This document shows positions 1 through 64,000 of a stretch of DNA of 64,000 nucleotides, piece after piece. The notes under the pieces are model-generated. The model made no database searches, was not told the origin of the DNA, and was given only the letters and a program-made list of their open reading frames with translations. How positions within the stretch are numbered: position 1 is the first letter of the stretch; the number at the start of each line of letters is the position of its first letter. The translations under genes and the position numbers were made by a program. Source of the DNA: Fistulifera solaris (lineage: Eukaryota); assembly GCA_030295235.1 (NCBI GenBank), contig AP026123.1, positions 2,356,001 through 2,420,000 on the forward strand, written 5' to 3'.

Positions 1-1231
1 ACAGTACCGTGAAAAAGTGGGGATTGACGTGAAATCCGAGAAAGAGCATGCTGCCGAAATCGATCTGGCACTTCGCAAAGGAGCGTATGCTATGCAGCGC
101 GGCATGTATTCGGCTGCGGTAGCCGACCTGGAACAGGTTACCAAGTACTGCTCGAGTAATAGCAAAGTCGGCGGAAAAGTTTTCTTGGAGCTAGCCATGG
201 CTTACGAAGCATCGGGGAGGTTGGAAGAGGCGTCTTTCGTGTATAGAACACTTTCCAAGAGCCGCATTGAAGAAATTAAAATCAACGCCAGTCGCTTGTT
301 GTACGGTCTGGAGGCGATGCTGTTTATGCGAGACAATGTCGGAAGCAAAGCTTTCTCGAGAACAAAGGTTCGAAACACGTTCATTGATACGACGGGACTG
401 GCCAACATTGCTCAAAATTTTGACGATGTGTACAATACGGCATGGATTGATCTGGACAAAGGTTTTTACAAGCAGCTGACGGAATCGGTCGTGCGTTCCC
501 CCCGGGAAGCGCGCCAAGTGCTGATGCGTGCGGTAGCCGGAGGTGAGGTACCGCGCTTGCGGGTGGTTCAGGCACTGCGATCGATTGCACGGCGATTCGA
601 TGATGCTTTGGAGATCGAGATCAAAAAGGCAGAAAGCAAAGTAGTCGAAGAGGAATCGGTCGCCGTCATTGACGGTAAGCCCATTTTGAGTAGAAAGAAG
701 CAGGAAGAAGAAATGCTAGCCGGAATGATGCAGGACCTGGATGAATTCACACTGGCGGCACCCGATCAAATGAAAGAGAATCTTTCGGGAGAGTGGCGCT
801 TGCAACTGTTAGCGGACAAGAAGGGAGATGGTGTTAAGTTCTTCAACAACACCATGTCGACGCAAACAATCGACATGAAACGGTTATCCTTTACATCCGA
901 CGGTGGCAATAGCGGACTCATCAATGTGAAGCAATCGGGTCAGGTTCAGTTCAATGACGAACGACGGATTCTCAGCAAGACCGACGTACAAGTGTCTGGC
1001 GGTATGTTGGGTCTGTTCGGCGCCACCAGCAGCGGGGCCGCCGGCGCCGTCAGTTCTCCACAGCAAGTGTTAACCGTCGATTCCACACTACTGGTAACGC
1101 GAAGGGTGTTTTCGAAAAATCAAACTCCCGGCGAAGACGCCAAAGAGTTCTTTGCGGTGTGGCGACGGCTGCCGACGAGCGGCATGGTATCGAATGTGGA
1201 CGATCTATTTGCTAACGAGATGACATCATGA
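1..1231 (+). CDS. TPR-like helical protein with C-terminal beta-barrel (fibrillin/lipocalin-like) region, 5'-partial
   Basis: Frame is open from the window start. Helical TPR-like segment (GMYSAAVADLEQV...VFLELAMAYEASGRLEEASFVYRTL) resembles plant/algal chloroplast TPR proteins. LSGEWRLQL is a typical beta-barrel start motif. Confidence 0.55.
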   Translation, partial: QYREKVGIDVKSEKEHAAEIDLALRKGAYAMQRGMYSAAVADLEQVTKYCSSNSKVGGKVFLELAMAYEASGRLEEASFVYRTLSKSRIEEIKINASRLLYGLEAMLFMRDNVGSKAFSRTKVRNTFIDTTGLANIAQNFDDVYNTAWIDLDKGFYKQLTESVVRSPREARQVLMRAVAGGEVPRLRVVQALRSIARRFDDALEIEIKKAESKVVEEESVAVIDGKPILSRKKQEEEMLAGMMQDLDEFTLAAPDQMKENLSGEWRLQLLADKKGDGVKFFNNTMSTQTIDMKRLSFTSDGGNSGLINVKQSGQVQFNDERRILSKTDVQVSGGMLGLFGATSSGAAGAVSSPQQVLTVDSTLLVTRRVFSKNQTPGEDAKEFFAVWRRLPTSGMVSNVDDLFANEMTS

Positions 1232-1456
1232 ATACTATAACCTAAAGTAAATTAGACATTAACCAGGATTTTTCTTGTTCCGAGTTGTGAGAGATGAATG
1301 AGTATGAGTGAGTGAAGTGAATGAAATTGATGTGAGATCATGTGAATTGACGAATTGAGGAAGCGGAACAGGAGAGCTCTCTAAGTCCTGGTTCTCGAGC
1401 GGATTGCACAATGAAAGCTGAGTCTAGAATAAAAAGCAACTTGAAACTTCACAAAT

Positions 1457-1990
1457 CTAGCAAGCATTCACTTTCTCCCGCGCCATGATAATCATTTCGC
1501 GCTCTTCCGTCGAAAGACCCCAGACCGGCTGTCCTTCCAATTCAAGTCGATTCAAAGACTCCAATACACTCGGATCCGTCATGAGCTTTTTGATGGCCGA
1601 CTTGAGTTCGATGGACTTGCCATTGACGCCCGCATTTTCCCGCAATTGACTTTCCAGCGATTCGACGGCCGTCATGACGTGTTCGATCTTTTCCACATCT
1701 TGTGACAAGGCAATCATCCGTACGCGCGTTTCATCGTCACTGGCGTAGTCATCAACATTACTACGGGCCCCTCCAGAAGCGTAGAATCCACCCTGGCCTT
1801 CTGTGGGCTGTCCTCCCGAGTACTATGGGGAGAGTCGAGGGTGAGAACATGAAAGATAGATCGACCGGTGCGTGAGAATTGTACCTACCGTGATGGCAAA
1901 GGCGCGTTGTTGCAAAGCGGCGTGCGGCAGACGCGTTGACGAGCGAACAGCTGCAGGAAGAAGACGGGAAACAAGGAAGCGGGTTGTCAT
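1457..1990 (-). CDS. Hypothetical protein with mitochondrial-type presequence (2 exons, intron 1823..1888)
   Basis: ATG at 1990 gives MTTRFLVSRLLPAAVRSSTRLPHAALQQRAFAIT, which is Arg/Ser-rich with no acidic residues. A GTAGGT...CATAG intron joins it in frame to YSGGQPTEGQGGFYASGGAR... and the 1457..1717 ORF. Confidence 0.7.
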
Positions 1991-2515
1991 TTTCACTATT
2001 CTTTTTCTGAATCCAAGTTGCAAAACGTCGTAATGATCTTTTTTTGTGGTTTCAGAGCGTCAACGAGAAAGATACGGAGTACCTGGTAAATACTTGTACA
2101 AGTAAAAGTTCGCTGCAAATAATTCGATCTCGTATCATGTCGCACAGCGTCTAATAAGCGTAAAAGTCTTACATACGGTGTATTATCCCGAACACTAGTA
2201 AAGTCTAGAGAGTCAAGCCTTAGGACGAAACGCAAACGACAAAACGAAAAAAAAAAACATATCCGAAGACGAACCAAAGACACAAGCGAAGAACATAACC
2301 AGCATGTTCTTCTGTTGCAGCCAACGACGTCATGGCTGCGGGATCTCCCCCGCATCTGACCGACTTGAAGCGAGACACCGGCCGATCTTTGTGGGTCGTG
2401 ATGAACGTTCGCTGCGGAGCATTGCTCTTCTTGTCACAGTGCATTGCTAGTGTAAAGGAAATATCGCATTGTTGTGTCTCTTCTTTCATTGCTGAAAGAT
2501 CTCGTAAACAACGAC

Positions 2516-4154
2516 ATGAATCGTACGAACGAGGAAGTCGATCTCTTTCAACTCATTCCAGAGAATGACATTTGGCGTCCAGTTCAAACATTTGGTGAGG
2601 CACTGTACCCGCTGAAGCTTCCTCTCTACAAGTTACGACGCGAACCGAGTCGCCGGACGAAATCGACTGGAAGAAGTACGACGAATTCGGTATCTGGCGA
2701 GACAATAGAACAATTATTCGGTTCTCGGAATTGGATGACAGCTTTGAAGCATGTTGGGGGCGCTATCTTTTCTTTACCATCGAGGGAAAGGACTACTGGC
2801 GGATGTGCATGATCTACGGAGAAACGGATGCTGCTATTGCGGAGACGGCCACGTTCTTTTGGTCGTTAAAGGTGGAAGACGATCCGAACGCGTTGCTACG
2901 CATCCATGATTATATTGGACTTCAAAACGAATTCTACGATGAATGCGAGCACGCGTGCAAGTTCGATTTTGCTACCTTTCAACCGGAGCAGCTCGCCCAG
3001 ATCTTGGATGCAAATCCGACACGCGCTTTTGAGCTTCGAACGGGAAGTGGACTGCTGAGCAGTCCGCCGTTCTCGCATCAAGGCCGTACCCCCTCAATTT
3101 GACGCTGGGAAAATGGCTTTCTTTCGAGGATGGCGGTAATCAGTTTGTCGAGGTACTGAAGGAACGAGAAACTTCCTTTGGCTCCCTCGGCGTTGACTAT
3201 TCTGGTGATGGTCCCCTTTGTGGCCCCAATCTGGAGAGCCTTGTGAAACTCGATGTTATTGAAGCGCTTCGAACTAGCAACTTGCACGAAGAGCGTTTTC
3301 ATTTGCCGTTTTCTGCCAACGTGAAGGCATTGCACTGCACGGTTGAAGTAGCTGAAGTAATGCCCAATGAATTTGAAGCATTAGAAATCGTGGCAAGCGA
3401 TCTCCGTTTGCAACTGATGCTGGAAGAATCCGACAGCTGCAACGAGCTTGTTATTGCCTTCTTTCATCGAGTGGCCGAGCTCGGCCATCTGGAAAGATTG
3501 ACTTTATCCATTGGCGAACTACCTTGTTTCATTGGAGAATATTTTTCTGGCAATATAAAACCTGTGGTGAAAGCGTTGCTCCGTGTGATTCATGCCAACC
3601 CCAAGCTGTCGTACTTGGATATAAGCGATTGCGTAGACGCGAAGTGGGCCACCCACTTCATGCCCATCTTCAAATCCATGAAGAATCACGAAGGGCTGCG
3701 AACACTTGTTGTGGGAAGCCTCGGATCGACGAAGAACTTCACTGGTTTGAAAAAGCTGCTCTCGCACAATCGCAAACTTGAAGTGATCGATCCTTCCGGA
3801 AGGCGATTGTCGAACGGACCCGCTATCGACAACCTCTATGCGCTCAATCGTGTGTACAATGGATCGACAAGTCTTTTGAAAGGGCCTTCCTTCGTGCGAT
3901 CCTTGCTTGTGTCATCGGCGCTGGTCAACACTACGTCCGACAATTTTCAGCAAACTGCTTTGTTGCTTGCAAACCACACGGACGTGTTGTGGGAGTGGAT
4001 TTCTGATGTACATGTCGGTGTAGCCGGACTCGAAATGATGGAGAACGAGGCATCGTTCGACGCTCTTCAACAGCAAAGTCATAATGCTTCGAAACGCAAA
4101 TTGACGGTTGAGACTTCACCTGTTGCAAAGAAAGCTGCTCGGGCTGAGACGTAG
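2516..4154 (+). CDS. Lineage-expanded hypothetical protein with RNI/LRR-like C-terminal half (two apparent frameshifts near 2650 and 3050)
   Basis: Three consecutive ORFs join into one protein with motifs LYKLRREP, IYGETDAAIAETATFFWSL, RPYPLNLTL, FEDGG, LYALNR and ALLLANHTDVL. I recall these motifs from a large Fistulifera solaris hypothetical family. LxxLxL repeats are present. Confidence 0.65.
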
Positions 4155-4408
4155 GTCAGCCGACTTTTCCTATTCTCATCTATACAGTACCTGGTATAGC
4201 TTACATATTTGAAAAATCATCTTCTTTGTTTGCGCAGAAGTCTATGCTCAGTTGAATAGAATAGCGTATGGCACAATGGATCCTTTAGCCACAATATAGT
4301 GTTTTACTTCTACGACTCGATTCGCTAAAGAAAAGAAAACCAGAGACCAGAAACAGGTGCTATCTATCTAAGGAGTAAATCAATCTAAGATACTGCAATT
4401 TTCTACTC

Positions 4409-5179
4409 CTATTCTTCCAGCATGGCCATCAGCGAATGATACTGTCGTTCGCTCGGTTCTCGACGGTACCCTAAATCAAACCGGTTGGGTGGAAACAGCA
4501 GATATTGCTCGGCATCTTCCATCAACACCGAGTCATCGTCACCTTGCGACCTTGCTTGCGACAACCAGGGCTCTCGGCTTTCCGTTGCGCAATCCGCTTC
4601 CGCGTACCGCAGACGAGGTGGCGTTCGGTGGTGAGGACTCTCTTCCATGGCAGCACATGGTGGATGCGGCTCTTCAAGTAACGGAACGATCAGTTGGGAC
4701 AATATTTCGTGCAATCGCATCAACGGCGACCACCCCCGCACGAGGACGGCACCCCGTTGTTGCGCCACGGCGATTTGCGGATCTTCAGGTCCCGTGGGTA
4801 TGACAATATCGAGATGAGGATGACGACATTCCATGCGCGACAGAATCGGCGGATGATGCGGATACAGTCGCGGAATTTGCAACCAAACGGTCCATTGCGG
4901 ACTGTGCACGACCAAATGCAAGGGATCTTCGATGCATTGTTTGACCGTATATCCCTCCGTGACGACTTTCCACGTATTCCCACAACTTCCGATGGGAATC
5001 CAGCCCGCACAACAGACGGCGTGTTTGAAATCGCGCTGTAACCGTAATTCTCCTGGTGACGCGGACGTGACTTTCATGCGTTTCAGGGAACGTTGCAAGC
5101 TCAACTCGTCGTTTGTTGTAATTAAAGCGTCGCGTTTTCCATTGGAAATTTTGGGAGTCGGAGGGGCTTCTAGCGACAT
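4409..5179 (-). CDS. UBC-fold (E2-like, Ubc12-related) protein, apparently non-catalytic
   Basis: SPGELRLQRDF, IPRLYPHHPP, HPHLD and GWSPLMRLHEILSQL match the E2 helix 1, YPxxPP, HPN and W-x-P motifs. There is no Cys at the catalytic position. Confidence 0.55.
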   Translation of the reverse strand: MSLEAPPTPKISNGKRDALITTNDELSLQRSLKRMKVTSASPGELRLQRDFKHAVCCAGWIPIGSCGNTWKVVTEGYTVKQCIEDPLHLVVHSPQWTVWLQIPRLYPHHPPILSRMECRHPHLDIVIPTGPEDPQIAVAQQRGAVLVRGWSPLMRLHEILSQLIVPLLEEPHPPCAAMEESPHHRTPPRLRYAEADCATESREPWLSQARSQGDDDSVLMEDAEQYLLFPPNRFDLGYRREPSERQYHSLMAMLEE

Positions 5180-5690
5180 GATGATGATGATGAGATAGGA
5201 AGTGTAGGTTATTTGACGCCGGGATCGAGTTACGTGTTGAGTGTTTGTGTTCGCAAGAGAGACGTGACAAATACAATGGCACTATCGTTTGTGCAACGGA
5301 TCGACAATACAGCTATCTAATAAGATTGACTTTCTCCTGATATTACGCTCGTAGCAATTCAGAGGAACAAAAAGGAGCGGGTAATCAATGACTTTGGTGA
5401 TGGCTAACGGTTTGTGTTACGTTCATTTTCATGTGTTTTGCTTTATTCCTTTTTGTTGCGACTTCTTGCGACCGCACTTTTTCTTGCACCGCCGCGTCTC
5501 GCAGATTCCCGCCAAGCGGTACCCAAACTATTGATGTTCGTGTAGACGTCCATACTTCAACAGCACTACGGAGCGCCGGCCGGCCTTCCATCTCGGGACT
5601 GAAAGCCATTGCCCAGACTGGATGTGCGAACCTATTTTGTCCGCGTTTCATTTTTTCGACGACACACGCGCACAAGAAAAGAGGTCAACC

Positions 5691-6362
5691 ATGATGACGA
5701 TACGATGGAAGACAATCGCCATCATTCTGGCGTGTTTCTTTCTACCTACAGTACACCCACAAGATACTATTGAAAGCTTCCTTCAGGTTCGTTTCTTACT
5801 TCTTACAGCATGTCGCCTCACAACTACTACAAAATAATGAAACTCACACATTCTCATCGTGTAGGCCTGCACGGACGATGCCGTCGACACGGTACGCGCC
5901 GCCTTACAACAACATCCCGACTGGTTGCACATTCGTTCGTCCCATGGCGAAACCTGTTTGCACGTGGCTGGCATTTACGGTGCCTCAACCGTCACCCGCA
6001 CCGTTTTGCTGAAAGGTGCCGATCCCAATGTGCGATCCACCTACGAACACGGTTTGCGGATGCATCCGCTCAGTTGGAATGTGTACGGTGGACACGTGAC
6101 CAATGTCCGGCTCTTGTTGGAACACGGAGCCGATCCGAATCTCGATGTGGATCCGATGGAGACTGGTGCTGCCCCCGAAACGGTGTTGGATATTGTGCAG
6201 CGAATAATAGGAGCTTTTGACGAAAACTATAACGACAACGATCAACGCAATGAAGATTCCCGGTATACGGCTTTTCGAGAGATTGAGGAACTGTTGTTGA
6301 AGTACGGTGCAAAGAACTATGCTGCCTTGACTTCTGTTGAAGAATTGCGTTCCGAGTTGTAA
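5691..6362 (+). CDS. Secretory-pathway ankyrin-repeat protein (intron 5787..5864)
   Basis: Signal peptide MMTIRWKTIAIILACFFLPTVHP. A GTTCGT...GTAG intron restores the frame. Ankyrin motifs GETCLHVA, LLKGADPN and LLEHGADPN. C-terminus ends RSEL. Confidence 0.8.
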
Positions 6363-6663
6363 GAAATATCGTAGGAGGCCTCACAAAACAGTGAATGATG
6401 AAGCCTTCCATCAACCTACTGAAAACAAAAACGAAAGCTAAGCGAACTGAATGTTTGTCTATGAATCATCGTTTTTCTATACAAAGGTAATCCTGTTACG
6501 TACAACTGAAGACGCGAAACACTCGAGTTTTATGACACGCACTGCCATTAAAGAGGTCGTTTCGAGTGAGAAAGCCGTTCAAGCACTTGCAAGTAAAGAC
6601 GTATTTGAACGTCTTTTATTTGCAAGCAGCATCTGCGGTAATATAGTAGGACCGCAGCGTGTA

Positions 6664-7497
6664 TCATACCAGCACACTGCGATGCACCATCAATTCTTCC
6701 CATTCTCGCACCAGTGGTGTGTGTCGCTCTTGTTTCACATCCTCCTCCGCACGACGGATCGGAGTGGTTGTAGTTTGTAACGATGGACTGCGTGTAATAC
6801 CATTTCGAGCATCTTTCAGTAATTGCAGCATAACCGCATACTGCGGATTGCTTCTTTGCAGAACTTGTTGCGGTAAACTCCCTTGTAAGGTCACCGCCGA
6901 CGCGGCCGCCGGATTCGCCTCGAGCAACCACCGAAGCACTTCGAGACGATGACAGCTGGCGGCGACATGCAAGGGCGTCCATCCCCGTTGATCGACGGCG
7001 TGCGTCGATATTGGACACGCCTCCAATAATAAGCGGACCGTCGCCGCATCCGCTTGATTCGAAAGGGCATAATGCAATGGTATTCGTTGTAAATTGTCTT
7101 TCTGCAAACACATGTCGTGGGCCGGATCGGACTCATTGACTCCACTGATCGTCAGAGAGGCTCCGCGCAACAAGGCCGCAATGACGGCCGGACGGGCGCC
7201 CGTCCGACACGCACAATGCAACGGTATTCGCTGATACGAAGACTCCGGTTTGTACAAGGCCGCCGGAAACGCCTGAATCAAAGCTTCGATTAATGCAACA
7301 GGAACCTGGGGACACGCACACGCTTGATGCAAGGGAAAGACGGTGGCATCTTTGAGGCCTTCAAAGAATCCCTGCAACACAAAACTGTGACCGGCTAATT
7401 TGGGTTTCTCTTGCACTAATTTGAGTGCGACTGTCCATTGTTGATCCATTAATGCCAAACTGAGTTTGTTTTTGGTGGGTTTGCTTGTCATCAACAT
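6664..7497 (-). CDS. Ankyrin-repeat protein
   Basis: Repeated FPLHQAC, IPLHCAC, IPLHYAL and GWTPLHVAA motifs. Start taken at the first plausible ATG (7497). Confidence 0.85.
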   Translation of the reverse strand: MLMTSKPTKNKLSLALMDQQWTVALKLVQEKPKLAGHSFVLQGFFEGLKDATVFPLHQACACPQVPVALIEALIQAFPAALYKPESSYQRIPLHCACRTGARPAVIAALLRGASLTISGVNESDPAHDMCLQKDNLQRIPLHYALSNQADAATVRLLLEACPISTHAVDQRGWTPLHVAASCHRLEVLRWLLEANPAAASAVTLQGSLPQQVLQRSNPQYAVMLQLLKDARNGITRSPSLQTTTTPIRRAEEDVKQERHTPLVREWEELMVHRSVLV

Positions 7498-8098
7498 GAT
7501 TTGTATGAGTGAAGAGGAAAAGTCGACGACTCCTCGTTCGAGAGACTGTAATGCGCAAAGTTTGATGGCGTTCCTCCAACAAAGAGCTCGCGTTTCGTCA
7601 ATCTGACGGAAGCCACGACTTGTTTGGTGCACGGCAAAATGATAAGGAAGAGAGGAAAGAAAGGGATAATATAATGACAACAACAATACTGGTACTGTAG
7701 GAAGCGCGGCCCTTTTTCGCGTTGTCGTTTTTTTGCGTCGCCCGAGTGACTTTTTTGTGACTTCGGGGCTTCGTTGCTATAGTACATTATGTAGTAAATG
7801 TGTCACATCGTGTTCTGCAATTGTAGTCTATAGCGATACAATTCAAAACCAAATCGCTAACTATAGAATGACTTATGCTAAATGGAGTTTGCAGAACGAG
7901 TCGTAAAGGCTTTGCAACCTGTACTTTATAGAGTATACTAAAGTTTAGCAAAACGGTCATCGTCCGAACCCAACAACAACCAAAGCACCATGGTGATGTT
8001 GATTGCAGATCATTATTTTAGAAGCAATTCAAATAGTCCTTCCTCTCCCGCAAGCAAGGATCTAATGTATTAAAGTGTCATTCCCATGATATAGCAAA

Positions 8099-10787
8099 AT
8101 GTGGGGAAATTTGAAGAATTTAGGTTCCAAAATGGAACAAATTAGAGTGCCATTGCGCCGGTCTTGGCGGCCGACGACGGGGAATACAGTGATGAGTACG
8201 AGGACGAGGATGAATTCTACGACGAAGAAGACGAAGAGCCGGAGCAACCCGGCAGTTCTGCACCGTTTGGATTTGTCGGAATGATTACGAAAGCATTGGA
8301 TAGAGAACAGAAAGATTACAATGATTCACACCCCCGACTCAATTTTGACGAGGAAGAAGAAGAAGAGGTCATTGATCTTATTCCTTTGAAAGAAAATGAT
8401 TTTCAGCAACAACAACAAAAGAATGTAACAAAGCAGGACTGGAGTGAGTCATCGTTCGATCCGACACCGCATATTCCTGCAAAGGATCTACAAGTGAATG
8501 AACAGTATCCCATTTCTCCGAGTTCGAAGCTTCGACATGCATCCCAATTAATGATCGCGACAGATGAACCGAAGGACAATTTAGTGATTGACAACAATCG
8601 GAGTCAGCAGGATGTGGATCTTGCGAAAACAAAGGATGCTTCCCCGACAAACTTTCACAAACCGTCCCTGCCAGCTCCTCCACCTTCCGATCTCCAAAGT
8701 CCCATTACCGAGCAACGATCCCCCGCTACCTCCAAAGTGATGATGCCGACCGAAGAACCACCACGACGTCCGAGTTTAATTCGAGAAAAAGGATCCGTTT
8801 CACCCAATACTCCCAAAGTAACCAAACCGGTGGCGCGTCCTCCCAGTCAAAGCAATAGTACCGAAGAAATTGTTGAATTGGAAAGTCCCAAGCATGCCAA
8901 TCAGCGACCGCCGTTTCTGTATGCTCCTCCACTATCCTCCAGTTCCGAGGACGGTGGTGAAGATGATGACGACGAGGAAGAAGAAGAAACAAAAGATGAC
9001 GCTTCCTGTGCAAGACTCACCAAAGAAGCCATTGAAGCGCAGCAACAGCAAGAGGAATTACCTCCATCCAATTTACTTGTAACTTCACCTAGTGAATCAT
9101 CCTCGTCTCCGGAACAGAAACAACGTCATGCCTTTAAGCTTCCGCCACCTCGACCGTCGCCTACAACGTCGCCCAATCCGACGTCGACTGCGCCGGAACA
9201 TGGACCAGCGCCGCAAGTGCCTCTGATTCACGATACGAAGGACATGGAAGAGCTTCGTCGTCACTGTCAAAAATTAGAGCATCAATTGAAACAATCGGAA
9301 AGTCAAGTACAAGCGCTGCGGAAACAAATCACGGAATCGTCCACGTCAAATCACGATGAGGCACTTTACATTCAATTCCAAGAAAAAGAAGCACGTTTAT
9401 TAGAGGCAGCCGCAGAGGAACATCAACAACAACTGAATCTATTACGAGGCGAGCTGGAAGGGAAACTCGGTGCGATTCAGAAACAGCTGAAAAGTGAGCA
9501 GGCGGAACGGCAACAAGAAAAGCAAAAACTCGATCGACAATTGGAGGATGCCCGTCGACGCGCCGAGACGGTGGAACGAGAATCGAAGCGCACCCAAGCT
9601 CGGCAAGAAATTGAATTGAGCAACAAAGGCCGGGCCTTGGAGCATTCTTTGCGCATATCCGAAGATAAGTTGGCTCGATCTATGGCACTGTTGGACGAGA
9701 GAGAAGAAGAAATGGCTGCTCTCAAGAAGACTCTTAAAACATTACAATCGACAATGACAGAGCACAGAGAAGGGGCGGAAGAAGTGGAAGAAGAGATGGA
9801 TGAATTACATGCCGAAAATGAATCACTGCGACAGCACGTTGAGGTGGTGGAAGCGCAGTGTACTCAACTGAAAATAAAGGTGGAAGAACTACAGGCAGAC
9901 ACCGAAAAGCTGACTGCATTGAAGGTAAGAATGCTCTATGGCTACTTTGTTACCCATATTTTCTGCACTCATCTTGAGTTCTCTTCGCACAGCTCGAACT
10001 CCGAATGTTGCGAGAAGATAGAGACCGTGATCTTGCCAAGATACAGTCGGTTACAGAGACAACATCTGCAACATCAGCCCAACTAGAATCGGAGAGAGCT
10101 GCGTTGACAGCTGAGGTTCATGATTTAAAGCGACAACTTACAGCCGCACGTGCAGACATTGATTTGGCGAGAGCAGATACGGAACGTGTCATGACAGCGA
10201 ATGCGAATTTACAACATGCGCTAGAAGCCTTTCAGAGTGAAAGAGATGCTGAGCTTGCTCTTTTAGAAGACCAGCGGCGAGATATGGAAGAGGCCATGGC
10301 GGCGGCACATGCAGCTGCACTTGAAGCGACTCACGAAGCTCACGAAGCAGACATTCGTCGAATAAGACTCGGAGCCAACGAAGAGGTTGCCAAAGTGAGA
10401 ATGGAAGTAAAGAAGATGGAAGAAAAGAACGATATATTGAAAGCTGACAATGTGCAGATGCGACGATCGTTAGATGAAGCTATACAGCGCTTGCAGTCTA
10501 CTCAAGAGGATATTATCGACAGAACAATCATGAAAAACATTCTTCTCGACTGGTTATCGAAGCCAGCAGCTAAAGAGCGTCGTCAGGTGCTAGAAGTCAT
10601 GGCAAATCTTCTTCACTTCACGACAGAAGAGAAGGAGAAAGTCCATCTGGTCGACGAGGGAGCCTTCGGCAAAATAGTACACTCTGTTGCTCAATTGCCT
10701 CCACCAAAAGCAGATGTGGAGCAGTTAAAGGGAGAAAACGTTAGAGAGAAATGGGTCAATTTTCTTCTTTCTGAGATTGAAGATTAA
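8099..10787 (+). CDS. Golgin with GRAB domain (GMAP-210/Rud3/GC3-GC4-like), intron 9925..9992, frameshift near 8145
   Basis: N-terminal MWGNLKNLG amphipathic motif, then an acidic/Pro-rich linker and a long coiled coil. C-terminal IDRTIMKNILLDWL...QVLEVMANLLHFTTEEKEKV (GRAB) and WVNFLLSE (GA1-like). The GTAAGA...CACAG intron is in frame. Confidence 0.8.
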
Positions 10788-10801
10788 ATTATCTTAGACA
10801 A

Positions 10802-13414
10802 TTAGACACCCATCATTCCGATTTTCTTCATACTCTCGTCGACTCTCTTTTGAGTCATCTCAGCAGTAAACTTCTTGTAGTCATTGAAGTCACCTCGGAA
10901 TCTTGTGGCTTTGCCTTCGTGCACAACCCAAAGCTCAGAGCACGTTTTCGAAACAAAATACTGATCGTGGCTGACCACTAGTACCCCTCCTTTGAAATCC
11001 TGGACCGCTTCGACCAGTGCGTCGACTGCTCCCATATCAAGATGATTTGATCCTTCATCTATCACTAACACATGTGGTTTCTTGTACGCCAACGCTGCGA
11101 ATGCCACCCGACTTTTTTTGCCCTCCGCTTAACAGCATCATCGGTTTGAGTGCATCGTTTCCTTGTATTTGGAACTTTCCCAAGAAACTACGCATTTCTT
11201 GGTCTTCGGCATCAAACATATCCATTAGATTCTCAACTGCGGACAGCTTGAGATTGAAATTATCAGAGCTGTGTTGAGTGAAATGACCAATCCGTAAACT
11301 TGGATTAATAGAAACAGAACCTTTGACGGGCTTTAACTTGCCCATAATAAGGTTAAGCAAAGTAGTCTTTCCCTGACCGTTCGCACCCAAAATGACAATT
11401 CGAGAATCGGCAGCGACACCGAAATTCACTTGCTGCAGTAAGAACTCGTTTTCAGGTTTTTTACTTCCATCGTCTCTCACAGGATTGTAGTCGAAAGAAA
11501 CATCGTTGATTGCAATCCACGGAGGACTGATGTGCACAGCATTGGGAATGGAGAACCTCCAGACCTGATCAGTCTCGACTAGCTCAGGAGCTTCCGCGTC
11601 CATCTTCTCAACCGCTTTGATTCGACTTTTGTACCATAGTGGCTCGTTTCGCGTTAGCTCGAAACTTATCAATAAACTCCATCATGTGCTCTCTTTTTGA
11701 CTGGTAGGCTTGGTACGCTCGCATTTTGTTGCGTGTATTCTCATCTCTCTGTTTCACATAATCATCGAAGCCGCCACGATAGTAAGTCAATTTCTTGTGC
11801 TTCAACTCCATAATATCAGTGCACACCGAATTCAAGAATCCACGATCTAAAAACGTTGGAGAAAGGAATTGCGTTTTAGCAGATCATCTCACTCTTTTGT
11901 GCTGTAAGAATGACGAGAAGACGTACCGTGCGACACGACAATGAGAGTATGTTTGTATTCCACCAAGTAACTTTCCAACCACAACACTGCTTCCAAATCA
12001 AGGTGGTCTGTTGCAAGTGGCAGGGAGAAGAAAGAGTTAAGGATGACATTTTTGGATAGGCCGGTGGCCACAATGGTCACGATCAGCATACTCACTTGTT
12101 GGTTCGTCGAGCATCAAGAGATCAGGAGCAATAAAGAGGGCTGCTGCCAATGCCACCCTCATTTTCCAGCCACCCGACAATGAAGAAATGGGAGCCGTTT
12201 GCATCTGATGTGTGAATTGCAAACCAGATAAAATCATCGATGCTCTTGCCTCTGCCGAATCCGAACTCAGCACTTGCAGCCTAGCGTATATTTGATCCAG
12301 CTTTTTCAAATCTCCGGAAAGTTCTTTCATCTCAGTACTTTGCTCTGTGAGCTTCTTTCTACGATCTTGTAGTGATAGTCCTCCCTCGTCACCAGCCTGT
12401 TCCAGTTTAGCCAGTAATTCTTTTTCTTGTTGCATTAGTTCGTTTCGTTCAATATCGCTGTCCAACACAGCACGAATCACCGTCAAATCGGTAGCCAAAT
12501 GTGATGGGACTTCCTGTCGTACATGCAATACACGCAAATGCTTGGGAAAGCCTTCCACGCCGTCTTCCCGCGCAATCGCTCTCAATAATGTAGACTGTAC
12601 GAAGCAAAGGGAACACAAAAAGGTGTAAGAATTTACAAATCAAAGCACGATGACTGCTCGCCAGCCAACAGCGACAGGCCAACCTACCTTTCCCACGCCA
12701 TTTTCCCCAATCAAACCGTAACGTCGTTGATACGAGAATTTGAGTTCACCAGCATCCAACAGAACGGTTCCATTGTCGAGAGATATTGTGACATTCCGAA
12801 CTTGCACATCCCGTGCCTTGTCCGTCGCGGCATTTCCCGACACTTTGCGGTAATTCATACGCACCAATCCACCGGAGGCTCCATCCACGTCTTCATCCTT
12901 ATTGCTCGACAAGAGTTTTTCGAGCCTGTTCGGCTTCCGCCTTGCGCACTTTGCGCTTGTCTTTGGCCGAAGCCTTGTCTTTGTGCGCATCAATGAGATC
13001 ATTCGCCATGGCTTTCACACTGCCTTCGGTTCCCCACAAGAACCTGTTAGCGTCATTCTCGTGTTCCGCAGCGTTCGTCAAATCGGAGGACATGGAAACA
13101 ATGCCTTGTTTTAGTTTTTGGGCTGCCGGTTTCGTCGAGGACATGGACGCGTTAGACAAGTGCTTCGAAAGTAGATCTTTTACTAGCGACTGAGCTTTGG
13201 TTTGCAGATCATCCGGACATTGCACAGATTCGAGAAATGGATTTAGTACTTCTTCAAGTACTTCTACTACATCGAGATCTTCATCTTCAGCGACTTTGCT
13301 CGAGAGCATTCCGGAGATATAAGCGACGAGATCTTCATCCAGTCCTTCTACTTGTTCGTCTCCTTCCAAAAACAGTGCCGAGAAGGCTTGTGAAAGTTCT
13401 TCCTCGACGTGCAT
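10802..13414 (-). CDS. ABCF3: ABC-F family ATPase (ABCF3/GCN20-like); introns 12595..12687, 12008..12095, 11847..11926; several 1-nt frameshifts
   Basis: Two ABC cassettes (GENGVGK|ST, LSGGWKMRVALA, DEPT|NHLD; GANGQGKTTL, LSGGQK, DEGSNHLD). Linker FIDKFRANAKRA. No transmembrane domain. Splice junctions restore GKST, NHL and HDRGFL. Confidence 0.9.
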
Positions 13415-13624
13415 TATACTTTTGTATCTTACTGTTTTTGTTACGCGTTTGTTAGTTCGCCAATCAAAATGAAGGGAATGTCAAAAATGCATCCATGCAT
13501 GTCGAAACTCGAAACAGCCGAGAACGGTGCGCGACAGACAGACGCCTGACATGCAGAAAAAGACAGATACGTAGGGTCAAGGATGGAACTTTCTGAGTCA
13601 CGAATAGATATCACGTAGTCTTTA

Positions 13625-13815
13625 GGCTATTTCTAACCGGAAGTTTCGTATTCGTATTTTCGCAATTCGCGTTCGTATCCAAGGTTTTACGGAGAAAATG
13701 ACAGACGATACCTTCTCCATTTTTCATTTCCCTCCCGTTTGGGCAAATTGGGAAAGTGTCGGACCGCGCGAAATACGAAAATACGAAATACGAAACTTCC
13801 GGTTAGAAGTGGCCC
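13625..13815. mobile_element. Small MITE-like inverted-repeat element (about 190 bp)
   Basis: TTCTAACCGGAAGTTTCGTA(T)TTCGTATTTTCG at 13631-13671 is inverted at 13767-13808. Ends are GGCTAT.../...GTGGCCC, flanked by TTA and TGA. Confidence 0.7.
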
Positions 13816-15181
13816 TGAGTAAGTCGCGTCGCAAGTCGCGAGGGGTGGGCGAGGAGCGAGGAGGAGGAGGGAGGGTCGTCGTAAAAGTCGCAACCTCATC
13901 TCTAGTAACCAGAAATGCTGTTTGCAAAAAGCCACTTCCTCATTTACCAGGATCTATATTTAGAATACTAGAGTAGTTTATAATATTTTTGCTTTCTTTT
14001 CTTTGGAGAAAGCGGCTGAACACTGGCTCAAATACAGAAATAATAGTGAACTTCGTAGAATGCTCCATTCAGGAAGCTCATGATAAATGCGAAAAAATGC
14101 CATCGTTGACAAGCTCATACATCTAGACTTTTTACAGTGCACCTTGTGTTGGAAGCCTGTCAGCTAATGTCATTGTCTTCGCCAACAATAATTTAAAAAA
14201 CTGCTTTCAATGGCACTGCAGTCTGGTGGAACCGGAGGCCGCATGTGGGGACCGGGAATTTGATGAGGGGTTGTGAGTTGTCAATGGAGTAACTAACTTG
14301 ACGGCTACCGGTAGCTTAGGCTCCAAATGCCAAATATAGGGAAAAAACTAATTCCAGTCCCTCAGAATCTAGAGACTGGAGTCGATGATATGGTCATGAA
14401 TGTGCTACGTGCTATGTGCTTTGCCATGTGTGACTCCGACTGTGATTGAAAAACCGATGTTATGACAGTACTTTTTGATGGACTATGAAGTGCGGTACCT
14501 CGTAAGACCTCTTGTAGAAAACAGAACCTAGTCACGGATCACTGGTTGAACCTTGTATGACGCAATCTGTACCGGACATCAGAATTAGAACACGAGGTCA
14601 GGATCTTCCGAGCACGCGTCGGAATATATAAGTATGAAGAATGACGTTTGTTTGCGTTTTTAGTTTCTACGGTCTCGTAATGTCCGCTGTCCCGAGCTAG
14701 TGGCTAGTTGCTAGTTGCTAGTTCAACTATGTCTGCTGACTTGTTGACATGTTACTTGTTGACATGTTGATCTTACTTATCTACAACAATCGCGATAACT
14801 TTGTTAAAGTCCTTTGTTGGGACTTATGAAAGTTTGTTCTTGGGTGCTGCTCGCTAGCTCTCACAATTCCTAATTCCTAATAGTCAACAGTGCATGACGA
14901 ATGATGACTACGACGAGCATCATTTTTTGCAGCAGGTAGCAGGTCCGCTCAAGCGCTCGAGTCTCGAGTCTAGAGTGCTCCCTTGATTTATGTGAGGGAA
15001 TCTACTTATTTCCCAATCGGCAATTGTTCGCTTTTCTACAGAAACTATCCAAAATCAGCACTCACTGATCGATTCCGCCACGAATGAATGAAGACCAAAA
15101 CAAGACACCAAATAATCGATTGGCAGATCGCCTCCCCGAGTCTACGAGCGGCAGCAACAACACGCTCACAACTCAAACAAA

Positions 15182-16392
15182 ATGATCGCTTCACACAAAG
15201 TACAAACCACCGACGGTGCTCAATGGTTTCCATTGACCAAGATGGAGGATGCCATTTACGGCAATCATCGTCCTGCTGGATTGGAGTCTCGTTTCGAGAC
15301 AACTCAGCTCAGTGCTACACTGCAATACTTGCAGCACCGCGCGGCTGAAATTAGCAAGGCCAATCCGTGGGTTCATGGAAGACTCCGTCGTCAACCCAGG
15401 AATCAAAAGCTCGCTGTTTGGGTTCCCGACGTAGCAGAAGTCTTTCTCAAAGTAATTCAAGTCGACAGCTTGGACGATACTACCCGCATTGCGTCGGAGG
15501 CCAATTGCGGCACTGGGAAAACAATGCTTGGAACATCAATGGCCGATTTTGAAACTACGCGTCTTCCTTTCTCACCGCGTTCCGTCTCAATTGCTATTGA
15601 CCTTGTCTGTTTGTCATCAAGTGAGTGACGCTACGGCCATGTACGCGCTCTGGGGGATGCTGGACCCCCGTGCGACCGTGGAAGCCCTCGACATGCAGCG
15701 TCAATCGCGTGACTTTTGGTTGACCAGTGCCAGTGGATTGCCCTCCCAGGCCAAATTCGTGTACAGTCTCTTGTGCACCGAATCCAGTCCACTCCGCAAA
15801 AAAACGCAAGATTGATCAGCGCAAACTCACACCTCTCTTCCACATGATTCGGCGTGATTGGATCCAAGAACAAAAACTGGCTCATAAAAAGACCAAGGAC
15901 GCTCCATTTGTTTCGACACAAGATGTGTTCACGTCGTGGTATATGAGAACGTTTCAACCAGCGTGTGGATCGCTGGTGGTCAATCTTCGTCATCGCCACA
16001 ACAAGGACTTGACGAACAAACACGTCGGAAATTATCTCGACTTGCTGGTGATGAACCCGGCCGATTATGCGAGTCCGAGCCAAATTCGCAAAATTGTGGC
16101 CTCCTCGGGAGCCGCCTCGAAATGGAACATGCCCGGTCGCGGATCGTTGCAGGGCACCGTCTCTTGTTGGCATACCTTGTATAAGGATGTACAACTTCCA
16201 CACAGTGAACGCTTGACCCATCTACCGTTGCGCGGTGGTATGTTTTGTCTTTCGTCGGCTCCCAACAGTCGCATGGCAGTGACTCTGTTCCGTACGTCTG
16301 CGACAGATGTGGCGATAATGGGATTTGCTCCGCAGATGAAAGACATTGATATTAATGACATGGAGCCCCTGGGCCAGGAATTGGTGAGATGA
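15182..16392 (+). CDS. CoA-dependent acyltransferase (HxxxD, BAHD/CAT-like fold), two apparent frameshifts
   Basis: EISKANPWVHGRL, LSVCHQVSDATAMY (HxxxD), FVSTQDVFTSW, VNLRHR and VGNY motifs lie across three overlapping ORFs. Confidence 0.7.
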
Positions 16393-16500
16393 GACAAGTG
16401 TATCTCATTGATCCGTTCAAAAATCTTGTATCCCTGTAGAAAGCTATTTCCGCATATAAACTAAGCTTTCTTTACATCACACGTAGATTGTTAATTGTCC

Positions 16501-16830
16501 TTAGCGTTGTGTTTCATGCTTTTCATTATTTGCTCTCTCGTGGATATTCGAGTTCGAAGTCTCTTCTTCCATCGACGCGGCATCCTTCCAAAGACGTGCT
16601 ATTTCGTGCACCACTTGTGCCTGGTCGTTCAATTGCTCCATTTGAGCATTGGCTTGTGTTATTTGTTCGAGGACTTGTGTGAGTTGCACCGACAAGCTGG
16701 CAAAAGGAAATTTAGTAAAAGACAAAATGAAGGAAGGACAACCAAGTACTGTTCGGATTCACCTTTCCAAAAGAACCGCGCGCTCCTTTTCAAAAGCTTC
16801 AGTTAATGTGTCGGTGCTGTTATCGGTCAT
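16501..16830 (-). CDS. DAD1: DASH/Dam1 complex subunit Dad1-like (intron 16697..16762)
   Basis: Spliced product MTDNSTDTLTEAFEKERAVLLESLSVQLTQVLEQITQANAQMEQLNDQAQVVHEIARLWK... fits the Dad1 pattern F-E-x-E-R-x-x-L-L...V-L-x-x-I-x-x-x-N-x-x-hydrophobic-E...L-W. GTGAAT...GCCAG intron. Confidence 0.65.
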
Positions 16831-17055
16831 TGTTGTAGGGATTGCGAAACACAAATATTCGTAATCTTTCATCATCTGGTGACGAATGTTATTGTTATAG
16901 TCGAGTTGCGGTGCAACGAAAGCTAAATAAATAGTTGCCTGTTATAACAGTTATAACCCGGACGTAGTTAATTCTCGAAGCCGACATACGGACAGACTCT
17001 GTGTCCTGATCTACTACTCGGAATAATACGGAGTAATGTTTATTGTGTTCGCTGA

Positions 17056-18045
17056 GGCATTGGCCATTGGTGACGTACGCTCGGACAGACGAATTTTTCA
17101 GCCTCGGCCATTGGTAAACGCTCAAAAAAAGCAAAAAAGACGAAAAAATAAAAAAACTAGTGATTCAAGCGTACGAGTCGTATGAACTTAAGGCACTTCA
17201 ATGAAGGTGAATAACTGCATCAAAACGCGTCTTCTGATAATAAAAACTCGCCTACAGCTTTATTCTAAATCCCAATAAACGATGTGAGGAAAATCGCATC
17301 GAAAAAAGGCATATTAGGTGAGTATTTTGTCGCCAAAGTATCAGAGGGCGATCAAAGACAACAGCAGGACCTTCTGTTAGCGTGAAACGAAAGATAAAAC
17401 CGAGTTGCGTGCGTTCCCTCACTCTCTTTTGCAGAATATAACTTTATTGGAGTGATAGTGAGAAGAACTGGTCGCGAGAGAATGGTTTTTATAAATATTC
17501 AAGCCTTCAACAACTGATCGACGACAGTGCTTTGGAGGGGCCCTTTCTACCCGCTTCATACGAAACTAAGGTGATATCTGACCTTTTCGAGTATTGATAT
17601 CGCTTCCAAATAATGATAGACGTCATAGAGCTCGGAAATCATGTCGATTGTATGAGTTTTTAAAGAAGTTATAGCACGAAAAGACATCCTCTCGAGCTGT
17701 TTTAGTGCTAGCAAACTTTAACGCCTTGCGGTAAACGATCTACTCACTTTTGAGCAAAATAAAAGGTATCATGAGGTCCGCTATATAATTCTTTATAAAA
17801 TACAATGAAGAAGTGTGCCGATCGGATGAAATTTGATTAAGTTATTGCATAACAAGTGCCATCTTTCTTTTTTTGTTGCAACTTGATTTTTCAACTTGAT
17901 TTTTTTTCGTCGCTCCCACTCAACATTTTTGAGCGGGAGGTCCCAACTCAAAAAAATGAACTTTGCTGACGTGGATGACCAGAATCAACTTTTTTAGCTT
18001 CCTTTTTCACTAAAATTTTTTTTTCGGTCACCAATGGCCAATGCC
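17056..18045. mobile_element. Non-autonomous PIF/Harbinger-like DNA transposon (990 bp)
   Basis: Perfect 19-bp TIRs GGCATTGGCCATTGGTGAC (17056-17074) and GTCACCAATGGCCAATGCC (18027-18045). Identical 3-bp TGA flanks at 17053-17055 and 18046-18048. AT-rich interior with no transposase ORF. Confidence 0.85.
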
Positions 18046-18183
18046 TGACAATGATCTGAGAAATGAATAATTTGCTATGCAACTTTAGAGGAAGGCGACC
18101 GTTCCCTAATTTGAGTGGGCAACAGTGATACCTGATAAGCATAAAATAAACTGAGCTAATCCGTTCGCGAACATCATATTCTA

Positions 18184-19323
18184 TCATTGCAGATTCTCTA
18201 AACGAATCACTTTATCTCGAAGCGTCTGAGGCCACCCTAGTTGCTCTTCCAGAAAACTCTCCTTACGGAATCTCGAACATGTCATGTCCATCGCGGGAAT
18301 GCTATCATCTATGCTGTACAAAAGACCTTTTGTAGTAGCGGGAGCCGTCTCTGCATCCTCTCTTTGCAGGCGAGCTACCGCATCCGCCTGCATTTGATCT
18401 AATCGAAGACAAGCATCACCCATAAATTGCTCCGCTTCGACTCGATTCCCATCTTCCCACAACAGAGACGCCAAGGCCATGCGTCCTTCCCCTTCTTTGG
18501 CGATCACGCGCTGCAATAACGCGACGTCGCGGGCTTCCACACCGGTTGTTTTGGGGATGATGTCCTTGAGAACTTGTTCCGCTTTTTCGTTTTGCTTCGA
18601 CGCCGCCAGATCGATTCCGTAATCGATTTGCGATATCACAAAGCGCGGCCGGTCACCAATCTGCTCAAATGCATCTGCTGATAGAGCATGAACGGTCGCG
18701 GCCCCGGTCCAGTCTCCTTTCATTCGTAAACTGGTGCCCCATTCCCATGCAGCGTAAGGATTCTTTATAATACCGTCTTGTACAAGTTCAGCATCAGTGG
18801 CGTCGGATCGTTCCGTGCTGGACAGTTTGAGCGCTCGTTCATAGTCGGTAGCCGCCAAATCACCTTTCTTTAGACTTTTGAAAGCGCGCGCTCGTCCCAA
18901 CAACGATCGCGGCAATTCGATCGGATCCGCTTGTTCGTTTCCTTCTAATAATTGAATGGCTTGTGTATAATCCGACACAGCTTTCTCGGCCTCCGTCCGC
19001 TGTGTATAACAATCCCCCCGCACACGATACAGACCGGCCAACTCATCGGCCGGTTGTCCTTGCCATCGTTGAATGGCTTGAGTCAACAATTGTTCCGATA
19101 GTTCTAAATTTTGGGTATTGTAGAATGCGGCAAAGGCTTGTTTTAAGACATCAATATCATCCGCGGATGGTGCAGCAGTATTGTCAGTGAGCCATGTGAA
19201 TATACCTTGTTGGAGAGGAGAGAAGTTTGAAGTGGATTGTTGTGTGGAGGAAATGGAGAAGTCATGATGCTGTTGCATCGGCGGAGTCACCAATGTGGCG
19301 ACCCAATAGGAGAGGAATTTCAT
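18184..19323 (-). CDS. TPR-repeat protein
   Basis: AGLYRVRGDCY...AVSDYTQAIQL and LLGRARAFKSL...AATDYERALKL match the TPR consensus. Confidence 0.75.
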   Translation of the reverse strand: MKFLSYWVATLVTPPMQQHHDFSISSTQQSTSNFSPLQQGIFTWLTDNTAAPSADDIDVLKQAFAAFYNTQNLELSEQLLTQAIQRWQGQPADELAGLYRVRGDCYTQRTEAEKAVSDYTQAIQLLEGNEQADPIELPRSLLGRARAFKSLKKGDLAATDYERALKLSSTERSDATDAELVQDGIIKNPYAAWEWGTSLRMKGDWTGAATVHALSADAFEQIGDRPRFVISQIDYGIDLAASKQNEKAEQVLKDIIPKTTGVEARDVALLQRVIAKEGEGRMALASLLWEDGNRVEAEQFMGDACLRLDQMQADAVARLQREDAETAPATTKGLLYSIDDSIPAMDMTCSRFRKESFLEEQLGWPQTLRDKVIRLENLQ

Positions 19324-19777
19324 TCGAATTCCGACAAGTAAAAGTCGGGTAGTCGCTGGTCAAGTTGCAAGACTTCTAGTTGAAATCAATTGAAGTTCAA
19401 TGGGTAGGAAAATGAATAATACGAAGTACTCAAGAGTACCAAGTATCACCATGGTCGGTCGTTCGCGCACTGCTTCTCGAAAAAAACGCAGTGAATGCCG
19501 AATGACGTATGAAAAAATGAGCTTCTTGGTCCGGTACTCACAATGATTACTTCTCAAACCCGTGTCGTGACACTTTTACAAACCTTTATTACATATAAAC
19601 CGTGATACGTTAGACTACATTTAGCCCATTGTGGTCGGCTTGCGCTCGGCGCCCCTCGACCTTGTCTTACACACAAATAATTTTCGCGCACCTCTTTTTG
19701 TTGACTTACTATTTGACGATCTTTCTTTTCAAAGACGAATCATTTTTACAGAATTCACATTATTTATCGTTTGAGCA

Positions 19778-22700
19778 ATGAGTTACGACAGCTCTCGATT
19801 CCCTCGGAACAAGCCGGTAGTACAAACTGCTTGCGAAGGCATTCAGCAACTCATCGAACAATTGACGTTGAAGGATAATCCTCCAATTAATTGGAAAGAT
19901 CAGAGTGCTCTCTCCGAAAAGAAGGCTTTCTCGAATATAAATCAGGATGCTACAAAAGAGAAGTCTGACACGCAGAGCGACAACTTGGGTCATTTGTCGT
20001 TGATAGCTCTGTCGAAATGGACACTGCAAACCGCGGGCTATCCATTGCCTCAAGAAACGTCGGAGAACACGGAACCATACGCCCAATCATTCAAGAACCA
20101 GCTGAAAGCTTCTTCACCGAGCAACAGACACATTTGGCGGAAAGCAGTTTGTCGCCTGCCAAAAGATTCGAAAAGCGATCCTTTTGTTGCGAAAGCATGG
20201 AAGCACCAATTCGGGTCCGAGTATGCCAAACACTTGTACGAAGCGTCTCATTGTCCATCAGAGTCGGAGCCCACGAGGTTGCAATTCGTCCGTTTACGAA
20301 AGAAGCGGAACAACAGTAGAGAAACATGCATCCGAACGATCGAAGACGCTGACTTAGCGATTCAAACCGGGGCATTGGTAGACATTTGTGTCACTGCGGA
20401 TAATGCTCCTTCGCCCACTGGCTTTTTCCGAGTTTCGCAAAGTGCATCGGGGAGACCCTTCGGTCACAACAACATGTATCTGAACATTAAAAAGGAACCG
20501 AATTGGGACCGAGCCGCCCAACGACCGTGTATCACGGCGTTGTGTTTGATTTTTCCCGATCGGAAAGAGGTGGTTCCTCGGGGCTTTCAATTGGTGAGGC
20601 ACGCCAATTCGAAAACACCAGCTGATTTCGGAATGGATGGCGAAAGAATCTTTTGGTGCTTTCGTCTTTCGCGGGAAGGTAACCCGCTCACGGATATTGT
20701 TCCTCTGATACCTCGTTGGGGCGAAGCAGTTCCTTCCGGATATACGGTTGTAGAAAAAAGTCCGCAGAGTCATACTGCCTCGTTTTCGACTGTGATTTCG
20801 GATGTCACTAGGGCAGGTCTGTCGCAAAGAGAAGCGCGCAAGAACATTAAGATAGCAGTCTTCTTGGCCTATCGGCAAAGATTAACCAGCTTGGAATGTT
20901 TACGGCCACACCCATTGTTGACGGCAATTCAGCAAAAAAGGAAAGGTCAAAACGAAGCCAATACTCTAGAATCGTATTTTGGCACGGGAGGAACAGTGGT
21001 ATCCAGTTCGGTCGGTCGGTACCATATCCTGGATCGATCGACGCATGAACTTCTTGGAACAATGTCAGTCAAACATCGTCTGAAGCTTATCGATGCCTCG
21101 CGTCAAAAGTGTTCGGAATCGGGGCAAGATCTTGTTGGGGGATTCTATGGTTGCGCATCATTAGTTCCCCACTCTCGATCGGAGGATGCTTCCAGCATGG
21201 GAGGGAGCACCTTGCTTTCAGCGAAATCGATCGACGGAGGCTCCGCTGCGAATCCAAGTACATCCACTTCTCGTACTACTCAGATTAGGAGAATACTTGC
21301 AGTTGGCGAAACCGTGGAATCGGTCAAGGTGACGGACTTTATCCCGTTTCCTGAAGTAGCGAAAGGGTTGAGCGAGGACCGAGAACAAGCCCTCGTTCGC
21401 TTGCCGATTCGAACTGCTCTTTTGGTACCAATATTGTCTGCTTGTTACACAAGACATGGCGGAGCCGCTCTTCTGGCGGTAGAAATCCTTACCAAGCTGT
21501 TAACAAAAACTTCCATGTTCGACGATGATGTCGATACTTCAGATGACCATGATGGAGAATCGTGCTTGAGGTTGACTCTACTTGATCTCTGCGTACAAGC
21601 TGTTTGCGATGTTGCTACAAGTGGTGCTGAAGAAACGGCATTCAGTGCGTGTGTGCAGTTTGCTGAGCTCGCTATTCAATTCTCACAAGGGCAGCTGAGT
21701 ACAAGGACGATAGGCTTGGTTTATCGGATGTATTTTTTCGTGTTTTCGTTTGGAAATGGGTCAAACTGGTTTTCGCAAACATCAAAGACAGTGTCTGGGA
21801 GCAATGAGTGCAAAACTGAAGACTTTGACGTTCCTTTGCTACTCGACTGTAGAGGAAATTCCGGTCGACAATCATCAATTTTGCCAGGAGGAGCGCCACA
21901 AGTGGCTGCGTTGGCTCTTAAAAATCTTGTATATTTTTGTGTAAGAAAATTAGGAAAAAATCATCTGCCGGATTTTTGGGTGGGATATGAGATGACAAAT
22001 AAAAATGACGTCAATTTCGACATAGCGAGAAAGCGTTCAAGCACTTCGGTTGATGATGAAGTCGATTGTGCAATCCTCACGGAACTAGCGCTTCACCAGG
22101 TGCAGCGCTCTGGCGGCAGCGAAATGTTTTGGCATGATATGGTCACGACTTGTGGGCGTACTTTGTTTGGCAGGGACGAAGCAAATGTCGGTGACAAAGG
22201 CGCCTTCCCTCTAGTGTTTTCACTTTTGCCAACATCATTAAGACATCTTCTGGGAAGCTGCGAACAAAAACAAGAGGCAGCTCTCCGAGAGACTTGATGT
22301 GCAAGCTACTCTCGCTAGAGCTTCTACTACATTTTCTCGAGTGTTTGAGGGACGAGCAGGAAGCGAGTACCGAAGTTGAGAATGCTCCTGTGCGCGTCAT
22401 TTCATCTCGAGACATGGACGTACTGACATTTTCAGTTCGCCGTATGGTCGCTGCTTGTTTGCTATGGAACACTGAAGCGTCGCATGAAAGTCAATTCGTA
22501 TACAAAAGAGTTCTTCGAATTATATCCGAATTTTGGTGCTCTCCAATCCATCGCAAACGGTGCAAAGTAGAAACTGGGATACTTGTTGAACATTTCGTAG
22601 TAAGATTACTAGAAATGGGTCCCCATTTTCTGGGAGGGAGCGGCGAGCAGAAACACGGTCTCTATTTACAGCTGACTGAGCTGCTGATAGAGTTAAAGAA

Positions 22701-24935
22701 ATGGTTCGCTCGATGTCCTATCGATACCATTGAATTCTTTCTAAGCTATGACAAAGACTTTTCCTTGAAGAAAGTCGGATCCGGCCAAGATTTTGGCGCT
22801 GCAAAGTTACGGCTTTTACAACGCATATCTCTGGGTATATGCAAAATTGCAGAAACTTGTTCTAAATCTATTGGTAAGCAAACTCCGACAAACAGATCGC
22901 TCAAAGATCGGGTGTTCTGTGAGAGGGTCGACCACAACATGCTACCAGAATCATTGCATCCCACAGAAGCGAAAAGCAAGATGAGGGATTCAGCTACAAC
23001 ACTGCGAGCATTGTCACTTGATACCATTGCACAGATCGTCAAGTCACTTACTATGTCAGCTGCTTTATCAGTCGAACTTCCATTTTCAAAGCTTCTGCTC
23101 TCCTGGGATTTGGCAGATGATTTCTCCGCTTTGTCCCACCTCAAAGGATCAGTATCATCTAAGTATAATTCAGATCTCAGCGACAACGATATCACTAACG
23201 ACAGAAGTCCATGTCCTTTGAATAATGAAAATGATTCAAGCGCGGCCGTAGGGCCGTTGGATGATGCCCTGCAGCTAGCAAAGGACAGAGGTATCGACAA
23301 AGCCATTGAATATCTCATTGACTGTAATGTTATCATGTCCACACCTCGAGACGTCGCTCATTTCCTTCTGTCCAATCGAGAAAAGCTTGATGCATCTGTA
23401 CTGGGCAATTATATTAGCGAGGAAGGCGTCGGAGACGCTCAAAATGAATTCAAGAAAACCGTACTATATTTATTCGTCCGGGCGATATCTTTCGTTGGTT
23501 TGAATGTTGATCAAGGGTAAGTAGTCATGCCTGCAGCCCGTAGCACTGAAACGACTCTAAATTTTGCACTTCACAGTCTGAGGCGATTCCTCACTGCATC
23601 AGGCTTTCGATTGCCTGGCGAAGCGCAACGAATCGACAAACTTCTTCGAACATTTGCAAAGTGCTTTTACGAAGACAATGCTGGCGACATTCGATGCTGC
23701 CCGTTTGAATCAGAGGACGCTGTGTTTGTGCTTTCCTTTGCAATAATCATGTTGAATACAGATCTTCACAAGGTACGGCGCCGGAATCAAAGGAGGACAA
23801 CGAAAATGACCAAAATTGAGTTTGTAGAAAATACACGAAACGCACATGATAGCCTCGACTTCGACGCTAGCTATCTTGGTGCAATCTACGATTCTGTAAG
23901 TACATGCCCGATCATTCTCGAGAAAGTACACTTGGCGGAGTATGAAGAGATCAATTCGGTTGACGTTTGGCTAAAGTATGCTCGTGATGCAGATTCCCGA
24001 TTACGTGACCTTGCTTTATGCAGTTCGAGCTACGCAACCCTTGAAGAATTTACATTGGATCACAACGGCTGCCAACATGATGATCTATTCAGTTTATCTC
24101 GTCAATGTATATGTGAGATGTGGAATCAGTGGCATAGTGTTATCGGTGCTAGTATTGAAGTAGCACCACTCGACAAAGAGCACACCATACCTTCACTTGA
24201 AACTCTGTGGTACGCAATTGTTGCAGCAGTCTGCGTGGATTTACCTGTGGCGGCAGCTGCTTTCCTGCAACAACTAAGGAAATTCGCCTTGCTCAGTGAA
24301 AGCATAAACTCTGACAGTCAGGCGGACATCGATGATGATTACAAAGAGCATGCGTGGTCTGGAGAATTTGGAGTTTACTGTGGTCACTCTGACAAATCTA
24401 AACTCGCCGCTCTAAAAAACGCCATGAACGTCATCCGTTCCATCCGAATGTCCCTCTCAGATGAACGTAGCGGTCGAGACATCACGACGATTGCCCTTCA
24501 CGAGATAGAAACTGACTCTCTTTTCCTAAACCATCCTGGCAGAGCCTTCTTGCTCTTTGGAGACTTGCATAAAACATCTTCTCGGACTGGTCGGTCATCT
24601 GAATGCCGACTGTATCTTTTTCTGACGTCCTCTTATATTGCAAAGCAAAGCGGAATGGGCGATACAAGATTCTCGAGGAGTTTCCATTGCACCTGCTCAA
24701 AGTAATTGACTGGTTCCCACCATCTACTCATGATCGCCACAAAATTTTTGAAGTGCACACTCCAGATAAATGTTTACAACTTACGTGCTCCGACTACAAC
24801 GAGAAGAAATCGTGGGTTTTTCAGATTAGAGACGCAGTTCAACGCGAAGTCGAAGCGATGTCGAGAGTAGAGACAGCTCGTCTTTCGCATTTTCTTCGCA
24901 TGCATGATGGTAACCAATCTGTTGCGTCACCTTAG
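19778..24935 (+). CDS. Large Arf-GEF: MABP-like domain + helical region + Sec7 + PH (intron 23517..23576; frameshifts near 22230 and 24620)
   Basis: Sec7 motif FRLPGEAQRIDKL (glutamic finger) and LSFAIIMLNTDLH. C-terminal PH domain (LFSDVLLY...EKKSWVFQIRDAV). N-terminal repeats ITALCLIFPDRKEVVPRGF and LTDIVPL...EAVPSGYTVVE are typical of MABP beta-prisms. Confidence 0.85.
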
Positions 24936-24951
24936 ACTACAGCGACAATAT

Positions 24952-27900
24952 TCAGTAAGCTTTATAGAGATCTGCTAATTCTCTCCACGCTCGACTGGAG
25001 TCACCGTGATTCGCAGGAATCCTTAGGGCAAGAATGTGCGTGGGTCTATACTTGCTGTAATTGTTCCGTATCCATTCCAAAACATCTTTGTCGGGGCAGT
25101 AGAAAACCTTGATGTAGGTATCTACGTACGACATCCCTTTCGTAATTACTTGAGGCTGTTGGACAGGTTTTACGAAGAGAGACCTTCTTTCAAGTCTCGC
25201 TTTGACTGCCTGTGGCGTGACCCCTGATGAAAAGGAAGCCAAGTCAAGAGTCATGAGGGCTCTCCCTTCTGTAGAGCAAAAGGATATGCGCGAGAAACCT
25301 TCCAGCATTGTCGAGTATGCAGCGGTCAATAACCCTGACCAAACAAAGGAAATAGCTTTGTCTGGAAGCTTACCGGAAGTCGTCAAAAACCCCCAGAATA
25401 AAGCGCATCTCTCGCACATCGACTCAACATAATCATTCGGATCTTCGTTCAACTTGCTCTCCTCCCAAGCAGCCTCGTTGCATATCATACTCGTTACTAT
25501 ACCAGATCCATTCATAGCACGCTGACATGCGATTTGAGTACAAACGCGAACAAGCGAAGGCGTTACGCTTGAAAATGCATTCGAATAACTTTGGAGAGAT
25601 TCCGTAAACGAAAGATACTGGCTCCCGACTGAACAGCCACTCAAGAATGCCTTGGCAATATCGTAGAAAGCATCAGTGATGGATGCAACGGCGTACAAAC
25701 TTAGGGCACCCGCGACTCTCTTCTCCAAAAAACGGCATGTTTCGCAGACTTCTTCATCAAGTGGGCGTTTTTCATCAGATTGTCGCATCCAAGCGTCCAC
25801 TTTATCTAAATTTACTGCTTCCTTGAGACTTTGCTGTGCTCTAATGACGAAATCGCGTAAAGCGTTGATCTCAGCAGTATCGCTGGAAAGCGGTTCACAT
25901 ATTTCCGCATCCAATGTGTCAGACACCATTCGCATATACGCCGAATTTCGCGAAGGACGGCGGCCCTTACGAAATGTATCCAATAAGTTGTTTCCGATGG
26001 ACGCCCCCGAATAGCTACTCCTCTCCTGATTGTCATGCTTTTTGATTTGAAACGGGTTGGAAGTAAGTATACCTAATAGGTGCTTTTCATTTTGAGCTGA
26101 TCCAGCACACAGGCGAAGTACTGTGGTGGCGTAAAGATCACACAAATTTGCAACAACCACCGAAACGTCTTCAGCGATCAAAGGAAAACACAAAATCACA
26201 GTGAGTAAACGCGCGAGCCACTCTAAGAAATCATTGGCGACGTAATCAGGAGCAATCCGAGAAGTGGCCCCACGATCGTCAATCTCGTCATCTATACGAA
26301 AGCGAAATGGAAACTTTGGGTGAAACTCAATGCCGGGAATGATGGTATCTTTTTCAACAAAAATATCATCGATTTGATCAAAAGTCGATCGCCGTTGATG
26401 TTTAAACTCTCTTCTTCGACAATGGAAAAATCTAGGTTGTGTAGAAGAGGCAAGAAGCTGAAGCGATTCTCGTAGGGCCGAAAGCGAGATAGAAGCGCTT
26501 CGGCCACGAACGGATTATTTTGAAGGTTTGAAGCGTCCGAGGCGTTTTTGGTAGATGAAACGTCGAGAGCTTGTAAAATCCAGCATTCATTCGCAAGCTT
26601 ACGACCCGATGCATTCATGACTTCCACATGTAATGATTTTAAATGCCGTCGAAAGACATCGCCAAGCCTATCAAAAATTATATTTTTCTTTCCTGCAAGC
26701 GACGCAACATCATCGGAAGCTTCAACTGATTCGAAGAAAGTTCGCTTCTGAGAAATGAAGCGATCTACAAGTGCGTAAACAATGCATAAATTTTTGACGT
26801 CTTGAAGCCAAAGGGTCTCATCGACATCTTGATTGTTGTAGGAAAATAGTGATTGCCCGCCTCGAGAGGCCAAATATCCATCCAGACATCTAACAAGCGC
26901 AGCCTCACAGTTATTCCAGAGATGTTCTTTTATCTCTTGCACTTGCTTAGAGAAAGAGAAAATCGCCAGATCAGTACTAGAATCACAAGGTAAATTACTA
27001 GAGCCCATCGAAGCATGCCACCCCGTCAACTTCAAGGAAAAAACTAAGATTGCTCTTAGTAACAAGCAAAGCTTGCGCATGACGCCAGGAAGGTAGTCAA
27101 AGAAGCTTCCTTCAAAGTCGAACCGGATAGTGGTGAGATTTTGGATAACAGATCGTAACTTATGTCGATCACCCCAATCAAGATCAATTTCATCAGCCAA
27201 CTGATCCAAATCTTTCGAATAGTCCGACCGAACGATTTCATATGCTGGATCCGCGAGCGCAATAGCAAGTGATCGCTCCGTTTCGTAGCAAAACGATTTG
27301 TTGATTTGCTCTGACCACCAATTCACAAGATTTACTCCATCCGGCAGGGCCGCACCGAATCTTTGATGGACATCAAGACACACATCGAATAAACGTTTGT
27401 GGCTGACACTGTCGAACTCGGCCCTTCGACAAAGACAAACAACAGCAGATTGACAAAGAATTGCTAGTCTCGACCATATACGCTCACCAATCTTATCGAG
27501 GCGAGACCTCGTCAAGTCTAGGGCTCGCACATTTGCCAAACAATCGCTTGATAGACTCTTGCTTAGCGTATCGATTTGATCAATAATTTTCTCGTAGTCT
27601 GACAAGCCATTTTCGCGTTGGAAGGACAAGGTATCAACGGCATCATACAAATCATTGAGAGATTGGTTAGCACAAGCTATATCCTGTAGCACATCGTCAA
27701 GTTTCCGGTAGTTCTCTCGTCCATCAGAAGCTTTCAACACTATTATCGATCCAGCCAAACCGGTGCCTTCTGCTTCCTCCCCTGTCGCAGTCTTCAACGC
27801 ATCACAGCAACGATCCATGTACATCTCCGTGAGACGAACATTTTGATCCAAATCGTAAATCAACCGATTGGCGTGAAGCAGTTCGGACTGAAGCGGCTGA

Positions 27901-29096
27901 ACCTGTCGAAGCGAAACCTTCTGCACTTCTTCCAGCGCCGCATCCAAATTCGATAATGCCGTCGCCATGTAGTCATCCCAAACCTCAATATCACTATTCT
28001 CCGTAATCCCCTCGGACTTGCTGTACAACGCCATCAAATTATGCCACGGAAGTGAGCCGAGAAGCTTGACGCCGTCGTCGACTTCTGGATTGGAAAAGTA
28101 GTATTCCGGCAGATTGAACTCCTCCTGTAACCGCAATATACAACGATCTTGATCTTCGGTCGTCCATATTATACTGTCATCATCATCATCATCCTCATGC
28201 TGTTTCAATCCGAGTACTTGATTGTTCTCTTCAAAAAACTTTTGTTGCCGGCGGCGCAAGAATCGGCCTTCAAGTGTACTGTAATCTTGCCAGGGTAATT
28301 TCAGCGAGATGGGTCGATCGTCCACTCCCCGTGCGGCTGCCGGCAACGTTGCTGGAACGGGCGATGGCAAATCGATAAACGCAGGCAAAGGATCATGTTG
28401 GTCCGCCGAGCTGTCTTCGTCTTCGAAACTTTCCGAAATCATTTTGTGAAGGCTCACTGTTTCTTGGCGGCTTTCGTTGAGCGACAAGATTCTTCTATGT
28501 TCCGCCACCACTTGCTCGGACCGCTCCAACAAATCGGGGGTCAAGGGGCTCAGACAATGCGGCGGTATTGGATGTTGTTGCAGCAACGATTCCACCCGAT
28601 CCACCAACTCGGTCGTATCGTCTGCCGATTGAAATTCCCCAAAGTCCGAGTCGCTTCGTTCCGACTCTTCGTCATCGCTGGAGGATGATTCTTCGAATTC
28701 AAAAATACTTTGCAAACCCTCTTCCCATTTCGCCACGTAACGTTCCAGTTCCCGTAATCGACGATCTCCACCATTTTCGAGTTCAATGAGCCATTCGTTC
28801 GATTCGGAAACATGGGAAGCATCGTGCGATTTATCCAGCATCCAATCAAATTCGTGCGTCGGAATATAGGAAGTAGGAGTCTGTGAAGAGTTGTTGTTTT
28901 GCAGACGCGTCCACAATGTCGGCTTTAATTCCGTCGAATACAACGAACGCATCGCTTGATCGATGTTCGCACAATCATCATTCTTGTTTGTTTCGTCCGT
29001 AGAAAATGGAGGGGGCCGTAACAACATCGAAGAACGCACGGCCAACGACAACCGTCGTGCGGTACGCCACGGCGATGTCCTTTCGTCGCGTCGCAT
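24952..29096 (-). CDS. VPS50: VPS50/syndetin (EARP subunit), frameshift near 26300-26400
   Basis: C-terminal LEGFSRISFCSTEGRALMTLDL and YVDTYIKVFY match the syndetin C-terminal domain. LANECW motif present. Long acidic N-terminal extension. Confidence 0.8.
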
Positions 29097-29615
29097 ATTG
29101 CTTTTGTTAGTTCTCAAACGAAAGAGAAATAGTTGTTGAAGCTGTAGTTATGAGGAGGTCAAGCAGTTGTTGCTTTTGTCCTTTGCAACAACCGCAACAA
29201 GCTCTTTCATTCTTTCATGCGCATTCTCCCAATAATACCTCCTTGCATTCTCCGCCATAATAAACGGGCTTGCTCGCGACAACGGAAACAATTTACTGCG
29301 AAACCGTATATTCAATTTACTATAGTCTATAATGTTAGTTTATAGACTTCGCGACTGACTCAGTTTTTCAGTCCTGGAATGGTTGACGACCTCTCTCCAT
29401 CGATGTTACTAAGGTCTACCTGGTAAGGTACAAGACTAGAGGAGACGATGTCCTTTTCCTTCCACGCAGAAATAGAACGTGGTTTTGAATAGAAAACAAC
29501 AAGATCCAACGCTGGATACAGTTACATTGCTGTAGATCACTTGACCAACTAGTTGCTTGATTAACTCGATAGAATTGATTTTTATTAGTTTTTCGTTAGT
29601 TGCCAAGGATGCTAT

Positions 29616-31196
29616 TTATTTCACATACTCCCAGTTGTTCACCATAATCTTGGATACGCATTGCAAAGCATGACGCTGCAATTCCGCATTCTCGTGTTCA
29701 ATCAATGTCATGACCAGATCTTTGGCTCCCAATCGCTTCACGATGGCTCGCCCGTTCGGATAATGACGAACAAATTCACCAATATCAAAACACGCAATGG
29801 CGGCGACTTCTTCATCGCGATTGCTCAACAACGCAATCAACACTTTGAGTAAACGAAAATCACCATCACTTCCTTCCATCATCTTGGCGTTTTCTTTGAA
29901 AAAGGCTTCCGTGTGACACGATCCCCATTGCAAGTGACCGGATTCCACTTCATTCTTGTACACTTCCCAACGACTCATTTCTTTATAATTCTCATGCAGC
30001 AGTTTGTGCAACAACTGAATGTCTTCCGCCAAATCCGGATCGGTGAATTGTCGATCCCGCAAATGATCCACCGCTTTGATCAAACCGCACGCAATCATTT
30101 CCGAAAGAAAGAATTTGCCATCCATCTGGGGTGCGCCATTGTTCAAGGGTTCATTTTCATCGACGGTGCACAGCGCCAAATTGCGGAGGGACGCCAAAGC
30201 GACACGAACGACCTTTTCGCGCGGCGCCACCGCAATCAAATCGACCAAGGCCGACACGGCCAAACTATCCTTGGCGAAATCGTGTCGAATCGCGGACGAA
30301 TGATTGAGTTCGTACGTCAAAATCCACATACAGAACGCAATTTCGTACAGTTGCTGCACGGACGCCATTTTCTTCTTGTCAACCGATTTCCCAATGCGCA
30401 ATTGTCGTGCCATGTATTTGATGCCTCCCGATTTGCAAAACAGAATCCGGGTTTCGTGGGCATCCACGAGCACTTTCAGTGCCGGCGAACAACTTCCGAC
30501 CAACGGACCGGTGGCATGTTTGAGTTGCGAAATGACCCAGGCCGTAATGGCTTCGAGGGGTTCGACGGCGGACGCGTATTGAATCGGTCGGGCGGCTTTA
30601 CTGTCACTGCGATGACGTTGACTCGGACACGCGGTGACCAACATTTGCGCGAGACACAGTGCGGCGACTTTTTGGGCAAAGGCGTCTCCCTTGCCCGGTT
30701 TGTCGAGAATGCGCAAGAGCGCTTTCCACTGTTCGACGAGGACTCCATCTTTGCCAACATAAAAGACAGACGCAATCGAAACACCTTTCACTCCGACTTT
30801 GAGTGTTTGCAAAATATCCAATAATTTCGTCAAAGCGTAATGACAGACCACACCCAACGGATCGACTGCCAACGTGGCTAACGCTTCTTGTTCCGTAACA
30901 CCCGCCGGAGACAATTTCGAAACTTCTCCCATTCCAGCACCAGCGGCCGACGACTCGGCCACGAGTTTAAGTAAGACACGCGCGTACATACTCGCGTCAC
31001 GGGAATCCGATAAGGTATAATCCATCGGATTGGTTTCGGCCATGCGCAGTAACGCCGTTTCCTGGGCCGTGAGTTGGAGGGTCCCCAACGAGTCCCATTG
31101 TATGTGCGCAAAGGCGGGGGAGACGGGAGATTTGAGGGTCGCAAAAGCGGCCGATGCGACGGCTTCGCTGGGAATTGCGGTATCGGTCATTTCCAT
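29616..31196 (-). CDS. ATP6V1H: V-type ATPase V1 subunit H
   Basis: QQLYEIAFCMWILTY, REKVVRVALASLRNL, LQWGSCHTEAFFKENA, ACFDIGEFVRHYPNGR and ALQCVSKIMVNNWEY. Confidence 0.95.
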   Translation of the reverse strand: MEMTDTAIPSEAVASAAFATLKSPVSPAFAHIQWDSLGTLQLTAQETALLRMAETNPMDYTLSDSRDASMYARVLLKLVAESSAAGAGMGEVSKLSPAGVTEQEALATLAVDPLGVVCHYALTKLLDILQTLKVGVKGVSIASVFYVGKDGVLVEQWKALLRILDKPGKGDAFAQKVAALCLAQMLVTACPSQRHRSDSKAARPIQYASAVEPLEAITAWVISQLKHATGPLVGSCSPALKVLVDAHETRILFCKSGGIKYMARQLRIGKSVDKKKMASVQQLYEIAFCMWILTYELNHSSAIRHDFAKDSLAVSALVDLIAVAPREKVVRVALASLRNLALCTVDENEPLNNGAPQMDGKFFLSEMIACGLIKAVDHLRDRQFTDPDLAEDIQLLHKLLHENYKEMSRWEVYKNEVESGHLQWGSCHTEAFFKENAKMMEGSDGDFRLLKVLIALLSNRDEEVAAIACFDIGEFVRHYPNGRAIVKRLGAKDLVMTLIEHENAELQRHALQCVSKIMVNNWEYVK

Positions 31197-31713
31197 TATT
31201 GACTGTATAGACGAAACTGAACAGATCTTCAGTAGCAACAGATAACAATGAAGAATCAAATACAAGACGATCGACAACAACAAGCATAACTTCTGGCTTT
31301 TCGCTCGCGCTTTTGCGAGCTGCGAAATTGGCGAACCAGCAGCGACTGCCAACAGTACTCATCCTCATATTTCCCCATGCAACGGATAGTTGCAAGTTTT
31401 ATGTTTAATGTACTTAACGATTGTTTAACGTCTTTAAACAAGAATGCCATCCACATGCAATTATTACCGGATCGACATATTTCTCGTTCCGCAGTATTTC
31501 GGTTGTCGACCTTTTCGGAGTCGCCAGTCGCCAGTATACGATCGAACAGATCATTGTACATTCCACTCTACATGACACGAAGCTGGTCCTTTCCAAGTCG
31601 CCACCAAAGTGTAATAAATACTTCGCACACAATTTTTTTTTATTTTGCATTGGTCGGATTGCAAAGATCGCCGACCTTGTGTTCATTGTTCCATAGCCAT
31701 CGAAAGCAGCACG

Positions 31714-32973
31714 ATGTCACGCAGTCTATTCTTGTTAATCGCAATAAGCTCCGCACAGGCCCAAGTCGTCCCATTTTCGTGCGGCGTGGGGCACGCGACC
31801 TCGGAACAATTGCAGGAATTGTCGGCACTCGTCACGGCCGATTCCTCTATCTTAGCAAGTAGCGACGAAGTCATTACCGTTCCAGTGTGTAGTTATATAT
31901 TTAAGGGCCGCCACAATGATGACGAAATTACCGACCAAATGTTACAAGATCAATTGGATTATCTCAATCAAGGCTTTACGGCCGCCAGTTGTTGCGATGT
32001 TGCCGATGTTTGGTGCAATCCGGTCGATTGTTCCGTCGAAACCAACATTCAATTTGCGTGGGCGGTCGTGACCCCAAAGGGCACTTTGGCGGAAGGACAC
32101 ACGACACCCAACATTCAAGATGAAGGCGCTTGTTCGTTTCGATTGTTTCGACCCTTGTGGCTTCGCACCAATTCCGTCAATGGCTTTTTCATGAAACGAC
32201 TGCTCCGCAAAGGTGGACCGAATGTTTTGAATATTTATTGGTCCAATCCGTTGGGTTCCATCGCGTACGCCACCTTTCCTACCTCCAGCAAACGCAAACA
32301 CGACGGCGTTGTGATCAATCCGGCCGCCGTCACGGGAGGCGATTTGCCCGGCTACGGACGTGGTGCCACGTTAATTCATGAAGTGGGACACTGGATGGGT
32401 TTGTTGCATACCTTTCAAGGCAGTTGTGAATCATCGGATGGGATTGATGATACGCCCATGGAATACGCACCCTTTCGTGGTTGCGGGGAACTGCCGGGCT
32501 ATCCCTTGGACCGCGACTCGTGTCCCGACAATCCCGGCACCGATCCCGTTCATAACTTTATGGATTATTCCGGCGATCTTTGTTGGTACAAGTTTACGGC
32601 CGGACAAATGGCCGTGATGCGAGCATCGTGGTTCAAGTATCGGGCCATCAACACTATAGTCTTACAAGAAGGTCAACCCTCCGAGGCCATCACGTTGGTC
32701 GCGCGGGGACGTCAATTGTATTCGTTGATTACCAGCAACGCCGTGCGGTGCACGGCCAGCGCCACCGAAGGCGATATCGGACTCTATTTACAATGGCGTC
32801 ACGAACCCCGTTACATTGCTTTTCCCTTGCTGAATACGTGCTCGACACACGGTCGTCCCGACCAATCGTGTACGGTACGACGTCCTCCGCGACAACAAGA
32901 AGTCTTGTACATTGGTGTCAAATCATCCTTTGTGCCCGTCACGGATTTAGTTGTGACGTGTGTGGCGGTCTAA
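31714..32973 (+). CDS. Secreted M43 (pappalysin/ulilysin) metalloprotease with C-terminal PPC-like beta domain
   Basis: Signal peptide, pro-peptide CG, zinc motif HEVGHWMGLLHTF, DGIDDTP and Met-turn NFMDYS. Confidence 0.9.
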   Translation: MSRSLFLLIAISSAQAQVVPFSCGVGHATSEQLQELSALVTADSSILASSDEVITVPVCSYIFKGRHNDDEITDQMLQDQLDYLNQGFTAASCCDVADVWCNPVDCSVETNIQFAWAVVTPKGTLAEGHTTPNIQDEGACSFRLFRPLWLRTNSVNGFFMKRLLRKGGPNVLNIYWSNPLGSIAYATFPTSSKRKHDGVVINPAAVTGGDLPGYGRGATLIHEVGHWMGLLHTFQGSCESSDGIDDTPMEYAPFRGCGELPGYPLDRDSCPDNPGTDPVHNFMDYSGDLCWYKFTAGQMAVMRASWFKYRAINTIVLQEGQPSEAITLVARGRQLYSLITSNAVRCTASATEGDIGLYLQWRHEPRYIAFPLLNTCSTHGRPDQSCTVRRPPRQQEVLYIGVKSSFVPVTDLVVTCVAV

Positions 32974-33267
32974 TTGAGAGAGAAACGAATCTATAAAAGA
33001 AAATATAATAGAAGCAATACGCCAGGTAAACAAAATCTAAATGGAGATAGAGCAGCTTTGTTCGGGGAGAGTAGTACCGGTATTTATAGAAAAGAAGTAT
33101 CATTGTGAAAGTAATATGACGTCACCAGTCACGAGCCGGAAAGAGCCGTTGAAAAAATAGATCCGAATAAAACCGGCGGAGAGGCGCAAACATTGTTGAA
33201 GCTGTAGTTGCTGCATTATAGCCTTTCTCTCATACAGATAGATTCCTCAGCAACGCAAGAGTGAAAG

Positions 33268-35523
33268 ATGACCAGTGAAGACGCGATAATCAGTGATGCG
33301 TTTACGGAAGGGGAAAATGCCGAGACAGACGACCAAGATGATCTGGAGGACGTTGTGGTAGAGGAACTAGAAATTTTAGGAACGGAACAGGTGCCAGTGC
33401 AAAGCGAAACGATGAAAGAAGGGGAGTTGGAGGAGAATGAAAGTAGTTTGACGGATATTGAAATAACAACAGCAGATGGAAATAGTAACGACAAGAACTA
33501 CGAAGATAGACAAGAACTAGAAACAAACGGGGAAGATTCCGAGACAGACGATCTTCCTGACGTCGTGGTAGAGGATCAACTCGTCGTAGAAACAAGGAAA
33601 CAGGTGCCACTTGAAAGCGAAAAGGCAAAGGAAGGTGACTTGCCTCTGGAGGAGAATGAAAGTAGTTTGACGGAAATTGAAATAACAACAGCAGATGGAA
33701 AGGGTACTAACGAGAAGAACGACGAAGAAAGAGAAGAAGCAAACGAACAGAGTCCGTCCGAAATGGCTTCCGAGGACTACGAGCAAACGTCACAGGCGGT
33801 GGATACGGTGAATGTGGAGCCAGTAGTTGAAACACCGTGGAGTCTCGAAGAATGTTTGTACGGAGTTTGTACGACCACCACCACTCCCGATGACGACTCG
33901 TTGGTCGATGACGATTGGGTGCACATTCGAGAACCGGGATTGTGGAAGACCACCCCGCACACGATCGATTTAACGTTGTTGCGCAAAATGGCCTCGCAAG
34001 TGGGGATCCCGGACGAAGGAAGTCATCGCGCCGTAGCCTGGCGTGTGTTGTTGGGCTATTTGCCGCCCGATAACAGAGAGTGGGAACGGACTCTCCAAGA
34101 ACGACGACAGGAATACAAGGCCTTTGTTAAAGAGTGGTTTTCCAATTCGCACGATTGTTTTCATGGTGATGAGTTGCGATGGAAGCACCGTAAGGCACCG
34201 AATCGTTGTCATGATGCGGATCAAGAAGAAGAAACACATGTTCCAGAAGCATCCGAGCCAGGCATCGAAGAAGATGACAATCAGCTTCACAGTCCGGTAC
34301 GAGATCGGCTGAAAAAGGCCGGCTTGGATGCGGGAGTATTAGATTCGATTCTCAAGAATTTCAATTCACTGCAAATTTCCAAAGTCAGCGATGCCGCTAC
34401 AGAAGACGTGTCAAATGACGTGGACTTTGTCGATGGCGTCCAGCTACTGGATCAAATCCGCAAAGACGTCGATCGCACATTTCCGGATCTGAAATTTTTC
34501 TTGGATCCGGAACGGAATTTGGGCAAGAGACGATATGCGGCATTGGAACGAATCTTGTTCACGTGGAGCAAATTCAACAAGGGAGTCAACTATGTGCAGG
34601 GCATGAATGAAATTGTGGGTACCATCTATTATGTCCTGGCCAATGACTGGAACGAAGAATGGGCCCAAGAAGCTGAAGCGGACACGTTCTGGTTGTTTGG
34701 AATACTGTTGGGAGATATGCACGATGTTTTCATTTCTCATTTGGATACCTCCGAGACGGGCATCTATTCTCGCATTAAAATGATGGAAACGCTCCTCCGT
34801 CGCCATGATGCCGAAATCATCGAACATTTCAATGATATTGGTATCGAAAGCTCCTTTTCGCCATACGATGGTGGACTACATTACTTTCGCGTGAATTCTT
34901 GCTGCCCGATACGATTCGACTATGGGATAGTATGTTTGCATCGACCCACAAAGATAACTTCCTTTGTTATGTCTGCGTGACTATGGTAATTATGATCCGC
35001 GAGCAACTACTGAAAGGTGATTTTTCAGTTTGTTTGCGGACGCTGCAATCCTATCCGTCCATAAGGATGGATGAGTTACTGACAGCGTCTCGGACTCTTT
35101 GGTTGTACGAGCGGCAAATAACGGTTGCTTGTCATAGAGGGGGGCATCGGACTACAACAGGCACTAGAGGCTGTGAAGCCCCCGGATGCTATCATTATGG
35201 CTTTTGGCTTTCGGGGTGGTATTCTTCCGGGGTCGCAATGGGAAAATAAAAGTCCTTCCAGAGTCGAAGCTATCCAAAAAGCTCGCGAGGCAGCCGCTGC
35301 TTCCGTTCGGGGGGCCGGTAGTGCTGTGAAAGGCTGGTTAGGACGAGCCACCAAACTCGCTAGCAATTTAGGAGACCAAGTCAAGCTTACGAGAACGGTT
35401 TCAGCCGAAAGTACGCATTCCGGTGAGATGGTCTTAGATTCTTTCTCCGCTGACGAAGAAGACGATATCTACATGCAGGCAATCCAAAGTGCCGAATCGG
35501 GAAAATATTCCTACACAAAATAG
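33268..35523 (+). CDS. TBC-domain Rab GAP (TBC1D13-like), frameshifts near 34860 and 35140
   Basis: GIPD...RAVAWRVLLGYLP, IRKDVDRT (Arg finger), YVQGMNE (Gln finger), EADTFW and LPDTIRLWD. Confidence 0.9.
33320..33740 (+). repeat. Imperfect tandem duplication of about 220 bp within the TBC gene N-terminus
   Basis: GAGACAGACGA..., CAGGTGCCA and GGAGGAGAATGAAAGTAGTTTGACGGA(T/A)ATTGAAATAACAACAGCAGATGGAAA each occur twice. Peptide EENESSLT(D/E)IEITTADG is present twice. Confidence 0.85.
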
Positions 35524-35551
35524 AAAAAACATAGACGTACAAGTATATTTG

Positions 35552-36948
35552 TTATACATGTTCAGGTACCGCCTTTTGGGAATTTCCACAGTAAAGACTC
35601 CCGGGTTTCCTCGCATTCGTATCGGCTCGTTGAGCCAATGCGCTTCTACTATTTCGGTGCAAAATTTTCCAATCCCACTCGCGGGAGCTAGTACTTTCTG
35701 TTGCAAATCCTTCGAGTTGAGTTCCTTTTCGTTCGCCATCCACGTTTTCCCTATCGTTACCACGCCTATCACACAGCCTCGGTCAAATTTGGGGCGAAGA
35801 TTGCTTGCTTTTTGTATCTCGTCGCTAGACATGCCCTTTTCTTTCAGAATGGTCTTGTAGGACTCCAGGTCATGCCAATCTTTCCGTCCACAGTGCAGAA
35901 GAAGGCGCGTTCCCGGTTTGATATCCTGGAACATTGGATTGTTGCGGCTTTCGACGGTCTTGATTCCGTTCAATAAAAGAGCAGCAAACGGCTGTGACAT
36001 TGTGAAACACGGCCTTGCCACCATTTCGCCTCCTGTCAGTATCGTAGCCGAGGGACGACCTTGTCCATTGGTATTTGTTTCGAAATCAACCCTGTCGCCC
36101 GTCTGCAGTTTCATACCGGCAGGAACTTTTGATTCATGCACAAAATATTCGGCACCCGTCGCTTCATCCACCACAAATCCAAAACGTTTGGTGGGTGAAT
36201 AAAACTTGACACTTCCCGAGCATTTGGTTCCAGCTGGTTGGTTGGGCTCGGCAATTTGCAAATTGCTCGCATCCAAAATGTATCCCATCCAGTGCGGATC
36301 ATTGTGACCGGCTTTCAGTTCACTGAACTTGTGCAAGGCCTTTACAAAATGCTCGATCGTCAGACCCCTGGGCGTGTGACAGGACAGTACTCCCAATTGG
36401 GACGTTTCTCCCAAATTCATGCGCGCATCATCATCAAAAAAGAGCATGGAGGAATACGAGACACCCGATGCCGCACGAATATCGGCCAAGTGTTGTTTCT
36501 TACTGCCGGTTCGAATTTCAATGTACCGAAACAAGGATCGCAAGGGTGTTGTATCGATGGTAAATTCGTGCAACAACTGTTCTGCCCAAGTACCTTTGCT
36601 GGTGCGACTCGCAATCGCTAGTTCCACTTCATGCAACGGATGACCGGGTTCGATATCCTGGATAAACTGGAGTATTTCCATGCTGGCCGGAAACAAGCGA
36701 ATATCGCGATTCACGACCGGACGCTGTCGAATTTGGTACAGCTCGGGCGTCCAGAGTGTATTGTCGAGATCAAAGATAATGACCTTTGGAACAGCTTGAA
36801 GCGACGCCAGACTTTCGAGTGTCATCGTACTCGGTGCTGCCGAAGAATGCAATCGAGTCGATCTGCCCGGTCGAGTCGTCATTGGGAAACCCAGCGATCG
36901 ATTCGGAAACGAGAGAAATGCCAACCACAAAATGCGACAAATAGACAT
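35552..36948 (-). CDS. MDP-1-type HAD phosphatase + cold-shock domain + ASCH (EOLA1-like) fusion with plastid-type presequence
   Basis: IIFDLDNTLW, AIASRT and LFFDDD (MDP-1). GSVKFYSPTKRFGFV...EYFVHES (cold-shock RNP1/RNP2). CFTMSQPFAALLLNGIKTVESR...WLNEPIRMRG (ASCH GxKxxExR). The stop at 35552 assumes a 1-nt indel near 35575; the track ORF runs on to 35434 into the TBC gene. Confidence 0.85.
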
Positions 36949-38783
36949 GACTGTGTGGAAAAAAAAACCACAGGAATCCGCTATCGACCACCCAAAGACA
37001 TATTAGATGTCAATCGTTCCCAATCGCAAGATACCTGGTATCTCTTTGGTGTTGATAACATATCAGATATTCCTCATAAACAAGGCAATGGAACCTTGGA
37101 ATGGACGCGACCGCGACGACGGTGCGACTTTGGTTTCTGCCAAAGGGATAGGGATATCATCATCAAGACCACAATATTATTATTGACCATAATACAAAAG
37201 AAGTCGAATCATTCATGAGCGCATATGACTGAGTTCTGACGTAGATAATAACTTCAATGGTGCAATGCAAGCTGAACTAGCTAGAGTGAGTAGCAAGTAG
37301 CATGAAAAATTTATTATTACTGGCACGGTATAATGAAAAGATATCGTTGGCGACTTGAGTCTCATGACTGATTTTCAGTCGTGGGAAAGGTCGCTGGGAG
37401 ACACGGGAACGCACCTCTGCTTGGTACATTTTTCTACGGGGCCTACGTGAGTGTACACTTTTTCCCGAACCATCCCGGCTTTTAGTCAACACGGAAAAAC
37501 CTTTCGCAGTCCGCAGGGATTAAATATGCCGGTGAGATGATGAGATCGTACAATCCTTTCATGAGGATCGAGCTTGATTTTGAATTTTTTCAATAAAAAA
37601 ATATAAGATGTAGCTTGTCATTAATGGCATGCAAACAATCTCCTACTCCGAAACAATTTCGGATGCAGTCGTGGTGAAAGTTCAATTTCTTGGATGTCAT
37701 TATTTATTTTAATGCTTTAGAAGCAAAACTCATAAGATTATTAAAGCTGCAGGCTTTGGTTGACAACTTTGATCGCAGATCGCAGAACCGCACTCCGTGC
37801 TCCGTGCCCTTCTTATCTTTAGAGAGAGCCAATTTCGTACTCCTTCATTTCGTAAACTTAGACATTTTCAAAACTAATAAGTACAAAGACTGAAGACCTT
37901 AGATCCTATCTTCTATGGGAACGGGTGTACGATGTGTGTGTGTCAACCTGGCTCCAACGGGCGATGCCAGACCAGAGATATCAACCCTTACGGGGACGTC
38001 TGCGATCTGACAACATAGACCCATCTAGAGAGAGCCTCTTTTACGGAGTACCAGTACTTGTACGTGGTCGTTTTCTTCGAGGAGGTCCAAATATCCGAAC
38101 CCATTATCGTCACTCGTCACGTCATCGTGCATCACAGGCTACTGGCCACTGGCCACTGTCCCGTTGCGTACAGAAAACGGAGAATGTGATGATACGTGAT
38201 AAGTGATAAGTGATCCATTGTACATGGTACCGGTACTGTACTATAATGATGCACAATTTCTAAGTGTTTACCATTCCCCGTGAGGGAGTGGGCGGATATT
38301 ATTGTATTTAACCCGATTCCTGATACGAGATATCCTGACTACTTTCGTCTTTCGTACCAGGTAATCTACTTATCAAGAACAAAATATATATCCCGAAAGA
38401 ATAATCTTGGCCATAGTAAGGAAGTAGGAATATTTCTCGCTATAGTATTTTATTCGAAGTACATGGTTCGTATTTATCGCGGGAACAGTGTCAACTGATA
38501 ACAATCACACTAGCGTACAGAGTACTCTAAGTGTTGAACGTTGAACGTCAGCCGCAAGATCCTGATCCAGAACATTCCAATTGCCCCAAAAGAATAATCT
38601 TCGCCATGCTTTCGCCCGATCGACCCAATCGATCGAGGTCTTTTCGACCTTTTAACTCTTTCTCAAACTCTAGAGTGAACGATAAATTTCGAAGAAAGAC
38701 TTCGCAGATCGTAGGCTACGGTACTTGCCAACTTTCTCCCATTGATTACGTTGCATTTGATCTTTGACGCATTTGGCCCCGAC

Positions 38784-39470
38784 ATGAGTTCCTATTACTG
38801 CAGCGCTCTTTTATGCCGCGGACGAGCTTCTCTTCCTTGTGAACATTGTGGTTACGTCAAGTATTGCTCGGACCAGTGCCGAATTCGTGACCGCGAACAA
38901 CTTCATGGAAAGCTCTGTCCCCATTATCAAAGAATCGGATCAGAAGATGATCCGAGAGGCGTGCTCATGTTCGTTGAAATGCTCTATGCCAGAGCTAGTT
39001 GGTATCGTGCGTTCGAAACGGATGAAAATGTGTGTCTTTTTGCCAAAGGCTGTTTCGAAACGGGGAGTGTGATACGGCAAGTTCATACGGGACGACTCCT
39101 GACGATGGACATTCTCTTGCACGAAATGTCCGCCGAAGAGCGTCGTTTGACTATGATGAGCGTGGCGTGCTGGCGAATCGCTCACATGCATCCGGACGAG
39201 AACAAGATACGTATCACGCTTTCCAAAACACCGATGATCTGCCATCGATGTCGGAGACGCCATGGTGATACTTTTGGCATGGTTCCGGATCGCAACTTTG
39301 GTGGCTTCTTATACTTGTGTGTTGACTGCGAGCGACAGAATGAGCTAGTCGTCGATTTGTTCCAAGTCCCATGGAGAGAGGAGTCGACTATTAGTCGAGA
39401 GCGTTTTCCGGCTTGGCTACAAGAATCGCTTCCGAGCAATCTATCGCCTAGTCCCCAGCAACAATCGTAG
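38784..39470 (+). CDS. MYND-type zinc-finger protein with second C-terminal CxxC..CxxC site
   Basis: C-x4-C...CEHC...YCSDQC...HGKLC at the N-terminus; CHRC...CVDC near the C-terminus. Confidence 0.7.
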   Translation: MSSYYCSALLCRGRASLPCEHCGYVKYCSDQCRIRDREQLHGKLCPHYQRIGSEDDPRGVLMFVEMLYARASWYRAFETDENVCLFAKGCFETGSVIRQVHTGRLLTMDILLHEMSAEERRLTMMSVACWRIAHMHPDENKIRITLSKTPMICHRCRRRHGDTFGMVPDRNFGGFLYLCVDCERQNELVVDLFQVPWREESTISRERFPAWLQESLPSNLSPSPQQQS

Positions 39471-39650
39471 ACGTCCCATTTTCGTGCTGTTTGTTAAGTA
39501 AGCGCAAGGGGTAATTGTTATTTTGACGTGAAGCTGCCTAAATAGTTACTTTTGTTTTGACAAAACGTAGTCAAACATCGCTTTGCGCTAGAGAAATGGC
39601 GATGATAACAAAAAAATAACCTTTTGTTTATAACGTTTACCGTCCTAACA

Positions 39651-40491
39651 TTAACGCGGACGTGGTGAAAAGTATAGAATCGGAGCCGACGCACTCGCGT
39701 GCAAGGCCTGTGGCCGATGACTCGCATTTTCGGGTGGACCGGAACCTACGGCAGGAGGCGACGAGTGTCGACGCGGAGAACTGTGAGAAACCGAAACATC
39801 GTCCAGGGCACCGCCAAAAGCACTATCGTTCATAAGGGTTCGGGCAACAGGATTTTCGCAGGCGGAGCGCACGCTGACATGCCCATCGGATGGGTAGCTT
39901 TCCAGCAACTGCAACACATGTTCTTCAAGGCTGGATGAAGTCGTGTTCAAGCTACATTCACTGGAAACCGACATGGATGAGTTGATGGCATCATCCGAGC
40001 CATCGCATTGTTCCATGATGCCATGTGCTGGTCGGAACTCATTCAATGGTACGCCAAATTTGTAGCTAGGAGACTCCCAGGGCTGATGTTGCTGTACGTT
40101 CACCCCTCCATCCGAATCAGTGTTTATTCTTACAGCTGAAAGACGTTCAAAATCACTCCCTGGTGTTGACAGGCGCGTAGCCTGCGTTCTGTTCTTTAGT
40201 ATTTTCGACGATCGCGATTCGATTGGACATTGATCAAATGGCGCCGATCCTATCGTTGGCTGAGACGTCGCTTTTGAAGAGGGAAAATTTAACGAAGACA
40301 GAACTGTAGTGTTGTCACTTTTCGTCCTTGCCATCACATTCTCTTTGTCTTTGGCAACATGTTGCAACCTAGTGTTTACGCAATGCGGTGAGCATGAGTT
40401 TCAAACTGCCAACAGATGCCCCATCCAATACTTACGTTTTTCGTGTATGAGATTCTAATCGATTGGGGAGATGGTGAACATTTTCAGCCAT
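39651..40491 (-). CDS. Hypothetical Ser/Pro-rich disordered protein (intron 40369..40435)
   Basis: ATG at 40491 (MAENVHHLPNRLESHTRKT) is spliced via GTAAGT...CTAG into the 39651..40367 ORF. Confidence 0.6.
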
Positions 40492-41544
40492 TTTTAGATG
40501 AATCTGTCGTCTTCGGAATCCTTTGTGTTGTGGATTTTTTGTATGAAAAAGTGCAGCTTGTCAGTCCTCAAAATGCTTGCCCTCCACGATTGAGAGCGAA
40601 TAACTCAGAATGCAAAGATACCGTTGCAAGATTGATGAATGCGTTCCAAGATCATTCAAATCGCTCGATTTAAAAGGCAAACACGCCAGTTGACGTTGAC
40701 AGTTGTATCGGAATAAAGTAATGGCGATTGATTAAATGCTCAACGTCAAAGGGTAGAGTCTGTTGCTACAGTAGCGCTGTTCAACTCGACTTGACCTTGA
40801 TTTGATAATACACTCTCTAGTAGCCCAATCGGTTGCTTTTTTACCCTGGCTTCGATTTATTTTGACATCAAACAAACAGTTGTCGAGAATTCTTTCCGAT
40901 ACATCAGATCTTGGTAAACGCATTTCAGTTGTGGATCCTATCTACGAAACATGTTATATGAAGCAGTGACCCGAGACTTATAATTGTAATCCGTATTATT
41001 TCGACTTGTCGAATGTAGAGATCAAGGCAACAGTTTGTGTTTAGAGTCCTTTTGAACCGTTGTACATAATGTCAGTCACAAGCTGGCATGCGTGACTTTC
41101 TTCGGCCCAAACGAACCCTTTCGGTGACCTACTATCCGTGATTGATCCTCGACTGGGTTTTCTTACCGGCTTACTAAAACGGAGGAGGGAGAAACGACAG
41201 CATCTCGGATCAACATGGCACATCGTTGCAAGTGAATTATTTGATCAATAAGAAGAGGTATGTGAATTTCTAAATGATAGTCGCGAAAGAAAATATACAG
41301 ATAGACGCCATAGAAGACCGATAAACGGAGAGATATGCAGGCCATCAAACTAAAACGACAAGCTGCATAAAATGACGGTTGGAGGTGTTTCTTTGCTTGG
41401 GCCCCCCAAGTCAATTAGCAAGCGTTATGCTACATCTCTTCCTCATCAAATGAACATTTGCAACTCTAATTGTGACCGGTTAAAATGCGCGTGACATGTC
41501 GTCTCACTCTTTCTGTTTGTCAATTTTTTACTTGCAGTTGAACG

Positions 41545-41862
41545 ATGACTGTCAAGCGACGCAACCACGGACGCAATAAACACGGACGAGGACACGTAAA
41601 GCGTGTCCGCTGTGTGTCTACCGGAAAGGCTATTCCGAAGGACAAGGCAATCAAGCGATTCATTGTTCGTAACATTGTCGACGCTTCGTCTTTGAGAGAC
41701 ATTAAAGATGCTTCGGCATACCAGGAATACCAGTTACCCAAGCTGTATTTGAAAATGTATTACTGCGTCGAAGCTGCTGTGCACCAGCGTATTGTGCGTG
41801 GTCGATCGCGGGAGCAGCGTCGTGTCCGAACTCCTCCCCCTCGCTTTGGTGCTCGTAAATAA
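41545..41862 (+). CDS. RPS26: 40S ribosomal protein S26 (eS26)
   Basis: [23 protein letters not shown]...[15 protein letters not shown]...LPKLY...IVRGRS. Confidence 0.98.
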
Positions 41863-42591
41863 ACTTTAAGAAGAAACAATAAAACATCTTCTCTATCAGT
41901 TATCGGACTAGACATTCATGATTTCCGTTCTATTAACTCTTTTCATTAGATGCAACTATCAATTCGACATTTTGCTAAAGATACGGAAACGATCATATTT
42001 GGGGAATGCCAGCATCTTTTGCAACGCAGGGCAAACCGGAATGTTTTGTTTGCTACGTAATTCGATCACTCTATCATCAGCCCTATTCTTAGCAACTGTC
42101 AACAACTGCGAACTTCTCTCCCACATAGAATGTTGTGTCGTTAAAGAATTGACCTAGCTGATAGAGCTAGCTGATTTAGTTATCTAAGGACGAAAAAGGG
42201 GAACGTTGCGATGCATATATGGTCTACGCGCTTTTCCTGTAGCCGCTGTACTGCATAATGTCTCACAGTTTACTCGCTAGTGATAGACACGACTCGACTG
42301 AATCCCGATCGCAATCGGAAAAGAACTTTCGATCGGCATCGAAAAAGAAAACTCCTCGTCCTTTCGTCGCATAGACTAGCAAGAACATAAAGTCGAGGAG
42401 TTCATTCGAAACAGAAGCAGATGATTCATTGACCGGAATCGAACTCCACGAGACCATGCCACGAGGAAAAGTGACTCAATTTAACGTCGCTCGAAAATCT
42501 ACAAGAGTATTCACAAATTATTTACTCCGTAACAGGCCCCGAGATAATCCAGAAGTCACAAACACAGATATCCTTTACAAAACGAAATACA

Positions 42592-43261
42592 ATGAAATTC
42601 AACGCCATCCTATTCGGCTTTACCTTGCTTGCCACAAGCAACACTGCTTCTGCCTTTGTCCTGAATTTTGGTCGAGCAACCTTCGTCACTGCGCACCGTC
42701 CGTTACAGTCGCAAACGTCCCCAACGTCCGAGGCCAGTGAGAATGCCGTCCAAGCCGCGTTAGCAGCATCTAAGAAATATGGTCCAACCTCCGCCGAGGC
42801 ACGTGTCGCTTGGGACGTTGTCGAAGAACTGAGTGCGGCCCGTTCGCACGCGAATGAAGATATCGAAGTACGAACCGTCAAATCCGCAGAACTCCGTGGC
42901 TACCTGGAAGAATTCTCTGCCTCGGAAGAAATGAAAATGAAACTAGCGAGAATGAAGGCATTGGCAGAAGAGATCCAAGCCATCAAAATGACTAGTCCTT
43001 CCTCGAGTCAAGACAAGGCCCCATCGTCCCCGCGGTGCAAGATGCACTTCAAAAGGCCAAAGAAGCGCGTGCGAAATACGGCGATCATTCACCCGAGGCG
43101 AAACTAGCTTGGGAAACCTTGGAAGAAATAGCTTCTCAGGAGAGTCACAAAAAGATTTGGAAGAAGCCATCAACTATGATGAGGAATGTTACGTCGACTC
43201 GGCCATGGAAGTATGCAAGACGATTGAAGAATTGAAGATGAAGCTCGGTCGATCGTTGTAA
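42592..43261 (+). CDS. CP12: Plastid CP12-domain protein with two CP12 cores (frameshifts near 43035 and 43150)
   Basis: Bipartite signal ...TASA-FV. Cores ARVAWDVVEELSAARSH and AKLAWETLEEIASQ. C-terminal ECYVDSAMEVC Cys pair. TAA at 43259-43261. Confidence 0.8.
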
Positions 43262-43342
43262 AAACACAGACCATGAATGTTTATAAATATAGCTTGCCTT
43301 TCAGTTGAAGATAAAAGAATAGATTGCCTTTTTTTAAAAAAA

Positions 43343-44147
43343 TTACAAAGCATCGAGTCGAGCTTTTAAATCCGGCAAGACCTCATCCAAAACTTCTTCC
43401 TCTTCTGCTTGTAATTTCTTTGCGGGAGCATTCAGACCCACCATTTGCTGATCCAATTCCACACCCAATTCAGCCAACACTTGATTTGTCAGCTGATCCG
43501 CCTCTTCTTCCATACCCTCCGAGTCAAAGGCATCCATCAAGACATCGTCCATCATTTCCTCTTTCACTTGTATACGTTCATTCTCACGCTGGAAATCAGC
43601 CATAATTTTCGTTGTCTTCTTAATATCCATCTGCTGATTGGCGACTTTCATGGATTCGGTAATGGATCCCATGGCGGTGACCGCCGCAATCTGACTGGCC
43701 GCCACCGTCGCATGCATTCCCATCGCCCCCACTTGCGCTTTGGCCGTATGCAATTTGTTGCGTTGTTGTCGCACTTGGACCATCTGTTTGGCTAATGCTT
43801 TGAGTGTTGGGTCATTGGCGCTACTGGCCGTCTTGGCTCGTTGTTTCAGTTCTAACGTTACTTGTTTTTCTTGTCGATCAAGTTCACGAATTTCGCGGTC
43901 AAGGTCGCGTTGATTCGACTGTGTAACAACGGGAGAGGAGAACATGAGATTGCGCTCTTTCATCAAAAAAATTATTAAAATGGAAATAGGATTTAAAAGC
44001 GGACCGATTCGAGAGTATGTTGCAGAATCAAACGAATAACATCAGATCCAAAAGAATTCAGCGTGAACCTACCCGAACTTCTCGTTGTGTCTCGCGCTTA
44101 GCTTTCTTCGCCGCTTCTTTCGGTGTTTCTTTCTTGAACCAGTTCAT
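43343..44147 (-). CDS. CHMP2: ESCRT-III subunit Vps2/CHMP2 (intron 43919..44072)
   Basis: MNWFKKETPKEAAKKAKRETQREVR|SNQRDLDRE...LAKQMVQVR...KEEMMDD...VLAELGVEL...DLKARLDAL (MIM1 motif). Confidence 0.9.
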
Positions 44148-44526
44148 TTTCAATATTAATTATTGGTTTAAGAACGCAATGAATTGCTTGAGTATTACAA
44201 GAAGTTCATTGTCTTTCAAGTCTTGCGTCGTTGTTGTTGTGCAACCGGAGTTTGAGTCTTGGCTCCTTTTTCGTTTCAGCTAAATTGCTATCTTTCAAGC
44301 TGTAGTCGCAAACTACATTTCAATCCAGCCTAGTTTTAAAACTCTACAAGATTGTACTTCAAAATGTCACACTACGAAAACTAGGGCGAGATGACAGATA
44401 TGACTGCATTAGCACAAAAGTTGATATATAAACTTACAGATTGATCCTAAAACTTTAAACCGCATGAAAACAAAATTGTTTCTCAAAACAACAAAAAAGC
44501 TCACGTTGAGCCTTCCTAGTCAAAAA

Positions 44527-45444
44527 TCAGCCGCGAGGAATGACAGTAATTTGCTGGTCTATCATGACAGATTCCAGCGTCTGCACTCTCTCTTTCAAGG
44601 ACGCATTGATGTCTTCCATTTCTCGGAGTCGATTGTGAACGAGCAATACACTCATGGGTTTCCGCGTGGAGTCCATAACCGAGCGCGCCAATTCATTGAG
44701 ATCATCGTCCTCGTATTGCTGACCCGTCTCTCGATTCACGACATAGAATACATCTTCAATCTCGTTCTCGCTCACACTCTTCGCGTGCAACTCAACCAAG
44801 CTACATCCTCTCGACGCCAATGCCGTGGTCATGCTGGCCAGCACCCCATCCACATTCGGTCCTCGGACCGTCAATGCCGTGATATCTTCGCGCACCGCGT
44901 TGGATGCTTCAATCGTGAACGAAAATTCGTGTTCACTCGTCAACTCCTGCAACTTTAACGTCGTACTGCGTTCGGTGTCAATGAACAACAAATTCAACAA
45001 TCCCAAGCAACATCCCAACAGGACTCCGGCCAAATTTCCGGTGAATTTGACGCGTTTGACGTGTTGGAGTTGCCGCTGTGCCACGGTCAGTGTATTGGGA
45101 GGCAAACCGGCGGCGTGTGCGAGCGACTCGACCGTTCCTCCGCACAGAACGCCGGCGGCATCGGAACAAACTTGTCCGAAGGCGGCCGCCGTCAAGGTCG
45201 AAAGGCCCAACGTCACACCAATCGTACAATCAATCATGTGTCCGGCTTGTAACATGACCGTCTGATCCATGAAACCAAAGCCAATCATGGGAACGGCGGC
45301 TCGTAAAAAGACGGCGCGGAGCTGTTCTTTCGTGGGTTCGGGTATCGTTTCTTCGACAAAGGAAGTTCCCGAAAGTGTGGATTTGTTTGGCCGACGTCGT
45401 CCGACAACTTGTCGACGAGAGAATGTGAGGCCAGTTCGTAGCAT
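44527..45444 (-). CDS. TMEM65: TMEM65-family membrane protein fused to an ACT domain and coiled coil
   Basis: Arg-rich presequence. AAVPMIGFGFMDQTVMLQAGHMID...GLSTLTAAAFGQVCSD (TMEM65). TALTVRGPNVDGVLASMTTALASRGCSLVELHA...IEDVFYV (ACT, ACR/GlnD-type). Confidence 0.85.
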   Translation of the reverse strand: MLRTGLTFSRRQVVGRRRPNKSTLSGTSFVEETIPEPTKEQLRAVFLRAAVPMIGFGFMDQTVMLQAGHMIDCTIGVTLGLSTLTAAAFGQVCSDAAGVLCGGTVESLAHAAGLPPNTLTVAQRQLQHVKRVKFTGNLAGVLLGCCLGLLNLLFIDTERSTTLKLQELTSEHEFSFTIEASNAVREDITALTVRGPNVDGVLASMTTALASRGCSLVELHAKSVSENEIEDVFYVVNRETGQQYEDDDLNELARSVMDSTRKPMSVLLVHNRLREMEDINASLKERVQTLESVMIDQQITVIPRG

Positions 45445-45944
45445 CTAGTCTTCTTTTTATTGTTGGATTATTCTGTTTCACACTTTCGGTTAAGGGGAAT
45501 GTATCTTTTTATCGTTGAGGATACCTTGCGTTGCGCATCATGAGAAAATCAATACCAGGTATTTCGTGATTTTCTTCGTATCTTCTTCGCACCGAATGGT
45601 GGGAAGTTTGCAAAACTGTAACGATGAGAATTCGTGACCAGACTGAAAGAAATGAAGCGTGGGATAATAAAGTTCCTCCTATCAACGTTCAAATCCAGTA
45701 TGGGCGAAATCAGGTCGAAGACTTTTTGTACTTAGCCATTTGGACCACCGTCGTAAATGTCACAAGCTAAGCAATTCTACAGACATGTAGATTGCAGACG
45801 TCCCAGTCAGCTCAAGAACGAGAAAATTCCTGTTCTATCTCTCTGTCACAATTTTCGCCTTCGTCCCAACTCCCAACAATAAAACCATCGAGCCTTTTGC
45901 TCGAAAAGCTCATCCATTCATAAACTTCTCGACGGAGCGTCTAG

Positions 45945-47123
45945 ATGATGAGTGCCATGAACTCGTCCAAGCGGCTGTCGCTCAACGCCAGTAAGAGCGA
46001 GTACGGTGGTCGCATCAATCAAATTTTCTTCATCACGTGCGTCGCGTCCTTCCTTTTGCAGTTGTTGGCTTCCGTTGCCTCCTGGAACAATGCCCGTTCT
46101 CTGCAATCGACCATGATGGTGGGGTTTGAAGGTGACAGTGAACTGATTCGACAGCGCCGCATGGAGGTTGCTCCCATCGTTTCGCCGACGGAAACTCCCA
46201 AGCACTCAGGACGGTTACGTGTTTTGTTTGGTATTCTCACCGCAGACTTTCCCAATGATGAAAGTTACCGAAAGCGTCATCGTATGCTGTTTCAGTTATG
46301 GGACGATCCCCGTGTTTGTTCATTACCAGACTTTAAGGCTCGTCCGCTGGAAACACGATACGAATGTCAACTCATTTATACCTTCGTCATGGCAGGGAAT
46401 CCGGAGGCACCACCGGTCTTGGTCAACAACGAGCGCCCGTTCGAAGTCGCCAGACCCATTACCGGCCGATCGAAAGACTTGAACGAGCCGGACACGATTT
46501 TGTTGAACATTCGAGAGAACATGAATGAAGGAAAGAGTCAAACCTGGATGAAGTACGGTGCGGAAATTGCGGAAGAGTACGGTCTCGATTACGTCACGAA
46601 ATGCGATGCCGACTCGTTATTGCATTTGCACGATTTCTTTGAGTGGGCCTACCAGAACTTGCCACCGGCTCCGTACAATACGAATGTGTATGCGGGCGCA
46701 CTGCGCGACAAGGCCTACTGGCCGCGTCATGAGACCGAGCAAGAACGAATTCGTTTTGAATCGTACTTTGGACAAAATTTTGAGGGCGTGCACTTGTATG
46801 TGGCGGGTCAGCTTTACATTGTATCGACCGATTTGGCTCGTTTTATTGGGAAGGAAGCTTACACGAACAACTGTTCTTACTGCGAAGGGCACGAAGACCA
46901 TGATATTTCCGCCATGGCGTTCCACAGTCCCGAGCCGATCAAACTCATGGTGATTGGACGAAACCATCGTTTCTGGGAACATCCCGTCAAAGGAGAGCCG
47001 CGTTGGAGACGAATGTGGCAACGAGAAAGCGCGAGAAAAGCCGGAGTGCCGTTTGAAGGTCGAATGTTTAATGCAAAGAGCTCCTTCCAAGATATCATGG
47101 GTTATCCAGCCACGCAGCAATAA
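45945..47123 (+). CDS. GT31-family (beta-1,3-galactosyltransferase-like) type II membrane glycosyltransferase
   Basis: N-terminal TM segment; ENMNEGKS, YVTKCDADS (DxD), YVAGQLYIVS and GHEDHD. Confidence 0.85.
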   Translation: MMSAMNSSKRLSLNASKSEYGGRINQIFFITCVASFLLQLLASVASWNNARSLQSTMMVGFEGDSELIRQRRMEVAPIVSPTETPKHSGRLRVLFGILTADFPNDESYRKRHRMLFQLWDDPRVCSLPDFKARPLETRYECQLIYTFVMAGNPEAPPVLVNNERPFEVARPITGRSKDLNEPDTILLNIRENMNEGKSQTWMKYGAEIAEEYGLDYVTKCDADSLLHLHDFFEWAYQNLPPAPYNTNVYAGALRDKAYWPRHETEQERIRFESYFGQNFEGVHLYVAGQLYIVSTDLARFIGKEAYTNNCSYCEGHEDHDISAMAFHSPEPIKLMVIGRNHRFWEHPVKGEPRWRRMWQRESARKAGVPFEGRMFNAKSSFQDIMGYPATQQ

Positions 47124-47234
47124 CCATGCGCGTGGGGTGGAAACAACGATAGAGAGTGGATAGGGTTTATTATCGTCATAAGGCAATATCTATAAATCTT
47201 GTTTTTGAAAGAATTGGTAGTCAGTAGCTATAGG

Positions 47235-47901
47235 TTAGCGCTTCCGTTCTCCCTTTGTTGCCTTTTTCCGTCGTTCTTCTTTTAAACGAGCTTTCTCTAG
47301 CTTCGCTTGAGCTGTCTTTTGCTGTTCTTCCTTTTTGTAGTTACACTTTGTTTCCGTAACTCATTCTGTTGTTCTTTCATGGCTAATTCGGCAACTTGCT
47401 TATTCGTCAAGACGACTTCCTCCTCCTTGTCCTCCCCGTCCTCATCGTCATCCTCTTCATCGTAACCGTACCGGGCCACGAGAGCTTGTTTGGCGGCATC
47501 CTCCAGTGATGCCTTCTTTTTCTCTTGTTCTCTTTCTACTTTCAGTCGTTCCGCTTCTAACGCCGCTTGTCGTTCGCGTTCCAGTTGTTCTTGATACAGT
47601 TGTTCCTCCCGTTCATGTTGTTCTTTTTGTTTTTGTTGAAACCCTTTTGATGTTCGTCCCATTCCTTTTGCAAATCCGTTCGTAACACATTCCACACAGT
47701 CGTATCATCGCAATGCGTTTCCGAACTGGCTCGTAACAATTCTAAAACAGACTCCCATTCGTCTTCATCCTCCTCGGTTAACAACAGGGGAATGAGATAC
47801 GTGCCGTACGTTTCGTAATCCAAGCCCAGTTGTTCCAGTCGTTGCGACAGAAACGGTTCCATTGCTTGTCGAGCTTCTTCCTCGGCGTCGGGATTGCTCA
47901 T
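47235..47901 (-). CDS. CCDC43: CCDC43-like coiled-coil protein (frameshifts in A-runs)
   Basis: FLSQRLEQLGLDYETYGTYL N-terminal PWI-like motif; KQALVARYG; basic tail EERRKKATKGERKR*. Confidence 0.75.
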
Positions 47902-48261
47902 TCTCGGCGGAATTTGTAGAAAAAAGGGTAACAGTTGCTAATTATGGAAGGCATCGTTGTTGCGTTGCAAGTCGTCGCAAGTAACGAAGCACTCTTGACT
48001 GAAATCCAGTCGTGATAAAAAAGTCGTTGACACTTTATTGTTTTGACAGTCAAAAACCGTCTACCTTTTACTGCACATACAGTACTCAATTGCAGGGTCT
48101 GTCGACTGTCCGTTTACAGCCGTCTGTCCGATGACAGTCCGATTCCTGCACCACCACCGTCCAAGCTTTTTTTACTGCCTCTTGCTTCACAACATTTTTT
48201 TCGTTCCACAACATCCACCCATCATTCTTTACCTTGCGATTCTATTTCGCCACAAGACACC

Positions 48262-51200
48262 ATGAAACGCCCTCCACAACATGACACGGATGACACTGAC
48301 GACAACAACAGTGACGACGGCGAACTGATGCTCGTCGAAGAAGAGAAAATCGAAGCAGTACCCTTCTTGGATACCTTCTATGGACTCTCCTCGATGGATC
48401 CACAAGAACGTGCCGAAGCCGCACAAGATATGATACAGCACTGTTTGTTGGGTCCACAGGCCAATACGAAAGATGCCGCGTATGCCTTGAAGCGGTTGTT
48501 GAATGCCTTGTGTTCGGGACGCGCGGCGGCGCGGCAGGGCAACGCGTCGGCCTTGGTGGCCTTTCTCAAAGTGGCGCAAGAGACCAACGCGTTTCAAGAC
48601 ATTCAAAAGGAAACGAAAGTGTCACAGAACAAACAACAAGAGAATCCAGTGGTTGATGCGGTTGTTTCGGATCGAGTCTTTGTGCGCAATCAGTTGCTCG
48701 CGGCGACGACCGAACCCGGGGATAGTCGAAAGAAAAAGGGATCGGAGGAACGCGATTACGTGTTTGGACGTCTGTTTGGTATCTTGGCTGTACAAAGAGT
48801 GGCATGTTGCTACCCAGCAACAGCGATGATGACATGGAAGAAATTGTGACCGTGTCGAAACAGTACATTTCCGATCTCATTCAGCTCTTTCATTTCAAGA
48901 AATGGATGAAAGAATCGGCAGCGCATGCTATTTGTATGCTCCTCAACTCGTACTATTATGCCAGCGAAGAAATCTTGCCCAATGCCAAGGCAATTGTGGA
49001 TCGGTTGGTGAGAGAAAGCATTGTGCCCGAATTGCTGTCGACGACGTTGTCGGAGCTCTCGGCGGAACAGTTAGCGGTAGCCATTCATATTCAATCGCAC
49101 GTGCACTATCATTCTCAAACACTTCCAGCGCCCTTAGAAGAAGCTGTTTTGTCCGTGGAAACGATCCCTACGCTGGCGCTTGCCTTGAGTGAGACGAGCG
49201 CCGTGACACAACCTCGAACGCATTTGGTATGGGATGTCATTTGGACCTTTCTCACCGAGACTTCTACGGAGGAGGCAAGCACGAAAGCGTCTTCGAATGA
49301 TGTTCGTCGACCACGTAAAGTTACTCCGGTAGGTTCCGAGAGTGTGGAAGACGTGTTGGTGGCATTGATTCAGCATGTTGTGACGCAGAGGTTACTCGGC
49401 ATCATGCTGGATGACGAACCGAAACAATACGGCGAATCTGCAGCAGGAAAGGCTACTCATGAACGACGTGCGTTAGCACTTTGTATTGTACGAAATCTTT
49501 CGGGGTGGAGTTTGTGTCTTCTTTGACGGGAAGAACAGTTCTTAACATGACACCATCCATAATGGAAAATGTAGCGCTTAATTCCAATCTGGTGCGTCGG
49601 CTTTTTATCGATGTCATTGGGGCTGGGACAGCAACAGGTAGAAAGGGGAAACAAGCGGAACATATTCTTAAACCTTTGCTACACAAGTGTTGGAATTCAT
49701 TGTTGCGCGGGCTCTCTCTGATTTAGGAAATGATAAGGTGGACGAAGTTGGTTCAAACGAGATGTGCCTATCGATATTACGAGGTATACTGCGTTGTGAT
49801 GCGCATTTTGATTCGAGTACAAAGACGAACACTATTTCGACAATCCTGGAAACAAAGACAAAGCAATTCGACGAGCAATTTTGGATTTCGTACATACAAT
49901 TTTTGGAACGTGAGGTCTTAGCCAATCACTCTGCGCACTTCGTTGATTCGATGTACCAAGCCGCTAAGACTCTGGATAAAAATACAGAGTCGACAGTGGC
50001 TGCCAACTTGAGCAAAGGTATACTCAACTTCTTCTTGGCATCGGCATTCTTCGATTGCAGCTCCGTCGAAGCAGCGGCTGAGGAGTCCGTTCAAACATCA
50101 GCGAAAAAGAAGAAGAATAAGAAGAAGAAATCGTCCAGTCATGTGGAAATTTCCCAAGTGTTGCAACTCGCTGTGCGGTTGAACACCAAACAACCCTACA
50201 ACGTCCGTTCAGTTGCTTCAGCCCGGTTCTTTTCTTTGTTGTCAGAACTACAAATTCGAGCATCTCAATCACAAGGAACCAACAAAGATCAAGAAGTTTT
50301 GACAATCCTCGCTTCACCACGCATATTGTGTTCGGAGCTGCAGCTAGTTGGTGCAAAACCTCTGGTCGCATGGGATGAATCGACTGCGACAGATAAGGAT
50401 GATTTTTCACCACTAGAACTAGTTTCTTTGTTATGTGACGGAGCCAAGAAAAGTTTAGACGATGATCCATCAAGCACAAAGGCGAGATTTGTGTGCGGAC
50501 TAGCGATTCTCGCCTCTGTACTCTATGTTCGCCTCCTTTCGTGTGGCGAAGACGAAGTATCCACGGGAGAGGACGATTTAGATGCCGATGACGATGAAGA
50601 CAGGGAAGAAGTCTTGTCATTTCTTTCCGATGTTCGGGAAGTCTATGAAACCTTTTCCACCGAAGGAACTGTTGATATTTCGTCCCTTGCTGAAATGTGC
50701 ACAAACATCATCTCCTCTCCTCTCGGCGCTGGAGGTAGAAGCCTTGGTGCATCACCGACATTGCTTCGAGAAGCGGTGCGAATTCTTTGGACCAAGACTC
50801 TCACTCACGCATCATCGATCGGTGGAACTGTGATCAACACAGAAACTGTTGATACATTACTTCTTGGTATCGGTATTGATAGATCAGATGAGCACGCGCA
50901 GGAAAATGATGGGGGCGACGAATTAGGCGACAGCGAAGATGAAAATGGCGTTTTCGTTGAAGCGACCGAAGTTGAAGACGACGAAGATAGCGAAGATAGT
51001 AACGATCTTCTCTCTAAACCTTCAAACGATAGGGACGACGATGATTCGGAGAACGATGTTGAAGTAGACCCCTCAAAGCTGCAGTCCTTGCTGGAACAGG
51101 AGCTTGAAGACGACTCCTCTGTGGGAGAAGAACTGGAACATCATGAAGGCGCTGATGCTGCTTTGGCTAAGCTGATTCAGCTGAAACAAGAAGCTCGTAA

Positions 51201-52371
51201 GGCCGGCCAGAAAGCCAAAGAAAGACTCGAACTTTCCCGCCAAATTAAGTGCACGCTACTTCTTGAGACCCTGCTTTCCGGTAAACCAGATGGATGGGGT
51301 TGTCTTCTCACGACTGATGCCCTCCTTGATATTGCGTTTGCCTTGCTGCAGTATCACCGAAGGTTGGAAAAAGCTATCAAGAGCTCATCAGACAAGGGAT
51401 CCGATATTTCATTGTCAGAAAGAAAAGCCATGCTAGCGAGGATCACATCGATTTTGAAAAACAAACTCTTCAAGTTCAAACTGTCCAGTATATCGTGGTC
51501 CAGCCCGGAAGCCGCTCAAGTTTATGCTGAGAATATGTCTGTTTCGCTGTTTCAGGAAATACGTCAGAGTCCGGACAAAGAGCACCAGCAATTATGCAGC
51601 AGTGCGATTGTTTTTCTGACCCGTTGTATTGACTCGCTGGATGGACGACTTGAAATTGCCAAACATTTTACAGCAGTAGTTGATGAATGGGCCCACAGAC
51701 GCACAGGGAAACTAGATGCGAGTTTCTTTGACCATCTCATCCACCAGAACCCATCGTATGCGCAGGTGTCCTTGACCCACGAGCTAGCAAAAGCCGCCGC
51801 TACCGCACGGTCACCATTTTTAAAATCGGAAGCATTCCGACTTCTTGGCTTACTACATAATCCCAAATTGTCGACGGGTCAGAAAGAGTTGGGAGAACTT
51901 GGCGACGCTCGTGTTGTTGCCGCTAGTGATACCGTAATTGATGCTGTCATCAGTGCTTTCGAAGACCCTGAGATGAAGAAAGCCAAGCGCATTCGTGAAG
52001 TCATAAAAACCTTGGAGAAAATTGTGGTATTTCTTTCAGCCAAGCCTTCAGCCTCCCATGAGAAACAATTAGATCGTCTCATGGAACTTTTACAGCAGTC
52101 ACTGAAAAGTTCCGAAAGTAAGGGAATTCAATCGTCGTGCGAAAAAGTTATTAGCCTGATACACGAACTGAAAAACAAACCTACCAGCAACGAAAGTATG
52201 GAAGTAGAGAACGAGGATGCAAAGGATGATAGCAACAATGATCCTATGCAGGTGGATGAAGCCAGGTCGGATGATGAAAGCGCTGACGAAAATGAAAGCT
52301 CTCATGGTGACGGCAAGAAGAAAAAGAAGAGCAAATCGAAGAAAAAGAAAGGAAAATCTAAGAAGAAGTAA
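48262..52371 (+). CDS. MYBBP1A: MYBBP1A / Pol5 (DNA polymerase phi) nucleolar protein, several frameshifts
   Basis: YALKRLLNALCSGRAAARQGNASAL, EERDYVFGRLFG, ADAALAKL, acidic tract and poly-Lys C-terminus. Confidence 0.9.
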
Positions 52372-52480
52372 TTTAGTTGTCTTTGGTTAAATTGTAAGGT
52401 TAACTCTGCATTTGTTTGGCCTCATTGGTTGAATGTTAGTAGCGACTATGACGAGCTAGTTTCATAAAAATTCATGTTCT

Positions 52481-54288
52481 TCATGCACCCAACAAATCAA
52501 CTCGGCGATTGAGAATCGAAATCGCATCCGCAAGTTCCATCGAAATGAAGCCCTTGGCTTGCAGCATGGCCATGGCTTCTTCTGCCAGTCGATCGTCTTG
52601 TACAAAGGGATCCATGGTCAATGGGGCGGGTATACCCGCCAATCCACAAAGTGCATTGCCCACGCCACTCAATTCCGAGTATTCCATACTCATCCACCGG
52701 GTCACGTCCAAAAGACGCTGTACCGTCAACGGAAGCTCCGTCATCGTAGCAAAAATACCAAAGACCGACTGAACCTGAGTGGCAAACACCCGTGATCCGG
52801 ATTCGGCCAATTCCAACGTCATTCCGTCGGCATTCAATGCCACTTGAAGAAATTGTTCCGCCAATAACGAAAGGACGGATTCTCGCATTCGTTGGGACGC
52901 GTACTCGGGCAACGGACCGGCATTTTCGGGAACGATGGTTTCTTGATAAAAACGCGTCAGTACCTGTCGAACTTCCATTATCTCTACAGCATCGTCCTCG
53001 GTGAATTTATCATTGGATGCGACAAGAAACGAACATCGCATCAAGTACGACGCGAGTTTCGCCCCATTCAACAAAAATCCGTTCCACCAGAGTCTTGGCA
53101 AACAAGTCTTCGACAATCGCAGTCTCCAATCCTTGCAACGACACGGCAAATTGCCACAAATCATTCGTGACTTCATCCTCTGATTCATGTTGTTGCAAGA
53201 AATCCACAATCAAATGCGTTCCTTGCATCCATTCACTCCACTGAATATAATCGGTGGGACGCAATTTCATGGCTTTGTCTTGCCACACATCCAATAGTTT
53301 GGTCCCGAACGGTGCCACGACGGTCGTGACATACATACTGCGCAACGAAACCAACGATGCTTTGCGTTGCATCGATCGGAATCGTGCACACACGAGTTCC
53401 GCACAATGCGTCATACTTTCCTCTTCAAACGTCTCCCACAACGCCACTTGTTGTTCATTTTGCAACCACCAATCCCACAATTCGTCATCGCCCACCACGA
53501 ACACATCCACCAATCGACGGACGGGTCCTCCCAAATCTTGCATCTTGGCGTCAAACAGAAACAATTGTTCCACGTGTTTCATTAATATCGGTTCGGGGGC
53601 ATCGCGAAACACATTTCGTTCCGTCAAAACGTATTGCAACAATTGCACGAGTTCTTCTAGAAACTGGACCGAATCTTGCCCCAACACTAATTGCACAAAC
53701 TCCCAAACACCCGATTCAAAAATGTGCGTTTGCACATATTGGAAAAAGCCATTTTGTGAGACGCTCCGTCTTGAACGTCGTGGGACGGTCGGGATCGTGT
53801 GTCACAAAATGAAATTGCAAGCGTTCCACCCAGGGTCGCATGAATGCGCGCACCACTCGGCAAGTCTTCCTATCGTGAATTCCAAAATGCTTCAACAATC
53901 GCGTTTCACTCGCTTGCAATCGTTGCAACATTCGACACACTTGAATCAATTCCGAAGATACCTTGGGACATTGTTGGGGATACTCTTGCAACAAAGTGTG
54001 CAATTGTTGTTGATACAAGGATTGATAGTACACCAGCCACGGAAAATATTCTTGTTCCGCCAACCGTTGTACGAACGAACGAGGAGCTGTAGATTGTATC
54101 AATAACAGTTCCAGTGCTTCCATGGTCTCCACAATCGAGGAGTCATTGTCTTCGATAGTTTTGTCTTCTGCCAATGGCTCTTGATGTCGATGCGCGAGTT
54201 GCGTGACGGCATGCCACAAAGACAATTCATCGATTTGCGATAACAATGCCTGATGCCGGGGCAACGAAACTTCATTCTCATCGGGCAT
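52481..54288 (-). CDS. RINT1: RINT1/Tip20-like tethering subunit (two frameshifts)
   Basis: RPWVERLQFHF...T...KWLF resembles the RINT1/Tip20 PxxxRFxFHF...PEW motif. KHVEQLFLFD and C-terminal AISILNRRVD also fit. Confidence 0.7.
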
Positions 54289-54401
54289 TCTTAAAAAGGA
54301 TAAAGAAATGAACTAGATATTGAATGTATGATGCTGGATATAAAAATTTGAATAGTATATGCTCCTCATGGTCATCCTTCCGCGACAGAAACGGCTACGC
54401 C

Positions 54402-54536
54402 CATTCCCGATTTTCTGGATACGTGAAAATACCCCATCCCCAGATATTCTGGAGATGTCAAATTACCACACTCCCAGATTTTCTGGATACAAGAAACATC
54501 ATCATCCCCAGATTTTCTTGAGACGTGAAAATACCG
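54402..54536. repeat. 34-bp minisatellite, 4 copies
   Basis: Units start at 54402, 54435, 54469 and 54503; consensus CATCCCCAGATTTTCTGGA(T/G)ACGTGAAAATACCN. Confidence 0.85.
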
Positions 54537-54658
54537 TATTTTACAGAGGGAAACCCGGATATGCGGCCGTTGACAATCAAAACATCACCGACAACATCCG
54601 TAAGAAAGTCCTCTTTATTCATCGTGAATGCTATTCATCCTCTTCTACACAATACACA

Positions 54659-55894
54659 ATGACAACTACCAATACAACACCCGACTGGAATTTGGCCTAC
54701 CAGCAGTTGCAAGCGGCCCAAAAACGGGTCGAATTGCTGCAAGAACAGGTCCAATTGGATCGTCTGTTGTTGCAACAAGACAAGCGCAATTTTCGGCGGC
54801 GTGTGAAAGCACGGAATGCCGCGTTACGACACGAGCGACAAGAACAACAGGAGACCAACTCGAACAGCAATCAGCAACAACAAAGTATACAAGAACTGGA
54901 AGAACGCCTGCAACAATACCAACAACAAATTCAAAAGCAGCAACAAACCGAACACGAATTACAGGAACGAATTCTCCGTTACGAAATGCAATTACTCGAA
55001 TTGGAGCGTCCCACCGTTAAAGAAGAGGAGCCACGTATCAGCGAAACTTCGAATGCCCGACATTTGTTGTTGTTGCAAGAACAAGAGTTGCAACAAAAAC
55101 ACGCGCAACAACTGCAGCAACAACAGGAAGAATTGACGGCATTGCGGCAAGCGGATCGTGTTGCGTGGGACAAGGAACGAACAACATTGCAACAACAAAT
55201 CCATGAATTGCAGCAACAACAGCAACCGAAAGAGCCACGAATGGAGCCAAAACAGCCAGTAGAGACAGCACCCACGCCGGCTTTAGTGACATCCACCCCT
55301 GTTACGTCTGCCATTCCTTCTATTCCTTCTCCTCCTACTCCTCCTTCCGACAATAATAACAATACACAATGGGTCATGGAACACGCGTGGCAGAGTGAAA
55401 CCTATGCGGGTTTGTATACCGGCACGTGGGATGGACAACAGCCGCACGGTGTGGGTACCCTGCGGGTCGATGATGGGACGGTACTACATGGCCACTGGCA
55501 GCAGGGACTATTGCATCAGCACGGGGTCATTGCGTCCATGGATGGCGATTTGTATTACGGGGCTTTCTCGGAGGGTCGCAAACACGGCTACGGCGTCTTG
55601 GTGTGGAGTGATGGACGATTGTATATGGGATTGTTTCGGGACGGACTCCGGGAATGTCCGGATGCGACCATGACGTGGCCGTACGGAGCCACGTATCGTG
55701 GCAGTTTTCGACACGACAAACGGAATGGTCCCGGTGTCTATGTCTATGCCGATGGTCGGTGTTATACCGGTATGTATCAAGACGATCGGCCGCATGGACC
55801 CGGGACCTTGACCGACAAAAATGGGAATGTTTTGTATCAAGGACAATGGGAATGGGGGAGTTCTTGCCGCATGCGAAATAATAATGACGAATAG
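54659..55894 (+). CDS. Gln-rich coiled-coil protein with C-terminal MORN repeats
   Basis: Repeats YTGTW..PHGVG, YYGAF..GRKHGYG, YRGSF..DKRNGPG and YTGMY..DRPHGPG. Confidence 0.9.
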   Translation: MTTTNTTPDWNLAYQQLQAAQKRVELLQEQVQLDRLLLQQDKRNFRRRVKARNAALRHERQEQQETNSNSNQQQQSIQELEERLQQYQQQIQKQQQTEHELQERILRYEMQLLELERPTVKEEEPRISETSNARHLLLLQEQELQQKHAQQLQQQQEELTALRQADRVAWDKERTTLQQQIHELQQQQQPKEPRMEPKQPVETAPTPALVTSTPVTSAIPSIPSPPTPPSDNNNNTQWVMEHAWQSETYAGLYTGTWDGQQPHGVGTLRVDDGTVLHGHWQQGLLHQHGVIASMDGDLYYGAFSEGRKHGYGVLVWSDGRLYMGLFRDGLRECPDATMTWPYGATYRGSFRHDKRNGPGVYVYADGRCYTGMYQDDRPHGPGTLTDKNGNVLYQGQWEWGSSCRMRNNNDE

Positions 55895-56048
55895 GAGGGA
55901 GAGCGACGAATGAGTAGAAGCCTCTAGAGCAATGAGTCAAACGTAGTATTTGGAACGAACCAGTAGGAAAGGAAGGCATGGTGCAACAATGTGCTAATCT
56001 TTTTAAGAAAAAGATAGTATGTCGTAGCAATAACATGATTCGTTATTC

Positions 56049-56828
56049 TTATATTGTCTTGGGAGTATGTTTCCCGCGTTTGCGATGACTGGACGTCGTA
56101 TCCCATCCCCATTGACTCAAATACTGCTGAAATTCCACCTTGCACCGTTGCACCATACTCGACATGTACCGTCGTGGCGCCGTCTCGTATAACGGCAAAC
56201 TCTCCAAATGATCCGGAATGTGTTGATAGTGTTTTTGTTTGTTCCTCCGACAACCACCACCCCGCAAATACCATCGACACGCCAAATACGTTACAAAATA
56301 CAGACCCGCCGTTTGGTATGCCGTCGTGGCCGCCGGCAATCGTTCCAGTGGCAACATGTGGACGGGTCGCGTCCGAACGCGATGGTGCGTATTGGTAATG
56401 TACGTATTTTGAACCGGCAAGGCACCGTGGATATAAAAGGGTTGAAGATCCAACAACAAGCCCAACCACAATAAGACACCGAAAGCAATGAGTGAAAAGG
56501 ACGCACACGTCTGTGCACAACCGCGTTTCGTCAACAACGGTGTCGGTGGTAATTTGTGCCGTACCGGGACATCGTCGTCTTGTAATGGATAATGATAACT
56601 GGATCGGGCGTATTGGGCATCGGACAAGTGATGGGCCGTGCGATGTAGTTTCCATTGCGGTGGCGGTAATTCAATAATGGTGGTTGTTGTAAGTGTAGTA
56701 GTCGATGATAAAGTCTCATACGAATGATGATCCAATGGACCTCGAGCACGTCGTTTGGAAATTCCCATGGGTGGCAACGATGACATGGGCAATGGTGAGG
56801 ATCGTCCCGGTTCGTTGCGTGGTCGCAT
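56049..56828 (-). CDS. RNASEK / V-ATPase subunit f-like two-TM protein with long extensions
   Basis: CAQTCASFSLIAFGVLLWLGLLL...AATTAYQTAGLYFVT fits the RNase-kappa family C..S....L..LG...AGLY hairpin. Confidence 0.5.
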   Translation of the reverse strand: MRPRNEPGRSSPLPMSSLPPMGISKRRARGPLDHHSYETLSSTTTLTTTTIIELPPPQWKLHRTAHHLSDAQYARSSYHYPLQDDDVPVRHKLPPTPLLTKRGCAQTCASFSLIAFGVLLWLGLLLDLQPFYIHGALPVQNTYITNTHHRVRTRPVHMLPLERLPAATTAYQTAGLYFVTYLACRWYLRGGGCRRNKQKHYQHIPDHLESLPLYETAPRRYMSSMVQRCKVEFQQYLSQWGWDTTSSHRKRGKHTPKTI

Positions 56829-57746
56829 GGCGTGTGTATATATTGTGTTGCGAATTACGCTTGCTCCTTCATTCAAATTTGTTATGAATTGAGCTAGCCG
56901 TTGTGATATTATCTTCAAACGAAAGAAACCGAAAAACAGAATGAACGAATGACGGTCCAGGGCATCGATTTTTCAGTCGTTATCGTTGATTGCTTGTTTC
57001 TTTTCCCCTCAACACAAAAGGATCATTCCACCTATTGTTTGTTGAATACAGAATGAATGCTAAATAGATGATAATGTAGAAGGAATGAGAATAGAAAGTC
57101 GATTGAAACGGGCCTCCATGGTGTCATTCTCTCTTTGGTGTGTCCTCGCATGACCCTTTTTGTTTGTTGTTTGTTTTCTCGTCCGTCCGTCCGACTCCCG
57201 CGAAACACGAATGGATCGGCCATACGGCCAGACCAACAGAAGAAAACCAAAGAAACGCCTTTCGCCTAGGTACAAGAAGTAGTCTCTAGAGGTCAAGTAA
57301 CCATCTATAATTGACGAGCCGATGATGCTCCAAGCCACTGCTGTGTAAAGCACGATCATTTGCGTCAGCCACCACCCCAAATGTTGCCCTTCTACCTTAG
57401 TATCATCGAAAGTGGAGGCTCCACTTAAACACGACTGAATTGTTCAGTCACGAGGATATGTCAAAAAGAACCCGGAGGCACTGACTTCAACGCATCGATC
57501 GGCGGACGCAGAACTAAAAATACCGAGAAAGGAAGCATGTCCAAACCAACCTCAACTTTCACAACAGCTTCTTTGCTACTCCATAGTTTGCTTTTCCAAT
57601 CTTCAAACGACGACAAGGAGAAGACGCGGTCCACTCAAGCAAGGAAAAGAAACAACCACGCGCTCTTTGACAGAAAGCAACAACAAAGGCCCCAAACCGT
57701 CGACGTACAATCTATTTCTCCTCTCATTCCACTCGACAAAACAATA

Positions 57747-59125
57747 ATGGATCATCGGCTTTTCAAACGTTTCTCTGCGCTACTGTGGCTCCTGGTACTG
57801 CAAACCACGTTCGCCTGGGTATCGAATACTGCTCCTCGGCATTCACAACAACCTCTGTCGGTCAAAAGACGCGAGTCCTCGATGACACCTCGGCAACGAC
57901 AACGATCACACAACCCAAAGCCACCATCCAAATTTTAATGTCCGATACCGGCGGTGGACACCGGGCGTCGGCGAATGCTTTGCGAGACGCGTGGAATACA
58001 TTGTATCCGAACCAAATTGATTGTGAGATTGTGGACATTTATACCGAATACGGACCGGTTTGGCCGTACAATGATTATGTGCGCATGTACAAACTCATGG
58101 CCCAATATCCGTGGACGTGGGATTTGTTTTTTCGCTTTGGTTCGACACCGTTTGGGTTGTGGTTGAATGCCATTTTGTTGGAAACCATTTGTTTTCAATC
58201 CTTCGTGACGTGTTTGCAACAACCCGACTTTACGACCACCAAGCATCGGGCCGATATGGTTGTGTCGGTGCATCCACTGTGTCAAGACATTGCCTTGAAA
58301 ATATTGGCGTATTTGGATAGGAATGGCGCGACCCGGGATCCACACTATCGGACGACACCCTTTTGTACCGTCGTGACCGATTTGGGGGGAGCGCATCCGA
58401 CGTGGTTCCATCCCCAAGTCGATTACTGCTTTGTTCCGTCCGATGCGTTACGACAATTGGCCCTAAAGCGAAACTTACAACCGTCCCAAATTGTGCAACA
58501 CGGATTGCCCATTCGACAAGGATTTTGGAACAATGCGCCATCGTCGAGTACTAGCAAAGCACCGCAACGCACCGCACTGGGATTGCATCCCGATTTACCC
58601 ACGGTTCTGTTGGTCGGCGGTGGAGATGGTATGGGTGGTTTGGTCGAAATGGCGGTAGCGTTGCAACAGGAACTGGCGGATGCCCAACTCGTGGTCATTT
58701 GTGGAAACAATCGGGCCGCCCAAGCGACCTTGCAACAACACAGCAATAACAACATGGTCGTGCAAGGTTTTGTGTCCAACATGGACGAATACATGCGGGC
58801 GGCCGATGTCTTGGTGACCAAGGCGGGACCCGGAACCATTGCGGAAGCTTGTATTTGTGGTCTGCCGTGTCTGTTGTTTGCGTATTTACCGGGACAAGAA
58901 GAAGGGAATATTCCCTTTGTGGAACAAGGTGGTTTCGGTGCCTATTGCAGTGACCCGAAGGAAATTGCGACGACTGTCCGATCTTGGATTGCGGATCCCC
59001 AACAATTGGCGGTGATGCAAGAAAATGCTTTCAAGGCGGCTCGACCACAAGCGACTTTGGATATTGCACGGGATTTGGCGGAAATTGTTTTCGACACAAT
59101 GAGAAGAAGGTGGATGGTGGAATAG
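57747..59125 (+). CDS. MGD: Monogalactosyldiacylglycerol synthase (GT28), frameshift near 57860
   Basis: ILMSDTGGGHRASANAL, VVSVHPLCQ, TVVTDLG, GGGDGMG, TKAGPGTIAEA and PGQEEGN. Signal peptide ends TFA-W. Confidence 0.95.
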
Positions 59126-59712
59126 GAAAAGGCGAAAGTCGTGGTGTCGTTGAATCATCGTTGTAATGCGACAGTAAAGGAAAAAAACGAATAGAGGTCG
59201 ATCGTGTTGCCAAGGAAGAAATAACTGAAAGACATTAAATTAGAAGTTCATTCAAGACGTCAAAATAGCACGGAATCGTAAAGTACATCTTCGATCAATT
59301 CTTCACCTACGAAGTATGAATAATAACTATAAGAGCAGTAGTCTGGAAAAATTGTTTCCACCATGTTGGAAAGCTTGGAAATGATCATGTGAAAATCATC
59401 ATTCATCATCAATCATCGTCGATCATCGACTATAGCCAAGACTGATAGTAAGTTGAGTCGTGAGCAAAGGGAAACCACTGTTTAGATGACAGCTATTCTC
59501 CCCTGTACAACAACCAGATAGAGTATCATAAAAAAGTATAGTCTGAGTAAGTACTCTGGATCTTTGTTCTGCTCCGCCGTAGTTGTGTGACGTTTTGTTC
59601 CGACGACTTCCGGTGCACGTCAAAAGAAAATACTCCGTAGACATTTTATCCTTATTATTTCTATTTACATCACGCCGGATAAGACTCTAGCAACAAAACA
59701 ACAGAAGAAGAA

Positions 59713-61010
59713 ATGGTCAAACACTACGAATGGGATCCACCGGATTTGTCGTTTGTGCCGTACCGATTAGCGGCGCAAGCGATTGTCACTCAGTTGCAAA
59801 CGGCCGGTTTGCCGATTCCCCAAATTGGCATTATTTGCGGATCGGGTCTTTCGGGATTGTCACAAACCCTTCAAGCACCGACATTGACAATGCCGTACGG
59901 TGATATACCGGGATTTCCCTCGCATTGTACGGTCGCCGGGCACACGGGAGAAGTGGTGTAAGTAAAATAATAGAGAGAGCTAGATCGGTCTTTCTTTCTT
60001 TGTTAGTAAGAAAGATGATTCTTACTCGCTTACTCACACGCTCGAACATTTTTCTCTTTGTTTTTTCTCTTTACAGATTCGGCTTGTTGTCGGGCGTACC
60101 TGCCATGTGTTTTCGAGGACGCTTCCATTCGTACGAAGGCCACGACATGAAAACGGTCGTTTTGCCCGTCCACGTCATGCGCTGTCTCAATGTCCAAATT
60201 TGTATTGTCACCAACGCCGCGGGAGCCTTGAATCCCTCGTACAGAGTCGGAGATGTCGTGTGCATCAGTGATCATTTGGCGTTGCCGCAATTGGCCGGAA
60301 AGAATCCACTGGTCGGACCGAATGACGATGAATTGGGACCGCGATTCCCCGCTACGTCCAATGCGTATCCAGACGAGCTGCGAGACGCCGCGCAAGCGGC
60401 GGCCGATAAAATGGGGATTGATTTTTGATTCCGCATGGCGTGTATTGTTTTGTATCGGGAGTACGTATATTATTTCGTCAACTGTTTGTGTGTAACAACT
60501 TTATGCTCACCAACGTATCGTTCTACATAGCCCATGTACGAAAGCAAAGCCGAATGTCGTTTCTTGCGTTCACTCGGTGGCGACGCCGTGGGCATGTCCA
60601 CGATCCCCGAAGTCATTGCATCACATCACTGTCAAATGAAAACGCTCGTATTGTCACTCATGACCAACAAGGTCATTATGACGGGCGATGAAGGGTCTCC
60701 CGTGGCGACACACGCCGAAGTGCTGGAAGCGGTCCAACAGCGTTCGCAACAGATGCAAACGTTGGTGACGGAAATTGTGGCGCATTTGCGGGATCACGTG
60801 TTGCCGCAGTCGGCGCCCTTGCCGAGTGTTACTTTAACAGTCAGTCGGGCCGCCCGAAAGGAATATGCCTTGTATCGGCAAGCGAGTTCGTTGACGGAAA
60901 CGAATCGGCGTAGTAGTGTCACGAGTGATGGGTCGTGGTGGACGGGTCTCGCAGTGTTTTTCGCGGCGGGAGTGGGCGGTATGCTGTGGCACCATCGGTC
61001 GTCGCGTTAG
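59713..61010 (+). CDS. PNP: Purine nucleoside phosphorylase (trimeric PNP type); introns 59958..60076 and 60461..60530; frameshift near 60425
   Basis: GIICGSGL, TVAGHTG, GRFHSYEG, VTNAAG, GP.YES.AE, DAVGMSTIPEV and TN (6-oxopurine-type Asn). Confidence 0.93.
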
Positions 61011-61538
61011 AATTCAGTGGAGGAGTCGTGCAATAAATTCGTGAACTGCAGGCCGATATAAATTGATTTTAAAGGCTATGAATGAAGTAAGCATTTGTAG
61101 CAATCATTTTCACGGGCTGACTTATTTCCAGCACGTTTTCTAGAGAGAGAATCGAGTCCTGATCTCATCATCATCAAACCATAGCAGGTAACAATGACAT
61201 ACGCAATAAGGTTAAGAATATTGAGAGTACACAATTAATAGTGGTGTCAGAATGGTTTTAAATTACTAGCTGCAGATCGTCATGATCTTATAAGCGCAAT
61301 CCGTGCAACAATCGGCGTCTCTCGAAAGATCGCGTGACAAGTGACAACACGTGACAATGAGAAAGAAAGCATTGCCAATCCTTCAACAAAGGAAGGAAGC
61401 ATAACATTCCTTCTTTTTGTTTCTCCTTTTACTGCCTCTTTCGAAAAATCAGCGATTACTTCAATCAGCTGGATATCGATTTCCATTTATTACGGATTAC
61501 GTTTTATTACAATCTACAAAATCAAGCAAACTTCGACC

Positions 61539-64000
61539 ATGATGATGTGGCAGCGACTTTCGAAGCATTCTTCGAAACGACTCGTCGTAACAATATTACT
61601 GTGCAGTCTATTCCCTTCCGTCACCGCTTTTCTCATTTCGCAATCACAACAACCGCTTGTTTGTCCTCTATTTGCTACGAATAGTAGACAGCTCGATCTT
61701 TCGAATGTCGATCCAGATCAAATTCGACGACGTCAACTGCTGGTGTCTCTCTTGACCAGCGCCAGTGTTGCCTTTACGCCTCAAACGTCTTCAGCGACAG
61801 AAACCCCGGAAACTTTTTCAGAAACAAACTCTCTCCGCCAAGTCATTGTTCCGCCACTCGATGATAGTCAGTACGAGACTTACACATTACCCAATGGATT
61901 GCGCGTCTTGTTGTGTTCCGATCCGACATCCAACGAAGCGGCGGCCGCCATGGATGTCCATGTAGGAGGCGTGTTCGGATCCGGTACAAGTTCCCGGATT
62001 GGCGCATTTCAACGAGGTAGGCTTGTTGTATTTCTTGGTCTTATCTGGAGCTTTCGCTCACACAACATCCACATCAGCACATGCTCTTTTTGGGGACCAA
62101 ACCGTATCCACAAGAGGATTCGTTTGAATCGTTTCTCTCGTCGAATGGAGGATCCTCCAATGCGTTCACCGATAGCTTAGATACGGTGTATTACTTTGAT
62201 CTCAATGCGGATGGGGATGCCAAATTCGCGGAAGCCTTGCAACGTTTTGGAGCCTTTTTCAGTGAGCCGCTCTTCACCGAAGCAGGTACGCTTGAAAAGT
62301 CGTCGTTGGAGCCTGTCTTGCGTAAACCTCATCTCGTTCTTTCGTTGTACCATCTTACAATGCAGCGACGGGTCGAGAACTGAATGCCATTGAAAGTGAA
62401 AACGCCAAAAATTTGCAACAAGATTCATTTCGTGTGTTTCAGCTGGCCAAAGCACGCGCCAATCCGGATCATCCCTTTAGTAAATTCTTTACGGGAAACA
62501 AGGCTACCCTGTTGGACAACACTCTCGCACAAGGCATTAATCTGCGAAACGAATTAATTCAGTTCTATCAAAAGTATTATTCGGCCAATCAAATGACCTT
62601 GGCAGTGGTGGGTCCTCAATCCTTGGAGCAATTGCAGGACATGGTGGAGAAGGCATTTACAAAGATACCCAACCGCGACGTGCCGCCGCCCGAGGAATCC
62701 TGGCGTGGTATTTTGCCCTTCACTGCCAACAAAACATTCAATTCGAGTCCCATTCCCGCCTTTCGGCATATTGTAGAAGTCGTTCCAGTCCAGGACATTC
62801 GTCAAGTGACCATTTCGTGGCCCAAACTCATTGATTCACCGGAGGAGCTGCTGTTGAGTCGACTGGATAAACCCAACAATTACGTGGCGCATTTACTCGG
62901 CCACGAAGGACCAGGGTCCTTGTTATCGTATTTGAAACAAAAGGGATGGGCGAATTCCGTTGCTTCTGCCAACGAAGAAGAGTTGAATGACTTCGAGTCG
63001 TTTGATGTTGTGATCGGTTTGACGACACAAGGTTTGGAGCAAGTCGATAGTGTCATTGGGGCAGTCTTTTCGTATATTCGAATGATGCGTGAGCAACCAA
63101 TACCTAATTACATTTTTGAAGAGGTTCTCAAACTAGACGAGATCCAATGGCGATTTACGACCAAGAATGGAGGAGCTGGTTACGTTCAGTCGTTATCCAC
63201 CGCCATGCAAAAGTATCCTCCCGAGCTCTATGTGGCCGGTCCTAGACGTCTTGCGCTCAGCGAATACAACATGGATCCGCCTTTAACCGGTAATCCACGA
63301 TCATCGTTCTCATCGCGTGCACAACTAGAGAACACTCGATCTCTTGTCAACAATTATTTGACAAGCTTGACCGCGGACAATGCTATTATAACGGTACTCA
63401 GTAAAGCATTTGAAGGCAAAACGGACTTGAAAGAAAAGTGGTACGGAACCGACTACCGCGTCCGTGAAATTCCATTCAAGACATTGGATGAATGGAGAAA
63501 TCCCACGCCTGCGAAAAAGCTTAAATTGGCATACCCCAAGCCAAACCCATTCATACCGACAGAAGATGGACTGAGTGTCCGGATACCCAGGTCAAAAGCG
63601 GAAGATTCCAGAAGTCGGTCTTTTGAAGATCGAATGGTTCCCATCCCGCCACCACGAGTGATTCGAGATGATGGGCCCGACGGTCGATGGAAGGTGTACT
63701 TTCGGGAAGACGATCGTTTTGGTAAACCCAAAGGGTATCTAATCTTTCAAGTCATGTCGAAGGAAGTGTTTTCTTCTCCCTTCAAGGCTGCATTATCCAA
63801 TTTATTTGAGTTGTGTGCAACGGATCGGTTGACTGAATACGCCTATGATGGTAAGAATTGTTGCGCGTTTCATTAATTTTCCGTAAATAAGATGAATTAC
63901 TAACCCACCGGAATTAAAGCATCACTAGCGGGGCTAACCTATGATATTAAGGTACTGCCGCGCGGTGTTCGCCTTACCTTCGGTGGCTACAATGAGAAGC
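61539..64000 (+). CDS. Insulinase/pitrilysin-family (M16A) metallopeptidase, 3'-partial; introns 62017..62077, 62286..62365, 63851..63919; frameshift near 61968
   Basis: LPNGLRVLL, GLAHFNE|HMLFLGT (HxxEH), GGSSNAFT, HPFSKFFTGN, HLLGHEGPGSLLSYLK and EKWYGTDY. Confidence 0.93.

Follow-up and report, generated by a model that had tools for sequence, protein, structure and literature searches.

Two of the domains described here have close relatives among stand-alone proteins. Animal MDP-1, a phosphatase of HAD subfamily IIIC, is a stand-alone protein of ∼165–187 residues whose known substrates are protein fructosamine-6-phosphates and sugar phosphates, not nucleotides, and in the established HAD classification cap-less members tend toward macromolecular substrates. 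A literature search on MDP-1 and fructosamine-6-phosphate turned up no openly readable study of this enzyme. EOLA1 (CXorf40A), a stand-alone protein of 158 residues, carries the ASCH domain, of which the cavity motif GxKxxExR has been defined (PMC6803910). The model for ac4C hydrolysis by this fold family is E. coli YqfB, an N4-acetylcytidine amidohydrolase that is also stand-alone and, unlike the protein described below, has no RNA-binding part.

The biochemical function of EOLA1 has been newly assigned, and the preprints, as far as their accessible text goes, disagree as to whether it serves in salvage of free ac4C, as a tRNA eraser or as a mitochondrial translation factor. In the first (bioRxiv 10.64898/2026.08.01.741249), human EOLA1 is reported to deacetylate free ac4C(TP) as well as ac4C in unstructured, but not structured or hairpin, RNA, for which K21, E24 and R26 are required; a structural study cited there found mouse EOLA1 to be inactive on free ac4C. 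According to a second 2026 preprint, EOLA1 and 18 other ASCH proteins lower tRNA ac4C, with the K and E residues being essential, and the ac4C nucleoside is only partly hydrolyzed by EOLA1 after long incubation; its discussion states that mitochondrial tRNAs are without ac4C. A third 2026 preprint reports that EOLA1 resides in the mitochondrial matrix, binds 12S rRNA and TUFM, and is needed for mitochondrial translation. The location of the human or mouse protein differs by preprint, being either the cytosol near ribosomes or the mitochondrial matrix.

[quoted passage not shown] As described there, these are very probably the same architecture family as the fusion that we report here, and the words "diatom," "plastid," "chloroplast," "alga" and "cold shock" are absent from the preprint's main text. 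A sequence-only reading of our locus had held the architecture to be undescribed, which is not wholly the case given this one-sentence precedent, although our literature search found no paper on the algal distribution of the fusion or on its plastid leader. Further searches on ASCH, cold shock and HAD or phosphatase fusions in plastids or algae returned nothing relevant, nor did we find a paper joining magnesium-dependent phosphatase and diatoms. The taxa, paralogues, leaders and domain-order variants of the fusion are worked out in the present analysis.

The fusion gene lies on the minus strand of the window, by which we mean the whole 64,000-nucleotide stretch of Fistulifera solaris DNA that was analyzed, and our best reading starts from a nuclear, intron-less diatom gene. 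From an ATG at 36948, one open reading frame runs through four parts, namely a leader, an MDP-1-type HAD phosphatase domain, a cold-shock domain and an EOLA1-type ASCH domain. The sequence-only reading had given this as a single frame ending at 35552; the continuous frame through all domains stands, but it reaches 35552 only once a single base is corrected. The span from 36948 to 35552 is 1397 bases, which is no multiple of three, and the frame as assembled passes 35552 and reaches a stop at 35434–35436 only after 44 unrelated residues. The conserved C terminus, AVPEHV followed by TAA (35552–35554), is instead read in the +1 frame, and the database protein P0002, which is 99% identical, ends in ...IPKKAVPEHV. 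In a contig of public run X1 (depth 18.4/18.4) there is an extra base at 35573/35574, which makes the short A-run at 35574–35577 on the minus strand one longer, such that both X1 and P0002 imply five A where the window has four. One extra A at this point restores the AVPEHV frame and gives an intron-less gene of 465 codons plus the stop, ending at 35552. The shift falls downstream of all three domains, which are unaffected by it.

The 44-residue tail of the assembled frame (35434–35571, minus strand) is unmatched in any orthologue of alignment A1, overlaps the 3′ end of convergent plus-strand open reading frames, and probably forms no part of the true gene product. A 3′ intron (GT...AG, 59 bases, 35511–35569) was considered as an explanation for this odd tail and rejected, as the +1 frame yields the conserved C terminus directly and no joint is seen. 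A gene-model artefact merging neighboring genes was likewise rejected, given that the DNA frame is continuous and that complete transcriptome ORFs of other diatoms cover the three domains. Three public runs match the gene; they are contigs of uncertain kind that extend into intergenic DNA on its upstream side as well and are therefore uninformative on transcription.

Residues 53–210 (36319–36792, minus strand) form the MDP-1-type HAD phosphatase domain, which is matched by Pfam Acid_PPase/MDP-1 (PF12689; E 1.8e-38, 132.5 bits versus a cut-off of 27), by the NCBIfam MDP-1 equivalog TIGR01685 (71.5 bits versus 53.75), by TIGR01681 HAD-IIIC (52.2 bits versus 35.75) and by the human MDP-1 structure 2wm8 (E 2.7e-15), with ∼32% identity to MDP-1. 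Each of the four HAD motifs lines up with its counterpart in 2wm8: DLDNT (motif I, 36757–36771), ASRT (II), GSKK (III) and FFDDD (IV). In an AlphaFold2 model (pLDDT 94) the predicted HAD fold gives Foldseek TM-scores (target-normalized) of 0.83 to 1u7o and 0.77 to 2wm8, its best matches being MDP-1 and uncharacterized HADs, not polynucleotide kinase-phosphatase. Across 73 sequences, reaching from diatoms to Chromera, Cymbomonas and Chrysotila, the residues D, D and T of motif I, S, R and T of motif II, K of motif III and D of motif IV are invariant. The loop after motif I departs from that of MDP-1, being W-x-P-E-L-Y here and W-x-P-E-L/M-Y in all fused forms, reversed ones included, as compared with WPFW in 2wm8. 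This difference suggests a substrate other than that of animal MDP-1, from which the algal domain also differs in being fused to nucleic-acid modules.

The cold-shock domain occupies residues 244–303 (36040–36219, minus strand), where Pfam CSD (PF00313) matches with an E value of 6.3e-10 (39.2 bits versus a cut-off of 27). Csp structures match it with E values down to 2e-6, and the TM-score (target-normalized) to 5jx4 is 0.84. Both RNA-binding motifs, RNP1 (KRFGFV) and RNP2 (YFVHE), are present, residues Lys-254, Phe-256, Gly-257, Phe-258, Phe-269 and His-271 being invariant in alignment A1 and the G and F of the domain in the set of 73 sequences.

The C-terminal third of the 465-residue protein is the EOLA1-type ASCH domain, residues 308–459 (35572–36027, minus strand), to which the EOLA1/CXorf40 structures 6kir, 9kyi and 5y7d match with E values of 8e-23 (over chain positions 3–153) to 4e-18. 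Along its full length the domain is ∼30% identical to EOLA1 (for P0002, E 1.5e-23), and the modeled fold superimposes on 6kir with a TM-score (target-normalized) of 0.87 and an rmsd of 1.9 Å. The motif GIKTVESR (35944–35967) corresponds to GxKxxExR, and Thr-316, Lys-330, Glu-333 and Arg-335 align with Ser-7, Lys-21, Glu-24 and Arg-26 of EOLA1, the K/E/R triad being invariant in 73 sequences. With YqfB the domain shares the fold family and the catalytic K and R, but YqfB, of the GK[T/S]R group, has T or S where the algal protein, EOLA1 and TRIP4 have E (the GKER group). TRIP4/ASC-1, which a preprint places in the same ASCH clade, is like the algal protein multidomain and acts near ribosomes and nucleic acids, yet its ASCH domain is only 18% identical, gives TM-scores (target-normalized) of 0.59–0.70 and has other partner domains. 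Pfam ASCH (PF04266) falls below its gathering score (15.2 bits versus 21.2, E 0.037) and covers residues 316–352 only; among the 120 homologues listed, no PF04266 occurs in the precomputed Pfam annotation. The triple fusion with intact catalytic and RNA-binding motifs had been proposed from the bare sequence, and the Pfam, NCBIfam and structure matches bear it out over agreeing ranges, with DLDNT, FFDDD, KRFGFV/YFVHE and GIKTVESR all in place.

Ahead of these domains, residues 1–20 (36889–36948, minus strand) resemble a signal peptide ending in ...NRSLG, with Phe-21 following directly, an arrangement like that of the ASAF-type plastid motif of diatoms; assigned by eye, the leader is MSICRILWLAFLSFPNRSLG–F (the dash marks the boundary). 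Residues 21–45 (36814–36888, minus strand) are transit-peptide-like, rich in R, S and T, the first acidic residue being Glu-45. The leader can be aligned to that of P0005 (...SLSLC–F) and that of P0007 (...QSIS–F), two relatives, and both paralogue clades of diatoms carry such leaders, frequently in the classic ...SA–F form. Among the 120 homologues listed, 79 begin with M and have at least 45 residues before motif I; by a crude and uncontrolled heuristic, a hydrophobic N-terminal window is found in 61 of these 79, and in 55 of the 61 a small residue precedes F, W or Y (F in 43). The features of a diatom-type bipartite leader, SLG–F and then an R/S/T-rich stretch as had been claimed for this gene, are by eye present and kept in relatives, and plastid import by way of a signal peptide and a transit peptide would be consistent with them.

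Database proteins matching at E ≤ 0.001 number 260, far beyond chance. In a scan of 257 proteins with our own domain profiles, the order HAD-CSD-ASCH was found in 141, HAD-ASCH in 17 and ASCH-HAD in 7, in keeping with the earlier expectation that orthologues would hold the three domains together. Many diatoms carry the full three-domain fusion as a pair of paralogues; haptophytes, Chromera and a prasinophyte have it as well. The form lacking the cold-shock domain is seen in the pelagophytes Aureoumbra, Chrysophaeum and Pelagophyceae CCMP2097 and in the bolidophyte Triparma, and the reversed order in the dinoflagellates Alexandrium and Cladocopium. Each of the 12 genera named outside the diatoms as having a fused form is from a photosynthetic lineage. 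That the HAD and ASCH domains remain linked whether or not a cold-shock domain is present argues for one shared pathway. MMETSP transcriptome ORFs labeled "type:complete" contain all three domains (P0036, P0042 and P0058–P0060), which means that one mRNA encodes the fusion in other diatoms, as had been anticipated for this gene. In a HAD tree of 132 rows the reversed-order, dinoflagellate-type HADs cluster (17 rows, 2 changes), but fusions cannot be counted on this tree, since a large number of the "HAD-only" rows represent pieces of fused proteins that nest among these. A complex prediction for the HAD part versus the ASCH part of P0002, run without a custom alignment, scored 0.04 versus a mark of 0.34.

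The architecture is seen in the sequences to be conserved, with its leader and with intact residues for catalysis and binding; the two activities, their substrate, the order of the two reactions and the plastid location are what we infer. Our preferred reading, to which we give a probability of roughly 45%, is a plastid enzyme that would clear or salvage modified cytidine nucleotides arising from RNA breakdown. The mature protein would combine an RNA tether and two enzymes in a single polypeptide, in which the cold-shock domain would hold single-stranded RNA or oligonucleotides, the cap-less MDP-1-type HAD would take off a phosphate, and the EOLA1-type ASCH domain would cleave an N4-acyl group, most likely acetyl, from cytidine. 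Breakdown products of plastid RNA, that is modified cytidine nucleotides and short oligonucleotides, would in this way be both dephosphorylated and deacylated, so that cytidine could be salvaged and the modified nucleotide barred from the nucleotide pool. The N4-acetylcytidine amidohydrolase activity is proposed by analogy with human EOLA1 and other ASCH proteins, for which preprints report it, and the suggestion that the fusion handles ac4C or modified nucleotides, made before from the sequence, has gained plausibility from these 2026 reports. Against the salvage reading, an enzyme for mononucleotides has no obvious need of a cold-shock domain, the known substrates of animal MDP-1 are not nucleotides, and several non-diatom members are leaderless in their database models. 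Mouse EOLA1, as cited above, was found inactive on free ac4C, the nucleoside was only partly hydrolyzed by EOLA1 in the second preprint, and the occurrence of ac4C in plastid RNA is not established in the sources available to us, which give no defined site in any plastid RNA; a review of chloroplast tRNAs, in its accessible part, gives C34 of tRNA-Met as unmodified and records ac4C just as detected in rice chloroplast lysate.

The protein might instead work on intact or nicked plastid RNA and not on free nucleotides, with the cold-shock domain melting or holding single strands, the ASCH domain flipping out and deacylating the base within the polymer, and the HAD removing a 3′ or 5′ phosphate to make the RNA fit for repair, polyadenylation or degradation. 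We consider such an RNA-level eraser and end-healing enzyme possible but doubtful. A fused chaperone or binder of single-stranded RNA would supply the unstructured substrate on which EOLA1 is reported to act, the RNP1/RNP2 residues are invariant, ASCH proteins are reported to lower tRNA ac4C in vivo, the preprint authors' prediction for the fused HAD concerns RNA termini, and the cap-less MDP-1 fold (TM-score, target-normalized, 0.83) is of the kind that favors macromolecules. However, the pelagophyte and bolidophyte forms keep both enzymes without the cold-shock domain, the accessible literature gives no plastid RNA with ac4C at a defined site, and the closest folds of the HAD are not those of polynucleotide kinase-phosphatase. 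We regard as improbable an RNA-tethered two-enzyme plastid machine that removes N4-acyl marks and terminal phosphates, its substrate being plastid RNA or fragments of it. If it were real, it would be the first system for RNA demodification or repair to be assigned to a plastid, the algal fusions would expose a phosphatase as the missing partner activity of EOLA1-type ASCH proteins, and, together with the mitochondrial role reported for EOLA1, these proteins would at root be organelle gene-expression factors. That mitochondrial role also suggests, by analogy, a plastid translation factor, in which elongation would be promoted through contacts of the ASCH domain with small-subunit rRNA and EF-Tu, the cold-shock domain would contribute further affinity for RNA, and catalysis would be secondary or vestigial. 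The matrix location, 12S rRNA and TUFM binding and translation requirement in the third preprint favor it, as do the organelle leaders of the algal proteins and the parallel between mitochondrial tRNAs reported to be without ac4C and the doubtful plastid ac4C. Vestigial sites would nevertheless not be expected to retain the ASCH K/E/R residues and four HAD motifs invariant over very distant algae, and the constant partnership with a phosphatase, reversed order included, is left unexplained; this explanation is unlikely.

More unlikely again is that the protein is not plastidial but carries an ordinary secretory signal, or truly starts at Met-23 or Met-42, its site of action being the ER, the extracellular space or the cytosol. 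It is true that the database models of the nearest relatives (P0002, P0003, P0004 and P0006) begin at internal Met residues and omit the leader, that those of Chromera (P0135) and pelagophytes (P0150 and P0163) are without one, and that the leader count is an uncontrolled heuristic. Yet the upstream frame, hydrophobic stretch and aromatic residue are kept in P0005, P0007 and both diatom paralogue clades, and the stretch after the signal is basic, hydroxyl-rich and acid-free in the manner of a transit peptide. The passed MDP-1 equivalog cut-off and the matching MDP-1 structures would also fit a phosphatase that repairs sugar phosphates or glycated proteins as in animals, with the other domains unrelated or regulatory. 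This we judge very improbable, considering that the loop after motif I differs from WPFW and that both fusion partners are nucleic-acid modules.

The fusion bears on the disagreement over EOLA1, as the natural joining of an EOLA1-type domain with a phosphatase and a single-stranded RNA binder offers separate evidence on the pathway. Kept in three domain arrangements across diatoms, haptophytes, chromerids, pelagophytes and dinoflagellates, the fusion suggests that the substrate is phosphorylated and derived from RNA and, for diatoms, that the plastid is the place of action, and it is a tractable experimental subject in transformable algae. Public entries for these proteins are titled either "magnesium-dependent phosphatase 1" or else "CSD domain-containing protein," and the third domain is hidden in public annotation because the Pfam ASCH model misses it.

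The minus-strand frame that opens with the ATG at 36948 encodes three domains in one chain. Residues 53-210 form an MDP-1-type HAD phosphatase (Pfam Acid_PPase, E 1.8e-38), which scores 71.5 bits against the NCBIfam MDP-1 equivalog (cut-off 53.75). This is followed by a cold-shock domain (CSD) at residues 244-303 (Pfam CSD, E 6.3e-10) and, at residues 308-459, by an EOLA1/CXorf40-like ASCH domain that was recognized through solved structures (E 8e-23 to 4e-18), the Pfam ASCH model staying under its cut-off (E 0.037). The domain coordinates proposed in the sequence-only reading agree with these residue ranges once converted to window positions, and its named motifs (DLDNT, FFDDD, RNP1, RNP2 and GIKTVESR) are all present in the translated frame. 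An AlphaFold2 model, made on a 73-sequence alignment for P0002, a database protein 99% identical to that of the window, has a mean pLDDT of 94.0 and a pTM of 0.65. With TM-scores normalized to target length, the ASCH part of this model superposes on EOLA1 at 0.87 (rmsd 1.9 Å), the HAD part on MDP-1 at 0.83 and the CSD part on bacterial cold-shock proteins at 0.84.

The 3' end of the gene is less simple than had been proposed, because the single frame 36948-35552 would measure 1397 bases and is hence impossible. As assembled, the frame runs beyond 35552 to a stop at 35434-35436, which adds a tail of 44 residues with no counterpart in any orthologue. Read from 35572 in the +1 frame, the sequence gives AVPEHV followed by TAA (35552-35554), which is the same end as that of P0002 (...IPKKAVPEHV) and is similar to the C termini of a Fistulifera solaris protein and other orthologues. 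The window has four A residues at 35574-35577 where the P0002 protein implies one base more, and a contig of the public sequencing run X1 has an extra base at 35573/35574 at a depth of 18.4 of 18.4, giving a run of five A that restores the frame. We attribute the missing base to an assembly error or to allelic variation; the shift lies 3' of all three domains, and the last seven residues alone are exchanged for the longer tail. No joints were seen across 34855-37207, and the gene thus has no intron in that span. Between 34855 and 35781 the X1 contigs are paired, with one set identical to the window and the other ∼6% different (19/289 and 11/188 letters, for example), which points to a source organism with two haplotypes or with homeologous copies of its genome.

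A homologue search with the protein of the window returned 260 proteins at E<=0.001, and query coverage exceeds 95% in most of the 120 listed, where the named diatoms are Fistulifera, Amphora, Entomoneis, Mayamaea, Epithemia, Attheya, Thalassiosira, Stephanocyclus, Conticribra, Cyclostephanos and Cyclotella. Among 1.84 billion cluster representatives there were 1595 matches at E<=0.001, 354 at 1e-10 and 77 at 1e-30. When our own profiles of the three domains were scanned against 257 proteins, 141 had the order HAD-CSD-ASCH, as expected if orthologues keep the domains together. HAD-ASCH was found in 17 and the reversed ASCH-HAD in 7; CSD-ASCH and HAD-CSD, mostly fragments, accounted for 10 each, HAD only for 50 and ASCH only for 13. 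The proposal of one mRNA holds in part, namely for other diatoms, in which MMETSP transcriptome ORFs marked as complete span all three domains and so indicate a single message for the fusion.

Taxa were assigned to these architectures from cluster look-ups and two further searches, and the resulting picture rests on named matches, a minority of the total. Outside diatoms the triple fusion occurs in Chromera velia, Cymbomonas tetramitiformis, Prymnesium parvum, Aureococcus and an entry labelled Heterosigma. Chrysotila carterae was counted with them on a putative CSD indicated by a UniRef name and an RNP1-like motif only, which neither our profile nor Pfam detected. Aureoumbra, Chrysophaeum, Pelagophyceae CCMP2097 and Triparma have HAD-ASCH without the CSD, and Alexandrium and Cladocopium have the reversed order. 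All 12 named non-diatom genera with the fused form belong to photosynthetic lineages; the green lineage contributed only Cymbomonas and two relatives, and among the named matches a fused form was seen in no animal, fungus, land plant, oomycete, ciliate or apicomplexan. A protein atlas groups 131 proteins in a diatom cluster and 50 in one of haptophytes. In a tree of 37 full-length proteins the diatoms fall into two well-supported clades (SH-aLRT 100 and 99), and since Attheya is present in both, diatoms have two paralogues, that of the window grouping with Fistulifera, Amphora and Mayamaea. P0400, the protein labelled Heterosigma akashiwo (a raphidophyte), sits within diatom clade B beside a Coscinodiscus transcript, a placement that may reflect contamination or transfer.

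The N terminus reads MSICRILWLAFLSFPNRSLG and continues with F and an R/S/T-rich stretch, the first acidic residue being Glu-45. Relatives at 79% and 74% identity (P0005 and P0007) share this arrangement (...SLSLC|F and ...QSIS|F), and aromatic-ended leaders occur in both diatom paralogue clades. By a crude heuristic without control, applied to the 120 homologues listed, 79 start with M and have at least 45 residues ahead of HAD motif I; 61 of these have a hydrophobic N-terminal window, and in 55 of the 61 a small residue is followed by F, W or Y (F in 43, with the classic ...SA|F frequent). Plastid targeting is, on these features, a well-motivated prediction rather than a result. The public models of the closest relatives (P0002, P0003, P0004 and P0006) begin at internal Met residues without the leader, and the precomputed Pfam annotation lacks the ASCH domain in all 120 listed homologues, so that both the targeting and the third domain are invisible in current annotation. 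Seven haptophyte/chromerid-type homologues (P0135, P0076, P0128, P0193, P0287, P0293 and P0350) carry G-G-(I/V/T)-(L/V/K)-Q-(P/Q/A)-R just N-terminal to the HAD domain, often directly behind a hydrophobic leader or straight after the Met.

Across the 73 aligned sequences the invariant residues are the D, D and T of HAD motif I, S, R and T of motif II, the motif III K and one D of motif IV; G and F of RNP1; and the ASCH K, E and R, a signature matching the GxKxxExR cavity defined in PMC6803910. Residue by residue, Thr-316, Lys-330, Glu-333 and Arg-335 align with Ser-7, Lys-21, Glu-24 and Arg-26 of EOLA1, whose pocket is described in bioRxiv 10.64898/2026.08.01.741249 as Lys-21, Glu-24 and Arg-26 with a conserved S/T at position 7. 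Whereas human MDP-1 has WPFW after motif I, every fused form, the reversed ones included, has W-x-P-E-L/M-Y, which marks the phosphatase as a separate branch within the MDP-1 family; judged from this loop, it probably has a substrate of its own.

HAD and ASCH are kept together in three arrangements, with the CSD optional, and in our view nothing indicates more strongly that the phosphatase and the amidohydrolase may act on the same molecule. We favor, at a probability of roughly 0.45, a plastid enzyme for the clean-up and salvage of what RNA decay releases, either modified nucleotides of cytidine or short oligonucleotides. The protein would remove the phosphate and the acyl group, the cytidine would return to the pool, and through the CSD the enzyme would stay attached to single-stranded RNA fragments. 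All readings that invoke ac4C share one weakness, namely that its occurrence in plastids is not established: one review gives chloroplast tRNA-Met C34 as unmodified and, for chloroplast ac4C, only a detection in rice chloroplast lysate (PMC8877259). Some other base with an N-acyl group may be the substrate instead.

The main rival, which we consider unlikely, is action on RNA itself. Both ac4C(TP) in free form and ac4C within unstructured RNA are deacetylated by human EOLA1, which requires Arg-26 and leaves hairpin ac4C intact (bioRxiv 10.64898/2026.08.01.741249), a restriction that makes a fused RNA chaperone attractive for this reading; according to a second preprint, 19 ASCH proteins including EOLA1 lower tRNA ac4C, the Lys and Glu being essential, and EOLA1 is weak on the free nucleoside (bioRxiv 10.64898/2026.02.27.708502). 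Less probable still is a ribosome-factor role by analogy with EOLA1 of the mitochondrial matrix, bound there to 12S rRNA and TUFM according to bioRxiv 10.64898/2026.01.12.699056, as it would leave both the invariant catalytic residues and the constant phosphatase partner unexplained. The value of the fusion lies mainly in its being a natural experiment on what EOLA1 does, which is in dispute.

The domains themselves are already known, and the architecture, of which the sequence-only reading knew no description, is touched on by one sentence on such fusions in bioRxiv 10.64898/2026.08.01.741249, whose main text mentions no diatoms, plastids, algae or cold shock. Our literature search found no paper on the diatom protein with its three domains, on its two diatom paralogues, its spread across photosynthetic lineages, the CSD-free or reversed-order variants, the plastid leader or the distinct HAD loop.

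Roughly 450 bases ahead of the ATG, ∼48 bases at 37394-37441 have word depths in the thousands in X1 against ∼22 around them, with flanks that are many and different; the segment, single copy within the window and not a tRNA, looks like a dispersed high-copy repeat. On the other side a convergent plus-strand neighbor with a RabGAP-TBC domain (33268-35523; Pfam E 3.3e-23) is apparently divided, through introns or frame changes, among several ORFs, and its 3' end meets or overlaps that of the fusion gene.
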